NCBI GenBank assembly: GCA_965112735.1
Contig: OZ218959.1
Span: 2,480,001-2,544,000 of the forward strand
DNA: 64,000 nucleotides
Direction of reading: 5' to 3'
DNA from: Phaeosaccion multiseriatum
Lineage: Eukaryota > Protista > Ochrophyta, other classes
Shown here: positions 1 to 64,000 of the stretch, one piece after another
Layout: every line of letters begins with the position of its first letter
How positions within the stretch are numbered: position 1 is the stretch's first letter
The notes under the pieces: model-generated
Databases searched by the model: none
Told to the model about the DNA's origin: nothing
Seen by the model: the letters and a program-made list of their open reading frames with translations, nothing else
Translations under genes and position numbers: made by a program

Positions 1-281
1 ATCCAAAAAGGAACACAGAATAGTTGAGGAGTAGTGCGGGGTACTTATATACGGTACAGAGTACGACAAGTTAGGAGGACACTTCGGAATGTGAGAGCCG
101 AGCGGAGCCGAGCAGAGGATAGCAGAGGAGAGGAGACAGAGCAGAGCAGAGCAGAGCAGAGCAGAGCAGAGCAGAGGGAAGGAGAGGGAAGGAGAGGAGT
201 GGAGAAGAAAGGAGAGCAGAGGAGAGCAGAGAAAACTGCAGGGAATATGAGAGCGGAAAGGTAGCAAGGCGAGTGGGGCAA

Positions 282-1180
282 GCAAGGCAAGATAAGGTCA
301 GATAAGGCAAGATAAGGCAAAATAAGGCAAAATAAGGCAAATAAGGCAAGATAAGGCAAGATAAGCCAAGGTAAGGCCATATAAGGCAAGGTAAGGCAAG
401 AGAAGGCAAGATAAGCCAAGATAAGGTTAGATAAGGCAAGATAAGCCAAGATAAGGCAAGAGAAGCCAAGGTAAGGCCAGATAAGGCAAGATAAGGCAAA
501 AGAAGGCAAGAGAAACCAAGGTAAGGCCAGATAAGGCAAGATAAGGCAAAAGAAGGCAAGAGAAGCCAAGGTAAGGCCATATAAGGCAAGGTAAGGCAAA
601 ATAAGGCAAGAGAAGCCAAGGTAAGGCAAGGTAAGGCCAGATAAGGCAAGATAAGCCAAGGTAAGGCCAGATATGGCAAGGTAAGGCAAAATAAGGCAAG
701 AGAAGCCAAGGTAAGGCCAGATAAGGCAAGGTCAGGCAAAATAAGGCAAGAGAAGCCAAGGTAAGGCCAGATATGGCAAGGTAAGGCCAGATAAGGCAAG
801 ATAAGCCAAGGTAAGGCCAGATATGGCAAGGTCAGGCAAAAATAAGGCAAGAGAAGCCAAGGTAAGGCCAGATATGGCAAGATAAGCCAAGGTAAGGCCA
901 GATAAGGCAAAAGAAGGCAATATAAGGCAAGAGAAGCCAAGGTAAGGCCAGATAAGGCAAGATAAGGCAATATAAGGCAAGAGAAGCCAAGGTAAGGCCA
1001 GATAAGGCCAGATAAGGCAATACAAGGCAAGAGAAGCCAAGGTAAGGCCAGATAAGGCAAGATAAGGCAATATACGGCAAGAGAAGCCAAGGTAAGGCCA
1101 GATAAGGCAAGATAAGGCAATATAAGGCAAGAGAAGCCAAGGTAAGGCCAGATAAGGCAAGATAAGCCAAGGTAAGGCAA
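282..1180. repeat. Pentamer-based satellite (TAAGG/CAAGA/TAAGC/CAAGG variants) with 50-60 bp higher-order periodicity, intronic
   Basis: Directly visible; the lines at 961-1140 repeat with a period near 60 bp. It produces the spurious Leu/Pro/Tyr ORFs on the minus strand. Confidence 0.9.
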
Positions 1181-1291
1181 AGTAGTGAAGCAAGCATAGC
1201 GCAGAGGGCAGTGGGTGGGGATGGCAGTGGATGGGATGGCAGTGGGTGGGAAGGGAGGGGATGGCACGGGAATGAAGTAGTACCATACAAC

Positions 1292-2154
1292 CTTGGCTTC
1301 CTTCTCTTCCTTGTCCTTGATCGTTTTGGCCGCCGCTGCCGCCGCTGCGGCCCCCTTGATGTGAAAGTCCTCCGCCAACTGCATGGTGCCCTTTAGAACG
1401 ACTTCATAGTCTCTGCGCCGAGCTTCGGGGTTGGGTTTGCGGTGGGACTCGCGTGAAAAGGCATCTGAGCTACTCTCCCCCTCACTAGCACAAGCTCCGC
1501 CAGGGGCAGCAGCAGAAGCAGCAGCAACAGCAGAAGTCGGTGGTCCTCCTCCTCCTCCTCCTCCTCCTCCTCCTCCTCCTCCTCCTCGTTCTCCTTGTTC
1601 TATTTTTTCTCCTTGTTTTTGTTTTTCTTGTTCTTGTTGTTGTTGCTGTTGTTGTTGCTGTTGTTGTTGTTGTTGTTCTTCTTCTTCTTCTCCTTCCTGA
1701 GAGGCTGACAGCTGATCTAGTATGTTCTTTGCCTTGCTTATGCTGTCGGGCCCTCCAGGCAGATCGAGAGATTTCAGCGCATTGTCGGCAGCCGCTGCTT
1801 TTGCGACCTCGCCTGCCGCTCGCCTGAAGTTCCCGGTGGCATCATTTTCTAGAGAGAGCAAGTCGAGGGAATGGGACGCGGGAGAGAGAGAGGAAGGAAG
1901 ACGGAGAGGAGGCGAGGGAGAGGAGAGAGAGAGGGTGAGTGAAAGAGAGCGAGAGAGAGAGAGAAAGACAGAAGCGGCAGCAGAGGTGGCTTCAAGGCGG
2001 GAAGTAGTCGCCCGCGACGAGGAAGGCTGCCATCGGCTGCCGTCGGTCCAGTGCCGTGGAGCAGTGGACTCGAGTGTTGAGTGAAGAGGTGCATGGCCAA
2101 TACCAATATGGGTGGGCTCAGGTGCCGAAAAGGGGTTCTCTCTTCCTCTCTCCC

Positions 2155-2189
<35 letters not shown>

Positions 2190-3689
2190 CGCTCTCTCGC
2201 TGAGTCTCTCCCTCTCGCCTTCTCTTTCTCTTTCTCCATGGCTCCGGCTCCCCCCCTTCCTCCTGCGGTGTGCCTCACCATGGTACAAGCCCGTCTTGTC
2301 GCTTTGAACGAAGGGGTTTGTTTTGCGCTGGATCTGAGCGTTACACGCACGCACACACGCACACACACACACACACACACAGAGCCGAAGACGGCGAGAG
2401 GCAAGAGGAAAGCAGAAGAAAGAGGGTAGGGAAGGGAAGGGATGTGAGAGTACCGGCGAGGGATCGGGTTCCTTCTTCCTGTCTCTAGAAAGGGTAGTGC
2501 CGTGGACTACAGGGGTGGTCGGCAGCGCAAGTGCTCAGAGAGATACGGCGAAGGGTACGATGCTCTCGGAGGGAGATAGAGCTGGGTGCTTCGGTGCTTC
2601 GGTGCCAGCCTGTGTGGCTTGAATGTCTGCCTACCTGTCTGCCTACCTGTCTGCCTCCCTGCCCCTGCCTGCCTATACAGCTTCTCCGCTTACCGTAAAG
2701 TTATAGTAGCCTGCCCGAGGGAAGTGAGCATTCCACAAGGGGTCTACTTGAGCGCCACCTTGACTTTCTCCTCCTCCTCCTCCTGCTGCTGCTGCTGCTG
2801 CTGCTCCTCCCTCTCTTCCTCCTCCTCCTCCTCCTCCTCCTCCTCCTTCTCCTCCTCCTTCTCCTCCTCCTCCTCCTCCTCCTCCTCCTCCTCCTCCTCC
2901 TCCTCCTCCTCCTCCTCCTCCTCCTCCTCCTCCTCCTCCTCCTCCTCCTCCTCCTCCTCCTCCTCCTCCTCCTCCTCCTCCTCCTCCTCCGCCACTACCA
3001 CCACCACCACCTCCGCCCGCTACTTCTGCTGCTTGCATACGAACCGCCGGATCAGATGTTACCTCATGCTCCCCTCCCACCCCCCCTCCTCTGCTCTCCT
3101 GCACCCTCCTTGTCATCTTGAACTGGCGCGGCGGGTGTTGTCTCCTCCCCATTGCCTCGATCATCGAATCTTTTCTTGGTCTTCGCCGCTCCCTCGTCGT
3201 GGCCGGCGCCGCAGAGTGTACCCCACTTGCCGCCTTCGATCCACCAGTCCTTCCTGATGCCCTTACTGCGCCTTTGCCGGGCAACAGCGAGCCGTACCCC
3301 CCCCCCTCTCGGGCAGAAATGGATCCAACAAGCTCATAACTCGCCCCTGCGCTCAGAGCAAGAGCGGCAACGGACCCTTCCTTCGGCTTGAAGGGCTGTT
3401 GCTGGTGCTCTTTCCCATTCAATGCTAGCTGTGGTACCTTTCTCCTGTTGTTCATGTTGCTGTGACCTCCATCCTCCTGCTTCTGCCTCTTCGACGGCCC
3501 CGACTGAACCTGGCCCTGCCCACGCTGTGGCTTCTTCTTCTCCCCTGCTGTCTGCTGCTGATGAGCATGAGGCCGGAGCTCCCCGAGGAGCTGCCTGGGA
3601 GAGGCGATTGCTGCACTAGTTGCCTCTGCTCCCGAGGGCTTCGTAGGGCACAAGGGGGACGCCGCCACGCCAAGGCCGGCGGCGGTCAT
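1292..3689 (-). CDS. Uncharacterised low-complexity (Gly/Gln/Glu-rich) protein, multi-exon, probably continuing toward or past the window start
   Basis: Phase-consistent GT-AG splicing of exons ~3689-2694, 2333-2279 (IQRKTNPFVQSDKTGLYH) and 1848-1292 (ENDATGNFRR...KEAK). No recognisable domain; start and end uncertain. Confidence 0.5.
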
Positions 3690-3845
3690 TGCTTGCACAC
3701 GGTCTGCTCAGAGCTGCTCAGCGGAGACGGCTGCTCAATGCTGTGAGGAGAGGAAACTACTATAATGATATCGCCGAAGTCCAATAAAAGCCAAATTTCG
3801 AAACGCCGATGGCAGTGGAGGGCAACTTTTCCCTCCTTTTCCTCC

Positions 3846-5653
3846 TCGGCTCCAGACTGGCCTGGAAGCCTATGCTCTAGGCCCTAGGCCGAGCGGCCTA
3901 CGCCCGCTCTAGGCCTAGGCCGGCGGCCGTTGGCCGCTTTAGGCCGGCCATTTTTTCTCCCTAGCCCGGCGGTTCTAGGCCGAGGCCTCGACCTATCTGA
4001 TTAGTAATTACGGCTGGCGCAGCCGGCCTGATTACTGATTATGACCGGCGCCAGCCGGCCTGAGTACTGATTATGCGCCAGCCGGGGGCTGATTCCTGAT
4101 TACGGCCGGCGCACACCGTAATCTTGTCCAGGGTCGAAGGGAGGGAGGGAGGGAGGGAGGGAGGGAGGGGAGGGAGGGAGGGAGGGAGGGAGGGAGGGAG
4201 GGAGGGAGGGAGGGAGGGAGGGAGGGAGGGAGGGAGGGAGGGAGGGAGGGAGGGAGGGAGGGAGGGAGGGAGGGAGGGAGGGAGGGAGGGAGGGAGGGAG
4301 GGAGGGAGGGAGGGAGGGAGGGAGGGAGGGAGGGAGGGAGGGAGGGAGGGAGGGAGGGAGGGAGGGAGGGAGGGAGGGAGGGAGGGAGGGAGGGAGGGAG
4401 GGAGGGAGGGAGGGAGGGAGGGAGGGAGGGAGGGAGGGAGGGAGGGAGGGAGGGAGGGAGGGAGGGAGGGAGGGAGGGAGGGAGGGAGGGAGGGAGGGAG
4501 GGAGGGAGGGAGGGAGGGAGGGAGGGAGGGAGGGAGGGAGGGAGGGAGGGAGGGAGGGAGGGAGGGAGGGAGGGAGGGAGGGAGGGAGGGAGGGAGGGAG
4601 GGAGGGAGGGAGGGAGGGAGGGAGGGAGGGAGGGAGGGAGGGAGGGAGGGAGGGAGGGAGGGAGGGAGGGAGGGAGGGAGGGAGGGAGGGAGGGAGGGAG
4701 GGAGGGAGGGAGGGAGGGAGGGAGGGAGGGAGGGAGGGAGGGAGGGAGGGAGGGAGGGAGGGAGGGAGGGAGGGAGGGAGGGAGGGAGGGAGGGAGGGAG
4801 GGAGGGAGGGAGGGAGGGAGGGAGGGAGGGAGGGAGGGAGGGAGGGAGGGAGGGAGGGAGGGAGGGAGGGAGGGAGGGAGGGAGGGAGGGAGGGAGGGAG
4901 GGAGGGAGGGAGGGAGGGAGGGAGGGAGGGAGGGAGGGAGGGAGGGAGGGAGGGAGGGAGGGAGGGAGGGAGGGAGGGAGGGAGGGAGGGAGGGAGGGAG
5001 GGAGGGAGGGAGGGAGGGAGGGAGGGAGGGAGGGAGGGAGGGAGGGAGGGAGGGAGGGAGGGAGGGAGGGAGGGAGGGAGGGAGGGAGGGAGGGAGGGAG
5101 GGAGGGAGGGAGGGAGGGAGGGAGGGAGGGAGGGAGGGAGGGAGGGAGGGAGGGAGGGAGGGAGGGAGGGAGGGAGGGAGGGAGGGAGGGAGGGAGGGAG
5201 GGAGGGAGGGAGGGAGGGAGGGAGGGAGGGAGGGAGGGAGGGAGGGAGGGAGGGAGGGAGGGAGGGAGGGAGGGAGGGAGGGAGGGAGGGAGGGAGGGAG
5301 GGAGGGAGGGAGGGAGGGAGGGAGGGAGGGGGTCGTCCAGTTCTGATTACGGCCGGCGCAGCCGGCCTGATTACTGATTATGACCGGCGCCAGCCGGTCT
5401 GGTTGCTTACAGCCGGTGACCAGCCGGCCTGATTACTGATTTTGCGCCGGCCGGGGGCTGATTACTGGTTACGGCCGGCGCACACCGTAATCTTGTCCAG
5501 GGTCGATAGGCCTAGGCCGGGGGGGCTGCGCCAAAAATAGGCCTAGGCCGGGGACCTGCGGCCCCCTCTAGGCCTAGGCCGGGGGCCTGCGGCCCCCCTA
5601 GGCCGGCCGATTTTCGTCTCTAGGCCTAGGCTTCTAGGCCAGTCTGGAGCCGA
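3846..5653. mobile_element. Non-autonomous TIR DNA element (MITE-like) with a 6-bp TSD and a probable nested insertion
   Basis: Left end TCGGCTCCAGACTGGCCTGGAAGCCTA (3846) is the reverse complement, with 1 mismatch, of the right end TAGGCTTCTAGGCCAGTCTGGAGCCGA (ends 5653). TCCTCC flanks both sides (3840-3845 and 5654-5659). Subterminal CTAGGCC repeats; no transposase ORF. Confidence 0.85.
4138..5330 (+). repeat. (GGGA)n microsatellite of about 1.2 kb, between imperfect direct repeats at 4007-4137 and 5346-5506
   Basis: Nearly perfect GGGA array. Both flanking copies end in CACACCGTAATCTTGTCCAGGGTCGA. Confidence 0.95.
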
Positions 5654-6524
5654 TCCTCCGACACACAACCGTCCCTAAACACTCGCTTTGTTCATGTATG
5701 CACCCCTCCTACTCTCGCGCTGTTACTTTTTTCCTTTGTGGCACGCCACTCGCCTGCAGGAAGCCATGAGAAGTGGCCAGCGCGTCAAAAAGGTGAAAGC
5801 GGCAAAGCGGCGGCCTATAGACTATAGACTATAGAGCATTGGGGGGGGGGGGGCTTGTGTCCAAGAGCGAAAAAAAGCAGCGGCGGCAGAAGGAAAGAGG
5901 TGGAGGAGGATGTGTGTGACTTTTTCCTATCCGATGCCTGGTCCCAGGCTGGCCTGGAGTGGCGACTTTTCTACTTGAAACTGGAAACTGAACACAAGTG
6001 AAGCGTTCAGTGCGCCCCGATGAATCTCTTGTTTTATTTCTCAAAATTTCGCAATATGTGCGTCTTCTGCCTGCTGCATCGCTGGTATGTATAGTAGTTA
6101 TATATGCGCGGAAAAGGGGAGGAGGCTCCCCCGAAACTGCGGAGGCGTCTCCCCCGAAATTGCAGAGATGGACTACTGCGCATGAATAGTTCAACGGTGT
6201 TCCTCGCGAGAGAGAGAGAGAGGTATGTGTGCATACTTCAACATCCTGGGTGTCCTGTCCTCCAAAAGTAAAGCAATCGATCACACGACATGTACACTGA
6301 ACTTGGGCTTCACTCAAGGGCCCCTCCCCCTCCCCCACCTCGTAGGGGGGTATGACATCACGGCATCCACGGGAGGGAGACCAAGATCGACACAAAGAGA
6401 GAGAAGCAGAGACGGAGACAGACAGACAGATAGACAGAGAGACAGACACAGAGACAAGACACAGAGACAGCACTTGAGCTGTCTCGCGGTGCTTGCTCAC
6501 CGCTGCCGAAATGAAGTGAGCTCA

Positions 6525-8092
6525 TTACATCTCCATAGGCCTGGCGCACGGGAGAAGGAGAAGAGATGAAAGAGAGAGGGGGAGAGAGAGAGGTGGGGGG
6601 AGGGGGAGGGGGGGGGAGGGGGGAAAGAGAGACGCTGTGAGAAGAGAGAAAAAAAACAAGGCTGTGAAAGCACCGGAGAGAATAGGAGAGAGTGGCATGA
6701 AACCGTCAGAAGAGTCTCCTCCGTCCACTCATCCCCTCCCGCCCCTCTCCTCTCCTCTCCTAAAAAAACACTCACTTCTCCACACACACACACACACACA
6801 CACTTTCAGTCTCTTAGGCTTTTCCTGTTAAGTCAATAATAATAAACACTCACTTCTGTATACTGCGAAGGTTCCAATGGAGCTTGGAGCTGATGCTGTT
6901 GAACCAATCCCCGTCCAAGTCGGTGGCGTTGATAGTGGGCATGGGCATGGAGGCCGTGCAGAGCTTCACAAAGCCTCCTCTGCCCATGAGCACACTCTCT
7001 GTGGCATCGAAAGACATCCAGCCATCCGCACGGGCGGACTTGGGGATACGCACCTGGTGGGAGTGGAGGGAGTGGAGGGAGGGAGGGAGGAAGAAGTGGA
7101 GGGAGAGAGTCGGAAAGGGGAGGGAGGGAGGGAGGGAGGAAGAAGTGGAGGGAGAGAGTGGGAGGGAGGGAGGGAGGGAGGAATGAAGGAAGGAAGGAAG
7201 GAAGGAAAGAATGGAATGAATGAATGAATGGATGAACGAATGAAGGAAGGAAAGAAAGCATGAGTGAGTGAGTGAGTGAGTGAAGGAAGGAAGGAAGGAA
7301 GGAAGAGAGAGAGAAAGACGGAAAGAAAGAAAGCAATGAATCAATGAATGAATGGCCCTTCCCTCCCCTCCCCTCTCCTCCCGTACCGTGATCTCCGACG
7401 AAGCCGAGGTGAGGATGGGCCTAAAAGAGAGCGAATGTGGTGCGATGGGCGTAATGAGTGTTGCCGGAACGAGGGGAGAAACCATACAGCCCCCAGCGCT
7501 GATGTTGTAGGCAGTGGATCCCGAGGGTGTCGCCACTATGAGGCCATCTCCTTGGGCGGTGGTGACGAGTTGACCGTCCACGTATACTTCAAGGGTGCTC
7601 AAGACACCGGACAGGCCCCTATGAGGAGGTGGGAGGGAGGAAGGGGGGGAGGAAGGGGGGGGGGGGGGGGGGGAGGAGAGGGGAGGAGAGGGGAGGAGAG
7701 GAGAGGGGAGGGGAGTGGAGGGGAGGGGAGGGGAGGGGAGGGGAGGGAGTGAGTGAGTTGGTGATACCATAGTATGGGTGATGGAGTGAAGAAGGGGAGA
7801 GCGATGACTGATTCATGGGAGTGTAGAGAGGGAGACGGGGAAGACTTCGGGCGTAGGTGGATGGCCGTTAGCAGCCTCTCACTCTCTTACCTGTTGACGA
7901 TGAACTCGTTAAGGCAGTAGAAGCAACTTGACTGCTCTCCACTCTGGTGGTACACTTCTCCTCGCAGACGCGTCCGCAAAGTGACGCCTTGGTGTAGCAG
8001 TTCGTGATACAGAGGGAGGAAGAGGAGGAGGAGGGGGAGGAGGAGGAGGAGGAGGAGGAAGAGAGGAGTAGTAGTAGTAGTAGTAGTAGTAA

Positions 8093-8167
<75 letters not shown>

Positions 8168-10392
8168 GAGGAGGAGGAGGAGGAGGAGGAGGAGGAGGAG
8201 GCGCAAAAGAGGAAGAAAGAAGGATGAGGATTCAATGTATGGGCCAAGCATGGAACAGCAGTGGAGTTGCGCTCCCACTCCCATTTCTCACCCCTCACCC
8301 CCCCCACTTTCACACTTTCAGTTTCTTAGGTGATTCCTATGAAGTCAATAAAGTCACCCCTCACCTCCCCTTCTCCCCACCTCTCACTCACTCATTGGTA
8401 CTTTGTTTGCCTCCAACACCCTTGTAATAAGCCCCTTGTGATCCGCCATCGCAAAGGGAGCAAGGAAGCCGAGAGACCCCATGGAAAAGGCCAGGGTGGG
8501 GGGGATGGGGTCGGAGTCGTTGAAGTATGAGGCGACTTTGAGTACGGTACCGTCGCCACCAAGTGTGATGATGAAGTCCACCTCTTCGCACAGGTTGTCC
8601 GGGCGGAAGCGTTTGACCTAGTAGGATAGGGTGGGGGTGGGGGTGGGGAGGGGAGAAGTGGGGTGCTGGTGGGTTGAGTTGGGGTGGGGAGGGATGGCAA
8701 TTAGGAGGGCGTTGTAGTAACTCCTGCTAGGCGCTGGAACGCTGACACTGGAACTGAAACTGAGTCCTTACATCCGGCATGAAGCGATCAGCCTCAGGCA
8801 CAACGCTGTCCTCGGAGGGATCGATGAGCACTTCAAGGCCTTGTTCGTCTTGCAACCATCGCACCAGAGCCTCTGCCAGGGGAAGGGAGGGGAGGGGAGG
8901 GGAGGGGAGGGGAGGGGAGGGGAGTGGAGTGGAGGGGAGGGGAGGGGAGGGGAGGGGAGGGGAGGGGAGGGGAGGGGAGGGGAGGGGAGGGGAGGGGAGG
9001 GGAGGGGAGGGGAGGGGAGGGGAGGGGAGGGGAGGTGAGGTGAGAGATGGGAGGATAGGGCGGAGCGGGGCTCTCCCGGGGGGTTGGTCTTGCGACGGAT
9101 GTGAGAGGAGGAAGCGAGGGGAAATTGGCCCCCAGCGGCCCGCTCCGGCCTGCTGCCTCTCTTGCTCGACCATCATCGGCATCCGCGACAACCAAACCCT
9201 CCCGTCCCCTCCCCGCCCCTCCCCCTACCACACCATCCCACCTGTCTGCTCCGCCACTTCCTTGTTCTTCCACTTCTTGACGACAGCGACTCTCTGGGGG
9301 CGGTCGTCCCAATGCAAGCGCGCGTTTCTGCCGGAGCGGATGATGTTACTGCCAGTGCTGAGCCCGATGAGCGACTGGGCCTTTTTGTCAGTTAGTACCC
9401 GAGCCATACCCTGACGATGCCAAGTTTGATATGGTTGTGATGTGGTGTGGTGTGGTGTGGTGTGGTGTGGTGAGGTGTGGTGTGGTGTGGTGTGGTGTGG
9501 TGTGGTGTGGTGAGGTGTGGTGTGGTGCATTGCAATTTGCATTTGCGTGGGGTAAGGTAGGCGGCAAGGTGTCCCTCTTGTCAAGGGGGAGGGGAGTGGC
9601 GAGCAAGATGGATGTGCGTTCGACTTGATTCGAGGAGGCATTGAGGGAGAGAGAGGAGAGGAGAGCAAAGGAGAGGAGAGAACGGAAGTGGGGTGGTGGG
9701 GTGGCGGGGGGGGGAGGACGAGGGAGAGTAGAGGAGAGGGGAGGCGGAGAGGAGGGGACAGGAGCAGAGCAGAGCAGAGCAGAGGAGAGGAGAGAAGATG
9801 GCACTGTATGGCGGGGCAAGAACTCACCGCGAAGCCTTGCGCGTACTCTGGGAAGTCAATCGTGCCCGAGTGGTTTCGGTCGAACGCTTTGAAATACCTT
9901 TTGTGCGTATGTTCGTCAAGTGAGTCAGTCCAGGACAGAGCATTGAAATGAGTCAAAGCCAAGAAGGGGGAGGCCAATAACAGGAAGCAGGGAGAGGGGT
10001 TGAGGGCTGTGAGGAGGAGTGTGTGGAAATGGGGAGGATGGCAGCGGAAGGGGGGCATGCATGGATGGATGGAGGGAGGGAGGGAGGGAGGAAGGGAGGG
10101 AGGGAGGGAGGGAGGGAGGGAGGGAGGGAGGGAGGGAGGGAGGGAGGGAGGGAGGGAGGGAGGGAGGGAGGGAGGGAGGGAGGGAGGGAGGGAGGGAGGG
10201 AGGGAGGGAGGGAGGGAGGGAGGGAAGGAGGGAAGGAGGTCGGCTCCGTACGCTTCGAGCGCAGAGCCCAGAGCCCCATCAGCGCAAGGGCAAGGGCACA
10301 CACACGAACTGGATGCGCAAACCCCCCACCCCGTATGCGTACATACATACATACATACATACATACATACATACATACATACATACATACAT

Positions 10393-10427
<35 letters not shown>

Positions 10428-12537
10428 TACTACGAAGTACATACGTAGACACATATTTGGAAACATACGCAGACACGTATGTAGACACATACGTACATAC
10501 GTAGACAGACACACATATAGACATGCACGTTGATACATCACGTCCGACACGCCTGGTTACCCATGCTGAATGCCCATTCTCGACCACATACCTGGTTATC
10601 CATTCTTGACTCATGAGGCCGAAGTTTCTCCGGACCGTGGTGCGAAACTCAGCGGGGTCCATGTACGACTTCTCGCCTGGGGTGGGGGTGGAGCAACAGG
10701 TTAGTCAGTCAGATGCTCAGTCAATCAGCCAGTCCGTTGTTCAGTCAGTCAGTCAGTCAGTCAGTTAGTCAGTTAGTCAGTTAGTTAGTTAGTTAGTTAG
10801 TTAGTCAGTCAGTTTTTATGAGTCAATCAGTAAGTTAATCAGTCAGTTAGTCAGCCGGTCGATCCGTGAAGTCAATCAGTCAGTCAGTCAGTCCGTCCGT
10901 CCGTCCGTGCGTCAGTCAGTCAGTCAATCGGTCAGTTAAGTCAGTCAAGCAGTCAGGAGAGGCCCGGAGGCGCGGAGGCGGGATGAGTATGAGGAGGGGG
11001 TCTTCCACCCTTTCGCCCTTTCGTGCTTCGCGCCAGTGCACTGTCGGCCGCACAAAGATATCCCCTACCGACCTGGCCCTTTAGAGACTTAGGGTCGATT
11101 GGTTGCCCTGTCTGTCAGTCAGTCAGTCAGTCAGTCAGTCAGTCAGTCAGTCAGTCAGTCAGTCAGTCAGTCAGTCAGTCAGTCAGTCAGTCAGTCAGTC
11201 AGTCAGTCAGTCAGTCAGTCAGTCAGTCAGTCAGTCAGTCAGTCTGTCTGTCTGTCTGTCTGTCTGTATAATCCTTCCTCCCTCCCTCCCTTTCCCACCC
11301 ACCTGCGATGCTCATGAACACCTGGAACAGGTCTTCCAGCTCCGCCGGGGAGAAGTTTGTCTACGACCGAGAAGAGAGAGGGACGGGCGGGGAAGGGCAG
11401 GGCAGAGGGCAAGGGCAGCACCAGCACAGGCCATTGGAAGTGGAGGGGGGGGGCAAGGAATCAAAGGTGGGAATCAAGCAAGCGAAGCCAAGCCAGGCCG
11501 CGAGAATCGAGCAAGTAGGTAGTAGGCGCTGGTGATTCCCCCGAGTAGCAGGCCGGGAGGCAGCCAACAGAGTCAAGGTCCAGAGAGACCACTCGGCCCG
11601 CGCCTCCCCCCTCCCCCTCCCGGGATGATCGACACGGGAGTCAGTCTCCAAGTTAGACGGGGGGACAGACAGCATTGTGGCTCTACAAGACTGTCTGCAC
11701 ATACGGACGGAGGAAATGGGCGCTAAGGACGGAGGAGATGGGCGCTGAGGCGGTTGTTATACACCCAACCCCATCCAACATCCCGACTGCATGCGGTGGT
11801 CAGCAGACAAGGCCTCTTGTCCCCCTCACTCACTCACTCACCCGCAGGCTCATATCTGCGACCACCTCATCCCAGTTATCTGGCAGCGGGTGGTGCGTCT
11901 TCTCCTCCCCTCCCCCACGAGGCTCTGTACTGCCTTCTTTCTCTTGTCCTCCGCCATCAGCGGCGCTCCCTCCCTCCGCCCCTGCTGCTGACTCCCCGCC
12001 TCCTCCTGCTGCTGCTACTGGTGGAGGAGGGGCTCGTCCGTCCACCCCTTGCTGGGAGCTTGCTTTGAAGTCGTTCTTTGCCCTTCCCAACAAGCTGTTC
12101 TTCCCTCTCACCGACCCGATGCTGGCGGTGGGTGCGAGGCTTTTCAACAGCCCTCCAGTGCTGCGGTGATTCTTCGTGCTGGTGCTGGCGCTGCTGCTCC
12201 GGCCACTGCTGGGAGAACCTCTCTTCCTGCTGGCCTGGGAGTTGCCGCTGTCCGTTGTGCCAAAGCGCCTACTGCTGCAGGACTGGGTAGGTTGTGGCGG
12301 TGCGTGCCTGCCGCCATAAATGAAGCTGGTGGTGGCTCTTCTGGGCCCGTCCTGCTCTGCGTCAACGGCCCCCCTACGCGAGCTGCTCGCTGCTTCTAGG
12401 AGAAGGCTGCGCGGAGTGTGCGCACGTCTGTAGATGACGGGGGCGCTCCCTGGTGGTGGTACTGGTGCGGCGGCAGCACCAGCTGCTGCTGCTGTTTTTC
12501 TGGCATTCGTCCACACGTGGCGAAAGGTGGGCTTCAT
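6525..12537 (-). CDS. NADK: NAD(+) kinase with an N-terminal NCS/CBL-like EF-hand pair (11 exons)
   Basis: Exons 12537-11842, 11360-11303, 10676-10592, 9897-9828, 9410-9242, 8872-8772, 8617-8392, 7987-7891, 7618-7387, 7053-6854 and 6540-6525 splice in frame. NADK motifs: VDFIITLGGDGT, SMGSLGFL, CLNE, GDGLIVATPSGSTAY, PIAPHSLSFRP, LHWN. EF loop DRNHSGTIDFPE. The start codon may lie further upstream. Confidence 0.93.
10690..11265. repeat. (CAGT)n / (TAGT)n tetranucleotide arrays in an NADK intron
   Basis: Directly visible tandem arrays. Confidence 0.85.
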
Positions 12538-13970
12538 TGTGAGGGTTAAATTTCGGAGGGCCAAAGGCCTTCCGCTTTGTAGCTGAAGCTCTCTATGCTG
12601 CTGGCGCTGCGTGGGGCTCTCCTCGCAGGTGGTCTACGAAGGGGCTGGTGTCTTCGCAAGATATGTAACAACAAGCGAAACGCTGCCGGGCGTGGAGAAG
12701 TTTTATTGACATATGTATATATTCCCCATCCCCCCTCCCTCGACCCCTCGACCCCTAGAAAAACGCGGAGGAGGGAAAGTTGCCCGCGCGGGAGATGTGC
12801 CAGTCGCTCAGTCAGTCAGTCAGTCAGTCAGTCAGTCATAGTTTAGTGAATGACTTCGTCACTCAATCACTAGTCAGCCAGCCAGTCAGTCATCGACAGT
12901 CAGTCAGTCAGTCAGCCAGCCAGTCAGACAGTGTGACAGGCAGGGTCATGCCCCACACTAGCCTCTCTACGGAGATAGAGATCAATGCCGTACCTGCACG
13001 GGTTGTGGGAAAGCGTCTTAGCTACATAGAGTCGGGGGGGACCAAAGGTGTCAAAGTGAATTACGATATCCGTTTTTTTTTCTTTTCTTTTTCTCCTCCT
13101 TCCATATAATATTTCAGAGTGCATCAGCACCGCTGCTCCATCAGCCTACCTTCAGGTCAAGGGAGGCTCCCAGGGGCTTGCGGGCCCACTATCGCCCTAC
13201 ATTGTATATATCCCCGATCCTCTCCGCCTCTCCGAACGACAAAAAACGATTCTGTTAGGCGGGGAAAGAGCCTGTGAAATTATTCCTTTTTTTATGCTTA
13301 TAGACGGCAGCAAGGGCACGAGCAGCAACGACGCCATGCCGCTCTTGCTCTGCTAGACACACACACAAGTAGGCAGCATCCTTTCAGCAGCACCGTGCTG
13401 CCCTCTCTTCTGCATTCCATCGAGCAGAATGTCCAAGGAGCCTGGGACGCTTCCTGCATCCCCCGGGGGGTCGCGCTACCCCCCCCCCCCTTACATCCGC
13501 AAAACCACATTTTACTCAGCGTCTTCTCAACTCAACGCATTCCTCGTTTCTGGGTTCCTCTTCCATTCCACGCATGCTCCCTTAAGAGAGAGAGAGAGAG
13601 GTTCAAAGAGGAGATTGAGGTTGGTCAGGGGAGGATACCTCAGGTAGAGAGAGAGGGGCGGTGCGGAGGGGCGAGAGGAGAGGTGGTTCGCGTGGCGGCG
13701 TGGGACACGACCGATTTTTAGGTTCTGCGGGCAAACAGTCCACCGTCAAATCGTGGACCATAATTTTTCTACAGCGGGAGGAGCGCCCCAGGTTGACGCT
13801 CAGCAGCGACACCAGGAGCATCCAGGAGTCTCCATCATAGGTCCGTCCAACCAGCTCCATCCTCGCTCCAGCAGGGCGGATCTGGAGAGGCTCCCCGCAC
13901 GGAGAAACGAGAGGAAGAGAACGAAGAGGTCGAGGGTCGCTTGGAGACGCTCTGCGTAGGTGGGCAAGTT

Positions 13971-14519
13971 ATGGCTATAGAAGCTCTTCGGACCATGCCC
14001 GTGCCCTCTCCGGACTTCTTGAGCAGTGGTGGCAGCAGTAGAAGGGGGGGGGCGGGTGTAGAGTCCAGAGTCCCGGACACGGAAATGAGGGCAAGTGAGG
14101 CACGTGGGACCGGGGCTGCCGCTGAGCCCGTCTTGGTGAGGGCTGACGGCCGACGGGATGATCGGGATGAAGGGCCTCATCACAGCGGCACTTCTAGTGG
14201 GGATGCTGCTAGCAACGGCGCTCGACGCCAAGAGAAGGAGAAGCAGGAGGAGGAGGAGCAGGCGGAGGAGAAGGCGGAGGAACAGGAGCAGGAAGAAGAG
14301 GGGCAAGAGGAGGAGGGGAGGCAGGGGCAGGGGGCTAGACAATTGGGACCCAGCAGTCCTCGCGGAGGGCCCCGGGGAGAAGGCGCGGGGGGCGTAAAGA
14401 GGGACAGGAGCGGCACGAGCGGCAGCAGCACCAGAGCCGCCGGTGGTGCTGGAACCACCACCAGCAGCAGCAATGGAGCATTCCGCCCTCCTGCCCCGGA
14501 CCAGCTGCTGCACGAGATT

Positions 14520-14587
<68 letters not shown>

Positions 14588-14701
14588 GCAGCAGCAGGAC
14601 GAGCGCATGCACGAGGGAGGACACGCGTACTCGTCCCCTGACGCCCACGGGGACCACCTGTACGAGGAAACGCACCGGCAGTACCGCGAATCTCCCGACG
14701 T

Positions 14702-14735
<34 letters not shown>

Positions 14736-14755
14736 CAGGGGGAGATTCCACAGCC

Positions 14756-14795
<40 letters not shown>

Positions 14796-15910
14796 GCACA
14801 CGCCCGGCGAGCAGGAGGTATTGGCAGCGGCGGCAGCAGCAACAGCAGCAGAGGCAGCAGCAGCAGGGGGCGGGGCATTGGGGGAGGAGTCCGTGGTAGT
14901 GTCGGTCATCACCCTCCCCCCCCTCATGACAATATTCGTCAACACCCTCATCAGCATCATCATCAGCATCATCATCTCCCACGGGGGGCACCCGCAGGGC
15001 AACCCCCCCTGGATGCGTACGACCACCGGCCACCCGCCCATCAGGGAGGGGGCTCCTTTCTCGTGAAGCAAGAGGAGGAGGAAGTTCGCAGTGCGTCTGC
15101 TGGGGCTGGGGCGCTTCCTCCTGCGAGTGCGCTGCTCAACAGCAGTTCTGCAGTGCTGTCCGGCAACCGCATCACTCTCCACCCCACCTCTTCCACCTCT
15201 TCCCTGTCTCCCACCCTTCCTTCCTACGACGGCATGAGATACCAATCTCGCCGCCCGCCCTCTCCCCCCTCCGACACACGCAGCATGTACAACTACCCTG
15301 CACCACCTGTGACCTACACCTACCCCGGCCGCCTCTCCCACCCATCCGTCGCACCACACCACCCCGTCAGCACCAGCACCACCGGCAATCCGACCACCAC
15401 CACCACCACCACCACCACCACCACCCGCACCAACCTACACCACGAGTCAACGCACCCCTCCTACCCACTACCGGTCCCACACGAACCACCCCCCACAATG
15501 AGGCGCCCGCCGTTCCAACCACCATCATCATCGCCTCCTCCACCTCCACCCTCACCGACGTCATCATCCTCATCATCGTTGATGCATCGAGGAGTGCGGG
15601 AGGATCACCGGCGCCGAGACTCGCCTCCACCGGCCAAGAGGAGCAATGTCCCTTACGTGAAGCCTGACGTCTCGTCACACCGCTTTGGCGACGGCCCCGT
15701 AGATCACCACCACTACCCGCCCCTGCCTCAGCGGCAGCACCAGGGAGCTTCCCCGCCTCCTCCAGGTTCGGGATCGGGGGGCAGGCGTCAGTCGGGCAGC
15801 AGTGGAAGCATCGGCGGCAGCAGGCAGGGCGGTGGTGGCGGTGATGGGAGAGATGTGGCGTACCCCAAACTCAGTAGAAGGGATGAGAGAGGAGGCAGGA
15901 GCGGGAAAGA

Positions 15911-15945
<35 letters not shown>

Positions 15946-18900
15946 AAGGTGACAGAGGAGACCTTCACCCACATCATCAGCAGTGGCCCCCTCCCCCGAG
16001 AGGCGGGGGAGGGCATTCGGGAGAGTATGCTGCTGCCCACTACCCAAACTCGAGTGGCGGCGGGCGACGAGGTGCAGAGTACGAGCAAGGGCACCAACCC
16101 CCACGACCACCACTACACGCAACAGCAGCAACAGCAGCAGCAGCTACCTCCACATTCCCGCCCCACCACGCTCCTTACGACAGTCGTATGGCGGGGCAGC
16201 ACAACGGCAGCAACGGCACTAGCAGCAGCAGCCGAGAGGACCGTGGGGGACGTGGAGGAGGGCAAGGACGGCAAGGAGGGCACCCCCCTCCCACTTACGA
16301 CTACGCTGCTTCCGCGGCTGCTTCCGCGGCGGCTGCGACGGGGCCTCGCGCTGGCTCTCCTCCTCCGCCGTCGTCGGCACACAGCGCAGTGGGTGGCGGT
16401 GGCGGGCAGCAGCGCCTCAGGGGGGAGGGCGGCGGCAGCGGCGGCGGCGGCGGCAGCAGCAGCAGCAGCAGCAGCAGTAGCGGATATCCAGCCATCCCAC
16501 CACCAGCAGGGGGGCGGGGCAGTCCACCACCCTACGGTCGCCACGGCCCGTCTTCTGCGCTAGCCCAGGGGGGCAGCAAAAGCAGCAGCAGCAGCAGCAG
16601 CAGTAGCAGGGGGGGGGCAGGAGGCTACACGGCAGGGGCCAGCAGTAGCAGTAGCAGTAGCAGCATGGGTGGGAGGGACTCACGACCCGATGCACGCGTG
16701 GGACTTTCCCCTCCTCCTCCTCAGCAGTTGGTGCTACAGCAGCAGCACAAGCAGGCGCCGAAGGGCAGCGGCGGCAGTAAGCGAAAGCACCCTGACAGCA
16801 CCGGCAATGGCAATGGTAGGGGCAGTGGCGCTGAGGGTGGGAGTGGCAGTGGGAGGAGCGTTTCCATTGCGACCCAGGGCTATGGCAACGGGGAGGGAAA
16901 CATGGAGCGGGGAGGCGACAGTAAAGGCTCCGCTGCGAGGGGGGTTGGTGCTTCCGTGCCAACGCCTCATCGCGTTGCGCTGCCTGGCGTTTCGAGTGCA
17001 GGCAGTGGCCAAGGTCTGCCTGGGCTGCAGCAGCAGCGGCGGCGGCGAAAGGGCGAGGAGGGAGAGGAGGGAGAGGAGGAGAGAGGGAGGGAGGGGGAAG
17101 TGGATGTACAACCCCCACGTCGAACGGTCAATAGTGGCGTGCGCGTGGGCGGTGTCGCAGGCAGTGAGCATGGCCGCGTCATCGGCAGCGGCGTTCTCCC
17201 AGGGGTCGGGGGAGCCTCGATCACGCGCAGAGGAGCAGGCGGCAGTCCAGTAGGTGGTGGAGGAGGAGCAGCAGCAGCAGGAGGAGGAGGAGGAGGAGGA
17301 GGAGTAGCCGTCGCCACCAGGAGGAAGGGCCGCTTTCCGCAGGAGTTGTGCGCTTTTCTCCGCAAGTTGCAGAGCATTCTGGAGCAGGAGGATGCAGCCA
17401 TCATACAGTGGAACTCCGTCGATGGTGAGTGAGTGAGTAAATGGAGGGAGTGCGTGAGCGAGCGAGTGAGTGAGTGAGTGCATGTGCAAGGATGTAGACG
17501 GGGAGGCCCCAAGGGAGGTTTTTGTTGCCGGTTTTTTTGTTGACTGCCATCTTCCCCCCCCCTCACCACCACCACCGCCCCCAGAGTGTTTCTTCCTTTC
17601 GCGACCAACCTTGTTTCAACTACAACTCTGTTGTTGTTGTCCCTCCCGTGCTTGTTCGTTGGCTCTGGCATGTGCGCCTCCTTACACACCCACCCATCAC
17701 CTGCACCTGTACCGACCGCCGCTAATGTAACTGCTTGTCCTCGTGCCTCCTCCGTGTCTTCTGTTGCCTTCCCCCCTGGCGCCCCTTGCCCCCTTGCCCC
17801 TCTCTGCTGTCCTTCTCTGGGCTGGACTGTGGGCTCCTCTTGTGGTTGTGGACTCACAGGCTGCATCGTGGTGCACCAACCACACCGCCTGCAGGCGGAA
17901 GTGTTGGGCCTGTACTTTTCGCACAGCAAGTACAGCTCCTTCCTGCGCCAACTCAACTACTTTGGCTTCAAAAAGACGGAAGGGAAGGGCATGTACAGCC
18001 CGGGACAGTTTGTCAACGCGCAAGTGCTCGCCCAGATGGGATCGTGTAGGTGAGGGAGGGAGGGAGGGAGGGAGAGGGAGGGGGACACAGAGAGGAGAGA
18101 GAGAAGGAGGCGGAGATGAACCAGGAGGGAGAGGGAGGCGGAGAGAAGGCGTCCGAGGGAGGCTGGGAAGTGCCAAGTCTCATCGGAGGATAAGAGTGGA
18201 TGAGCAGGGAGGGAGGAGAGCTCATGACGGACGAATGAACTTGACTAGAGAAACGGGTGCACACAACAACACACACACACAACACACACACACACACACA
18301 AAGACACAAGTCGTCTCGTTTCGCTCCTTCCCTCTACACCACCATATCCATCTCCTGATCCCGAAACCTCTCCCCTCCCACCCGACACCTCCCCTCACGC
18401 CCTCAACCCCTCTGTTCACCCCCAACAAACAACAGGTCGTACGATTTACACGAGGTGATGCGGCTGGTGAAGCGGAGGAAGTGCAAGCGGAAGGACGGCA
18501 ATCAGAATCAGAATCAGAATCAGACTGTGACTGCTGTGAGTCTCCCGCCCCCGCCTGGGCACGCCCCTATACTCAGCAAGGTGAAGTCCAACACGAGCAG
18601 CACTTCCACAGATGGCACGAGCAGCAGCAGCCCCGGCGCCGTGACCCACGCTGGGGTGGTGCATCAGGGACTGGATCTCAACACACCAGACCATCCGCAG
18701 CTCCAGCATCAGTATCAGCAGCAGGACCACCACCTGCAGCCGCCCCACCCACAGCAGTTGGCGGTACAGAAGCAGCAGCAGCAGACGCAGCAGCAGCAGC
18801 AGCAGCAGACGCAGGCGCAGACGCAGGCGCAGGCGCAGACGCAGCAGCAGCAGCAGTTGGTGGTACAGCAGCTGCAAAGGGAGGTGGAGGAGCTCCGCCA

Positions 18901-19774
18901 CAACCAAAAACTCCACCAACAGCAACAGCAGCAGCAACAGCGGCGGCAGCAGCAGCACCACCAGCAGCAGCAGCACCATCACCACCAGTTTATGATGCAG
19001 CAGCAGCACCAGCACTCACGGTCGGGGGGACCCCCGATGCACGACTACCGCGAGCCTGGCCACCCCCACCATATGGACAGCTACGCTCCCTACCCCGGTC
19101 ACGGTCACCATCCGGACTACCCGCCCCCTCCCTTCCATGCTCCTACTGTGCTGGGGGGGCGTGACGGTTACGGTCCTCCTCCTCACAATAGAAATGGCAG
19201 CAGCAACCATCAACACCCGCACCCACACCCACACCAACACCATCTGCAACAACTCCGGCACCCGGGTATTCCTCTCCCTCACCCCAGCCACCCCCACTCA
19301 GGCTACGAGAGACCCCGCCTCAACCCCACTGTTGAGCGGTGGAGCGCGCCCTCGCACCCACCACCGCCGGCGGTGCGTACCCACAGCCCCTCCAGGAATG
19401 GGAACGGGAATGGGCACGAGGAGGACGAGGACGAGGATGAGGAGGTGCTGGTGGTTGATGATTCGGTGCTCGAGCGTAGCGGCAACCACAGCAACGCCAA
19501 AAGCGCATTGGGTGGTGGTGGCGGGCGGAGTGGTAAGGGGAGTCAACGGGCTGGGAATGGTAGTGGGGGTGGACGTGGAGGTGGGTGGAGCAGAGGGAGC
19601 CCCACCAGTAGAAGTGGCCGGAGTCGGGGCGAGGAGGGGGAGGGGGAAGATGGACGCGGCGACAGCCCCTCTTCGGACCGGAGCAACAACAACAGCAACA
19701 CCAGCCCCCAGCAGAGCCCGCTGAATCCAAACGCCGCGAAGCTCGCCGCGGAGGCGTTGCTCATGCTCTCCTGA
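13971..19774 (+). CDS. HSF-type DNA-binding-domain transcription factor, about 1660 aa, with poly-Q/His/Gly/Ser tracts
   Basis: Exons 13971-17424, 17860-18049 and 18436-19774 join in frame. HSF domain: FLRKLQSILEQEDAAIIQWNSVDGCIVVHQP...YFSHSKYSSFLRQLNYFGFKK...VKRRK. Confidence 0.88.
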
Positions 19775-20641
19775 GGAGAGGGAGGGAGGGAGGGAGGGAG
19801 GCAGTGGGTGTATGCATGCTGCGAGGCAGAGAGATGGGACGGGCAAGGGAGGGAGGGGGGGGGGGGGGTCCGCCTTTGGATGGGGGACGTTTTGTTGCTA
19901 TTCGCGCTTCTTGCTTCTTCTTCTCCTCGGGCAGAGCAGGAGAGGCGGAGAGCAAAAGGGGAGGAAGGCGGCAGAGAGGGTAAGGGGAGGAGCGTTGGGA
20001 TGTAGCGGGCCAATCGAGGAGGAGGAGGAGGGAGCAGGTAGCATTTGTTAAGCAGGTGTGCGACCATTCATATGTACATACGAGGGAGAGAGAGAGACGT
20101 GAGGAAGGTGGGGTAGAAGACGTTAATGTCAGCCAAAATTTTACCTCCGTTGAGCTGAAAAAGATAAATGTGTAAGACCACTCGGGGACGAGAACACGGT
20201 TCTGTCATATATTTTCTGCTACTGCTCCTGGCAACTCTTTTTTTCTCATCTTCTGGCCTTCCTGGTGCAGTAGCCCGGACCACAAGGGCACGCCTTGACG
20301 TATTGCGCCCGCCACGCCACCTTGTACTCGCTCTTGGGCCGCTCCATTCATTCCCCACCACAAGAATGTGGGTCTACTCCTCTCCCTTCTTTTGTCGTGG
20401 TGGTCGGTATGGAGGCCGTGGGTGCCCCACCCAAAGGGCTTCCTCTGTCTCTCTGACGTACTTCTATTAGAAGCCCTCCCCTGGCTGAAAAGTGCCTCCT
20501 CCCCTCCACAGGCCTCAGGTAGCGGGGAGGGCTTGGTGTGGCATATGCGGCGGATAGAGAGCGTCTAGGGGGTGGAGAGGGGAAGGGGGGGGTCGTGAAT
20601 TTCATTTCGCAGCCAACTCCTTCGCCCGGAAGACTTGCTGC

Positions 20642-20776
<135 letters not shown>

Positions 20777-21219
20777 CATTGCCAACTGCTGTTGCTCCTC
20801 CCGCTGCTGTCCTTGGCTGCTCCGCGAAGCCCCACATATCTGTATATAATATACATTATAACATACGTATATTATATATACGTATCGCCCCCGCTCTCCC
20901 CTTCCAAACCAAAACAACTCTCGGGTTGCGCCTTCAGCCGAGAGTGACGCCTTACACCGGCGGCTTCTCTGCTGCCCTCTGCCCACGCCCACATACAGCA
21001 CAGCGTTGGACACTCAGCCGACAGAACGACCCCTGCAAGAAGAAGAAATGATGGAGGCCAGCCTCACCTCTCACTGCTCCAGCATCTTCTCTCTGGTGCG
21101 GTAGGTTGGTTGGGCAGTCAGTCCGTCAGTCCGTCAGTCTCCATTAGTCAGTCACTCCGTCAATCAGCCAGCCGGTCAGTCAGTACGTAAGTACGTAAGT
21201 ACGCCCGTCCGTCCGTCCG

Positions 21220-22710
21220 TCAGCAGCGCTCCAGCACGAAGATGGACTCCTCCTCCTTGGGCGCCCCCTCCCTCCTCCCGTAGAGCACTCGAAACTTGTC
21301 GTCCATGTATGTCATTTCCCAAATACGACGGTCCATTGAGCGGTCAAAAATCTGTTGTTTCGTGGGCACGCATGTCATTTGTTTGCGTTGGTGGTTGGTT
21401 TGGTTCTGTGGGGGCGTGTGTGTTTTGTTGTTGTGTTGTTGTTGGGTGTCGGCATGAACATGAATTGCACAGACACCACAAAGGAACAGGCGCCATGCAT
21501 ACATCTTCCAACCTTACCTTGCGCTGGAACTCGACGCCGTTGAACTGTGGAAAATGCGGGGCGGTCGTAGTAGTAGCAGTAGTTGCAGTAGTTGCAGCCA
21601 CCGCAGTAGCAGTTGGTGACAATACAGCAGTAGTAGTAGCGCCAAGACCGAACATCACACGAGGGCGATGTAGGGAACAGCACCAAAAGAGCGGAGCGGG
21701 GTGGGTGGGACGGAGGAGGCAAGCGGACAGGCGACCAAGTAGACAACGTGCTAGACTGGTAGGCAGTTGGCGACAATCCTCCCCCTCCCCCCCCCCCCCT
21801 GCCGCTGCTCATCCCTCCTGCGTGCGCGCTGTCTCTCTCCCTCTCTCTCTCTATCCGTCTCCCTCGAGGCGGAGGAAGCTTTGTGCTCTTCCAACCTTCC
21901 TTCCTTCCTTCCTTCCTTCCTTCCTTCTTCTCTCTCACCATGGCCGTCTTCACCCGCCCCGTCGACTATATACTACCCATCCCACATAGCACCTCCTCCC
22001 TCCCTCCTCCCTCCCTCCGCACCACTACTCCACTCCCCACTTGCCTTGTTGTAGACGAAGTCGAATTGTATGGCCCAATTTCGGTCATCCACTACCTCCA
22101 CATCAGCCTCCAGCGCGCCGCGCACCGCCCAAGAGGGGCCCAGCTCCAGCTCATTGAAAACTGGTGTAAGGGATGGGAAGACAAAACCAGTGCACACACA
22201 TATACATATAGCACGAGTGAGAAACAGATGGCAAGAGCATGACCACAAGAGTAGCCACAAAGCGGCAGCACTGTGTGGATCATTTCTCCCCCATGCCCCT
22301 CTGGCTGAGCATCTGTCGTTCTGTCTATCTTACTTCTGTCGCTTCGAATGCTTTGGAACACATCCGCCACGAAAGGCCCGATGCGCCCTGTGAGAGAAGC
22401 GAGCGAGACATGGTTAGATGGTGCGGGGATTGGGTGCAGTGAGTGAGAAACACATATCGATGAGAAGGCAAGTCGTCGCGACCGCGAGTGCGTCATAGCG
22501 CCGTTTGTCTAACTCTGTGTGCTTGTGCTTCTGTGCGTGAGTGAATAAGTGGTTGAGTGATGGGAGGAGGGAGGCTACGCCCCTTTCTTCGCCTCTTACC
22601 GCTGCTTGGGCCCGGCACTGTGGAGTAAAGCAATCTCCACCTCCCAAAAATGAGCGGGGACCTGGCAGGCTTGGGGGTTGGATTCAACTGCGCCAACAAG
22701 GGGAGTATAT

Positions 22711-22760
<50 letters not shown>

Positions 22761-23120
22761 CGTCAGACGTCGAGCAGAGCATGTCACACCGAGGAACAGA
22801 CATCTCCCCGTATCTGACTATAGATAGCCCTTTACCTTATTGAGCTGATTGGCCACCTCCTCGATCTCCGCCTTTTGCGCCGCCGATGCCTTGACTCCAT
22901 TGTCTGTACCTACACAAAGGGCCTTCAGCTGCTCCTTCAGATCCGTGGCTGCTGCTGTGCGAGGTACTGCCTTCGAACCAGAGAACCAGCCTTCCAGTGC
23001 GGTCCTGCCTCTCCTGTTGGCGGTGGTGGCAGGCGTCAGAGAGAAGGCACAACACGCAGGGAGGAGGAGGAGGAGAAGGATTGCATAGAGAAGCAGGGGC
23101 GATGTTGCAAGCGCCATCAT
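21220..23120 (-). CDS. PAP/fibrillin family plastid lipid-associated protein with bipartite targeting presequence
   Basis: Signal peptide ending ACCA-F. Spliced motifs: LKEQLKALCVGTDNG...AEIEEV, LNPTPKPARSPLIFGRWRLLYST, GRIGPFVADVFQ, WEMTYMDDKFRVL...FVLERC. Confidence 0.85.
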
Positions 23121-23609
23121 TCTCAGGGGGAAAGGAGAGGGGAGGGGAAAGGAGAGGAGGAGAAAAAAAAGGATTGGTAGTACGCGCCGTCGCCAGGAAA
23201 AGATGTCGAAACGTCAAAGTCAAATTCAAATTGGAAACCTGGGAAAAACCGGGAAAACAAATGAATATTTTTACTTTAAGTACCCTTGCGAGGAGACACC
23301 ATTGCGAATGGCGGACTCTACAAAAATATCTTGACGCACGCACACACACCATGCTTTCACAGAAGGCAAAGCGAGAAAGGAAGAGAACTAAGGGGGGGGA
23401 TGGACTCCAAGATTTGTGACCCCATCCCCTCATCACCCACCCCCTCACCTTCGCCCCTTACCCTCGGTCGATCACCCCTCCCTCCCTTGCCCCGCTCTCT
23501 GTCTCCAATTCCTCTATTTTACCCCTCCATACGCTCTGCTTATGGCCGGCCAGCCAGCCTACCGGTTTCCAGCTTAGCTACGGGGAGAGAGAGAGATCGA
23601 GGTCGACGT

Positions 23610-23800
23610 GAGGTGCGTGAGGTCGACGTTCATCGAAAATTGACAATACTCCCCGTGAGGTGCGTGAGGTCGACGTTCATCGAAAATTGACAATACTCCC
23701 CGTGAGGTGCGTGAGGTCGACGTTCATCGAAAATTGACAATACTCCCCGTGAGGTGCGTGAGGTCGACGTTCATCGAAAATGGACAATACATACTCCCCG
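23610..23800. repeat. 47-bp minisatellite, about 4 copies
   Basis: Unit GAGGTGCGTGAGGTCGACGTTCATCGAAAATTGACAATACTCCCCGT starts at 23610, 23657, 23704 and 23751. Confidence 0.95.
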
Positions 23801-24400
23801 TGTGTGGATTTGAGTGTGGCTCTGTACACCTGCCCCAGGGAGGCGGCGGCAACAGGCTTGTCGAACACCGATACATGGGCATGCACATTCTCCAGTTTGT
23901 CCCCGAGCCATGTCCTGCTTAAGGCACTCGTCGTTGAAGAAGCCCGTCAGCGTCTGCATGACAGTGAAGGTGCCGAGCACCGCCAAGAGCCCCACGGCCA
24001 TCTGCGCCATCTCCGCAGGGAGTCCAATCGCGGTGAAGAAGCCTTCCGCCATGTGCAGGGCGGGGCGCAGCAATTCCTCGGCGACCTTGGCCACACTCTC
24101 CGTGGTTTCCAGCATGGCGTGGGTGACGGGGTTGGCGGCAAGCGCGTCTGTCACCATGTGGCCCATGCGCTCCGCAACGGCCGAGATGTGTCCCGTAACG
24201 GTTTGGTCGGCCATCTGCCCCAGTAGCTAAAGTTGCTCGTGGTGGAGCACGCTCAACAGGACGAGCGAGGCGTCGCCGGTCATGCCCTGATAGCCGTCCA
24301 CGTAGGCTGCCATCCTTTGCCCCACCTCGTCGACCATGTCGAAGCCCATGCCCAAGCCCCCCTCTGCCAGGCCCATGGAGAGCGCGGAGGAAGAGGTAAG
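23793..24400 (-). pseudogene. Disrupted fragment of an ABC1/ADCK (UbiB) atypical kinase gene
   Basis: LGDKLENV...FDKPVAAASLGQVYRATLKSTHGE matches the ABC1K A-rich loop. It is out of frame with the upstream coding-like segment, which has an in-frame TAG near 24226 (HEQL*LLGQ). No KxGQ, VAVKVQ or catalytic motifs are present nearby. Confidence 0.7.
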
Positions 24401-24551
24401 GTACTGCCGTCTTTGCTGCTCCTGCTTCTACTGCCTCCCATGCCACTTCCTCCAATGCTGCAATTTAGGCACCGTTTCACAGCAGCACTAGAACTTACCC
24501 AACCCCCACCAGCGCCAGTACTGCTCCCGCTCCTGCCACCCTAACCACTAG

Positions 24552-24779
24552 CTAGTCATGCCCTTCTCTCCCCCCGTCGCCCCCGCTGGCGCTGCTGGCG
24601 CTGCTACCGCTGCTGCCACTGCCAGTGTGTGGGTGGGTGGGTGGGTGGGTTGGAGGGTTGGGGGGGGTAGCAGTCCTGTCTGCCTTAGAGCTGGGAGGAA
24701 ATCGATGCGCCAAGTCGACATTAAGAACGGATGTGCTGAATCCTCTGCATACGCAGGTAAACCACCAAGCACCACCACC

Positions 24780-24831
<52 letters not shown>

Positions 24832-26322
24832 CCATCACTAGTCCTACTCACCGTTGTGGGCTTTTCCGCTGTGCGTCTACGAGGGCTTGTCTGAGTTGTG
24901 TCACCACGTCGCTAAGGGTACACGTGCACTGCCATGTGGAGGCGTCCAGCAGCCCCGCAGCCCCGGACAGCACTCGCCCCCCGGGGTCAACCAGTTCGGC
25001 CCAGTGGGCATGAAAGGCACTGCAAATCAGGCACGGGGGGGAGGAGAGGGGAGGGGAGGGGATGAGATTGGGAGAGGAGGGGCAAAAGAGAAGCAGCGGG
25101 GGGGTGGGAGGGGGAGGGGTGAGGGAGAGAGGGACAGCCAACACGAAGAGACCCAGCTGATATACTGTCCTGACCTGTCACAAACGAGCTGGGGGGGCTC
25201 GTGAGGGTAGAAGCGAGGGAATTGCATGTGGAAGGTCCTAGGAACAGGCCATTCCAGCAAGGGCAGATCCACGGGCACAGACACGGAGACGGGGGTGGGG
25301 GGAGGTGGGCGCGAGGAAGCGGGGGACGCCCCCAGGTCGCCCAGAAGGTCGAGCCGGATGCGGAGAGGGTCGCTTGTGATTCGAGTGAACCTAGGTCATT
25401 AGTCCCAAGGAGGAGGGTATTGGGACGGGACGCATCATTTGTTGCACCGGTTCGAGTGAGTTTCGGCAGCGGTAGTAGTCGTGGTATTAGAGGGAGCAGC
25501 AGCAGCAGCATCAGCATCAGCAGCAGCATCATCAGGGTATGGCGGCGCAGAGAAGGAGAGGGGAAGGGATTGGCCGTTGGTGCATGTTGTGAGGACTACA
25601 AACTCGTGTGGGAAAGCTCCTCCACGCCGACTTCTGACCTTACAATACCGAAAACTCCCTTCGTAGCCTATTTATACCGCTCCTTTTGGCCTGACTTTGC
25701 CACTCACATGACAATCCGTCTTCCACTCTTCCGCCCTTCCACAACTGACCATATCATAACACTGACCATACCATTGACCACACCATACCAACGACCGAAC
25801 CATACCACTGAGCCTGACAATGCCCCATGCACCTGACCTGACCATACCTCGGAGCTGACAATACACACTAATACCGTCTTCCTTCCAATACGGCGGACCT
25901 AAATGCCGCCTTCCACACTACACCACTGATCCTGACAATACAATTACTGTCTTTTAAAGTAGCGCTAACCTGACAATGCCGTTCTCCACGAGCTTCTCAC
26001 ACTGCTGGAGATCCTTTTTGAGGCGCAACTCGCCAGGAGATACGGTGATGCGGACTTTCTTCAGCGTCTCCTCCAGGGAGCAGTCGGCCTCGTGGTCCCG
26101 TCTTTGATAGTAGAGGAGGGAAGGGAAACACAGAGTGGACAAAGACAAGAGAAGGCCGAGAAGGCCGAGTGGGGTATACGCGAGAAGACAGCAGCAGCAG
26201 GGGTGAAGCGAAGGTGAAAACTGAGGGGGGGGAGGGGGAGACGCTGGTGCAGCTCGATACGCTCACCTTCGTTTCCGGGCAGCTACTACATCTCCTTGTA
26301 CGTCCATACCATCGCGCTCCAT
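24552..26322 (-). CDS. Ubiquitin-conjugating (E2/UEV-like) fold protein lacking the catalytic Cys
   Basis: Exons 26322-26267, 26101-25970, 25390-25175, 25019-24852 and 24618-24552 splice in frame. Motifs: VSPGELRLKKDL (Ubc12-like helix 1), FHMQFPRFYPHEPPQL, and VDPGGRVL...W...TLSDVVTQLRQAL. Confidence 0.7.
25690..25945. repeat. Degenerate intronic repeat (CTGACCATACC / CTGACAATAC units)
   Basis: The motif recurs many times with variation. Confidence 0.55.
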
Positions 26323-26711
26323 GTGTGTACGTTTCCCGCTTTCCCTTCCCCTCTTTTCCCCTCCTCCCTTCTCAGCTTCTGCGGCTGCTCTTTCTGCTGC
26401 TGCTGCTGCTACTACGGCGGCGGCTGCTGCTGCTGCACTGATGCGCGGGTACTGATGCTATTGGATGGATCATTGGCGGGGGGTGGTTGCCGTGGTGTAA
26501 AAGAGGGAGGAAGAGCAGAAAAAATAAAAGAGGCAGCCAGCTGTGAGAAAAGCTAAGAACCAACACGCCAGGCAGGGCGGCGCACCGATAATCGCGCACC
26601 AGGAAGGAGAAGATATAAGAAAAGAAGAGAAGAGCAGCAACTTCGATTGATTCGATCTGATCATCTCTCATCGATCTCTCGTCAGACTGCTCCTCGAACA
26701 AATGTTCTGAA

Positions 26712-29367
26712 ATGGATTCCTTGATCGATCTCACGGAAGAAGAGGAATCACCTGCTCCTGCTTCTCCCGGGCCGGCCGGAGGGAAGAGGAGGCGCGATGC
26801 ACTGCAGGAGGCGTCGTGGGGCTGCCTAGGTCGCACCTACCGCCACGAACCCGGGCCGGTTGGAGGGAAGAGGAGGCGCGAGGCCTTCCGTGGGCCACTG
26901 ACCCCATCGCCCCGGATGCCTCATCCACGGACCGACTCAACAATGGAAGCGCACTACGAGCAGACGACGCGACCCCATGGTTCATTTAGTCATCGCGCAA
27001 AACTGATGCTCAAGACGCGGATTGCGAACACTGCGAAGCTGTCGTCGCACACGTCGGGTCGGAGGGTCTTCATTCGTACGACGGCCACGGATATCGATGA
27101 TTCAAAGTGGGAAAAAAGCAAGTACATTTATAATCTCAACCTGTTTTAGGACATTAGCGCACTCGAATACCTTGGCAACGAACCTCCTCTGCTTCTTGTG
27201 ATATCCCGACCGCTCATCCCCGGTGCGCTCCCACTGCTTTGCTCCTCTGCCTCCTCTGCCACAACAGAAAAGGTCAACCCCCGAGTGGGCCGCTTCCAGG
27301 AGAACGTCCCCGGCAGCGACTTCGTTGCCATCCGCAAATGGCCCTACAGCGGGACGTGGGCAGAGAAGAACAATAGGAACAAGGGCTTCAACGAGCTGAT
27401 GCACGCCGAACACGAGGTAAGCAGGACAGGGTGGATCCTCCTGCGCCCAACCCACCACCCACCCTGTATTTGGAGCGTATATAACGTCTTCTTCTTTGTA
27501 CACACGAACAACCAACCGCTTCGTCTATCCATATACGAAAACACCCACCGTCTTAGGTTCTATTCGATGACATGCTGGCCTCGCGCGACGGACATGTGGT
27601 GGTGGCTGCAGTGGCGAAGGCGGGCTTCTTCTGCTGCGCGCCCTGCATCAGAACCATGGTGGAGCTCTCGCACTTGCTCTGCAACAGCTTCATCATGGAA
27701 GACAAGGCAGAGGAGGGGACCAAGGCAGGAAGCCTTCTTTTCTTCTTCGGTGGAGGTATATCAGTCCTACGCGTGTGTACTGTATGAAGGGGCGGGGCGG
27801 GGTGGGGGCTTGCACATCCATTTGTCCTGTGTACGCAAGCACAGGGGCCCAACCCCTCTTCTCCTCTTGTCGTCACTGATCTGTCGCCCCTCCCTCCCTC
27901 CCTCCCTCCCTCTCCTTCCCTCCCTCCCTCTCTCCCTCTCTCCCTCCCTCCCTCCCTCCCTCCCTCTCCTTCCCTCCCTCCCTCTCTCCCTCCGCTCCCT
28001 CCCTCCTCTCCCTCCCTCCTCTCCCTCCCTCCTCTCCTCTCCCTCCTCTCCTCTCCTCTCCTCTCCTCTCCTCTCCCTCCCTCCATCCCTCCCTCCCTCC
28101 CTCCCTCCCTCCTCTCCCTCCTCTCCCTCCTCTCCCTCCCTCCTCTCCTTCCTCTTCCTCCCTCCCTCCCTCCCTCCCTGACAGAGCTCATGGCCGTCAA
28201 GAAGACCGCTCTACAGTCCCATGAGCTCGATCGCCTCAAGAACTTCATCATAACCGCTGTACGGCAGCAGAGGGAGCCAAGCGTCCTTCTGAAGAAGCTG
28301 CGGCAGGAGCTGCGGAGCATGCGTGGCGCCGGGAGGGATGTTACCGAGCTCTTGGACAGGTAGGGAGGAGGGAGGGAGAACCAGTCGGATCAGTCGGATC
28401 AGTCGGATGGCAGTGGATGTTTGTGCTTGCGCTTAACTTTGCGTTACACCCCTTCCTTCCGTCTCCCGTCTGTTCCGTCTCCCTTCTCCGCCCCCTCCCT
28501 CCTCTCCTCCTCCTCCTCCCCGCTCTCCTCACCCCTTTTGCCCCTTCTCGTCCCCGCCTGTCCCTCAACTCTCCGATACGCTACACTGGCTCGCGTCCTT
28601 TCCTCGCCCCCCTCAGGTGGGCCCCCACCTTCTATGGCAACGCTATGATGGGGCTCTTGCCCGCCGGATGTCTGAAGAACACGACCGAGGCCGAGAAGGA
28701 GCTGCTACTGGACTACGTCTATTGCCACTACTTTAGCAATCTCTCCGCCGAGTATGGTCAGTGCGGCATCCGAACTGCAGCGAGCAGTAAGGGAGGTCAT
28801 GGGGGGTGCCGACCACACAGCCCACCGCACAGCCAGGACATACGCAAGTACAGCCGAGCATCGGACTCGAGCAACAGCAACAGCGGCAAGGTGTCAGCTT
28901 GTGGTGGTGGTGGAGGAGGAGGAGGAGGAGGAGGAGGAGGAGGAGGAGGAGGAGGAGGAGGAGGAGGAGGAGGAGGAGGAGAAGGAGGAGGAGGAGGGGG
29001 GGGGGCTCTTGGTAGGCCGGGGCAGGGGAGGACGAGGTGGAGGCAAGAAGGCACGAAGGGGGACGAAGACGACGAGGCAATGTCTTTGACGCTGTGTCAG
29101 GAGGCCGTGCAGAGCATGAAGGAGGAGGCAAAGTCGAGAATGAAGGAGAGCCTGGAGCGCCTCCACGTGTCGTCCTTCTGCGGGCCCATGGAGCTGGATC
29201 AGCATGCGGAGGGACGGGTGACATGCCTTGAACTGTGCCAGCCTCAGTCTCTCCCGTCGGTGGAGGGTGAGGCCTCTGGACATGCGTCAGCGAGCGTCAG
29301 CCTCTCCCGTGGCGGTGGAGGAGTGGGTGTGGGGGCCGGGAAGGCGCGCTTGGGGAGCGGCTCTTGA
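26712..29367 (+). CDS. Candidate Zn-dependent deaminase-fold protein (HAE...CCAPC) with SIM-like and NLS-like motifs
   Basis: Exons 26712-27117, 27268-27416, 27557-27755, 28185-28359 and 28617-29367 splice in frame; the first intron is GC-AG. Exons 2+3 give HAEHEVLFDDMLASRDGHVVVAAVAKAGFFCCAPCIRTMVEL. The gene model is better supported than the functional call. Confidence 0.6.
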
Positions 29368-29930
29368 GCGCTTGAAGGAAGGAAGGAAGGAAGGGATAAG
29401 ACAAGGGAAGGAAAAGGAAGGGGGGGGGAGTCGACAGGGGATGGAACGCAGAGGGCAGAGTGCACAGGCAGATGAAGAGGGGACGGCTTGTCGAGGGGGG
29501 GGGCAAAGAGCTGGCGAGAGAAGGAGGGGAGGGACGGCTGTCGGTAAGGCAGCAGGGGTCCTCTCCATCTCTCTCTGTGTGTGTGCGCGTCTGCTTCCTC
29601 GCCTTATGTCGCTTTGCACCAAGGAGAAGGAGAGAACGATGTGTACATAGTCCGTGTAAACACACAAACAGGGACAGATTGTGAATAATGGGGGGCTAAA
29701 AGGGCCCCTACCAATCTTTTTTTTTCTTCTTCTTGTGAGTAAAACTAATAAGTAAGGAAAGGAGTTGTGACGAGCAGAAGGGTTTCTGTGTATGGCCGCG
29801 TACCCCCCATCAGCCCGACCTGACCCCGGGGGGAAGCCTCTCGAGGTGCCGCCACTGCTCAGGCTGCTGTAGTACCAACCGCTGCTGCTGCTGCTGCTGC
29901 TGCCCATGGTGTATTACCAACTGCTAACTG

Positions 29931-29939
<9 letters not shown>

Positions 29940-29965
<26 letters not shown>

Positions 29966-32727
29966 CGTGTGTCGCTGGGGGGTCAAAAGGCGTTTGCCCT
30001 CCAATAACGTGGCCCAAGTCGTCCACTTTGAGATTTGTCTTGGGCTTCCTGCCGGTCTGCGAGTCCCAGTAAGGCCCGGACAGATTGTTCTCGGTAGGGG
30101 GCCACTCTTCCTCGAAGGGCACCCAGTCTAACGTCCCGCAGCGGTTCCCTGTGACCTGTCGTTGTTCGTGTGGTAGTGGCGGTGGTGGTAGTGGTGGTGG
30201 TGGTGGTGGTGATGGTGGTGGAGGAGGAGGAGGAGGAGGAGGAGGAGGAGGAGGAGGAGGAGGAGGGATGAGGTGGTTGAGGTGGGTTAAGCCGGGGGTG
30301 GGGGGTGAAGAAAGGAAGGACGGAAGAAAGACAGGAAGAGGGTTAAGTAGGTAGGTTGGAGGGAAGGAAGGAAGGAAGGAAGGAAGGAAGGAAGGAAGAA
30401 CGGGGAGGAAGAAGAAAGTTGTACGCAGGCCAATACTTAAAATGTCGTTTCCAGTGCACCATGACCAGTCATTCTTACCTCTGGAACGGACAGGTCGGCC
30501 CCGATAAACTCCTGATACTGCTCCATCGATCGCTTGTTGCCCAGTCCGTAGAGGCCTAGTGAGGCCTTTGCCTCGGGACCCTCCTGTCCTCCAGGCATGC
30601 CGAGGAGGGTGAGGAGGCGGACGTGCCCCTTCTCTCGCATGCCCTTCTCGAGGACCTTGGCGTTCTGGTTCCAGCTGGGGGGGGAGAGAAAGAGGAGGAT
30701 GGAGGTGGTGGTGGAGGAGGATGGAGGTGGTGGAGGAGGAGGAGGAGGAGGAGGAGGAGGAGGAGGAGGAGGAGGAGGATGGAGGAGGAGAATGGAGGGG
30801 GTTGGGGGGATGAGGAGGGGGAGGAGGATGATGGAGCGGGGTGGGGAGAGCAAAGAATGAATGACCATGTTCGCCGCTTCATCTTGCGCACCATGCGCAG
30901 GACGGGACGAGCTCCTTAAATTCCACACTATCGCCGCACTGCTCCTGCTCTGGCCTGTTCTGGCCTGCTCTGCTCTGCCCTGCCCATACGCCTCTGCTCT
31001 GCTCTGCTCTTGTTCTGCCCATATGCCTCTGCTATGCGCTGCTCTGTCCACCCAAATGTGTGTCTCTCTGCACCCCAACGCCCTCTCTCTTCCCCCACCC
31101 ATACGCCTTTGCTCTGCTTTACTTCGCTCACCTCATCGCGGCTGGCCCGACCTTAACCCCGTCGTAGTCATGCCCCACGAGGCTTTGGTCGGGAGTGTAC
31201 ATATCATACCCTCTTGTCCATAACCGCGCCGCCATACTCGACTCCTCGCCATCAAACACAAACTTCAAATTGGGATCGTAGGGCACGGCCTTCCACGCAT
31301 GACACTTGGCGAAACTGTAGCCTGCCGCCCACCCCATTGTGAGTTTCGGCTTGTTGAGACGCATGGCCATTTTGGCCTGTGAGTAGCGAGGGTTTCCGCT
31401 GGAAGTGAACTCGACCTGACACAAGTGAGGCACTTGGCGGGCGGCGATGACCTTTTGGTCTGTGGCAGGCGGGTGGTATCGTGTTGTGTGTTGGCACGAT
31501 TCGCATGATGATGTGTGTGACAAATGTACACCGTGCTCACTTCATTCACCGCCCTCCCTCCCTCCCTCCCTCCCTCCCTCCCTCCCTCCCTCCCTCTCTC
31601 CCTCACCTGTCAACGTGACTATCCGATGCACATAGGTGGTGAGAATGCCGTACTCATTCGCCGCCCTCCCCCACATGAGCATGGCTCTTTCGTCCCAGTC
31701 CTGCACTACATCCATATGACTGTCTGTTTGCATGCAAAACTCCTCATCCCTCAGAGGGTAGTGCTGCATATGGCGGCCGAAGCAGGGCCCAGCCGCACGT
31801 GAGAAGTCGATACGGACCATGCGAACGTTGGAGGCAAAGGGGCAGTGGGAGAGGTCGCCATGTTTGCCAATGGGTGTGCCTCGGAGCTTGCAGTACTCCT
31901 CCAGGCAGTCCACATCCGCATCCTTGCCGTACTATTGTCGTGGTTGTGTCAGTGTCAGTGTGAGTGTGTGTGTGTGTGTGTGTATGGGAAAGGGGGGGGG
32001 GGGGAGGGTGGTAGGGTTTGTCAGCTTTGTCAGTCTCTTCATTTGCTCACACCCTCTGTACACAATACGTAGATGGAATACTGCGATCATCTCCCCTCAC
32101 CCAACCACCCAACCTCTCCCTCTTTCTTTCCCTCTCGCCCTCTCTGTCTCTCTTTCTGCCTTCTCTCCGCCCCCCCCCCCCCCCCGCTCTCTCTCTTTCC
32201 CTCGCTCTCTCTGTCTCCCTCCCTCTCTCTGTCTCCCACCTCGGCGTTTTGCTGCACCACGCCTATAAAGACCCTCTCTGGATGCTTCGCTTTGGAGAAG
32301 TAGTTATGGAGCGTGGCTGGGCAGCGGCTGTCTCGGAAGGAGCTAACCCCGATGTAGATGGAGGTGGCAGGGTCTTTCCAGGACTCGGTCTTGGGAGGGT
32401 ATGGGGCGGGACCTTAGGTGTGAGGGAGCGGCGGGGTTTGAATTAGTACCTGTCCTACTACTGCAGAGGGGAACAGGGGAGAAGTATTTACAGCTGGTTG
32501 CAATCAAGTGGTGGTGGGGAGCAGTAACAGCGACTGAGAGCAGTGCCCCCTCTCTTCCGCCCCCAAGCCTCTTCCCTCGCGTCAGCCCTCGCAGACCTAC
32601 CATGACCCTCCTCAATATTAAAGTAGGTCTGTCCGTCCCATGTTACGGGCCCTTTCTTATCAGGTGCTTCCGCTGCTTGTGCCGAAAGGACAAGCAGCAG
32701 GAGGCAGAGGAGGAGGAGGACGGCCAT
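29940..32727 (-). CDS. GT60 / Gnt1-like polypeptide N-acetylglucosaminyltransferase with signal peptide
   Basis: IYIGVSSFRDSRCPATL...KAKHPERVFIGVVQQ; GPCFGRH...MQTDSHMDVVQDWD (DSH motif); WAAGYSF...VPYDPNLKFVFDGEE...AARLWTRGYDMYTP. Confidence 0.88.
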
Positions 32728-33006
32728 GTTCCTTCTGGCGGCTGCTCGTGGCGCTCTTCTCCTCCCTCTATCCAAGCCTCTCTTCTGCGTGCTTCTTCTG
32801 CGGATACCCCAGCATCAAGGCCTGGACCACCTCGTCAAGACAAAGCCATCCCCTATACGGAGAGGCGCCTCGTCACTGACGGAGTTCTGTGAGGCGCTGT
32901 GAGGGAAAACCTAAAAGTAACGATTTCGTTTCCCCCCTCCTCCACTATCTCTTCCCCCCTCTTCCCCTCTCTAACATGGTGCCTTGATGTCGCAGGCAGT
33001 GTTCTG

Positions 33007-35580
33007 ATGAGCCCCTCTCGGCACGCACGCGGCCCTCTGCTGCAGGTGTTTGCAGAGGGGACGAGCGGAGGAAAGAGGAGGCCCCGGAGCAGCAGCAGCC
33101 CACGCTGTCGGACCTTCAAGAATGCACGTCTGGCGGCTTGCGGCGACGTAACAGCCATCGCGCATGGCCTCACGCGCGTTGTACTTTACCATCGAGGGCA
33201 ACCCGCTTCAAGTCTGGCCCTGCCAAGCGCGGCAGGTGATAGGATTGCCGCCATCGCTGTGACTGTAGTGTATGGAAGTGGGGAGGTTGGAGCCGTGGCG
33301 GTGGTATGCTGCTGTTCTACTGACGGGCTCCTTTGCTCATGGCAAATAACTCTCCCTGTCGGGTATGAGCAAGGAACCTCGGCAGCAAAGTCGGTCAGCA
33401 GTGCAGCCACGATTGCGGGACTCCCGACAGCAGTGGCAAGCGGAGGAGGAGGAGCACCAGAAGCAGCAGCAGCGCCAGTCAGCCACATGTGCTTAGATGC
33501 GTCCGGCCTCGTGGTTTCTCTATGCAGGGGGAGTGAGATTGAGGTAGTGACGCGGCTGGACGGGAGGCTCATCGCTGCCCTCCAGTGCCATCGAAGGCTC
33601 GTCACTTGCACGGCCTTTGGAGGAGCGGAACAGCACCTGGTGAGAACGCGGCAGTCTTCGATCATGCTGCCTCTGGACAAGGCGTCTGGGCTGTCTATAC
33701 TCGTTCCTCGCCTTCTCCTTTGAGTCGCGCACACGTGTGCATCACATCATACGCTTGCTGTGCCGTTTTTTTTCTCTCTCTCTCTCTTCTTTTTGTATCT
33801 GTCTCTCTGTATCTCCCTTCTCTCTCCCTCTCTTCTCTCTCTCACATATTCCTCTGCTTCCTCCCTCTCTTCCTTCCTCCACTTCGCCTCTCTGCTTCTG
33901 CCTACAGCTCTTCTCTTGTTCGGAGGACGGCACCTTCATCGCATGGAACCTCGCCCAGAGAAAGATGGCCTTCCAGTCCTCCATCCTCTGCAACTCAAGC
34001 ATCCTCACCCACATCACCGTCTCCTCAGCCTCCACAGCAACAATACCGGCCGCGGAAACCGTTGTGGTGGCCTCCTCGGATGGGCGAGTGTGGTACTTTG
34101 ACCTCTTGGTGGAGGGGGAGGAGGGGGAGGGGAGCGGCAGAGAAGGCGAGGGAGGAGTGACTTTGAGAGAAATTCATAGAATGAAGCTGGGCAGGGAGGT
34201 ATCGCGGTGGGAGCGTGCCAGACGTAGGGAGGAGATTGAAGCTGCCGCGGCAGCAGCAGATGGGACAAACTCACAAGCACATGGAGCAGGGGGCGGGTTG
34301 ATCATCAATAGCGAGAGTGGGGGCGGGGGGATGCCTGCAAGACAGCAGCAACCGCTTGAACCTTCGTACGCAAGTGTGGATGGCAGCAGATGCCCATCGC
34401 TTACAGGCGAGGATGCGCTGAACAGTGACCGAGTCGAGCTCAGCGTTGAGCCCTTGGCCCTTACCATCCTCCCACAGCCGCTGCAGCAGGAGGAGGGGAG
34501 AGGGAGAGGGAGAGGGAGAGGAGGTAGCGACACCGCCACTACCACTGCTGCTCCCGCCCCCTCTGCGGTTATTGTGGATGGGCGAATCTGCCGGCCTGGG
34601 GGAGCGGGAGCCCAACAGGGGCATCAGGGGCAGTTGGTGGTACGGCAGATAGCCTATGCGAGGGGTAGTTTGGTGATTGTCTCATCGGCAGCGCTTCTCA
34701 AGGTGGACCTGCACAGCTTCGGAGTGGAAGTGCTGCTCAAGTTTGTTGGGGTTGGAGCACACATACTCGACGACAGCAGCGGGGCACAACGAGGAGAACA
34801 AGAGGAACAAGAAGGAGACGAGGAGGACGAGGAGCTGGCGCAAGAGGGAGGGGGAGGGGGAGAGGCGCTCTTTTATGCGAATGGTGATGGCAATGATCAA
34901 CTTTGGCGAGGCAAGCAGGAGGGGGGCGAAATCGGGCTGATGCGAGGAGCAGCGGTGTGTACTCCACCTCTGTGGCACGGAGGTATTGGTGTCACGGTGG
35001 GGCTATGTAGCGCATTTGGGGGACGGGTGTGGTTCTACAACAGTGAAGGGTGGGGAGAAGGGGGTGGTGGTGGTGGTGGTGCTGCTGCTGCTGTCATGAG
35101 TGAGGGTGCATGCCGAGGAGGAGGTGGGGGGGGTGAGAGGGGCAGGCGGAGGAGGGGTGAGACGGGGCCAGAGTTTGCCCATGACGGGACTCCAGAGGTG
35201 CTGCTTGGCGACGATGAGGAGGGTGATGGTGGGGGGCATGTTGGTGCTCCAGAAGGAGGCAATGGCGACCACGGAGGGGTCGTCTCGTATGAGGTGGGGA
35301 CGCTGTCGCTGTTTCCTACAAGTGGAAGCTGTGCTGCCACCTCACGCGGCGGGGAGGAAGGATTGGGGCCCCACACCCAAGCAGGAGGAGGAGGAGGAGG
35401 AGGAGGAGGAGGAGGAGAGGGAGGAGGAGACGGGGGCAGGGGCGGCATCCCGCGCCATTCCCCCCTCACGAAAGAAATTGCCTCTCCGCAGGTGTCAGAT
35501 ATGTATCGAGGTCTTGTGGATGGCCAGAAGGGCTTTAGCAGCATGACTCGGAGGAGGGGCAGGAGCAGGGAAGCAGACAG

Positions 35581-35615
<35 letters not shown>

Positions 35616-36401
35616 GAGGAGGAGGAGGAGGGGGGGGGGGGAGGAAGGGCCCGAACGCACTGCAAGACAAACCTGTGACTTTCCATGCCAAGATCAAATC
35701 GTCGGGGTACGGCACCCCTCCCGCAATGACCATGTTCGGCGGAAGCATGTTCGGCGGAAGCAGTAAGGGCAAGCGTGGAAGCAAGAGTAGTAGTAAGGCA
35801 AGAGAAAGGGATAACCTCATGAGTGGTCGGCGAAGGAGTGTGAGTCAGTCTGGTCCCCCTGGTCACCCTCCTCCTCCGCCTCCTCCTGATGAGTCGAATG
35901 GGTCGAGGGGCCTGCCGCTGCTTGTCGAGCAGACCCATAGACGGCAATACCCCTTGGACTGCGGGCTACTGACTGTATACCAACCTCATCTCAGCCTCCT
36001 CCAGGGGGGGGATCTGCGAGCAGGGGGACGGGGAGGCGGAGGGATCTTCAACCCTCCCATTCGGAGCGTCCGCTTCAGCGCGGATGCCAAGCATGTGGTG
36101 GTACGTGTGTGTGTACGGCTTCACAGGGGTGAAGCAATTGCCAAGTGGGTGGTGGGTGGGGAGGGAGGGAAAGCCGTGGAACTTGGGTGGGTGGGTGGGG
36201 GAGTTAAAGAGAAGGAGTATCTAACTATCATGTGCCACGTTGTTTTAAGCCCCCTGCAATCTGCTTGCGCAACGACCCGACTCTTCGTAACGTAGCCTAA
36301 CGCGTCTCACCCCCCTCCTCCTCCTCTCTCTCTCTCTCTCTCTCTCGCATTCTCTCTCTGACTCTTCGTAACGTAACCTAACGCGTCTCACCCCCCTCCT
36401 C

Positions 36402-36434
<33 letters not shown>

Positions 36435-36720
36435 TCTCTCTCTCTCGCATTCTCTCTCTCGCATTCTCTCTCTCTTCTCCTCTCTCTCTCGCATTCTCTC
36501 TCTCTCTCTCTCTCGCATTCTCTCTCTCTCTCTCTCGCATTCTCTCTCTCGCATTCTCTCTCTCGCATTCTCTCTCTCTCTCCCATTCTCTCTCTCTTCC
36601 TCTCTCTCTCCTCTCTCCTCTCTCTCTCGCTCTCTCTCGCCCACCCCCTCAGGTGACCTCCGCTGACAGCGCCGTGCAAGTGCACAAGCTCCCACTCAGC
36701 AAACGCCACGCTCAGGGAAG

Positions 36721-36755
<35 letters not shown>

Positions 36756-39023
36756 GCAACAGTCATATGGGCAGCCTGACCTGCAGCAGTCATATACGCA
36801 GCAGTTTGACCTTCATGGGCGGCCCCCCCGGCAGCGTGTCCTCTGCCTGCTTGAGCCACCGCTCCGGCCCCAAGGCCATGTTGCTTGTGTCCTCCTCCTC
36901 TGAAGGCGTGGCTCGTCTTTGGTACCTCTCCAAGCCTGACCACCCGCTCGTCTTTGGGCCCGGAGCAGCTACAAAGAACCCTTCGAAGGGTCCCCCGAGG
37001 GGGCAGAGGGGAGGGGGACTCCTCCCCTCCCTCCCCACCACCGGCGGCGGTCCCGGGGGGGCACGCAGTAGCAGCAGCAGTGGCAGGAGGAGTGGCGGGA
37101 GCAGCGGGCCGGGTGCTGCGAGTGTGAGTGTTAGTGTGAGTGCGAAACCCTCCCCCCGCTCCTCGAGGGGGGGGCTGCCGCCGGCCGTGAGGCAGGCTTC
37201 CTTCTTCCAGCTCGATCGCTTTCTGCTGCTGGCTGCGGGGAGTAAGGTGGGCATGTACAGCTTTTACCTCTCTGGCCTCGCTCGCAACGACCTGGAGCGG
37301 CTAAGGGGCGGGGGGAAGGTGAGCGTGTGGGAGGGGAGGAGGAGGGAGGGTGGGAGGGAGGGTGGGAGGGAAGGAGGATGGAGGGTGGGAGCGAGGAACG
37401 GAAGGAGAGGGAGGGAGGGAGGGAGGGAGGGAGGGAGGGAGGGAGGGAGGGAGGGAGGGAGGGAGGGAGGGAGGGAGGGAGGGAGGGAGGGAGGGAAGGA
37501 GAGGGACAGCGTTTAGATGCCTCCATGCCGCCCTCTCCCGAAGTCGCAAGGACGATGACTCTTTTTTGCGGAATGGAGTATGGCATACTCACCGACCCTT
37601 CCCTCCCTTCCCTCCCCCCCCCCCCTCCGACCTCCACCCCCTTTGTTGCTGTCTGTGTGAAACCCTCTCTCTCTCTCTCGTCACAGGCAAAGGTCGTGCA
37701 CACCTGGGAAGCCCTGGGTGCCCAGAATGTAACGGCCTTCGCTTGCCTCAACAGCATACTCTCTCCTCTCATTGTAACTGCCACGAGCAGCAGGAGCTTG
37801 CTGCTGCTTGATGCTGTGACGGGCGGTGTGGCGAGAGAGGTCAGAGACGCTCATGACAAGGCGGTGCATACAGTGGCTCTGCCAGGAGCGTCGGTGAGTG
37901 GGTGAGGGGGGGACAGAGGGGAGTGCATGGAGGGGGGTGGATGGAAGGAGGGGCGATGCAAGTAGGGCATTGGACTCTCTCACCATCTCTGGGAGCTAAC
38001 GTGCTTCTGTCTTCTGACATCCCCCTACGCTCCACCCCCTCTCTCTCCCTCTCTCTCTCCATTCTCTCTCTTCGTCTTCCTCTCTCTTTCTCACTCTCCC
38101 CTCTGTGTCCCCCTCTCTCCCTCTTGTTACTCCAATACCATAACACCTTCCTCCAAATAGGCATTGGACTCTCTGGGCGCTGCCAACTGTGACGTGTTCC
38201 TCACCTCAGCGGCAGATAGCTCCGTGAAGCTGTGGGATGTGCGACAGAACACATGCGTAGCGAGGTTCGGCACCCACACCAACCGGAGGTGTGTATATGC
38301 TTGTGTTTGTGTGTGTGTGTTTGTGTGTGTGTGTATGTATATGCGTGTGCTTCCCCCCTCTTGCATGTATACTTCTTGAGGCGTCGGGGTTGTTCGGGCC
38401 GATATGGCCGTAGTCCCTTCAAATGGGCCAGCAACTACTCTCACTGGTAGTGCTGCTGTATAACCATGTGCTGCTTTTCTTCTCTCCTCCTCGTCCTCCT
38501 CCTCCTCCTCCTCCTCCTCCTCCTCCTCCTCCTCCTCCTCCTCCTCCTCCTCCTCCTCCTCCTCCTCCTCCTCCTCCTCCTCCTCCTCCTCCTCCTCCTC
38601 CTCCTCCTCCTCCTCCTCCTCCTCCTCCTCCTCCTCCTCCTCCTCCTCCTCCTCCTCCTCCTCCTCCTCCTCCTCCTCCTCCTCCTCCTCCTCCTCCTCC
38701 TCCTCCTCCTCCTCCTCCTCCTCCTCCTCCTCCTCCTCCTCCTCCTCCTCCTCCTCCTCCTCCTCCTCCTCCTCCTCCTCCTCCCTCTCCCCCATTGTCC
38801 CAGAGAGCGTGTAGGCGCGTCCTTCTCCCCCTGCATGCGCTGGATCTGCTCCGGCTCCGAGGATAAGAGCGCCCACCTCTGGGACCTTCGCAGGGGATCG
38901 CTCATGGCGCGTGTGAGGGGCCACACCGATGTAGTGACGGACGTGGCCTTTAACCCTCGCCATCCGCAGCTTGTCACGGGCAGCAACGACGGGACGCTTC
39001 GCTTTCACACGGAGGAGGTGTAG
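33007..39023 (+). CDS. WDR27: WD repeat-containing protein 27
   Basis: Multiple WD40 repeats (LFSCSEDGTFIAWN, FLTSAADSSVKLWD, ICSGSEDKSAHLWD, GHTDVVTDVAFNPRHPQL) plus the WDR27-like motif DKPVTFHAKIKSSGYG. Start approximate. Confidence 0.85.
38485..38785. repeat. (CCT)n array of about 300 bp in a WDR27 intron
   Basis: Directly visible; lies just upstream of the acceptor at 38803. Confidence 0.95.
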
Positions 39024-39080
39024 TGTGGGGCAGTGTGTGTAGAGGGGCAGTTGTTGGTGATTTGTGTAGTAGTTGGTGGT

Positions 39081-39116
<36 letters not shown>

Positions 39117-39437
39117 GTAAATATGTGAAAACGTCGTACCCAGCGCTGCCCCTTTTGACACATGTATGCGATACAGTACCGGCCTTGTGCTGCGGCATAC
39201 TTGTACTTGCCCCTCAAGTCGTGAAGACGTTCTATTTCGATCACTCGTCTATTTCACTTGTTGCCTTCTATTTCGATCACTCGTCTATTTCACTTGTTGC
39301 CTTGCTGCGGCGGGCGAAGGCGTAGTAATGGACTGCCCGCGCTCTCTGTATAGTACCCGTGAGGATGGGTGTCCCTGGACGTTTACAAGGGTACCAACTC
39401 CGGAAAGGGGCCGTCTCTCTCCCTCTCTCTCTGCGTG

Positions 39438-39482
<45 letters not shown>

Positions 39483-39622
39483 CGCTCTTGTCTGTCTCTT
39501 GTCTCTTTCTATCTCTCCCTCTCCATCTCTCTCTACGCATGTCTGTGTCTCATTGGGTAAACGAACAAAACCCAACAAAACCCAACCAAAACCAACACCC
39601 AATCACACCCAACTTTCATTCG

Positions 39623-42600
39623 TTAATCGTCCCTAATATACCCATACTCCTTCAAGCTCTCCGTCTTCCTCCTCCACTCCTTATCCACCTTGACTTGCAG
39701 CGACAAGTTCACCCTACATTGAAAGAACTCCTCCAGTCCAATCCTCGCCTCAATACCCAACTGCTTAATCTTCGCCCCCCCCTTGCCAATGAGCATGCCC
39801 TTTTGTGACTCTCGAGACACAAACACGATGGCATCGATGGCCTTTCGCTTGCCCATGTCCTTGAAACGTTCGAGCCGGACTTCGCACGAATAAGGAATCT
39901 GTTGTAGTAACAGGGGGTGGGGGAAGGGGGGGGGGGGGATGCGTGAGGGTGGTGAAACACACTGTTTCTCTAGTTCCTCCCCTCTCCCCCTCAGTCGCTC
40001 CCTTCTAAGCCCATCCGCCATATCTCGCTTACTTCTTACTGACTCAACACAAGCCCACTCGCCACTCACTCTCCAAGCTCCCTCCCTCCCTCCCTCCCTC
40101 CGTCCGTCCGTCTCAGGCCCCTTTCCTCTCCTCTCCTCCCCTCCCCCCCCTCTCCTCTCCTCCCCCCCCCCCCTCTCCTCTCCTCCTCCCTCTCTCTCCC
40201 CCTCCCCTCCCTTCCCTCCCTCACCTCCTGCGAGAAGAGCAGAAAGATCTGCTCTCGGATGATCTCACTCGCAAAGAAGCGCTCAGGCTTGTCCGACATG
40301 ACGTCATTGGCGTACATAGGAGGGCCTTCGGGAAGATCCTTAGCCAACAGGTCCAGCATCACGCCGGTGTTGAAGCCCTCCAGAGCAGAGACGGGCACGA
40401 CCGAGGCGAGGGGGAAAAGGTCCTCCCATTTGGCGATGATGTCGGCCAGACTACCAACCTGTGGGGATGGGAGAGAGAGGGGGGGCGGAGGACGGAGGGA
40501 GGGAGCGAGGGAGGAAGAGAGAGATTTGGGAGACATGAGGCGGGGAGTGAGTGAGTGAGGGAGGGAGGGAGGGAGTGAGTGAGGGAGGGAGGTGGGTACA
40601 AGAAAGAGAGATAGGGGGGGCGGAGGACGGAGGGAGGGAGCGAGGGAGGAAGAGAGATTTGGGAGACATGAGGCGGGGAGTGAGTGAGTGAGGGAGGGAG
40701 GGAGGGAGTGAGTGAGGGAGGGAGGTGGGTACAAGAAAGAGAGATAGGGTTGGGAAAAAGGGATGATGGAGAAGAAAGAGGGTTCGTGTGTGTGCGTGTG
40801 TGGGTGTGGGTGTGCGTGTGACGAGAGAGGGGGGGGGGGGAATTGTACGCGAGAGGTGGAGAGGACACACAGAGACAGAAAGAGCGAGAGGGGGGAAACT
40901 CTCCTCCTCTCCCTCTAGCCTCCCGTCCCGCGCCCAATCCCTCTCGCTCGCTCACCTCCTCTAGCTTGCTGGGCGAAAGGAAGCCCTTAGGGTTCTCATC
41001 ATTGGGCAGGAGGTCGACTTTGTTGATGCCCACTACCAGGGGTTTCCCGCTGAGCTTAATCTTGTCGAGCACCGTCGGGTCGGGGAAGTCCTGCTCAAAG
41101 ATGTCTGCACAAGTCAAGGCCAACACAAGGCAAGCCGCAAGCCCGAGCCAAGCCAAGCCGAGCAGAGCCGAGCAGAGCCGAGCAAAGCAAACCGGGGCGA
41201 AAATGGGCAGAGGATGAGTTTACAGCAAAGCATTGTGTACGGGGAGGGAAGAGGGCGAGGAGTGGAGAGGGGAGGGGAGACCAATCCGTTCATGCTCGTT
41301 TTATCTACCTATCAATCAATCAATCTGTCTACGTATCTATCCATCCATCTGTCTATCTAATCCATCAATCTACCTTACACGCATGTACCTGTGAGGAAGA
41401 GGAGCTGATCACACTCTCCAATGGCGTCAAGCACGAAGCGCATCATGCCCTCCTGCAGCTTGTACTGCGGAAGGATCACCCCCGGCGTGTCTGAGTACAC
41501 GATTTGGTACTCGTCCGACGTCACTATGCCCATGATGCGGTGACGCGTCGTCTGATGGGTGGATGGATGGCAGTAGATGGATGCGATGGGGGGGTGGTGT
41601 AGGAGGGAGGAGGAGGATGGAAGAAGCAGGAGGATGGAGGATGGAGGAGGATGGAGAATGGAGGAGGAGGAGGAGGAGGAGAAGGCGGAGGAGGAGAAGA
41701 CGAAGACGAAGAAGAATAAGAATAAGAATAAGAAAAAGAAGGAAGAAGAAGAAGAAGAAGAAGAAGAAGAAGAAGAAGAAGAAGAAGAAGAAGAAGAAGA
41801 AAAGGAGGAGGGCACATGCATGGAGGCACAGGGATGGAATGATTGCTGCATGAACTGAGTGGGCTGTGGGTGCGGTGCGACTTATTGAGAGACTCAACTC
41901 ACCTGCGCCTTGGGGGTGACAATGCTAAGTCTATCCCCAACCAGACTATTCATCAGCGTACTCTTGCCGACGTTTGGTGACCCAATGATCGAGACAAAGC
42001 CCGTTCGGAAGCCCTCCTTCACGGCTGTGGGGTCGATGAGAGGTGTTGCTGCCTACTCATCATTGTACAAAGTAATGGGGAGAGGCAAGAGAGAGAATGT
42101 AGTCGTGCCGCAGCGACGCAGGAGCAAAGAGGCAGGTCAGTGAAAGAGGCAGGTCCGTGAAAGCGACTGGGTGGTTGGAAGCAAGCCAAGCCGAGGAGAA
42201 TGAAACGTCACACCCAGCAAGGGTGACCCTGCTGCTCTGGAAGGGACTGATCACTCTCACTTACGATGATTCGAGGGTCAATGTACGTCCCCGGCAGGGC
42301 CTTGAGGAAGTCTGGTATCTCGTCGTCGTCATCATCATCCTTCAAGTAGTCTTCATCCTCGATCCACTCGAACTCCTCATCATCATCCCCTTCCTCCCCC
42401 TCCGCCCCACCACTCTCAACACCATCTCCCATCATCATGCCACTGCCGCCCTCTCTCTCCCCCTCTTCATCATCGTCTTCAAAATCGTATTCAAGCTGCC
42501 CGTCCTCCTCCTCGTCCTCCTCCTCCTCTTCTGGCGCCTCGAAGGTCAGCAGCAGCTCAGGATCGTCAGCGTCCGCTTCCTTCTCAACGTCGTAATCTTC

Positions 42601-42948
42601 CTCGTCCTCAAACTCGTACTCGTAATCATTAACCATCTTTCCTCCTCCTCCCCCTCCTCTTCGTCCTCCTCCTCCTTCCCCCCCTGCCGAAGACATGTGC
42701 AAAGCTCCGATGTGTTTTTGCCCTTGCCCACCCAACCCACCCCCAAAGAGGTGTGCTGCGATTGGCCACCTTTGCCGCGCTGAAGTGCTTGAAGCAAGCA
42801 CACTTCGACCCACTGTGTCGCACTGCTGCTGCTGCCGCGCCACTCCCGCTGTGCTGCTTCTTGTCAACGCGCGCACTGTCAGTAAATTGAAGGCCTCTCC
42901 TCGCCGCACGATGAGGGAAATCACTAGCAGCCGCAGCATCAGCTGCAT
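39623..42948 (-). CDS. era: Era GTPase, probably plastid-targeted
   Basis: [18 protein letters not shown] (G1), AQTTRHRI (G2), DTPG (G3), NKVD (G4), VSAL (G5), and KH domain [12 protein letters not shown]-terminal signal peptide ending GEA-F, followed by an acidic linker. Confidence 0.93.
40466..40750. repeat. Tandem duplication with a unit of about 125-130 bp in an Era intron
   Basis: GGGGGCGGAGGACGGAGGGAGG...GAGACATGAGGCGGGGAG...GGTACAAGAAAGAGAGATAGGG occurs twice. Confidence 0.8.
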
Positions 42949-43404
42949 ATCACCAGCTCCTGCGCGCACAGTCTCTCCTCTCTGTCTCTTTGGTCGTCCC
43001 ATGACGATCACGAACAACAGCCACCACGCTGATGAACAAGGGGAGAGTGCCCTCAAGGGGTGGCGGCCGGCTCGCCCAGATCTCAGTAAGTCAATGAGTC
43101 GTTTCCGGCCCGTCTGAATAGTTGAATTCCCCTTCCCTGCCCAAATTGATGATCCCAAATTTCTGCACATTACTTCCGCGAGCTGCTCGGAGGCGCGGGG
43201 ATGTGGACAGATATTGGAGTGCAGGCAGCGTAGGAGGACAACACGGAAAGGGGCACACGCAGAGGTATTGCGATAGCTGAACTACCTTTACTCGTGCAGA
43301 GTCACGGCTTGCCTGACGCTCATCACGCACGCCTCTTCGTAGATTATCACTCACGAAAGCGCTCCTTCTCGCCCCAACACCTCCGTCCTCCTCCTTCACA
43401 GGGG

Positions 43405-44422
43405 ATGGAGAAGCATGAGAAGATTGCACGAGGGAAGCGCGTCTACACATGGCTCAAGATCATCTTCACAGTCGCATTCCTTGGGGGGGTCGGTGTTGCT
43501 TGGTTGCCATCAGCGCATCAACCAGTGGTGCATCATGAGAGCGAGGAGGTGCTCGTTGCTCGCATGCAAGAGCTTGACACTCGTGTGAGGGAGATTAAAG
43601 CGACGAACGTGTTGATGGAGGTGGATCCACAAGGAGTGGAGGCAACGAAGGCTCTACAGGTAAGAAGGAAGGGAAGAAAGAAGGAGGAGTGATTCCTTAT
43701 CCGCCTCAACTCGCTGACTACTCGGTCGGTCGGCCACCCTCCACACTTCCCTTCCCAATGGATATCCCCCATGACAGGAGGCAACACGTCAGCTACTGGC
43801 GCGGCGTTTCGGAAGCAAGGAGCCTTACCGCGTCCGAGTGGATCTCCGCTTCCAAGAATCTAACCCCACCTACCACACTACGGGAGACACTGCATCGTTC
43901 CTCATAGAATTAGCGCCTTCCTCCCTGCAGCCTCACTCCGTCTTTACCTTCCTGCAAATAGCTCGGTTTTGGAGCCATGCCAAGGAGGGGGGCGGCGCGT
44001 TCCACCGAAGAGCCCCTCACGTGCTGCAAGTGCTCGTGAACGGAGGTTTCACCAAGCACTTGGCCTTCCAGGAATACTCTCCTGAGTACCCTCACACCAA
44101 GGGCACCGTAGGGTACGCAGGCCGACCGAGCGGCCCCGGCTGGTACGTGTCTACCATGGACAACACAAAGACGCATGGCCCGGGGAGTCAACAGAAGGCC
44201 AATCCGTACGAGGCCGACTCCTGCTTTGGCAAGGTTATTGAGGGGTTTGACGACGTTGTGGTGGATCGGGTTGGCGTCATGCCCGGAGACGGCTTCTTGA
44301 CCAATCCCAAAGACCACGTCCTGATTGAAAAAATGACCATTCTGGTGCCCATTTTGGTGCCTGGAGAAGAGCAGGGTGGAGAGTATGTGGAGTGGTGGGA
44401 ACCAACTCAACAAGGGGTATGA
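43405..44422 (+). CDS. Membrane-anchored cyclophilin-like (PPIase-fold) protein
   Basis: Exons 43405-43659 and 43778-44422. N-terminal TM segment, then LIELAP...PHSVFTFL, FHRRAPHVLQ, FQEYSPEYPH, GTVGYAGRPSGPGWYV, DN...HGPG and CFGKVIEG. Confidence 0.8.
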
Positions 44423-44862
44423 CAGCTACAGCTACAGCGTTGTGTGTAAATATATTCATTTAAAAAAAAATATGTAAAGGGCCTCGTTCTTTCTCTTTAC
44501 GCCTCTCTCCCTCGCTCCGTCTCAACTCTCTCCGCATCGTCCTCTTGGGCTCTCTCTTCTCTATTACCACTGAGCTGCTCTTCAAGCCCCTTTTTCTGCA
44601 ACCTGCTTGCTTCACTGCAGAGGAAACACCCTCTGGTCGATCGAGTGAGGAGCTTCCTTCCTTCCTTCCTTCCTTCCTTCCTACTTTCCTTCCTCCCCTT
44701 TTCAAGAGAGCACCACAAAGGGCAGCCCAGCCTGAAAGAGGAGGGGCAAGCTTACCTTGGCATCTAATATAATAATATATATATATATATATATATATAA
44801 ATCTATATGTATGCTACTCCATCAGCGCCCGAGACCCATCATCTCGAGTTTCATGCTCACTC

Positions 44863-45851
44863 TCACCGCCCTCGGGGTGGAGTAGAGGGGAAACGGACCA
44901 CCCCCTTTGTCAGTGCCGTGGCGGCTCCAACCACGGCCGCCGCCACAAGCACAGCCAGCAACACTCTTCTCCTCTGTAGGACGGCGCCTTTCTCCCCTCC
45001 CCTGACGTGCTTTCCAAAGCTGCCCCGTTGTTCCCATAATCGCGCCACCTGAGTCCTCAGCTCAGCCTCGTCGCCATCGTTGCGTACCACCACATCCGCA
45101 GCGGCAAATCTCTCCTCATTGCTCATCTGTGAATTGATGCGCTTGTCGGCCTCTTCTGCTGACCAACTGTTGCGCTTCATCAGCCTCTCTTTGGCGACGC
45201 TTGCCTCCGTACCCACGACCCACAACTCGTCTACCATGTCTACCCAACCCGCCTCCAGCATCACCGCGGCCTCAAGCACGATGCAGGGCACTGGGGGGTC
45301 GCCCTGTGGTGGGGGTTTGGACAGCTGTGCGATGCTCTCCTCCGCGAGGGTGCGTATTTCTGGCCACACAATGCGCTCTAGCTTTTCTTTGTTGGCAGGC
45401 TGGCCGAAGATTAAGCCGCCAAGCGCTCGGCGGTTGATGGTGCCGTCTTCTTCATTTACGATACCTGTGTCCGAGGGAGAAGAGAGAGAGAGAGTGCAGC
45501 AGCAGCAGCAGGAAGGCACGTAGGTAAGCAGTGATATAGATGGCCTGGCGCTGGAACAGCTTAGTTGGGGTGTGTACTCGCCGCCCACCCTGCGCAAGGC
45601 ATACAGTGTCGTGTCTTTGGTAGGAAGATAGGGAGGTAGGTACCTGTGCCGAACTCCTCCACGAGCCGCTCGAAACACCGTGTGCCTGGCGTGTACGCCT
45701 CGTGCCCCAGCTTGTCCGCGTCGATGATGGCGGCACCATGCTTCTCCAGTTCTTTGGTGACGGTAGTTTTTCCAGAGGCAATCCCGCCAATGATACCTAC
45801 CACTAGCGGTCGGTGCCGAATGCCCGTTTTCACAAGCAGCGAGTGCAGCAT
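44863..45851 (-). CDS. Dephospho-CoA kinase (CoaE/DCAKD) with a C-terminal hydrophobic tail
   Basis: VVGIIGGIASGKTTV P-loop, IIDAD, INRRALG, LERIVWP, RINSQM. Exons 45851-45644 and 45464-44863. An upstream in-frame ATG is possible. Confidence 0.9.
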
Positions 45852-46545
45852 CTTCTTGGGTCGGATGCGCCTTTCGTAGCTGCTGATATTACTGATGCTG
45901 GTGGTGGTGGTGGTGGTGGTGGTGGCAGAGGTGGTGGAGGGCTTTCTTGCTTTATCGTCGACGCTGTTGCTGATGGACACGGCGAAGATCCCGTGTCGTC
46001 TACCCGGCCCCCTCTTCCTGTCCAAGCCCCTTGGGCAGGCGGTGCTTGGACACACGAGATGATAACGCGAAACCAAGCGAGAGAGCGTGACCCCGGCTGG
46101 GTGTAGTGGCTGCTGGAAGGCAATGTGAGAAGCTTGGTGTTGGTCTGACAAACCTGGAACTAGTAGCAGGGGAAGGAGTAAAGCAAGGAGAATAAGAAAG
46201 CCGAGGAAGTGAGCAGACCACAGCGACAACAGTTTCGTGAAGAACCAGCGACAGGAGGCTGTGCCTGATGTAATCATGTACCTCACATGTCGTGTAGTGT
46301 TGGATAAGTGTTTATAAATGGGGGAAGGAGAGTTGGGTTGTTAAAGGTCGCCTCTGGATCCACCTTTCCTTTCCTTTCCTTACCTTTCCTTTACCTTACC
46401 TTTCCTCGCAAAAGGGAAGCTTATGGTGAAATTGTTGGCTGACCAAGGGGGGGACAACCCCAATCACCAACTGAAAATTGAACAGCTGGATACGAAATCA
46501 TAGAAGGGAGGGAGACAGTACGCCGCTTCCACTGACAGAGAGGAA

Positions 46546-49500
46546 ATGATGCATGACTCTGTGAAGGTGGCGTCTGCAGCGACGGTCGCGGGTCACGATG
46601 GAATGAGGAGCCCTTCCCCTGGCCCGATACGGCATCTGCGACAAGCGTCCGGCCTACGCGACATATACGAGTCCCTCGCGGGGGACAGAGGTCGCAGAGA
46701 TGGCGGGGGAGGAGGAGGGCGTGGAGGAGGTGGTCCGGCGATGGCTTCTGAGGGAGGGCCCGGCAGAGTCAGTCCCGTGATGCTGGTGATAGCCATAGTG
46801 GGAGCCAACTTCATCACCTTGGGGACCATTGCTTTGTTGTGGTTCAATTACGTTATTGCGGGAGAGTACTTTACAACCATCATTTGGGTAAGTATCAGAC
46901 TTTGAGAGAGGAAGGGGCTCTGTGTGATAGCGGTTGCGGTGTTTTTATGTATGCCAAGGCTATCACCTCTTGACTGGGCTCTGCTTGTCTGGTCCCACTG
47001 CGGTCAAACAGTGCTCGAGCGGCTTCCGGCTTCTGAGTTAATGGCCCCTCCCTTCTCACACCATTGCTCCCATCTCCTCTTTCAGGCGCTGCTCATCGGA
47101 GAGGCGCTGCAGTCCTCTAAAGACGCCGTCCTCAGCACTCTAGGTCAGTAGGTGCATGGATGAGGATGGCAATTAAAACTCGCCCCCCCCCCCACTATCC
47201 ACTGTCCCCCACGGCGTACCGCGAAGGTCACTATCCACCCACGATCTACCCACTGTCAACCCACACCATCCACTATCCACCCACACCCGAGGGAAGGTAT
47301 GCCCTTGCCTCCGCCCACTTGCTCTCAGCTCCCCCCCCGCCTGGACCCGTTATGCCTCGCTCTCTCACTCTCTCTCTCTCTCCCACTCTCTCTTTCTCTT
47401 TCTCTCTCTCTCTCGCTCCCCTCTCTTTCTCTCTATCTCGCGTGCCCTCTCTCTCTTTCTCTCCTCTCTCTCTCCTTCTCTTTCTCCCTCCCTCCCTCCC
47501 TCCCTCCCTCCGGTGCACACTCTCTCTCCCTCATCCTCACTCCCACATCTCTCTCTGTGTATCTGCCTTTTGTCTTCGCTATGTAGCGACCCTCAGCGAC
47601 TGTAGCAACCCCAAGCCCCTCGTGACGGTCGGTTTGAGCATGCTCGCCAACAACATGTACTACCTCTTGCCACCGAGCGCCGAGGTCGATGTCAAGAAGG
47701 AAAGCAGCCCTAGCGGTCGAGTCAAGAAGGAAGACGGTCCAAGGGCTCCTTCTGCTTGTAGCAACACACGTGGTAGCGGAGGAGGAGGAGGAGGAGGAGG
47801 AGGAGGAGGAGGAGGAGGAGGAGGAGGTGGTGGTGGTAAACAAGGAGAGAATGGGCGAGGACGAGGACGAAGGCGAGGGCGAGGGAGAGGGGAGGAAGAG
47901 TCAGGGGAATGTATCGGAGAAGGAATGACCACGGCGTGGCAGCAGGACGGAGGCGACGACGGCCACCACCACCACCACCACCACCACCACCAGCGTCCTG
48001 AGAGCAAAAGCAGCAAGAAGCGGAGGAAGCGGAGGGAGAGGATGATGAGGGTTGATAGCATGGGGATGGACGCGACACTAGAGCTACATGGCGAGGAGGG
48101 AGACGAGAAGGAGGAGGAGGAGGAGGAGGAGGAGGAGGAGGAGGAGGAGGAGGAGGGGGAGAATGCGAAGGAGGACGAGAAGGAGGAGGAGGATGAAGAG
48201 GACGATGCCGGGGGGGGGACGGAGGTGGAGGGAGAGGGGGAGGTAGGGGGGGAGGGGGAGGGGGAGGGGGAGGGGAGGGAGGGGGGGTACGACGCCGAGG
48301 ACTACGACGGTCTACTCATGGTCGGGTCCTTTGGCTCTCGGGCGCTCTTTGTCCTGTGCGTCTTCTCCCTCGTGAGCTTCGTGATCCTCCTCTCGCACCT
48401 CATTCCGTGGTGGCTCATTGCCTTCGGTGGGCTGGTGCTCATCGTCCTCCCTCTGTTGATCATTGTGGGCTTCTTCGACCGAGGAATCTTTGTGTACCGG
48501 AGATGGGTGGACGATGACACAGTGGCCACCTTCATTGTTCTGTGGGTCATCTTTCTGTGCAGCGGTTTCATCGTCCTGTTTCTAGGCACTGAGTCTATGC
48601 TGGAAGGTGCGTGTGTGTAGGTGTGTATGTGTGTGTACGCACGCGTGTGTGGGATGTACGTGTGTGCGTGCGTACGTGTGTGGCTGGCTGCATGGAGAGG
48701 GAGAGAGTGATTCCCACGACACCTCAACTCTGACCACATCCACCCACACACATTTCCACCCCCCCCCTCCAACCAAAACCACACTCCTCCTACACCCGTA
48801 CCTACACATCCTCCTCCTTCCCCCGCAGGCCTGACCGTGGCACGGCGACTCTCCGCCTGGGTGAGCAATGAGCTCAGCACCAACAGAGACGATCTCAAAG
48901 GGGCACTCTCGGGACATATCGACTACGCTTCAGACCTCATCAGAGGGGGTTTGGAGGATATGGACGTGGAGTTCAGCGAGACGGTGTGGTGGGGGCCAGG
49001 TTAGTCAGGGAGGGGGGGAGGGGAGGGAGGGAGAGAGGGAGGGAGGGAGGGACTGGAGAGAGAGGAGGGAGTAAGGGAGGGAGGGACGGGAGGGAGGGGA
49101 GGGAGGGAGGGAAGGACGGGAGGGAGCTCGTATACGTTGTCGGCTCTACCCCACCACTGAAGAAAAGGAGTCAAGTCAATGCAGATTGAGGAGAGCGGCG
49201 CCTACCGATTGTCCGTGCCTTCTAAACCCCCCCTCCTCCTCCTCTCCCTCCCTCCCTCCCTCCCTCCCAACACAGTGAAGCAGGCCGTTCGCTTCTACCT
49301 GCAGCAAGACGGAGCCGTAGCCATCGACGACTCGGCAGGCATGAATAGCGGCAGCAGCAGTTTCAACAGTTTCAACGGCACTATCAACAGCAGCATTATT
49401 GATAGCAGTAGCGATATCAGCAGCAGCACTTGCGGACCTCCTGGTAGTGAGGGCGCGGCGGGCAACCCCTTTGCGACAGATAGCGGGGAGGGAGGAGAGT

Positions 49501-51087
49501 CTAGCCTGGTGGCCTTTGGCATGCGGTTGCCGCTCTGGGATGTGCTGACGGAAGTGAGGGAGAACGACCTCTCTCCCTGGCAGGCCTTGCAGCTGCTGAA
49601 GGACAAGGTGGAGCAGCTTTTGGACACGTGGGATATGAGCATGGAACAGGTGTGGCAGGCAGGCAAGGGGGACGCAAGGGAGCAAGCAGGCAGTATAGGC
49701 CAGGCGGAGACAGCGTGCCTGAATGCCTCAGTGCTTGTTCCGACCATATCAAGCAAGCAAGCAAGCAGACAGGCAAGGCAAACAGATCAAGCGTCCCTCT
49801 CTCTCAGACCAGACATCCCTGCCCTCCCCCTCTTCCTCTTCTTCCTCCCCCTCCCTCTTTCCCTCCTCCTCCTCCTCCTCCTCCTCCTCCTCCTCCTCCT
49901 CCTCCTCCTGCCCAGGCCCTGGCACACGTCCGGTCCGCCATCTCCGGCAGCAAACACTTGGCGAGCATCTCAGTGGGGCTTGCAAATGTGTCTGTGGGAA
50001 TGTCTCTGGGGGTGTTGCAGGGTTTCATATTCGCCATGTCCCTCATGGTCAGCTTCGGGTTCAAAGCGCTGCTCTTCTTCACTCTGGTGAGGCGTACGGA
50101 TATGTGGGCCTATGGGCAGGCGTACTGGGCACGTGGGTAGGCTGGCGTATGGGCAGGCATATGGGCAGGCACATAGGCAGGCATATGGAAAGGCAGGCGT
50201 ATGGACAGGCATATGGGCAGGCATATGGCAGGCATGTCGACAGGCCTATGGGCAGGCGTATGGGTAGGCAGGCGTATGGGCAGGCAGGCAGGGGTATGGA
50301 CAGGCATATGGCAGGCATATGGACAGGTATATGGCAGGCATATGGGCAGGCCTATGGGCCGTATGGGCAGGATGGCAAGCAGGCGTATGGACAGGCAGGA
50401 AAGAGGTGGGGGCTGGTGAGACAGAAGCACAGAGGCATATGGACAAGCGTATGGGTACATGGAGGCTTAATCAAAGTCCCCCTTCTCTCCTCCCCTCCTT
50501 TCTCCTCTCCCCCCCCTCCTCGCTCTCTCTCTCCTCCCCTCCCCTGCCCTACCCCATCCTTCACAGGTCTGGTACCTCCTCAGCAGCAAGGGCTCTCTCT
50601 TCGACCACATCGCTGACGATCTCCTCGGCCTCCGGCACCGTGCCAAACGAGAGGCCGTGCGCACCCTTCGTGGCAGCCTGGAAGCAGTCTTCTTTAGCAT
50701 GCCCACCATCGCGTGCTTCCATGGCATCATCACCTTACTCTCTTTCACCATCCTCGGTGTAGACTTCCCCTTCTTTGCCACCTTTGCCTCCGTGGTGTTT
50801 AGCATCCTCCCCGTGCTGAGTTTGCAGAGTTGGGTATCCTTTCCTTGGGCACTGGCGCTGTGCTATCGGGGCTACCAGGAGCTGGTTACGGGCAACAATG
50901 TGTTGCGTGGCTATCAGGACTTTGCCCGGGGTATTTTGCTCTTCTGCGCCAACCAGTACTTCTCTTACTTGGTGAGGAGCGGGAAGAGGAGGATGAGGAA
51001 GAGGAGGAGGGGGGGGGAGGAGGAGGACATGGAGGGGAGTGAGGGAGAGCCCATTGCATTGCATCGCGCAGAGTAGGCCACACACAA

Positions 51088-51137
<50 letters not shown>

Positions 51138-52140
51138 CTCCACCCCCCCCCCCTCGGTTGACCCGACCAGCCCAATCTGGTGGCCTTCATGTTACGATCC
51201 ATCCAGTATCACGTCACTCTGTCGTCTCCTTGTGTCATTCCGTCCCTTCTCTTCTCTTCTCGCTCATCTTCGTTGTTGCCGTGGTGTTTTCTCGACGTTC
51301 ACGGTCCCTCCCTCCCTCCCTCCCTCCCTTCCTTCCTTCCTCCCTCCACAGGTCCAGAAGCGTGTGATCAACAGCGGCGTGTCCAAGAACGAGTTCTTCT
51401 CATACCTCGTGACGCTGCTTGCTTACTTGGGCTTCAACAGGTTCGGAGCCCAAGGCGTCTTTGCTGGACCGCTGGTAAGTAAGGAAGGTGGTATCGTAGT
51501 TGCGGCTCAATTGCAATTTCAATTAAAGTTTATCTGCCACGAGCGCCACCACCGCCAAAGCCACAACACATACATACGCATGCGTGCATATGGTCCTTGC
51601 GTGAGCACTCCAGGTGTACCGCAATATCTGAAGCACAAACTTGCCCACCAATACCACAATGCCAATACCATCACCACCAAACAGGTCCTTGTGCTCAGCA
51701 CTCTGGTGTACCGCTGTCTCGATCACATGAGCACCGAGAGCCGTCGGACCTTCGGCCAGGACGCTGTGAAGCGCTACCGACGGGGACGCCCTCTGTCGCT
51801 GGGCAACGCCTCGCATCTCATGCCAGCAGTACCGCCGCCGCCGCCGCCGCCGCAGCAGCAGCAGCAGCAGGAGCAGGAGCAGGAGGGGCAGAGAGAGCGA
51901 AGCGGGGGAGAGAAGGAGGACCGGGGGAGGGCGTATCACCTGGCCTTGTCCCCGCCTCGACGTTTGGAGGAGGATGGTGATGATGGCGACGTGGTGGGGG
52001 AGGAGGAGCAGGAGCAGGAGGAAGGGGAGGATAGTGTTACTTCACTGCGAGCCCAAGGTGGAGGTAGAGACAGTAGCACTGTGCTCTTCACTCCGCAGGC
52101 CAAGAAGAGGGACTCTGACCTGATCACGGCCACATGTTGA
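46546..52140 (+). CDS. TMEM245: TMEM245-like (AI-2E transporter-related) multi-pass membrane protein
   Basis: N-terminal LLWFNYVIAGEYFTTIIWALLIGEAL, then FFTLVWYLLS, FHGIITLLSF, SILPV, and C-terminal FGAQGVFAGPL, across GT-AG exons. Confidence 0.75.
50098..50455. repeat. Degenerate ~12-bp minisatellite (GGCATATGGGCA) in an intron
   Basis: Directly visible. Confidence 0.8.
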
Positions 52141-52435
52141 CCAACCTACTACTGAACAGTAGCGGCAGCAGCTTGTGGCGTGAATAGAGACACCAATGTA
52201 TGGACATGTGGATAATCATAACCCATACATGTACGCAACAGTTCGATCATCCCATGGTCAAGTGCGTAGGCGAAAAAAATCAAGTGAAGCACTTTGTTCT
52301 CGCTCATCCACGGTCAAGTGCGTACATGAGTTCCAATATACTACTTCGAAGTATATCAAGTGACAAAGTAGCAGCGCAGTAGCAGTAGCAGTAGTAATTG
52401 TTGTTGTTCATGTGTGTTGCTGCTTTAGTCATCTC

Positions 52436-54881
52436 TTAGGGCTTGTCTTCCTTTGCCAGTAGAGGCTCCTGTGCGCGGCCGGCAGAGAGGATGGCTCGCA
52501 ACCTCTGTGTAAGACGAGACGAGAGGGGAAAGGGGGAGGGGAGAGAGAGAGAGGGACAGAGAGGTGTGTGGGTGGATCGGTAGGTGGTGCTTCTGCGGTA
52601 GGGTATGGTACACATAGAGAGAGAGAGATGAGGCAGCAAGCAGCCAGTGCAGTCTCCCGCCCCACTTACGCACTCGCACACTCATACCCAGACCTGCTGC
52701 TGCTATTACTCTTGGCACCTCCCTGCTTGTAGAGTACTAGTGCCATTGTTTTCAACCCCCGCCTGCCTGTATCACTTCCATCCCTGTCACACAAGTCACC
52801 ATCCACTGCCATCCCTGTCACACAAGTCACCATCCACTGCCATCCCTTCCACCCACCCACCCACCCACCATCCACTGCCAATCATTACACACACCTACCC
52901 TCTTACGTACCAGGGCATGGCAGTCCGACAAGTCCAGCGTGGCCCCGGGGTGGAGGTCGTCATCGTTATCACTGTACCCCTCAACCCTCTCCCGCCCCGC
53001 CCATCCCTCCGGTCGGCCCCCCTCCACCGCCCATGCCTCGTCCGACTCGCTTGCCAATTGAATCTCTTCCGTGGCCGGCCGTGGTGAAAGCGAGGCAGGC
53101 TCCAGCGACGACGTACGCGCATGCCTCCCTCCTCGTGCGCTTGTCCCCTCTTCTCTCTGCCTCGGACCCGTGCCGGCACGAGGCGAGGAGTGGTCTCGGT
53201 GAGTGCGCTTGCTGCGCTCCATCCTCTTCCTCCTGCTCCTGCTCCTCCTCCTCGGCTCGCCGACGTCTTTCTCGTCATCTATCGCCGGGATAGAGTCCCT
53301 TCCTTTGCCTTCTTCTCTGGCCACCCCCTCCTCTCTTTCTCTGCCACCCCCTCGTGCTGCTCTCGCCATCACCCCATCACCTGACTCAAATGCCTCTCGC
53401 TCCCGGGCAAGCTGGTCTAGCGCTTTCCTCACTCTTCTTTGGTCGAAAGCTCCCTCATCATCTTTCGCGCCCACCGGTAGTCCCTCTTCTAGGGGGGTCG
53501 GAGATTGAAAGTCAAGGGGGGGGAGGGAGGAGGACAAAGTGGAGGAGGGGGCGGAGGCAGGAGAACCTTCTCCTGCTGCCCCTGCTAAGAACCACGACGG
53601 CGTCGGCGAGGCCTCTGCCTGCTGCCAAGAAGGCGAAAGAAGCCCACACGAGCCTGAGAGTGAAGGCGAGGAGGCGCGAGACGCTCTGTTCACAGCCTTG
53701 CTCCCATCCTGTCGTCCTCCCCCTCCCCCTGCTGCTGCTGCTGCTGCTGCTGCCGTATCACCAACTGCTGCTGCAGGGCTTGACGACGTAGGAGGGGCAT
53801 CATCGTGCGCTTGTGTACTCCACCTCCTTCTCCTCCTTCCCCCGCCCCCCGTATCGGCAGCGCCCGTCCTAGCCCGCCGGCTGACACCACTCACGCTACT
53901 CACTGAGGTCCCTCCTCCTTCACCTCCGTCACTTCTCACCTCTTCCTCCTCTTCCTCCTGCTCCTCCTCCTCCCCCCTCTCATCGACCCCTCGGCGTCTT
54001 GTCTCTCTCTCCCTGCGAGTGCCGTACAGCTCAGTTCGTGGTGTCCCTGCTGATCTTCCTCCCAGCTCCTCCCGACGGCTCGGGTAGAGGTTTTGTGGAC
54101 GCTCCCTTTGCTCGTACCGCTCATAATACCGTCCTTGACCTCTTCTCTCGCCACCGGTAGCGCCACCACTTCCGCTGTCACTACTGCTGCTACTACTACT
54201 GCTACTCCGCCTCCTCCTACTACCACAACTACTAGTACTGCTGCTACTGCTGCTGCTGCTCCTGGTAAGAACACGCCGTCTATCTATGCTCTCCCCTCCA
54301 TGCCGGTTCAAGGGTCTTGCAGCGGAGGCGGAGGGGGTGAGGTCAAGAGCCTCCTCATTACAGTCATACCGCATGTCCACCTCCACATGGCTGAGCAGCG
54401 GGAGCGAGGTGGGCCCTTCCTCAGCAGAATGAAGCTGTCCCTGGCCGCTGCTATGGATCCCACTCCGTCCTACCGCTGCTGCTGCTGCTGCTGCTGCTGC
54501 TGCCGCCACCGCCGCTGGTGCTTTTCCTGCTGCAGATGCTTCTGGAGATTGTAGTATCTGGGCATCTGCTGTTTCCTCGTAAACATAGTTCCAGTTGACA
54601 TCACCTGTCACGAGAATGCTGCACAGGGTTGGGGATAGGGGAGGGAAGCGGCATGGCATGAATGAGGAAACAGCGCAGGAAAGGTAGGACTTCACGTACG
54701 CTCTCGGACGGACAGAGTCGAATTGGTTCATAGTTTGTGGGCTGGCGAGGAAGCTTGCTTGGGCGAAAAAAAATTTAGATAGGGGTTTGGTTCTTTAGCT
54801 ATACCCACCTCTCCGTTATACGCTGCATCGCGTCCAGAAACGCCACCCGGTCGTTGGCAGGCGCCCTCCATCTTCCCCTGA

Positions 54882-54924
<43 letters not shown>

Positions 54925-55236
54925 CTTATCACTCCTGCTGCTGCGATCGTGCAGGAGCTTGATGACTTGCTGCGCGATATCCCGTACCTCTTTCACTGGG
55001 AGAGGGGCAAAGCAGCAGCAGTAGAGGCAGTAGAAAAGAAAGGGGTGAGGAAGAAGAGAGTAAAAAGAGCCATGGACCTGGATAACAAGGCGCAGGCGTG
55101 TCCCGAGAGGAGGAGCAACCGTTGGAGGAAGACACGCACCTGGGGATGGTCCAAGAGGGAGAGCCACCAGCCGCTGCCTAGACTCGTCGTGTATATCCCC
55201 GACATTCCCACCACTCCTTCCTCCGTTCACATGCAT
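52436..55236 (-). CDS. Uncharacterised protein with a short folded N-terminal segment and a long disordered Ser/Arg/Glu-rich region
   Basis: Long open frame 52827-54731 plus upstream exons with plausible GT-AG sites (…RLVALPLGPSP|VKEVRDIAQQVIKLL…FLDAMQRITER). Boundaries uncertain. Confidence 0.45.
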
Positions 55237-55384
55237 TACGCAATGCGTCGGACGGAGACAGAGGCGGTGTGTAATGATATGATATTCGATATTCGGTGAA
55301 CACGCGACAGGTAGGAGAACTGGTGATACGGGGTCACAGCATAGGGGCGGTTTGCATCGTTCCGTCAATTACGGGGATGGGAAG

Positions 55385-58300
55385 ATGACGAGGCCGGTGG
55401 CCCTGAGCTTCGATGGGGGCTTGGCAGCTCCTGCTCCTGCTGCAGCTCAGACCTCTACTGCCAGGAGACTGCGCAGGCGAGGGCTGACGCAAGATGCTCC
55501 GAGACTTCTCCGCTCTTCCAGCAGGCGACACCTAAAGCGCGTAGGATCTTCTTCGGTACGGTGCTTTGCCAGGAAGCCGCTGGAAGTCGTGCGCCAGGAG
55601 GAGAGTATCTCCATCCTCGAGCGGCATATGGGCTTCTGGGACCTCATCTCGATTGGCTTAGGAGGGACTCTAGGTAGGGAGAAGAGGGGATTTTTTTTTT
55701 TTTTTCCATTCTGATTGCGCTCTCTTCTGTCTACCTTGGCCGATGCTCAGGCGGAGGGGTCTTCCTGACCATCGCGCTTATTGTCTCAGGTACAGACCAG
55801 GTGCACACGGACGTTTGTGATGTCCTCCTCTCGAATATACGCCCCTTCCTGTCTGCCTCTTTCTTTCTGCACGCCGTCACACTCCCTCTCTTCTCTATCT
55901 TCGTTTGTTTGTATGGCAAGCAGACGTGGCAGGAACGTCCGCCGTCCTCTCTTGGGGGCTGGCGGGGCTGGGTATTCTGCTGAGCGGCCTTTCCTTCGCT
56001 GAGTTGTCCGCCATTGTGCCCTGTTCGGGAGGAGCCTACGCCTACGCCTTGGTGGCTTTGGGAGAGTTTCCTGCCTTTATCGTGGGTATGCTCATGACCT
56101 TAGAGGTGAGTGAGTGAGTGAGTCAGTGAGTGATGGAGGAAGGGAGAGAGTGAGGGAGTGAGTTTGTGAGTTAGTGAAAGTGAGTGCGTCCGTGGGAGCG
56201 CGCGCCCAGCTTGAGGTGTTGCGACGTGCGAACGAATGAAGGCATGAGTCTCTGCGTCCACTCCCACACATAGCCTCCCCACCTTAGCCAACCCCCCAAC
56301 CCCCCCCCCCTCCTCCCCGTGTGCTCACACCACACACAGTATGGGGTATCAGCGGCCGCTGTGGCGCGTGGATGGGGCGTCACTGTGGGCCTCTACCTAC
56401 ACAACGACCTCGGTTGGCGACTACAGGAGCAGATGACCAACCCGATCAACATGTACGCAGCGGCTCTGATGGCAGTCTGCACCTACATCGTTCTCAGAGG
56501 CGCCAACGCGAGCAAAGGCGTAACCAACGGCTTCTGTGTGCTCACTCTGCTGGTGGTGCTCTTTCTTATCGGGGTTGGGGTGTTGAGGTACAGCCCTAGC
56601 AACTTGGAACCCTTCTCCCCCTTTGGGTTTGGCGGGACAATAAAGGGTGGCATGGTTGCTGTGTTTGGGTATATAGGTTTCGACGCGGTGGCCATCATGA
56701 GCGGGGAGGTGAGTGAGCTTGTGTACCGACGCATGAGCGAGGAAGGAATGGAGGGACGGGGAGAGGGAGGCATCTGCTGGGTGAACCATTTTGTTCCGTC
56801 AGAGCGCTTTTACACGTCCTGGTCTTTTCTCGTCCTGCCCTTTTTCATTCTCTCTCCTGGGCCGAATGCTTGCAGCTCTTCTTTCGTTCGGTCGCTGTGG
56901 GTGCGCTAGTGGGACGCTGACGTTCCGTTGCCTCTTTTGCCTCTTTTGCCTCTTGCTGCTCTGCCCCTGTCCCTGTCTTCGGCTTGCTGCTTGGGTACGC
57001 TGGGCCACTGCAGACCCTTCACCCCACTCGAGACACACCGCGGGCAATGCTTTGGACCATCTCGTCGCTGACGTGCATATACATGCTTGTCTCTCTCTCC
57101 CTCTCTGGTACGACCTAAAATGGGGCCGACCTTTCTTCTCTTGATTGGTGACTTATTACTGAAAGACCTGCGAGAGGGGGAAGGACATTGGGTGCAGATA
57201 ACCTTCATTTCATCGCATTACACTCCACTGCTTTATCTTCTGACGCCCATCTTGCCCTCCCGACCTCCTTCCCCTCCACCTCTGTCTCTCCTTCTCTCTT
57301 TCTCTCTTTGCCCTCTCTTTTCTCTCTCGCTGTCTCTCTCTCCCTCCCCCCCCCCCCCTCTCTCTCTCTCTCCCTCCCTCTTCCCTTTACTGTAGGCATC
57401 CTGCTGTATTCAGAGTGTGTCGCAGACGGGGGTCATGCCGCCGCCTTTGGCACGCTGCACATGCCCTTCGCTCACCACGTGGCGGCGCTCGGGAGCATGG
57501 CGGCCCTGCCTCTGGTGGCCTTCGTTTCCTTCTTGGCACAACCGGTGCTGACCTTCGCCATGGCTAACGACGGGCTCTTACCTCCCTTCTTCGCGAGAGT
57601 GAATCGCAAGGGGACCATCGTCCACGGCACGCTGCTCGCGGGAGGAGTTTGCGTGCTCATTGCGGCGTTTGTACCCTTTGAGGTGAGAGAAGAGGGGATG
57701 GGAGGGGATGGGAGGGGATGGGAGGGGAGAGGAGGGGAGGGGAGGGGAGGGGAGGGAGCAGGGGAGGGAGGGTGGGGGTGGCTGGGAGTCGGGGGGGGGC
57801 GGGCTGCCCGAACTTTCTCTTGTGCGACGACGATGTTGTCGATGTCGATATTCGATATATTGTCGATGTCGATATTCGATATATAGCTGCCCCGCCTTGC
57901 TTGTTGTGTGTACCGCGCCGTGCCATACCCGTCCCTCCTTCACGTATGTCTGCCCACCTCTCTTGTGGTGCCCACCCACCCACGCACTCCCTCACTGCAG
58001 CGGCTCGACGTCCTAGTGAGTTCGGGTATCCTCCTTATGCTCAGCATGACCAACGCCTCGCTGATAGTGCTTAGAAGCGATGAGGGAAGCTCCCAGCAGA
58101 TGGAGGAGCGGGGAGGGGCATTTACGGGCCTGCCGACTGACTCAGCCCTAGACTGTGGTACTTCCTCGGAGGGAGCAGGAGGAGGAGAAGGAGGAGGAGG
58201 AGGGGGAGAAGAAGGAGGAACAGCAGGAGGAGGAGGGGGGGGAAGAGGAGGAGGAGGACGGGTGAGAAGGAGAACGAGGGCGGAGGAGGACGAGGAGGAG

Positions 58301-59233
58301 GAGAAAGGGGGGGGCGCGGCAACAGAAAACCTGTTGTCATCGGCGGGCGGGGCCAAAAGGGACCTGACGTCGGGACCTCGAGCAGCATCAGCAGCAGCAG
58401 CAGCGGCAGCAGCATCAGGAGTTGGTGGTACAGCAGGAGGAGGAGGGGTGGGGGGCGTGTTTGGTACCTCCACATTGAGCTCCCCTCGCCTTGTGGTGTT
58501 CTTGCTGAACGGTGCCTGCCTGGCTCTCGCCGTCCTACTCGATAGATCCCACCTTCACCCCAGGGCGGCGGCACAAGGAGGAGGAGGAGGAGGAGGAGGC
58601 CCTCTGGGTTACACCAGTGTGGGGCAGACGTTCGCGTGTGCAGGTGTGTTCATCCTCGCTGTGGTGCTGGTGTTCCGCCTCCCCTCGGCTGTGGTACCCG
58701 TCCACGACTATCGGGACGACGAGGAACGGTTATACAGGCAGGAGAGTGTGGATGAAGGAGGAGAGGACCAGGAGGAGGAAGGGGGAGGGGGTGATACCCT
58801 CTCCTCCATCCACGCTACCTCCGCCATCCCCTCCACGCACAGCCTCAACACGGAGACGCGTACAACCACCACACACACGACAGGAGGAGGAGGAGGAGGA
58901 GGAGGAGGAGGAGGAAGTGGAGGCTTTACAGTGCCCTGGTACCCTGTCACTCCGGTGCTGGGCACTCTTGTCAATTGGGTGCTCATGATTCAGTGTGGGC
59001 CGACGGGCTTGGGCGTGCTGGCTCTCTTTTGCTTGGCCTCAGCTTTGCTCTACTCTTGGGTTGTCGTTGCGGTGCGTGTGGGCGGGGGGGGGGGTAGAGA
59101 CCACCGAGGGCACAGCAACAGCAGCAACGATGGCGGCTTCATCCCCAGCAGGATTAACGCGGTGCAGGCCTCTTTGGTTGAAGAGGACTTGGACCCGCTC
59201 AGAGGAGCGGGCTTGGAATTTAGATTGGGCTGA
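55385..59233 (+). CDS. Cationic amino acid transporter (APC superfamily, CAT-like)
   Basis: LERHMGFWDLISIGLGGTLGGGVF, FAELSAIVPCSGGAYAY, EYGVSAAAVARGW, PFGFGG...FGYIGFDAV, QPVLTFAMANDGLLP, and C-terminal FTVPWYPVTP...VNWVLM. Confidence 0.9.
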
Positions 59234-59613
59234 ATGAGACGACAAGGACAGAAGAAAAAGGGACTTTACCGTCTTTCTTTTTGTCCTTTCGTATCTGCCT
59301 TGCCACACATGGGTTTGGCTTTGTGCAGTGAACTAGTGCAAGCAAGCTCTCTGAAAGGAGAGGCACACATCACAATTTGCAATTTACACCCCGCCGGACA
59401 GGAGGAGGAGAGGGAGGAAAGGGAGAGCGATTCAAAGCCCCCCCCCCCCCCCGTTTTATCTCTAGCTGTAAATACATTTTACAAACGAGTAGTTATATTT
59501 TGCATACAAGTACGCATTTCGCCCCCCTCTCTCTCACACTCACACACTCCTTCTCTGAGCCAGCCAGGCAACGCACAAGTAAAGAGGCTATAGAGGCTTG
59601 TCTGCCAGTTGCG

Positions 59614-60597
59614 CTATGATGCACTCATCCCTTGCTCCTGCCCTCGCCGCAAGTCCATCCCGCCCCCCTCCCCGTGCTCCCCCTCCTCCTCCTGCTCCTG
59701 CTCCTCCTCCAAACTCCTCCCTACTGGCGGGTTGTAAACGCTCTTGACAGTCCTTACCACGGAGAGGAAGGAGAGGGGTTCCGTGACGGCGAGGTCGGAC
59801 AGAACCTTCCTGTTGAGCTCTATGTTGGCCTTGGACATGCCGCAAATCATACGCGCGTAGCTAAAGTCATGTTGGCGGGTGCCTGCGTTGATGCGTTCGA
59901 TCCAGAGCGTTCGAATTTCCCTCTTTTTGGTCTGGTGATGGAAGAGTCAGCAGGAGCAGGAGAGGAGCAGCAACGTATGGAAGAGCCCGGGGAATGTTGG
60001 GGTTGGGGGTAAGAGGAAATTGCTTAATCTAAATGGCAAGCAGAAAATAGTGGACACGCGAAGCCACATGAACAAAACCCCAAGCATAAGGTGGTCGCCT
60101 TTTCTTCTTTGTGCTGTAGCTTGCCAAGGTTGTGAATCCTGGCTCCTCCTTTCCCGACCCACACGTCTCCAGAGCACCACAACTCACACCAGGACGCTCT
60201 GGTAGATATTGCAAAGACGCTGTTCTGTACGTAATCATGCTGAACTCCTTACCTTTCTGTGCCTGTAGCCATGCTCCAGCGCCTTGTACACCCTCTGAAC
60301 GGCAATGCGGAAGCAGTTCTTGCCTCTCCCTCTGTAGCCCTTTGCCATCTTCCTGATCTTCTTGTGCTTGGAAGAAACGCCTCTCACCTGAAGATCTAAA
60401 GGCCCGGAGCCCAGCACACTGCTGCCGCTTTGCCCCCCCATCCGCCCGCCCCCGATGCTGCCTTCCACGGCGCTTGATACGGGCCCTGTCTTCCATAGCC
60501 TTGCCACTCCTGTCACACCCCCTTGATCCCCCAATAGACTGCTCCCACCTCGACAGCCTGGTAATCTCAGCCTCGCGCCCAGTCTGCAAAGCGCCAT
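59614..60597 (-). CDS. MRPL20: Ribosomal protein bL20, probably mitochondrial (Arg-rich presequence)
   Basis: [39 protein letters not shown] | [17 protein letters not shown]...YARMICGM...[17 protein letters not shown]. Two exons. Confidence 0.9.
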
Positions 60598-61119
60598 TGC
60601 TGGTGCTGATATCCCCCTCTCTTCCTGTGATCCTCCAAGATCCCTCGACCCAAAGTTGGAAGGAGAAATCCTGGGCCTGACAGAGTGGTGAAAGGTCTCA
60701 CAGCCTCACTATGATCTGTATGCAAGACGCAGCACAGTCCAAAGGGGGGGAGGAGGGGAAAGGGGGGGGTGGGAGATAAGGCACACACCCTGTGAGCCCG
60801 GGAGGCCTCCGGAGGCCTCGACATAAATTTCCAATTTCCTTCCTCCTCGTTTGAACAACTCTCAGCCTCGGCCCCTGACATTTGTTTGCTTGCTTTTGCT
60901 TCTGAGGCGACCCTGCTTCCTGCTTCTGGCCGGCGCCAGCCAGCCTGCTTCCTGGCTTGTCCAGGGTCAAACTCGAATCACCAAGCCATCTGTGGGAACG
61001 GTTTCGGGTGACCAACCTCCTCCTCGCTCCCTAATCTCTTTTTTTTGTCTTTTTTTTCCCCTCCCTTTACGTTTAACATCTACTTATAGTCCGACTTTTG
61101 ATATCGACTCTTATGACGG

Positions 61120-62208
61120 ATGTCTGCGTGCGTGCTGGCGTGCCGCGACGAGGCCGCCTCGACCTTTGGCCGCTCCAGCCACAGCGAAGGCGTGTGCGAT
61201 GAAACTACGGCGACTTGCGGCTGTGGGGACGGATATTACGACAAGAACATCGTAGGAGACAGTGCTTGTGTTGCCAAAGCATACATCGATGTTCCCGAGA
61301 TGGTAATTCTGCTCATCCTTGCTGTCCACCTGGTCGATGTGGTGTACATACTCGGCAGGCATGTATTGCATAGGGGAGGCGTGAAGGCACTGCTGCAGGA
61401 GACGAAGACGGGTGTAGCACAAACCAGGCTGATAGGAGCAATGCTTTGTGTCCTCTACACCACAACAGACTTACTCATCTGTACTGGAAGGTTCTATAGT
61501 GGAACAGGGGTGCTGGACGACGCCATGGCCTGGTGCTTTTTTGGCGCCTCTAGGTGGTTTTGCATGGGAACTGGATGGTTGGTTCTTCGTCTGTGGCTTG
61601 CTGCCCTACCGCGGAGCCTTCTGTCTCGCACGCCAAACGTTCTTCGGCTTCAGAACTGGGTGGAGAGCCGATTTTGGGTACTCTTGGCTGCTATGGCCTT
61701 CGCAGGCACATCATCCTGCGTGGCACTGATTGTTCTCCCAGGCTACTTCACGTTCTGGACTGGGCTCGCCCTTTGGATGCCCTTTATCAGCGCACTGTGT
61801 GGGGCTATTGTAGTGGCCACCACCTGCCTACTCGGCATGCTGAAGACGATGCCCGAGCTAGGGCCAGACATGCGCAAGATCAAGACGCAGTGCCAGTACG
61901 TGCTGGGTGCTGTATCCTCCCTTTGGGTTGGAGGCTCCTTTACCATTTTCTTCACCCTCGTTGATCCGATGAGTACGTGGATGCGTCAGCGACCCTCGGT
62001 TGTAATGGTACCTTTCAGAATGTCCGGTGTGGGCTGGGAATTCATAGTGTTCTACTTCGTTTTCAAAGGGGTACTCACTCGAAGAGATTCGGGCGCCGCC
62101 CCCCGTCCTAGTTCTATCAACATTGGAGGAAGAAGTAAGATAGCTGCAAGTATTGGAGGGAGAATGGGTAGCAGTAAGGTTCTTCCAGTACATTGGTCAC
62201 CGGGATAG
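61120..62208 (+). CDS. Intronless membrane protein with an N-terminal EGF-like Cys motif and about 7 hydrophobic segments
   Basis: 362-aa ORF. C...C...GVCDETTATCGCGDGY...C followed by repeated hydrophobic stretches. Confidence 0.7.
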   Translation: MSACVLACRDEAASTFGRSSHSEGVCDETTATCGCGDGYYDKNIVGDSACVAKAYIDVPEMVILLILAVHLVDVVYILGRHVLHRGGVKALLQETKTGVAQTRLIGAMLCVLYTTTDLLICTGRFYSGTGVLDDAMAWCFFGASRWFCMGTGWLVLRLWLAALPRSLLSRTPNVLRLQNWVESRFWVLLAAMAFAGTSSCVALIVLPGYFTFWTGLALWMPFISALCGAIVVATTCLLGMLKTMPELGPDMRKIKTQCQYVLGAVSSLWVGGSFTIFFTLVDPMSTWMRQRPSVVMVPFRMSGVGWEFIVFYFVFKGVLTRRDSGAAPRPSSINIGGRSKIAASIGGRMGSSKVLPVHWSPG

Positions 62209-62883
62209 GCGTGCAGCTACGGGTGACCTCTTCGTCTTCTCTGTTGGCTTCTGTGTGCTGCTGTGGCACACGCTACCCTGCTGGTCCGAAGGGAAGAGGG
62301 AGGAAAGGCCCATGCCGGCGGGGCTCCGTTGGAAGAGGAGGAGGAATGATCCGTTGAGCCATCATTAGGCATGCTCCCCGAGCCGAGTCGGCAGCTCGGT
62401 GGGTGCAAGCACAAGAAGAAGTCAAAGGCAGTCAGACTCCGGGCAGGGGGGAGCGGGGGGAGGCGGGGTAGAAACAGCGACCGGCCAGTGTGTATGTATA
62501 CGGGCGTGTGTATACTGCTGGTGCTGGCCGTGGGCAAGACCACCCACCCGGCAAGTGGAACACGAGCATCGCGCTCTCCCTTTGCACGCGCCTGAGAAGC
62601 CTTTTGAACTTCTGTGTCTTATTGGGGGGCGAGGGCCCTCTAAATAGAGAGACAGGAGAGAGAAGAGAGGGACAGTGGGCGGGGTGGACTGTTCTCCGTC
62701 AAAATACACGTCTGCCTGATTTATAGAAGTGGGACCGTGTTGAAATATTTCTTTATTCAAATCACACAACAAGACAGGGCATGAAGTGTTGCCCCGTGGC
62801 TGCGGTACACAGCGTGCCACCATCGGCCCCAGACCGTCAGACCGGCCCACCGGGGCTTACCCTGGGGTGGCTCTTCGCTCAAT

Positions 62884-63220
62884 CAGTGAGTGAATGAGTG
62901 ACTCAGTGAGTGAGTGAGTGAGTGAGTGAGTGAGTGAGTGAGTGAGTGAGTGGGTGAGTGAGTGAGTGAGTGAGTGAATGAGTGAGTGAGTGAGTGAGTG
63001 AGTGAGTGAGTGAATGAGTGAGTGAGTGAGTGAGTGAGTGAATGAGTGAGTGAATGAGTGAGTGAGTGAGTTCGTGAGTGAGTTCGTTCGTTCGTTCGTT
63101 CGTTCGTTCGTTCGTGAGTTAGTGAGTGAGTGAGTTAGTGAGTGAGTGCGTGAGTGAGTGAGTCAGTCAGTGAGTGAGCGGGTGAGGGAGTGATTGAGTG
63201 AGAGTGAGTCAGTGAGAGAG
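62884..63220. repeat. (GTGA)n / (GTTC)n tetranucleotide array
   Basis: Directly visible. Confidence 0.9.
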
Positions 63221-63226
63221 TATAGT

Positions 63227-63641
63227 TCAGCCCCATGCACGCCTAGCGGTTTTGCTCTAGGCCGCTAGGCCGCTCGGCCTTCGGCCGCCCTAGGCCGCGC
63301 ACTTTTCAGTCCTAGGCGGCCTCTAGCCCGCCTCTAGGGAGCCTCCCAGTGACCGTGGGCGCGTGCGTGGTGCCGCCCAGCCAGTGGATAGCAGCACACC
63401 TGTAGGCCTGCACTCCTCGTAGGGCCAGCAAAGCAACACCAATTCTCCTCCTCCTCCAATCCCCCCTTTTGCTTAAGACTGACTATTCTTTGCACTCTGG
63501 GCACTCCCACCGTCTGCCTAGTTGGCGTCTGCCCTAGGCCGCCTAGGCGGCGGCTTAAAAATAGGCCGAGGGCCTACGGCCCTCGCTAGGCCGGGCAATT
63601 TTCCCAAATAGGCCTAGGCCGCTAGGCGTGCATGGGGCTGA
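63227..63641. mobile_element. MITE-like TIR element, 415 bp
   Basis: Perfect 23-bp TIR TCAGCCCCATGCACGCCTAGCGG / CCGCTAGGCGTGCATGGGGCTGA, with subterminal CTAGGCC repeats. No TSD visible. Confidence 0.8.
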
Positions 63642-64000
63642 CAACTCGCACACCACCGATCCAACGAAAGAAGAGAGAGAGCAAGAAGCAGAGAGCCAGA
63701 CTTTACCAAAAGCACAAGGAGGAAGGGGGGAGGAGGACTAGGGGCGATGCGGGGTCCGCTTCCTTCGGTGGGCCCATCAGCCACTGATTCCAACCCTCAC
63801 GGCACGACCGCACCGGGAGCCAAGGGAGCCTAGAGGCTGCACCACTCTACACCGCAAGCCAGGGACGGTGCAGGGACAGTGCCGAGGGGGTCCTTCGGGA
63901 GACCTGTCAGCATAAACTGGAAACTGGAAAAAGACAAAGGCCTTCCCCTCTCTCTCTTCTTCCGTCACGGTATTATAATCTTCCGTCCACACACACACAC

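Follow-up and report, generated by a model that had tools for sequence, protein, structure and literature searches.

The zinc-dependent nucleotide/nucleic-acid deaminase superfamily (CDA fold), with its three-layer alpha/beta/alpha architecture built on a five-stranded sheet, is recognised by a [HC]xE motif at the start of helix 2 and a (P)CxxC motif at the start of helix 3, the two lying about 23–30 residues apart. Among the described systems that come closest to the gene considered here are the DYW domains of plant PPR proteins (OTP86, PDB 7o4f/7o4e; DYW1, 7w86; and 9kfx), bacterial toxin deaminases of the C-terminal hairpin division (the T6S cytidine deaminase toxin 9c63, DddA 8e5e and DddB 9k3e) and the CDD/CDA deaminases. 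The C-terminal hairpin division is part of a published classification of deaminases (PMC3239186).

In the current study, a gene of the alga Phaeosaccion multiseriatum, carried by the window (i.e. the whole 64-kb stretch of DNA that was analysed), was compared with these systems. With the CDD/CDA deaminases its family has in common helix 2, strand 3, helix 3 and the strand 4–5 hairpin, arranged in the same order and of comparable length, as well as a conserved Arg soon after the second Cys (CxxCxR in the family versus PCxxCR in CDA), but it matches neither PF00383 nor PF08211, has no Pro ahead of the first Cys, possesses a long insert between strands 1 and 2 and is larger by about 250 residues. 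In contrast to the DYW domains, the family lacks PF14432, the CxxCH motif, the PG box, the C-terminal DYW and a PPR array, and its remaining parts are helical and bear no relation to them; membership of the DYW family was rejected on the grounds that no family member carries PF14432 and that the motif reads CAPCC or CAPCI without His. A search for PF14432 in the same genome found no DYW family member. From the toxin deaminases the gene is set apart by a lack of sequence similarity, by its eukaryotic, intron-bearing and single-copy nature and by the absence of a toxin/immunity context; no relatives, prokaryotic ones included, were found in metagenome and prokaryote-genome scans.

The true homologues of the gene belong to an unnamed dinoflagellate family (UniRef A0A7S4Q4A1 of Alexandrium monilatum and entries termed 'unnamed protein product' of Symbiodinium natans and Effrenium voratum), with which it shares a colinear core and the same motif and spacing. 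It differs from this family in having an extra SIM/NLS-like stretch at the N-terminus, a run of poly-Gly and a dissimilar C-terminal tail, and in the absence of HAEHF, the second invariant motif, which the dinoflagellate proteins carry in helix 315–340.

A dinoflagellate protein family

When the exon 3 peptide (66 residues) was compared with 1.84 billion representatives, a single match was obtained (P0001, E 9.6e-4), a protein of 119 aa from a marine eukaryote metatranscriptome catalogue which is about 44–45% identical to exon 3 (44% by BLASTP). The same 90% cluster contains P0002, the 481-aa product of three metatranscriptome contigs of ~1.7 kb, and P0002 in turn retrieves 64–81 proteins, all of which are unnamed and devoid of Pfam domains, the named sources being Symbiodinium natans, Effrenium voratum, Alexandrium monilatum, Amphidinium massartii, Apocalathium hangoei and Ansanella granifera. 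The longest of the P0002 contigs begins with CTCAAG (L014:1-6), which we take to be the last bases of the spliced leader of dinoflagellates, at its 3' end, thereby suggesting a nearly full-length trans-spliced mRNA.

The dinoflagellate members are mutually 55–70% identical over their full length, across orders, and 66–81% identical over the core; judged from these alignments, conservation is unusually tight for so broad a dinoflagellate span. The algal gene is a distant member, at 34–43% identity per exon, and its small genome, canonical introns and low identity place it outside the dinoflagellates. The initial annotation, which was made from the DNA sequence of the window, had regarded the gene as lineage-specific, a description that does not survive the finding of the family across dinoflagellates. 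As far as the retrieved sequences indicate, the distribution of the family is patchy, covering all dinoflagellate groups sampled and one ochrophyte-type alga, and transfer or wide loss is needed to explain it. When the window exons were included in the query alignment, each in a row of its own, no further lineage was retrieved; a word search with exon 2 gave no match, and exon-by-exon searches of Pfam, of PDB sequences and of the ESM Atlas were likewise without a match. A literature search found no published description of the family.

Exon–intron structure and short motifs

The P. multiseriatum locus corresponds to a five-exon gene on the forward strand with 1680 coding bases, encoding ~559 residues (the stop codon being included in exon 5). 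Concerning the gene model, a profile of 42 family members was used in a local hmmsearch against the six-frame stop-to-stop pieces of the window, without positions 27984–28049. The profile matches all five exons sequentially and on the same strand, exon 4 not being significant alone, and the match over the conserved core is colinear and significant, as befits a member of the family typified by P0002.

Exon 1 (26712–27117) opens with the start ATG at 26712 and matches profile positions 43–100 (E 1.3e-4); its N-terminal ~70 residues are of low complexity, whereas homology to the beginning of the core conserved in dinoflagellates is seen in its C-terminal half. A minimal upstream ORF (ATG TTC TGA, 26702–26710) stops two bases ahead of the main ATG. 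Intron 1 (27118–27267, phase 1) is of the GC-AG type (gcaagt...cacaacag), as the junction 27117^27268 is in frame solely as a GC-AG intron (aaaaaa^gcaagt ... cacaacag^aa), with a good GCAAGT donor, while the reading from an alternative GT donor at 27122, near the intron start, runs into a stop. At this site the family alignment reads ...DIDDSKWEK^K^VNPRVG versus ...DI..SK.DKRRGGGPRVG, and it is from this alignment and the pairing of splice signals that we infer the boundaries of intron 1. Exon 2 (27268–27416; profile 104–146, E 2.3e-8) contains the conserved block PRVG.FQ..PG and ends in FNELMHAEHE, after which intron 2 (27417–27556; GT-AG, gtaagc...cttag, phase 0) follows with the donor GAG^gtaagc. 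Exon 3 (27557–27755; profile 150–208, E 1.5e-12) begins after cttag with VLFDDML...VAKAGFFCCAPCIRTMVEL and holds, in order, the strand VVVAAVAKAGF, CCAPC with its helix, FIMED and the strand LLFFFGG.

Intron 3 (27756–28184; GT-AG, phase 1) consists mostly of a CT-rich (CCCT/CTCC)n microsatellite of ~290 nt at 27890–28180. Exon 4 (28185–28359) encodes a helical segment (ELMAVKKTALQSHELDRLKNFII...) whose profile match (213–239, E 0.56) is colinear but weak, and the frame is continuous across intron 4 (28360–28616; GT-AG, phase 2) into exon 5 (28617–29367; profile 269–313, E 1.3e-3), which ends with the stop TGA at 29365–29367. In exon 5 the conserved block LLPAGC...F.NLSAEYG is succeeded by QDIRKY, by poly-Gly and by a C-terminal tail without relatives. 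The poly-Gly corresponds to a (GGA)n run at about 28897–28990, i.e. about 27 consecutive Gly, to which nothing similar exists in the dinoflagellate relatives; it could represent true low complexity or conceal a further intron.

The gene is present as a single copy in the 67-Mb genome, a genome-wide search having found no paralogues. Four sequencing runs contain nearly all words sampled from the locus, and RNA runs share 5–8% of these words, most likely those of the CT-rich and GGA repeats. On the basis of its homologues, and not of transcripts, we consider the gene to be genuine and intron-split. Contamination was rejected as a source of the locus, which possesses spliceosomal introns, has the same G+C as its surroundings and lies mid-contig on a chromosome-scale piece.

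The short motifs attributed to the protein in the initial annotation are all present in the sequence as described. LIDLTEEEE (26721–26747), in which a stretch of acidic residues comes after a SIM-like hydrophobic core, is absent from the dinoflagellate homologues. Two NLS-like GGKRRR motifs (26778–26795 and 26862–26879), each within PGP.GGKRRR, stem from an internal duplication, as they are encoded by two copies of a direct repeat of 35 nt (26766–26800 and 26850–26884; 91% identity, spacing 84 nt). In the family alignment both kinds of motif fall within an N-terminal extension for which the dinoflagellate proteins have no counterpart; they are plausible candidates for function, though short. 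QDIRKY (28834–28851, exon 5) had been loosely likened to a PCNA-binding motif. The PIP-box consensus is Qxx[LIM]xx[FY][FY], and QDIRKY, which has neither a hydrophobic residue at position 4 nor an aromatic pair, misfits it, so that its assignment as a PIP box was rejected.

The split motif and the predicted fold

The His and Glu codons of HAE (27402–27410) lie at the end of exon 2 and are equivalent to H174 and E176 of P0002, while CCAPC (27632–27646) is encoded by exon 3, its second Cys (27635–27637) and last Cys (27644–27646) forming the conserved pair that corresponds to C205 and C208. Since exons 2 and 3 are in different frames, no single ORF shows the whole motif. Splicing 27416^27557 gives HAE-x27-CCAPC, exactly as had been described from the sequence, or HxE-x28-CxxC when counted to the conserved Cys pair. 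A stop-free H[AV]E-x20-35-CxxC occurs nowhere in the six frames of the unspliced window and ~0.1 times per shuffled window. The spliced MHAEHEVLFDDML aligns gapless, residue by residue, to MHVEWENHVDHIL of contiguous dinoflagellate transcripts, and the alga and the dinoflagellates agree in the His, the Glu, the Cys-x-x-Cys and the spacing of 28 residues that separates the Glu from the first conserved Cys. From these comparisons the motif is judged to exceed chance, given its rarity in shuffles and, above all, the occurrence of the same motif and spacing in an independent family without a gap over the junction. Both junctions that had been put forward, 27117^27268 and 27416^27557, are supported by the fit to these independent homologous sequences, which align across both and yield colinear profile matches.

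Conservation of the four residues in homologues had been named as a check on the deaminase proposal, and H174, E176, C205 and C208 prove to be near-invariant in 42 dinoflagellate sequences and are retained in the alga, a retention which is statistically weak because 58% of the dinoflagellate-invariant columns are kept in the alga regardless. The Pro that is usual ahead of the first Cys is absent, S or C being found in its place; save for this residue, the family displays the superfamily hallmark as given above.

An AlphaFold2 model was made of P0002 with the family alignment and reached a pTM of 0.75, with pLDDT >90 across most of residues 170–400. In this model a helix at 122–130 and short strands lead to H174, located immediately before helix 175–186, and then to strand 194–200, C205 and helix 206–219, the first turn of which contains C208; strands 222–228, 236–241 and 244–249 follow with no intervening helix. 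CDA-type deaminases of the C-terminal hairpin division have the same order of elements at roughly the same lengths, and the layout that had been sketched for the algal protein (a helix with HxE, a strand, a helix with CxxC and a strand) is reproduced in the P0002 model. Membership of AID/APOBEC was rejected in view of strands 222–228 and 236–241, which have no helix 4 between them, and of the lack of an APOBEC or NAD match in Pfam.

Four different deaminase structures recur in three structure searches, where they cover exactly the segment from HxE to the hairpin, and RecJ/DHHA1, the C-Ala domain of AlaRS and sugar kinases score equal to or slightly above them. Foldseek against the PDB returned no match at E <= 1e-3, and structure searches of the ESM Atlas and BFVD returned no match. 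An AlphaFold2 model of the domain only was weaker (pLDDT 64 versus 77 for the full length) and its search results therefore carry less weight.

Concerning profile evidence, Pfam searches of the exons, of P0002 and of 40 family members at E <= 10 gave no deaminase family, NCBIfam and PADLOC gave no deaminase match, and a PDB profile search with the family gave no match. An hhalign comparison of the family with a set of paralogous deaminases from this genome (HAEP...TAPCxxC) was similarly without a match (probability 0.2%). With a Neff of 1.8 the family alignment has little depth, which limits the reach of such profile methods. The PF00383 matches of the genome, TadA-like and dCMP-deaminase-like ones among them, reside at other loci, in agreement with the earlier view that the window gene is not a housekeeping deaminase. 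The paralogues used with hhalign are single-exon deaminase domains on other contigs (AIAAG...HAEP/T...TAPCxxCA; L006:1354-1803, L008:1438-1887, L009:1429-1878 and L010:1408-1842), which pass or nearly pass PF00383 and have no sequence relationship with the window gene.

Alternative readings and possible function

Taking the predicted structure and the family alignment together, we consider with moderate confidence, at about even odds, that the likeliest identity of the conserved core is a zinc-dependent deaminase domain, divergent in sequence and of the C-terminal hairpin kind (CDA, DYW, DddA-like), with an active site. In the mechanism proposed for it, a zinc ion would be bound at the N-termini of two neighbouring helices by the HAE His together with both Cys of CxxC. 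The Glu of HAE would shuttle a proton, so that cytosine or adenine would be deaminated hydrolytically, whether as part of a nucleic acid, a nucleotide or a nucleoside. The two KRRR motifs may confer nuclear localisation.

A competing reading, to which we assign a smaller though still considerable likelihood, is that the core constitutes an alpha/beta domain unrelated to deaminases, with a fold that has no described relative, and that its H/E and CxxC residues serve a structural zinc, a redox dithiol or some other chemistry. Such a reading would account for the want of a significant deaminase match by sequence, profile or Foldseek and for the scores of RecJ/DHHA1, AlaRS C-Ala and the sugar kinases, and it sits well with the fact that much of P0002, including the helical parts 80–130 and 255–404, extends beyond any deaminase core. 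It leaves aside, however, that an HxE at a helix start and a CxxC at that of the next helix, ~28 residues apart and followed by a strand hairpin, amount to a specific deaminase signature, and that the recurrent deaminase structures cover precisely that segment. Should the core prove not to be a deaminase, it would represent a conserved orphan domain, and even then a well-conserved orphan family would have a gene model that is backed by homology and lies in a genome both small and tractable.

We consider it unlikely that a deaminase-like fold has been retained here without catalysis, as a nucleic-acid/nucleotide-binding or regulatory module comparable to the inactive deaminase domains described in several protists: all four residues required for catalysis are kept in both lineages, whereas inactive versions usually lose them, even if such versions are common in microbial eukaryotes (PMC3239186) and the core is surrounded by large non-catalytic helical parts in the P0002 model. 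It seems very improbable that there is no functional gene at all, the exon chain and motif having arisen through chance choice of splice sites or representing a decaying pseudogene. The low share of locus words in the RNA runs, the GC donor required for intron 1 and the long poly-Gly run in exon 5 would fit such an origin, but five open exons are colinear with an independent protein family without frame breaks, and even the bare motif is expected by chance in about one window in ten.

If the core is an active deaminase, as in the reading that we favour, it would constitute a new clade of a known superfamily, i.e. an undescribed eukaryotic clade without a Pfam model. The strong conservation in dinoflagellates, as seen in the aligned sequences, points to a housekeeping modification or metabolic role over that of a defence mutator. 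The anti-TE/antiviral role suggested in the initial annotation is not sustained, and a defence mutator was rejected, because the gene is single copy and its dinoflagellate relatives are strongly conserved across orders, unlike the fast-evolving mutator deaminases.

We know of no enzyme that has been assigned to the RNA editing of dinoflagellates. Heavy RNA editing is documented in these organisms (PMC4079212, PMC5888634). It is a rather doubtful notion that the window gene and its relatives represent an unrecognised clade of active eukaryotic nucleic-acid deaminases, the pan-dinoflagellate members being candidates for an enzyme behind one of the unexplained dinoflagellate base changes and the algal copy being a nuclear-targeted offshoot; the changes in question would be A-to-G and C-to-U editing of organellar or nuclear RNA, or a deamination step toward modified DNA bases. 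If the core is an active deaminase, the question of the editing enzyme would become testable, as the family would supply a conserved candidate whose catalytic Glu is clear and open to mutation.

The dinoflagellate family contains a second invariant HAE at P0002 315–340, where it forms part of HAEHFARL.AEYGAS inside a long helix. A catalytic role for this motif is improbable, since in the algal protein F..LSAEYG is retained but HAE is replaced by YCH.
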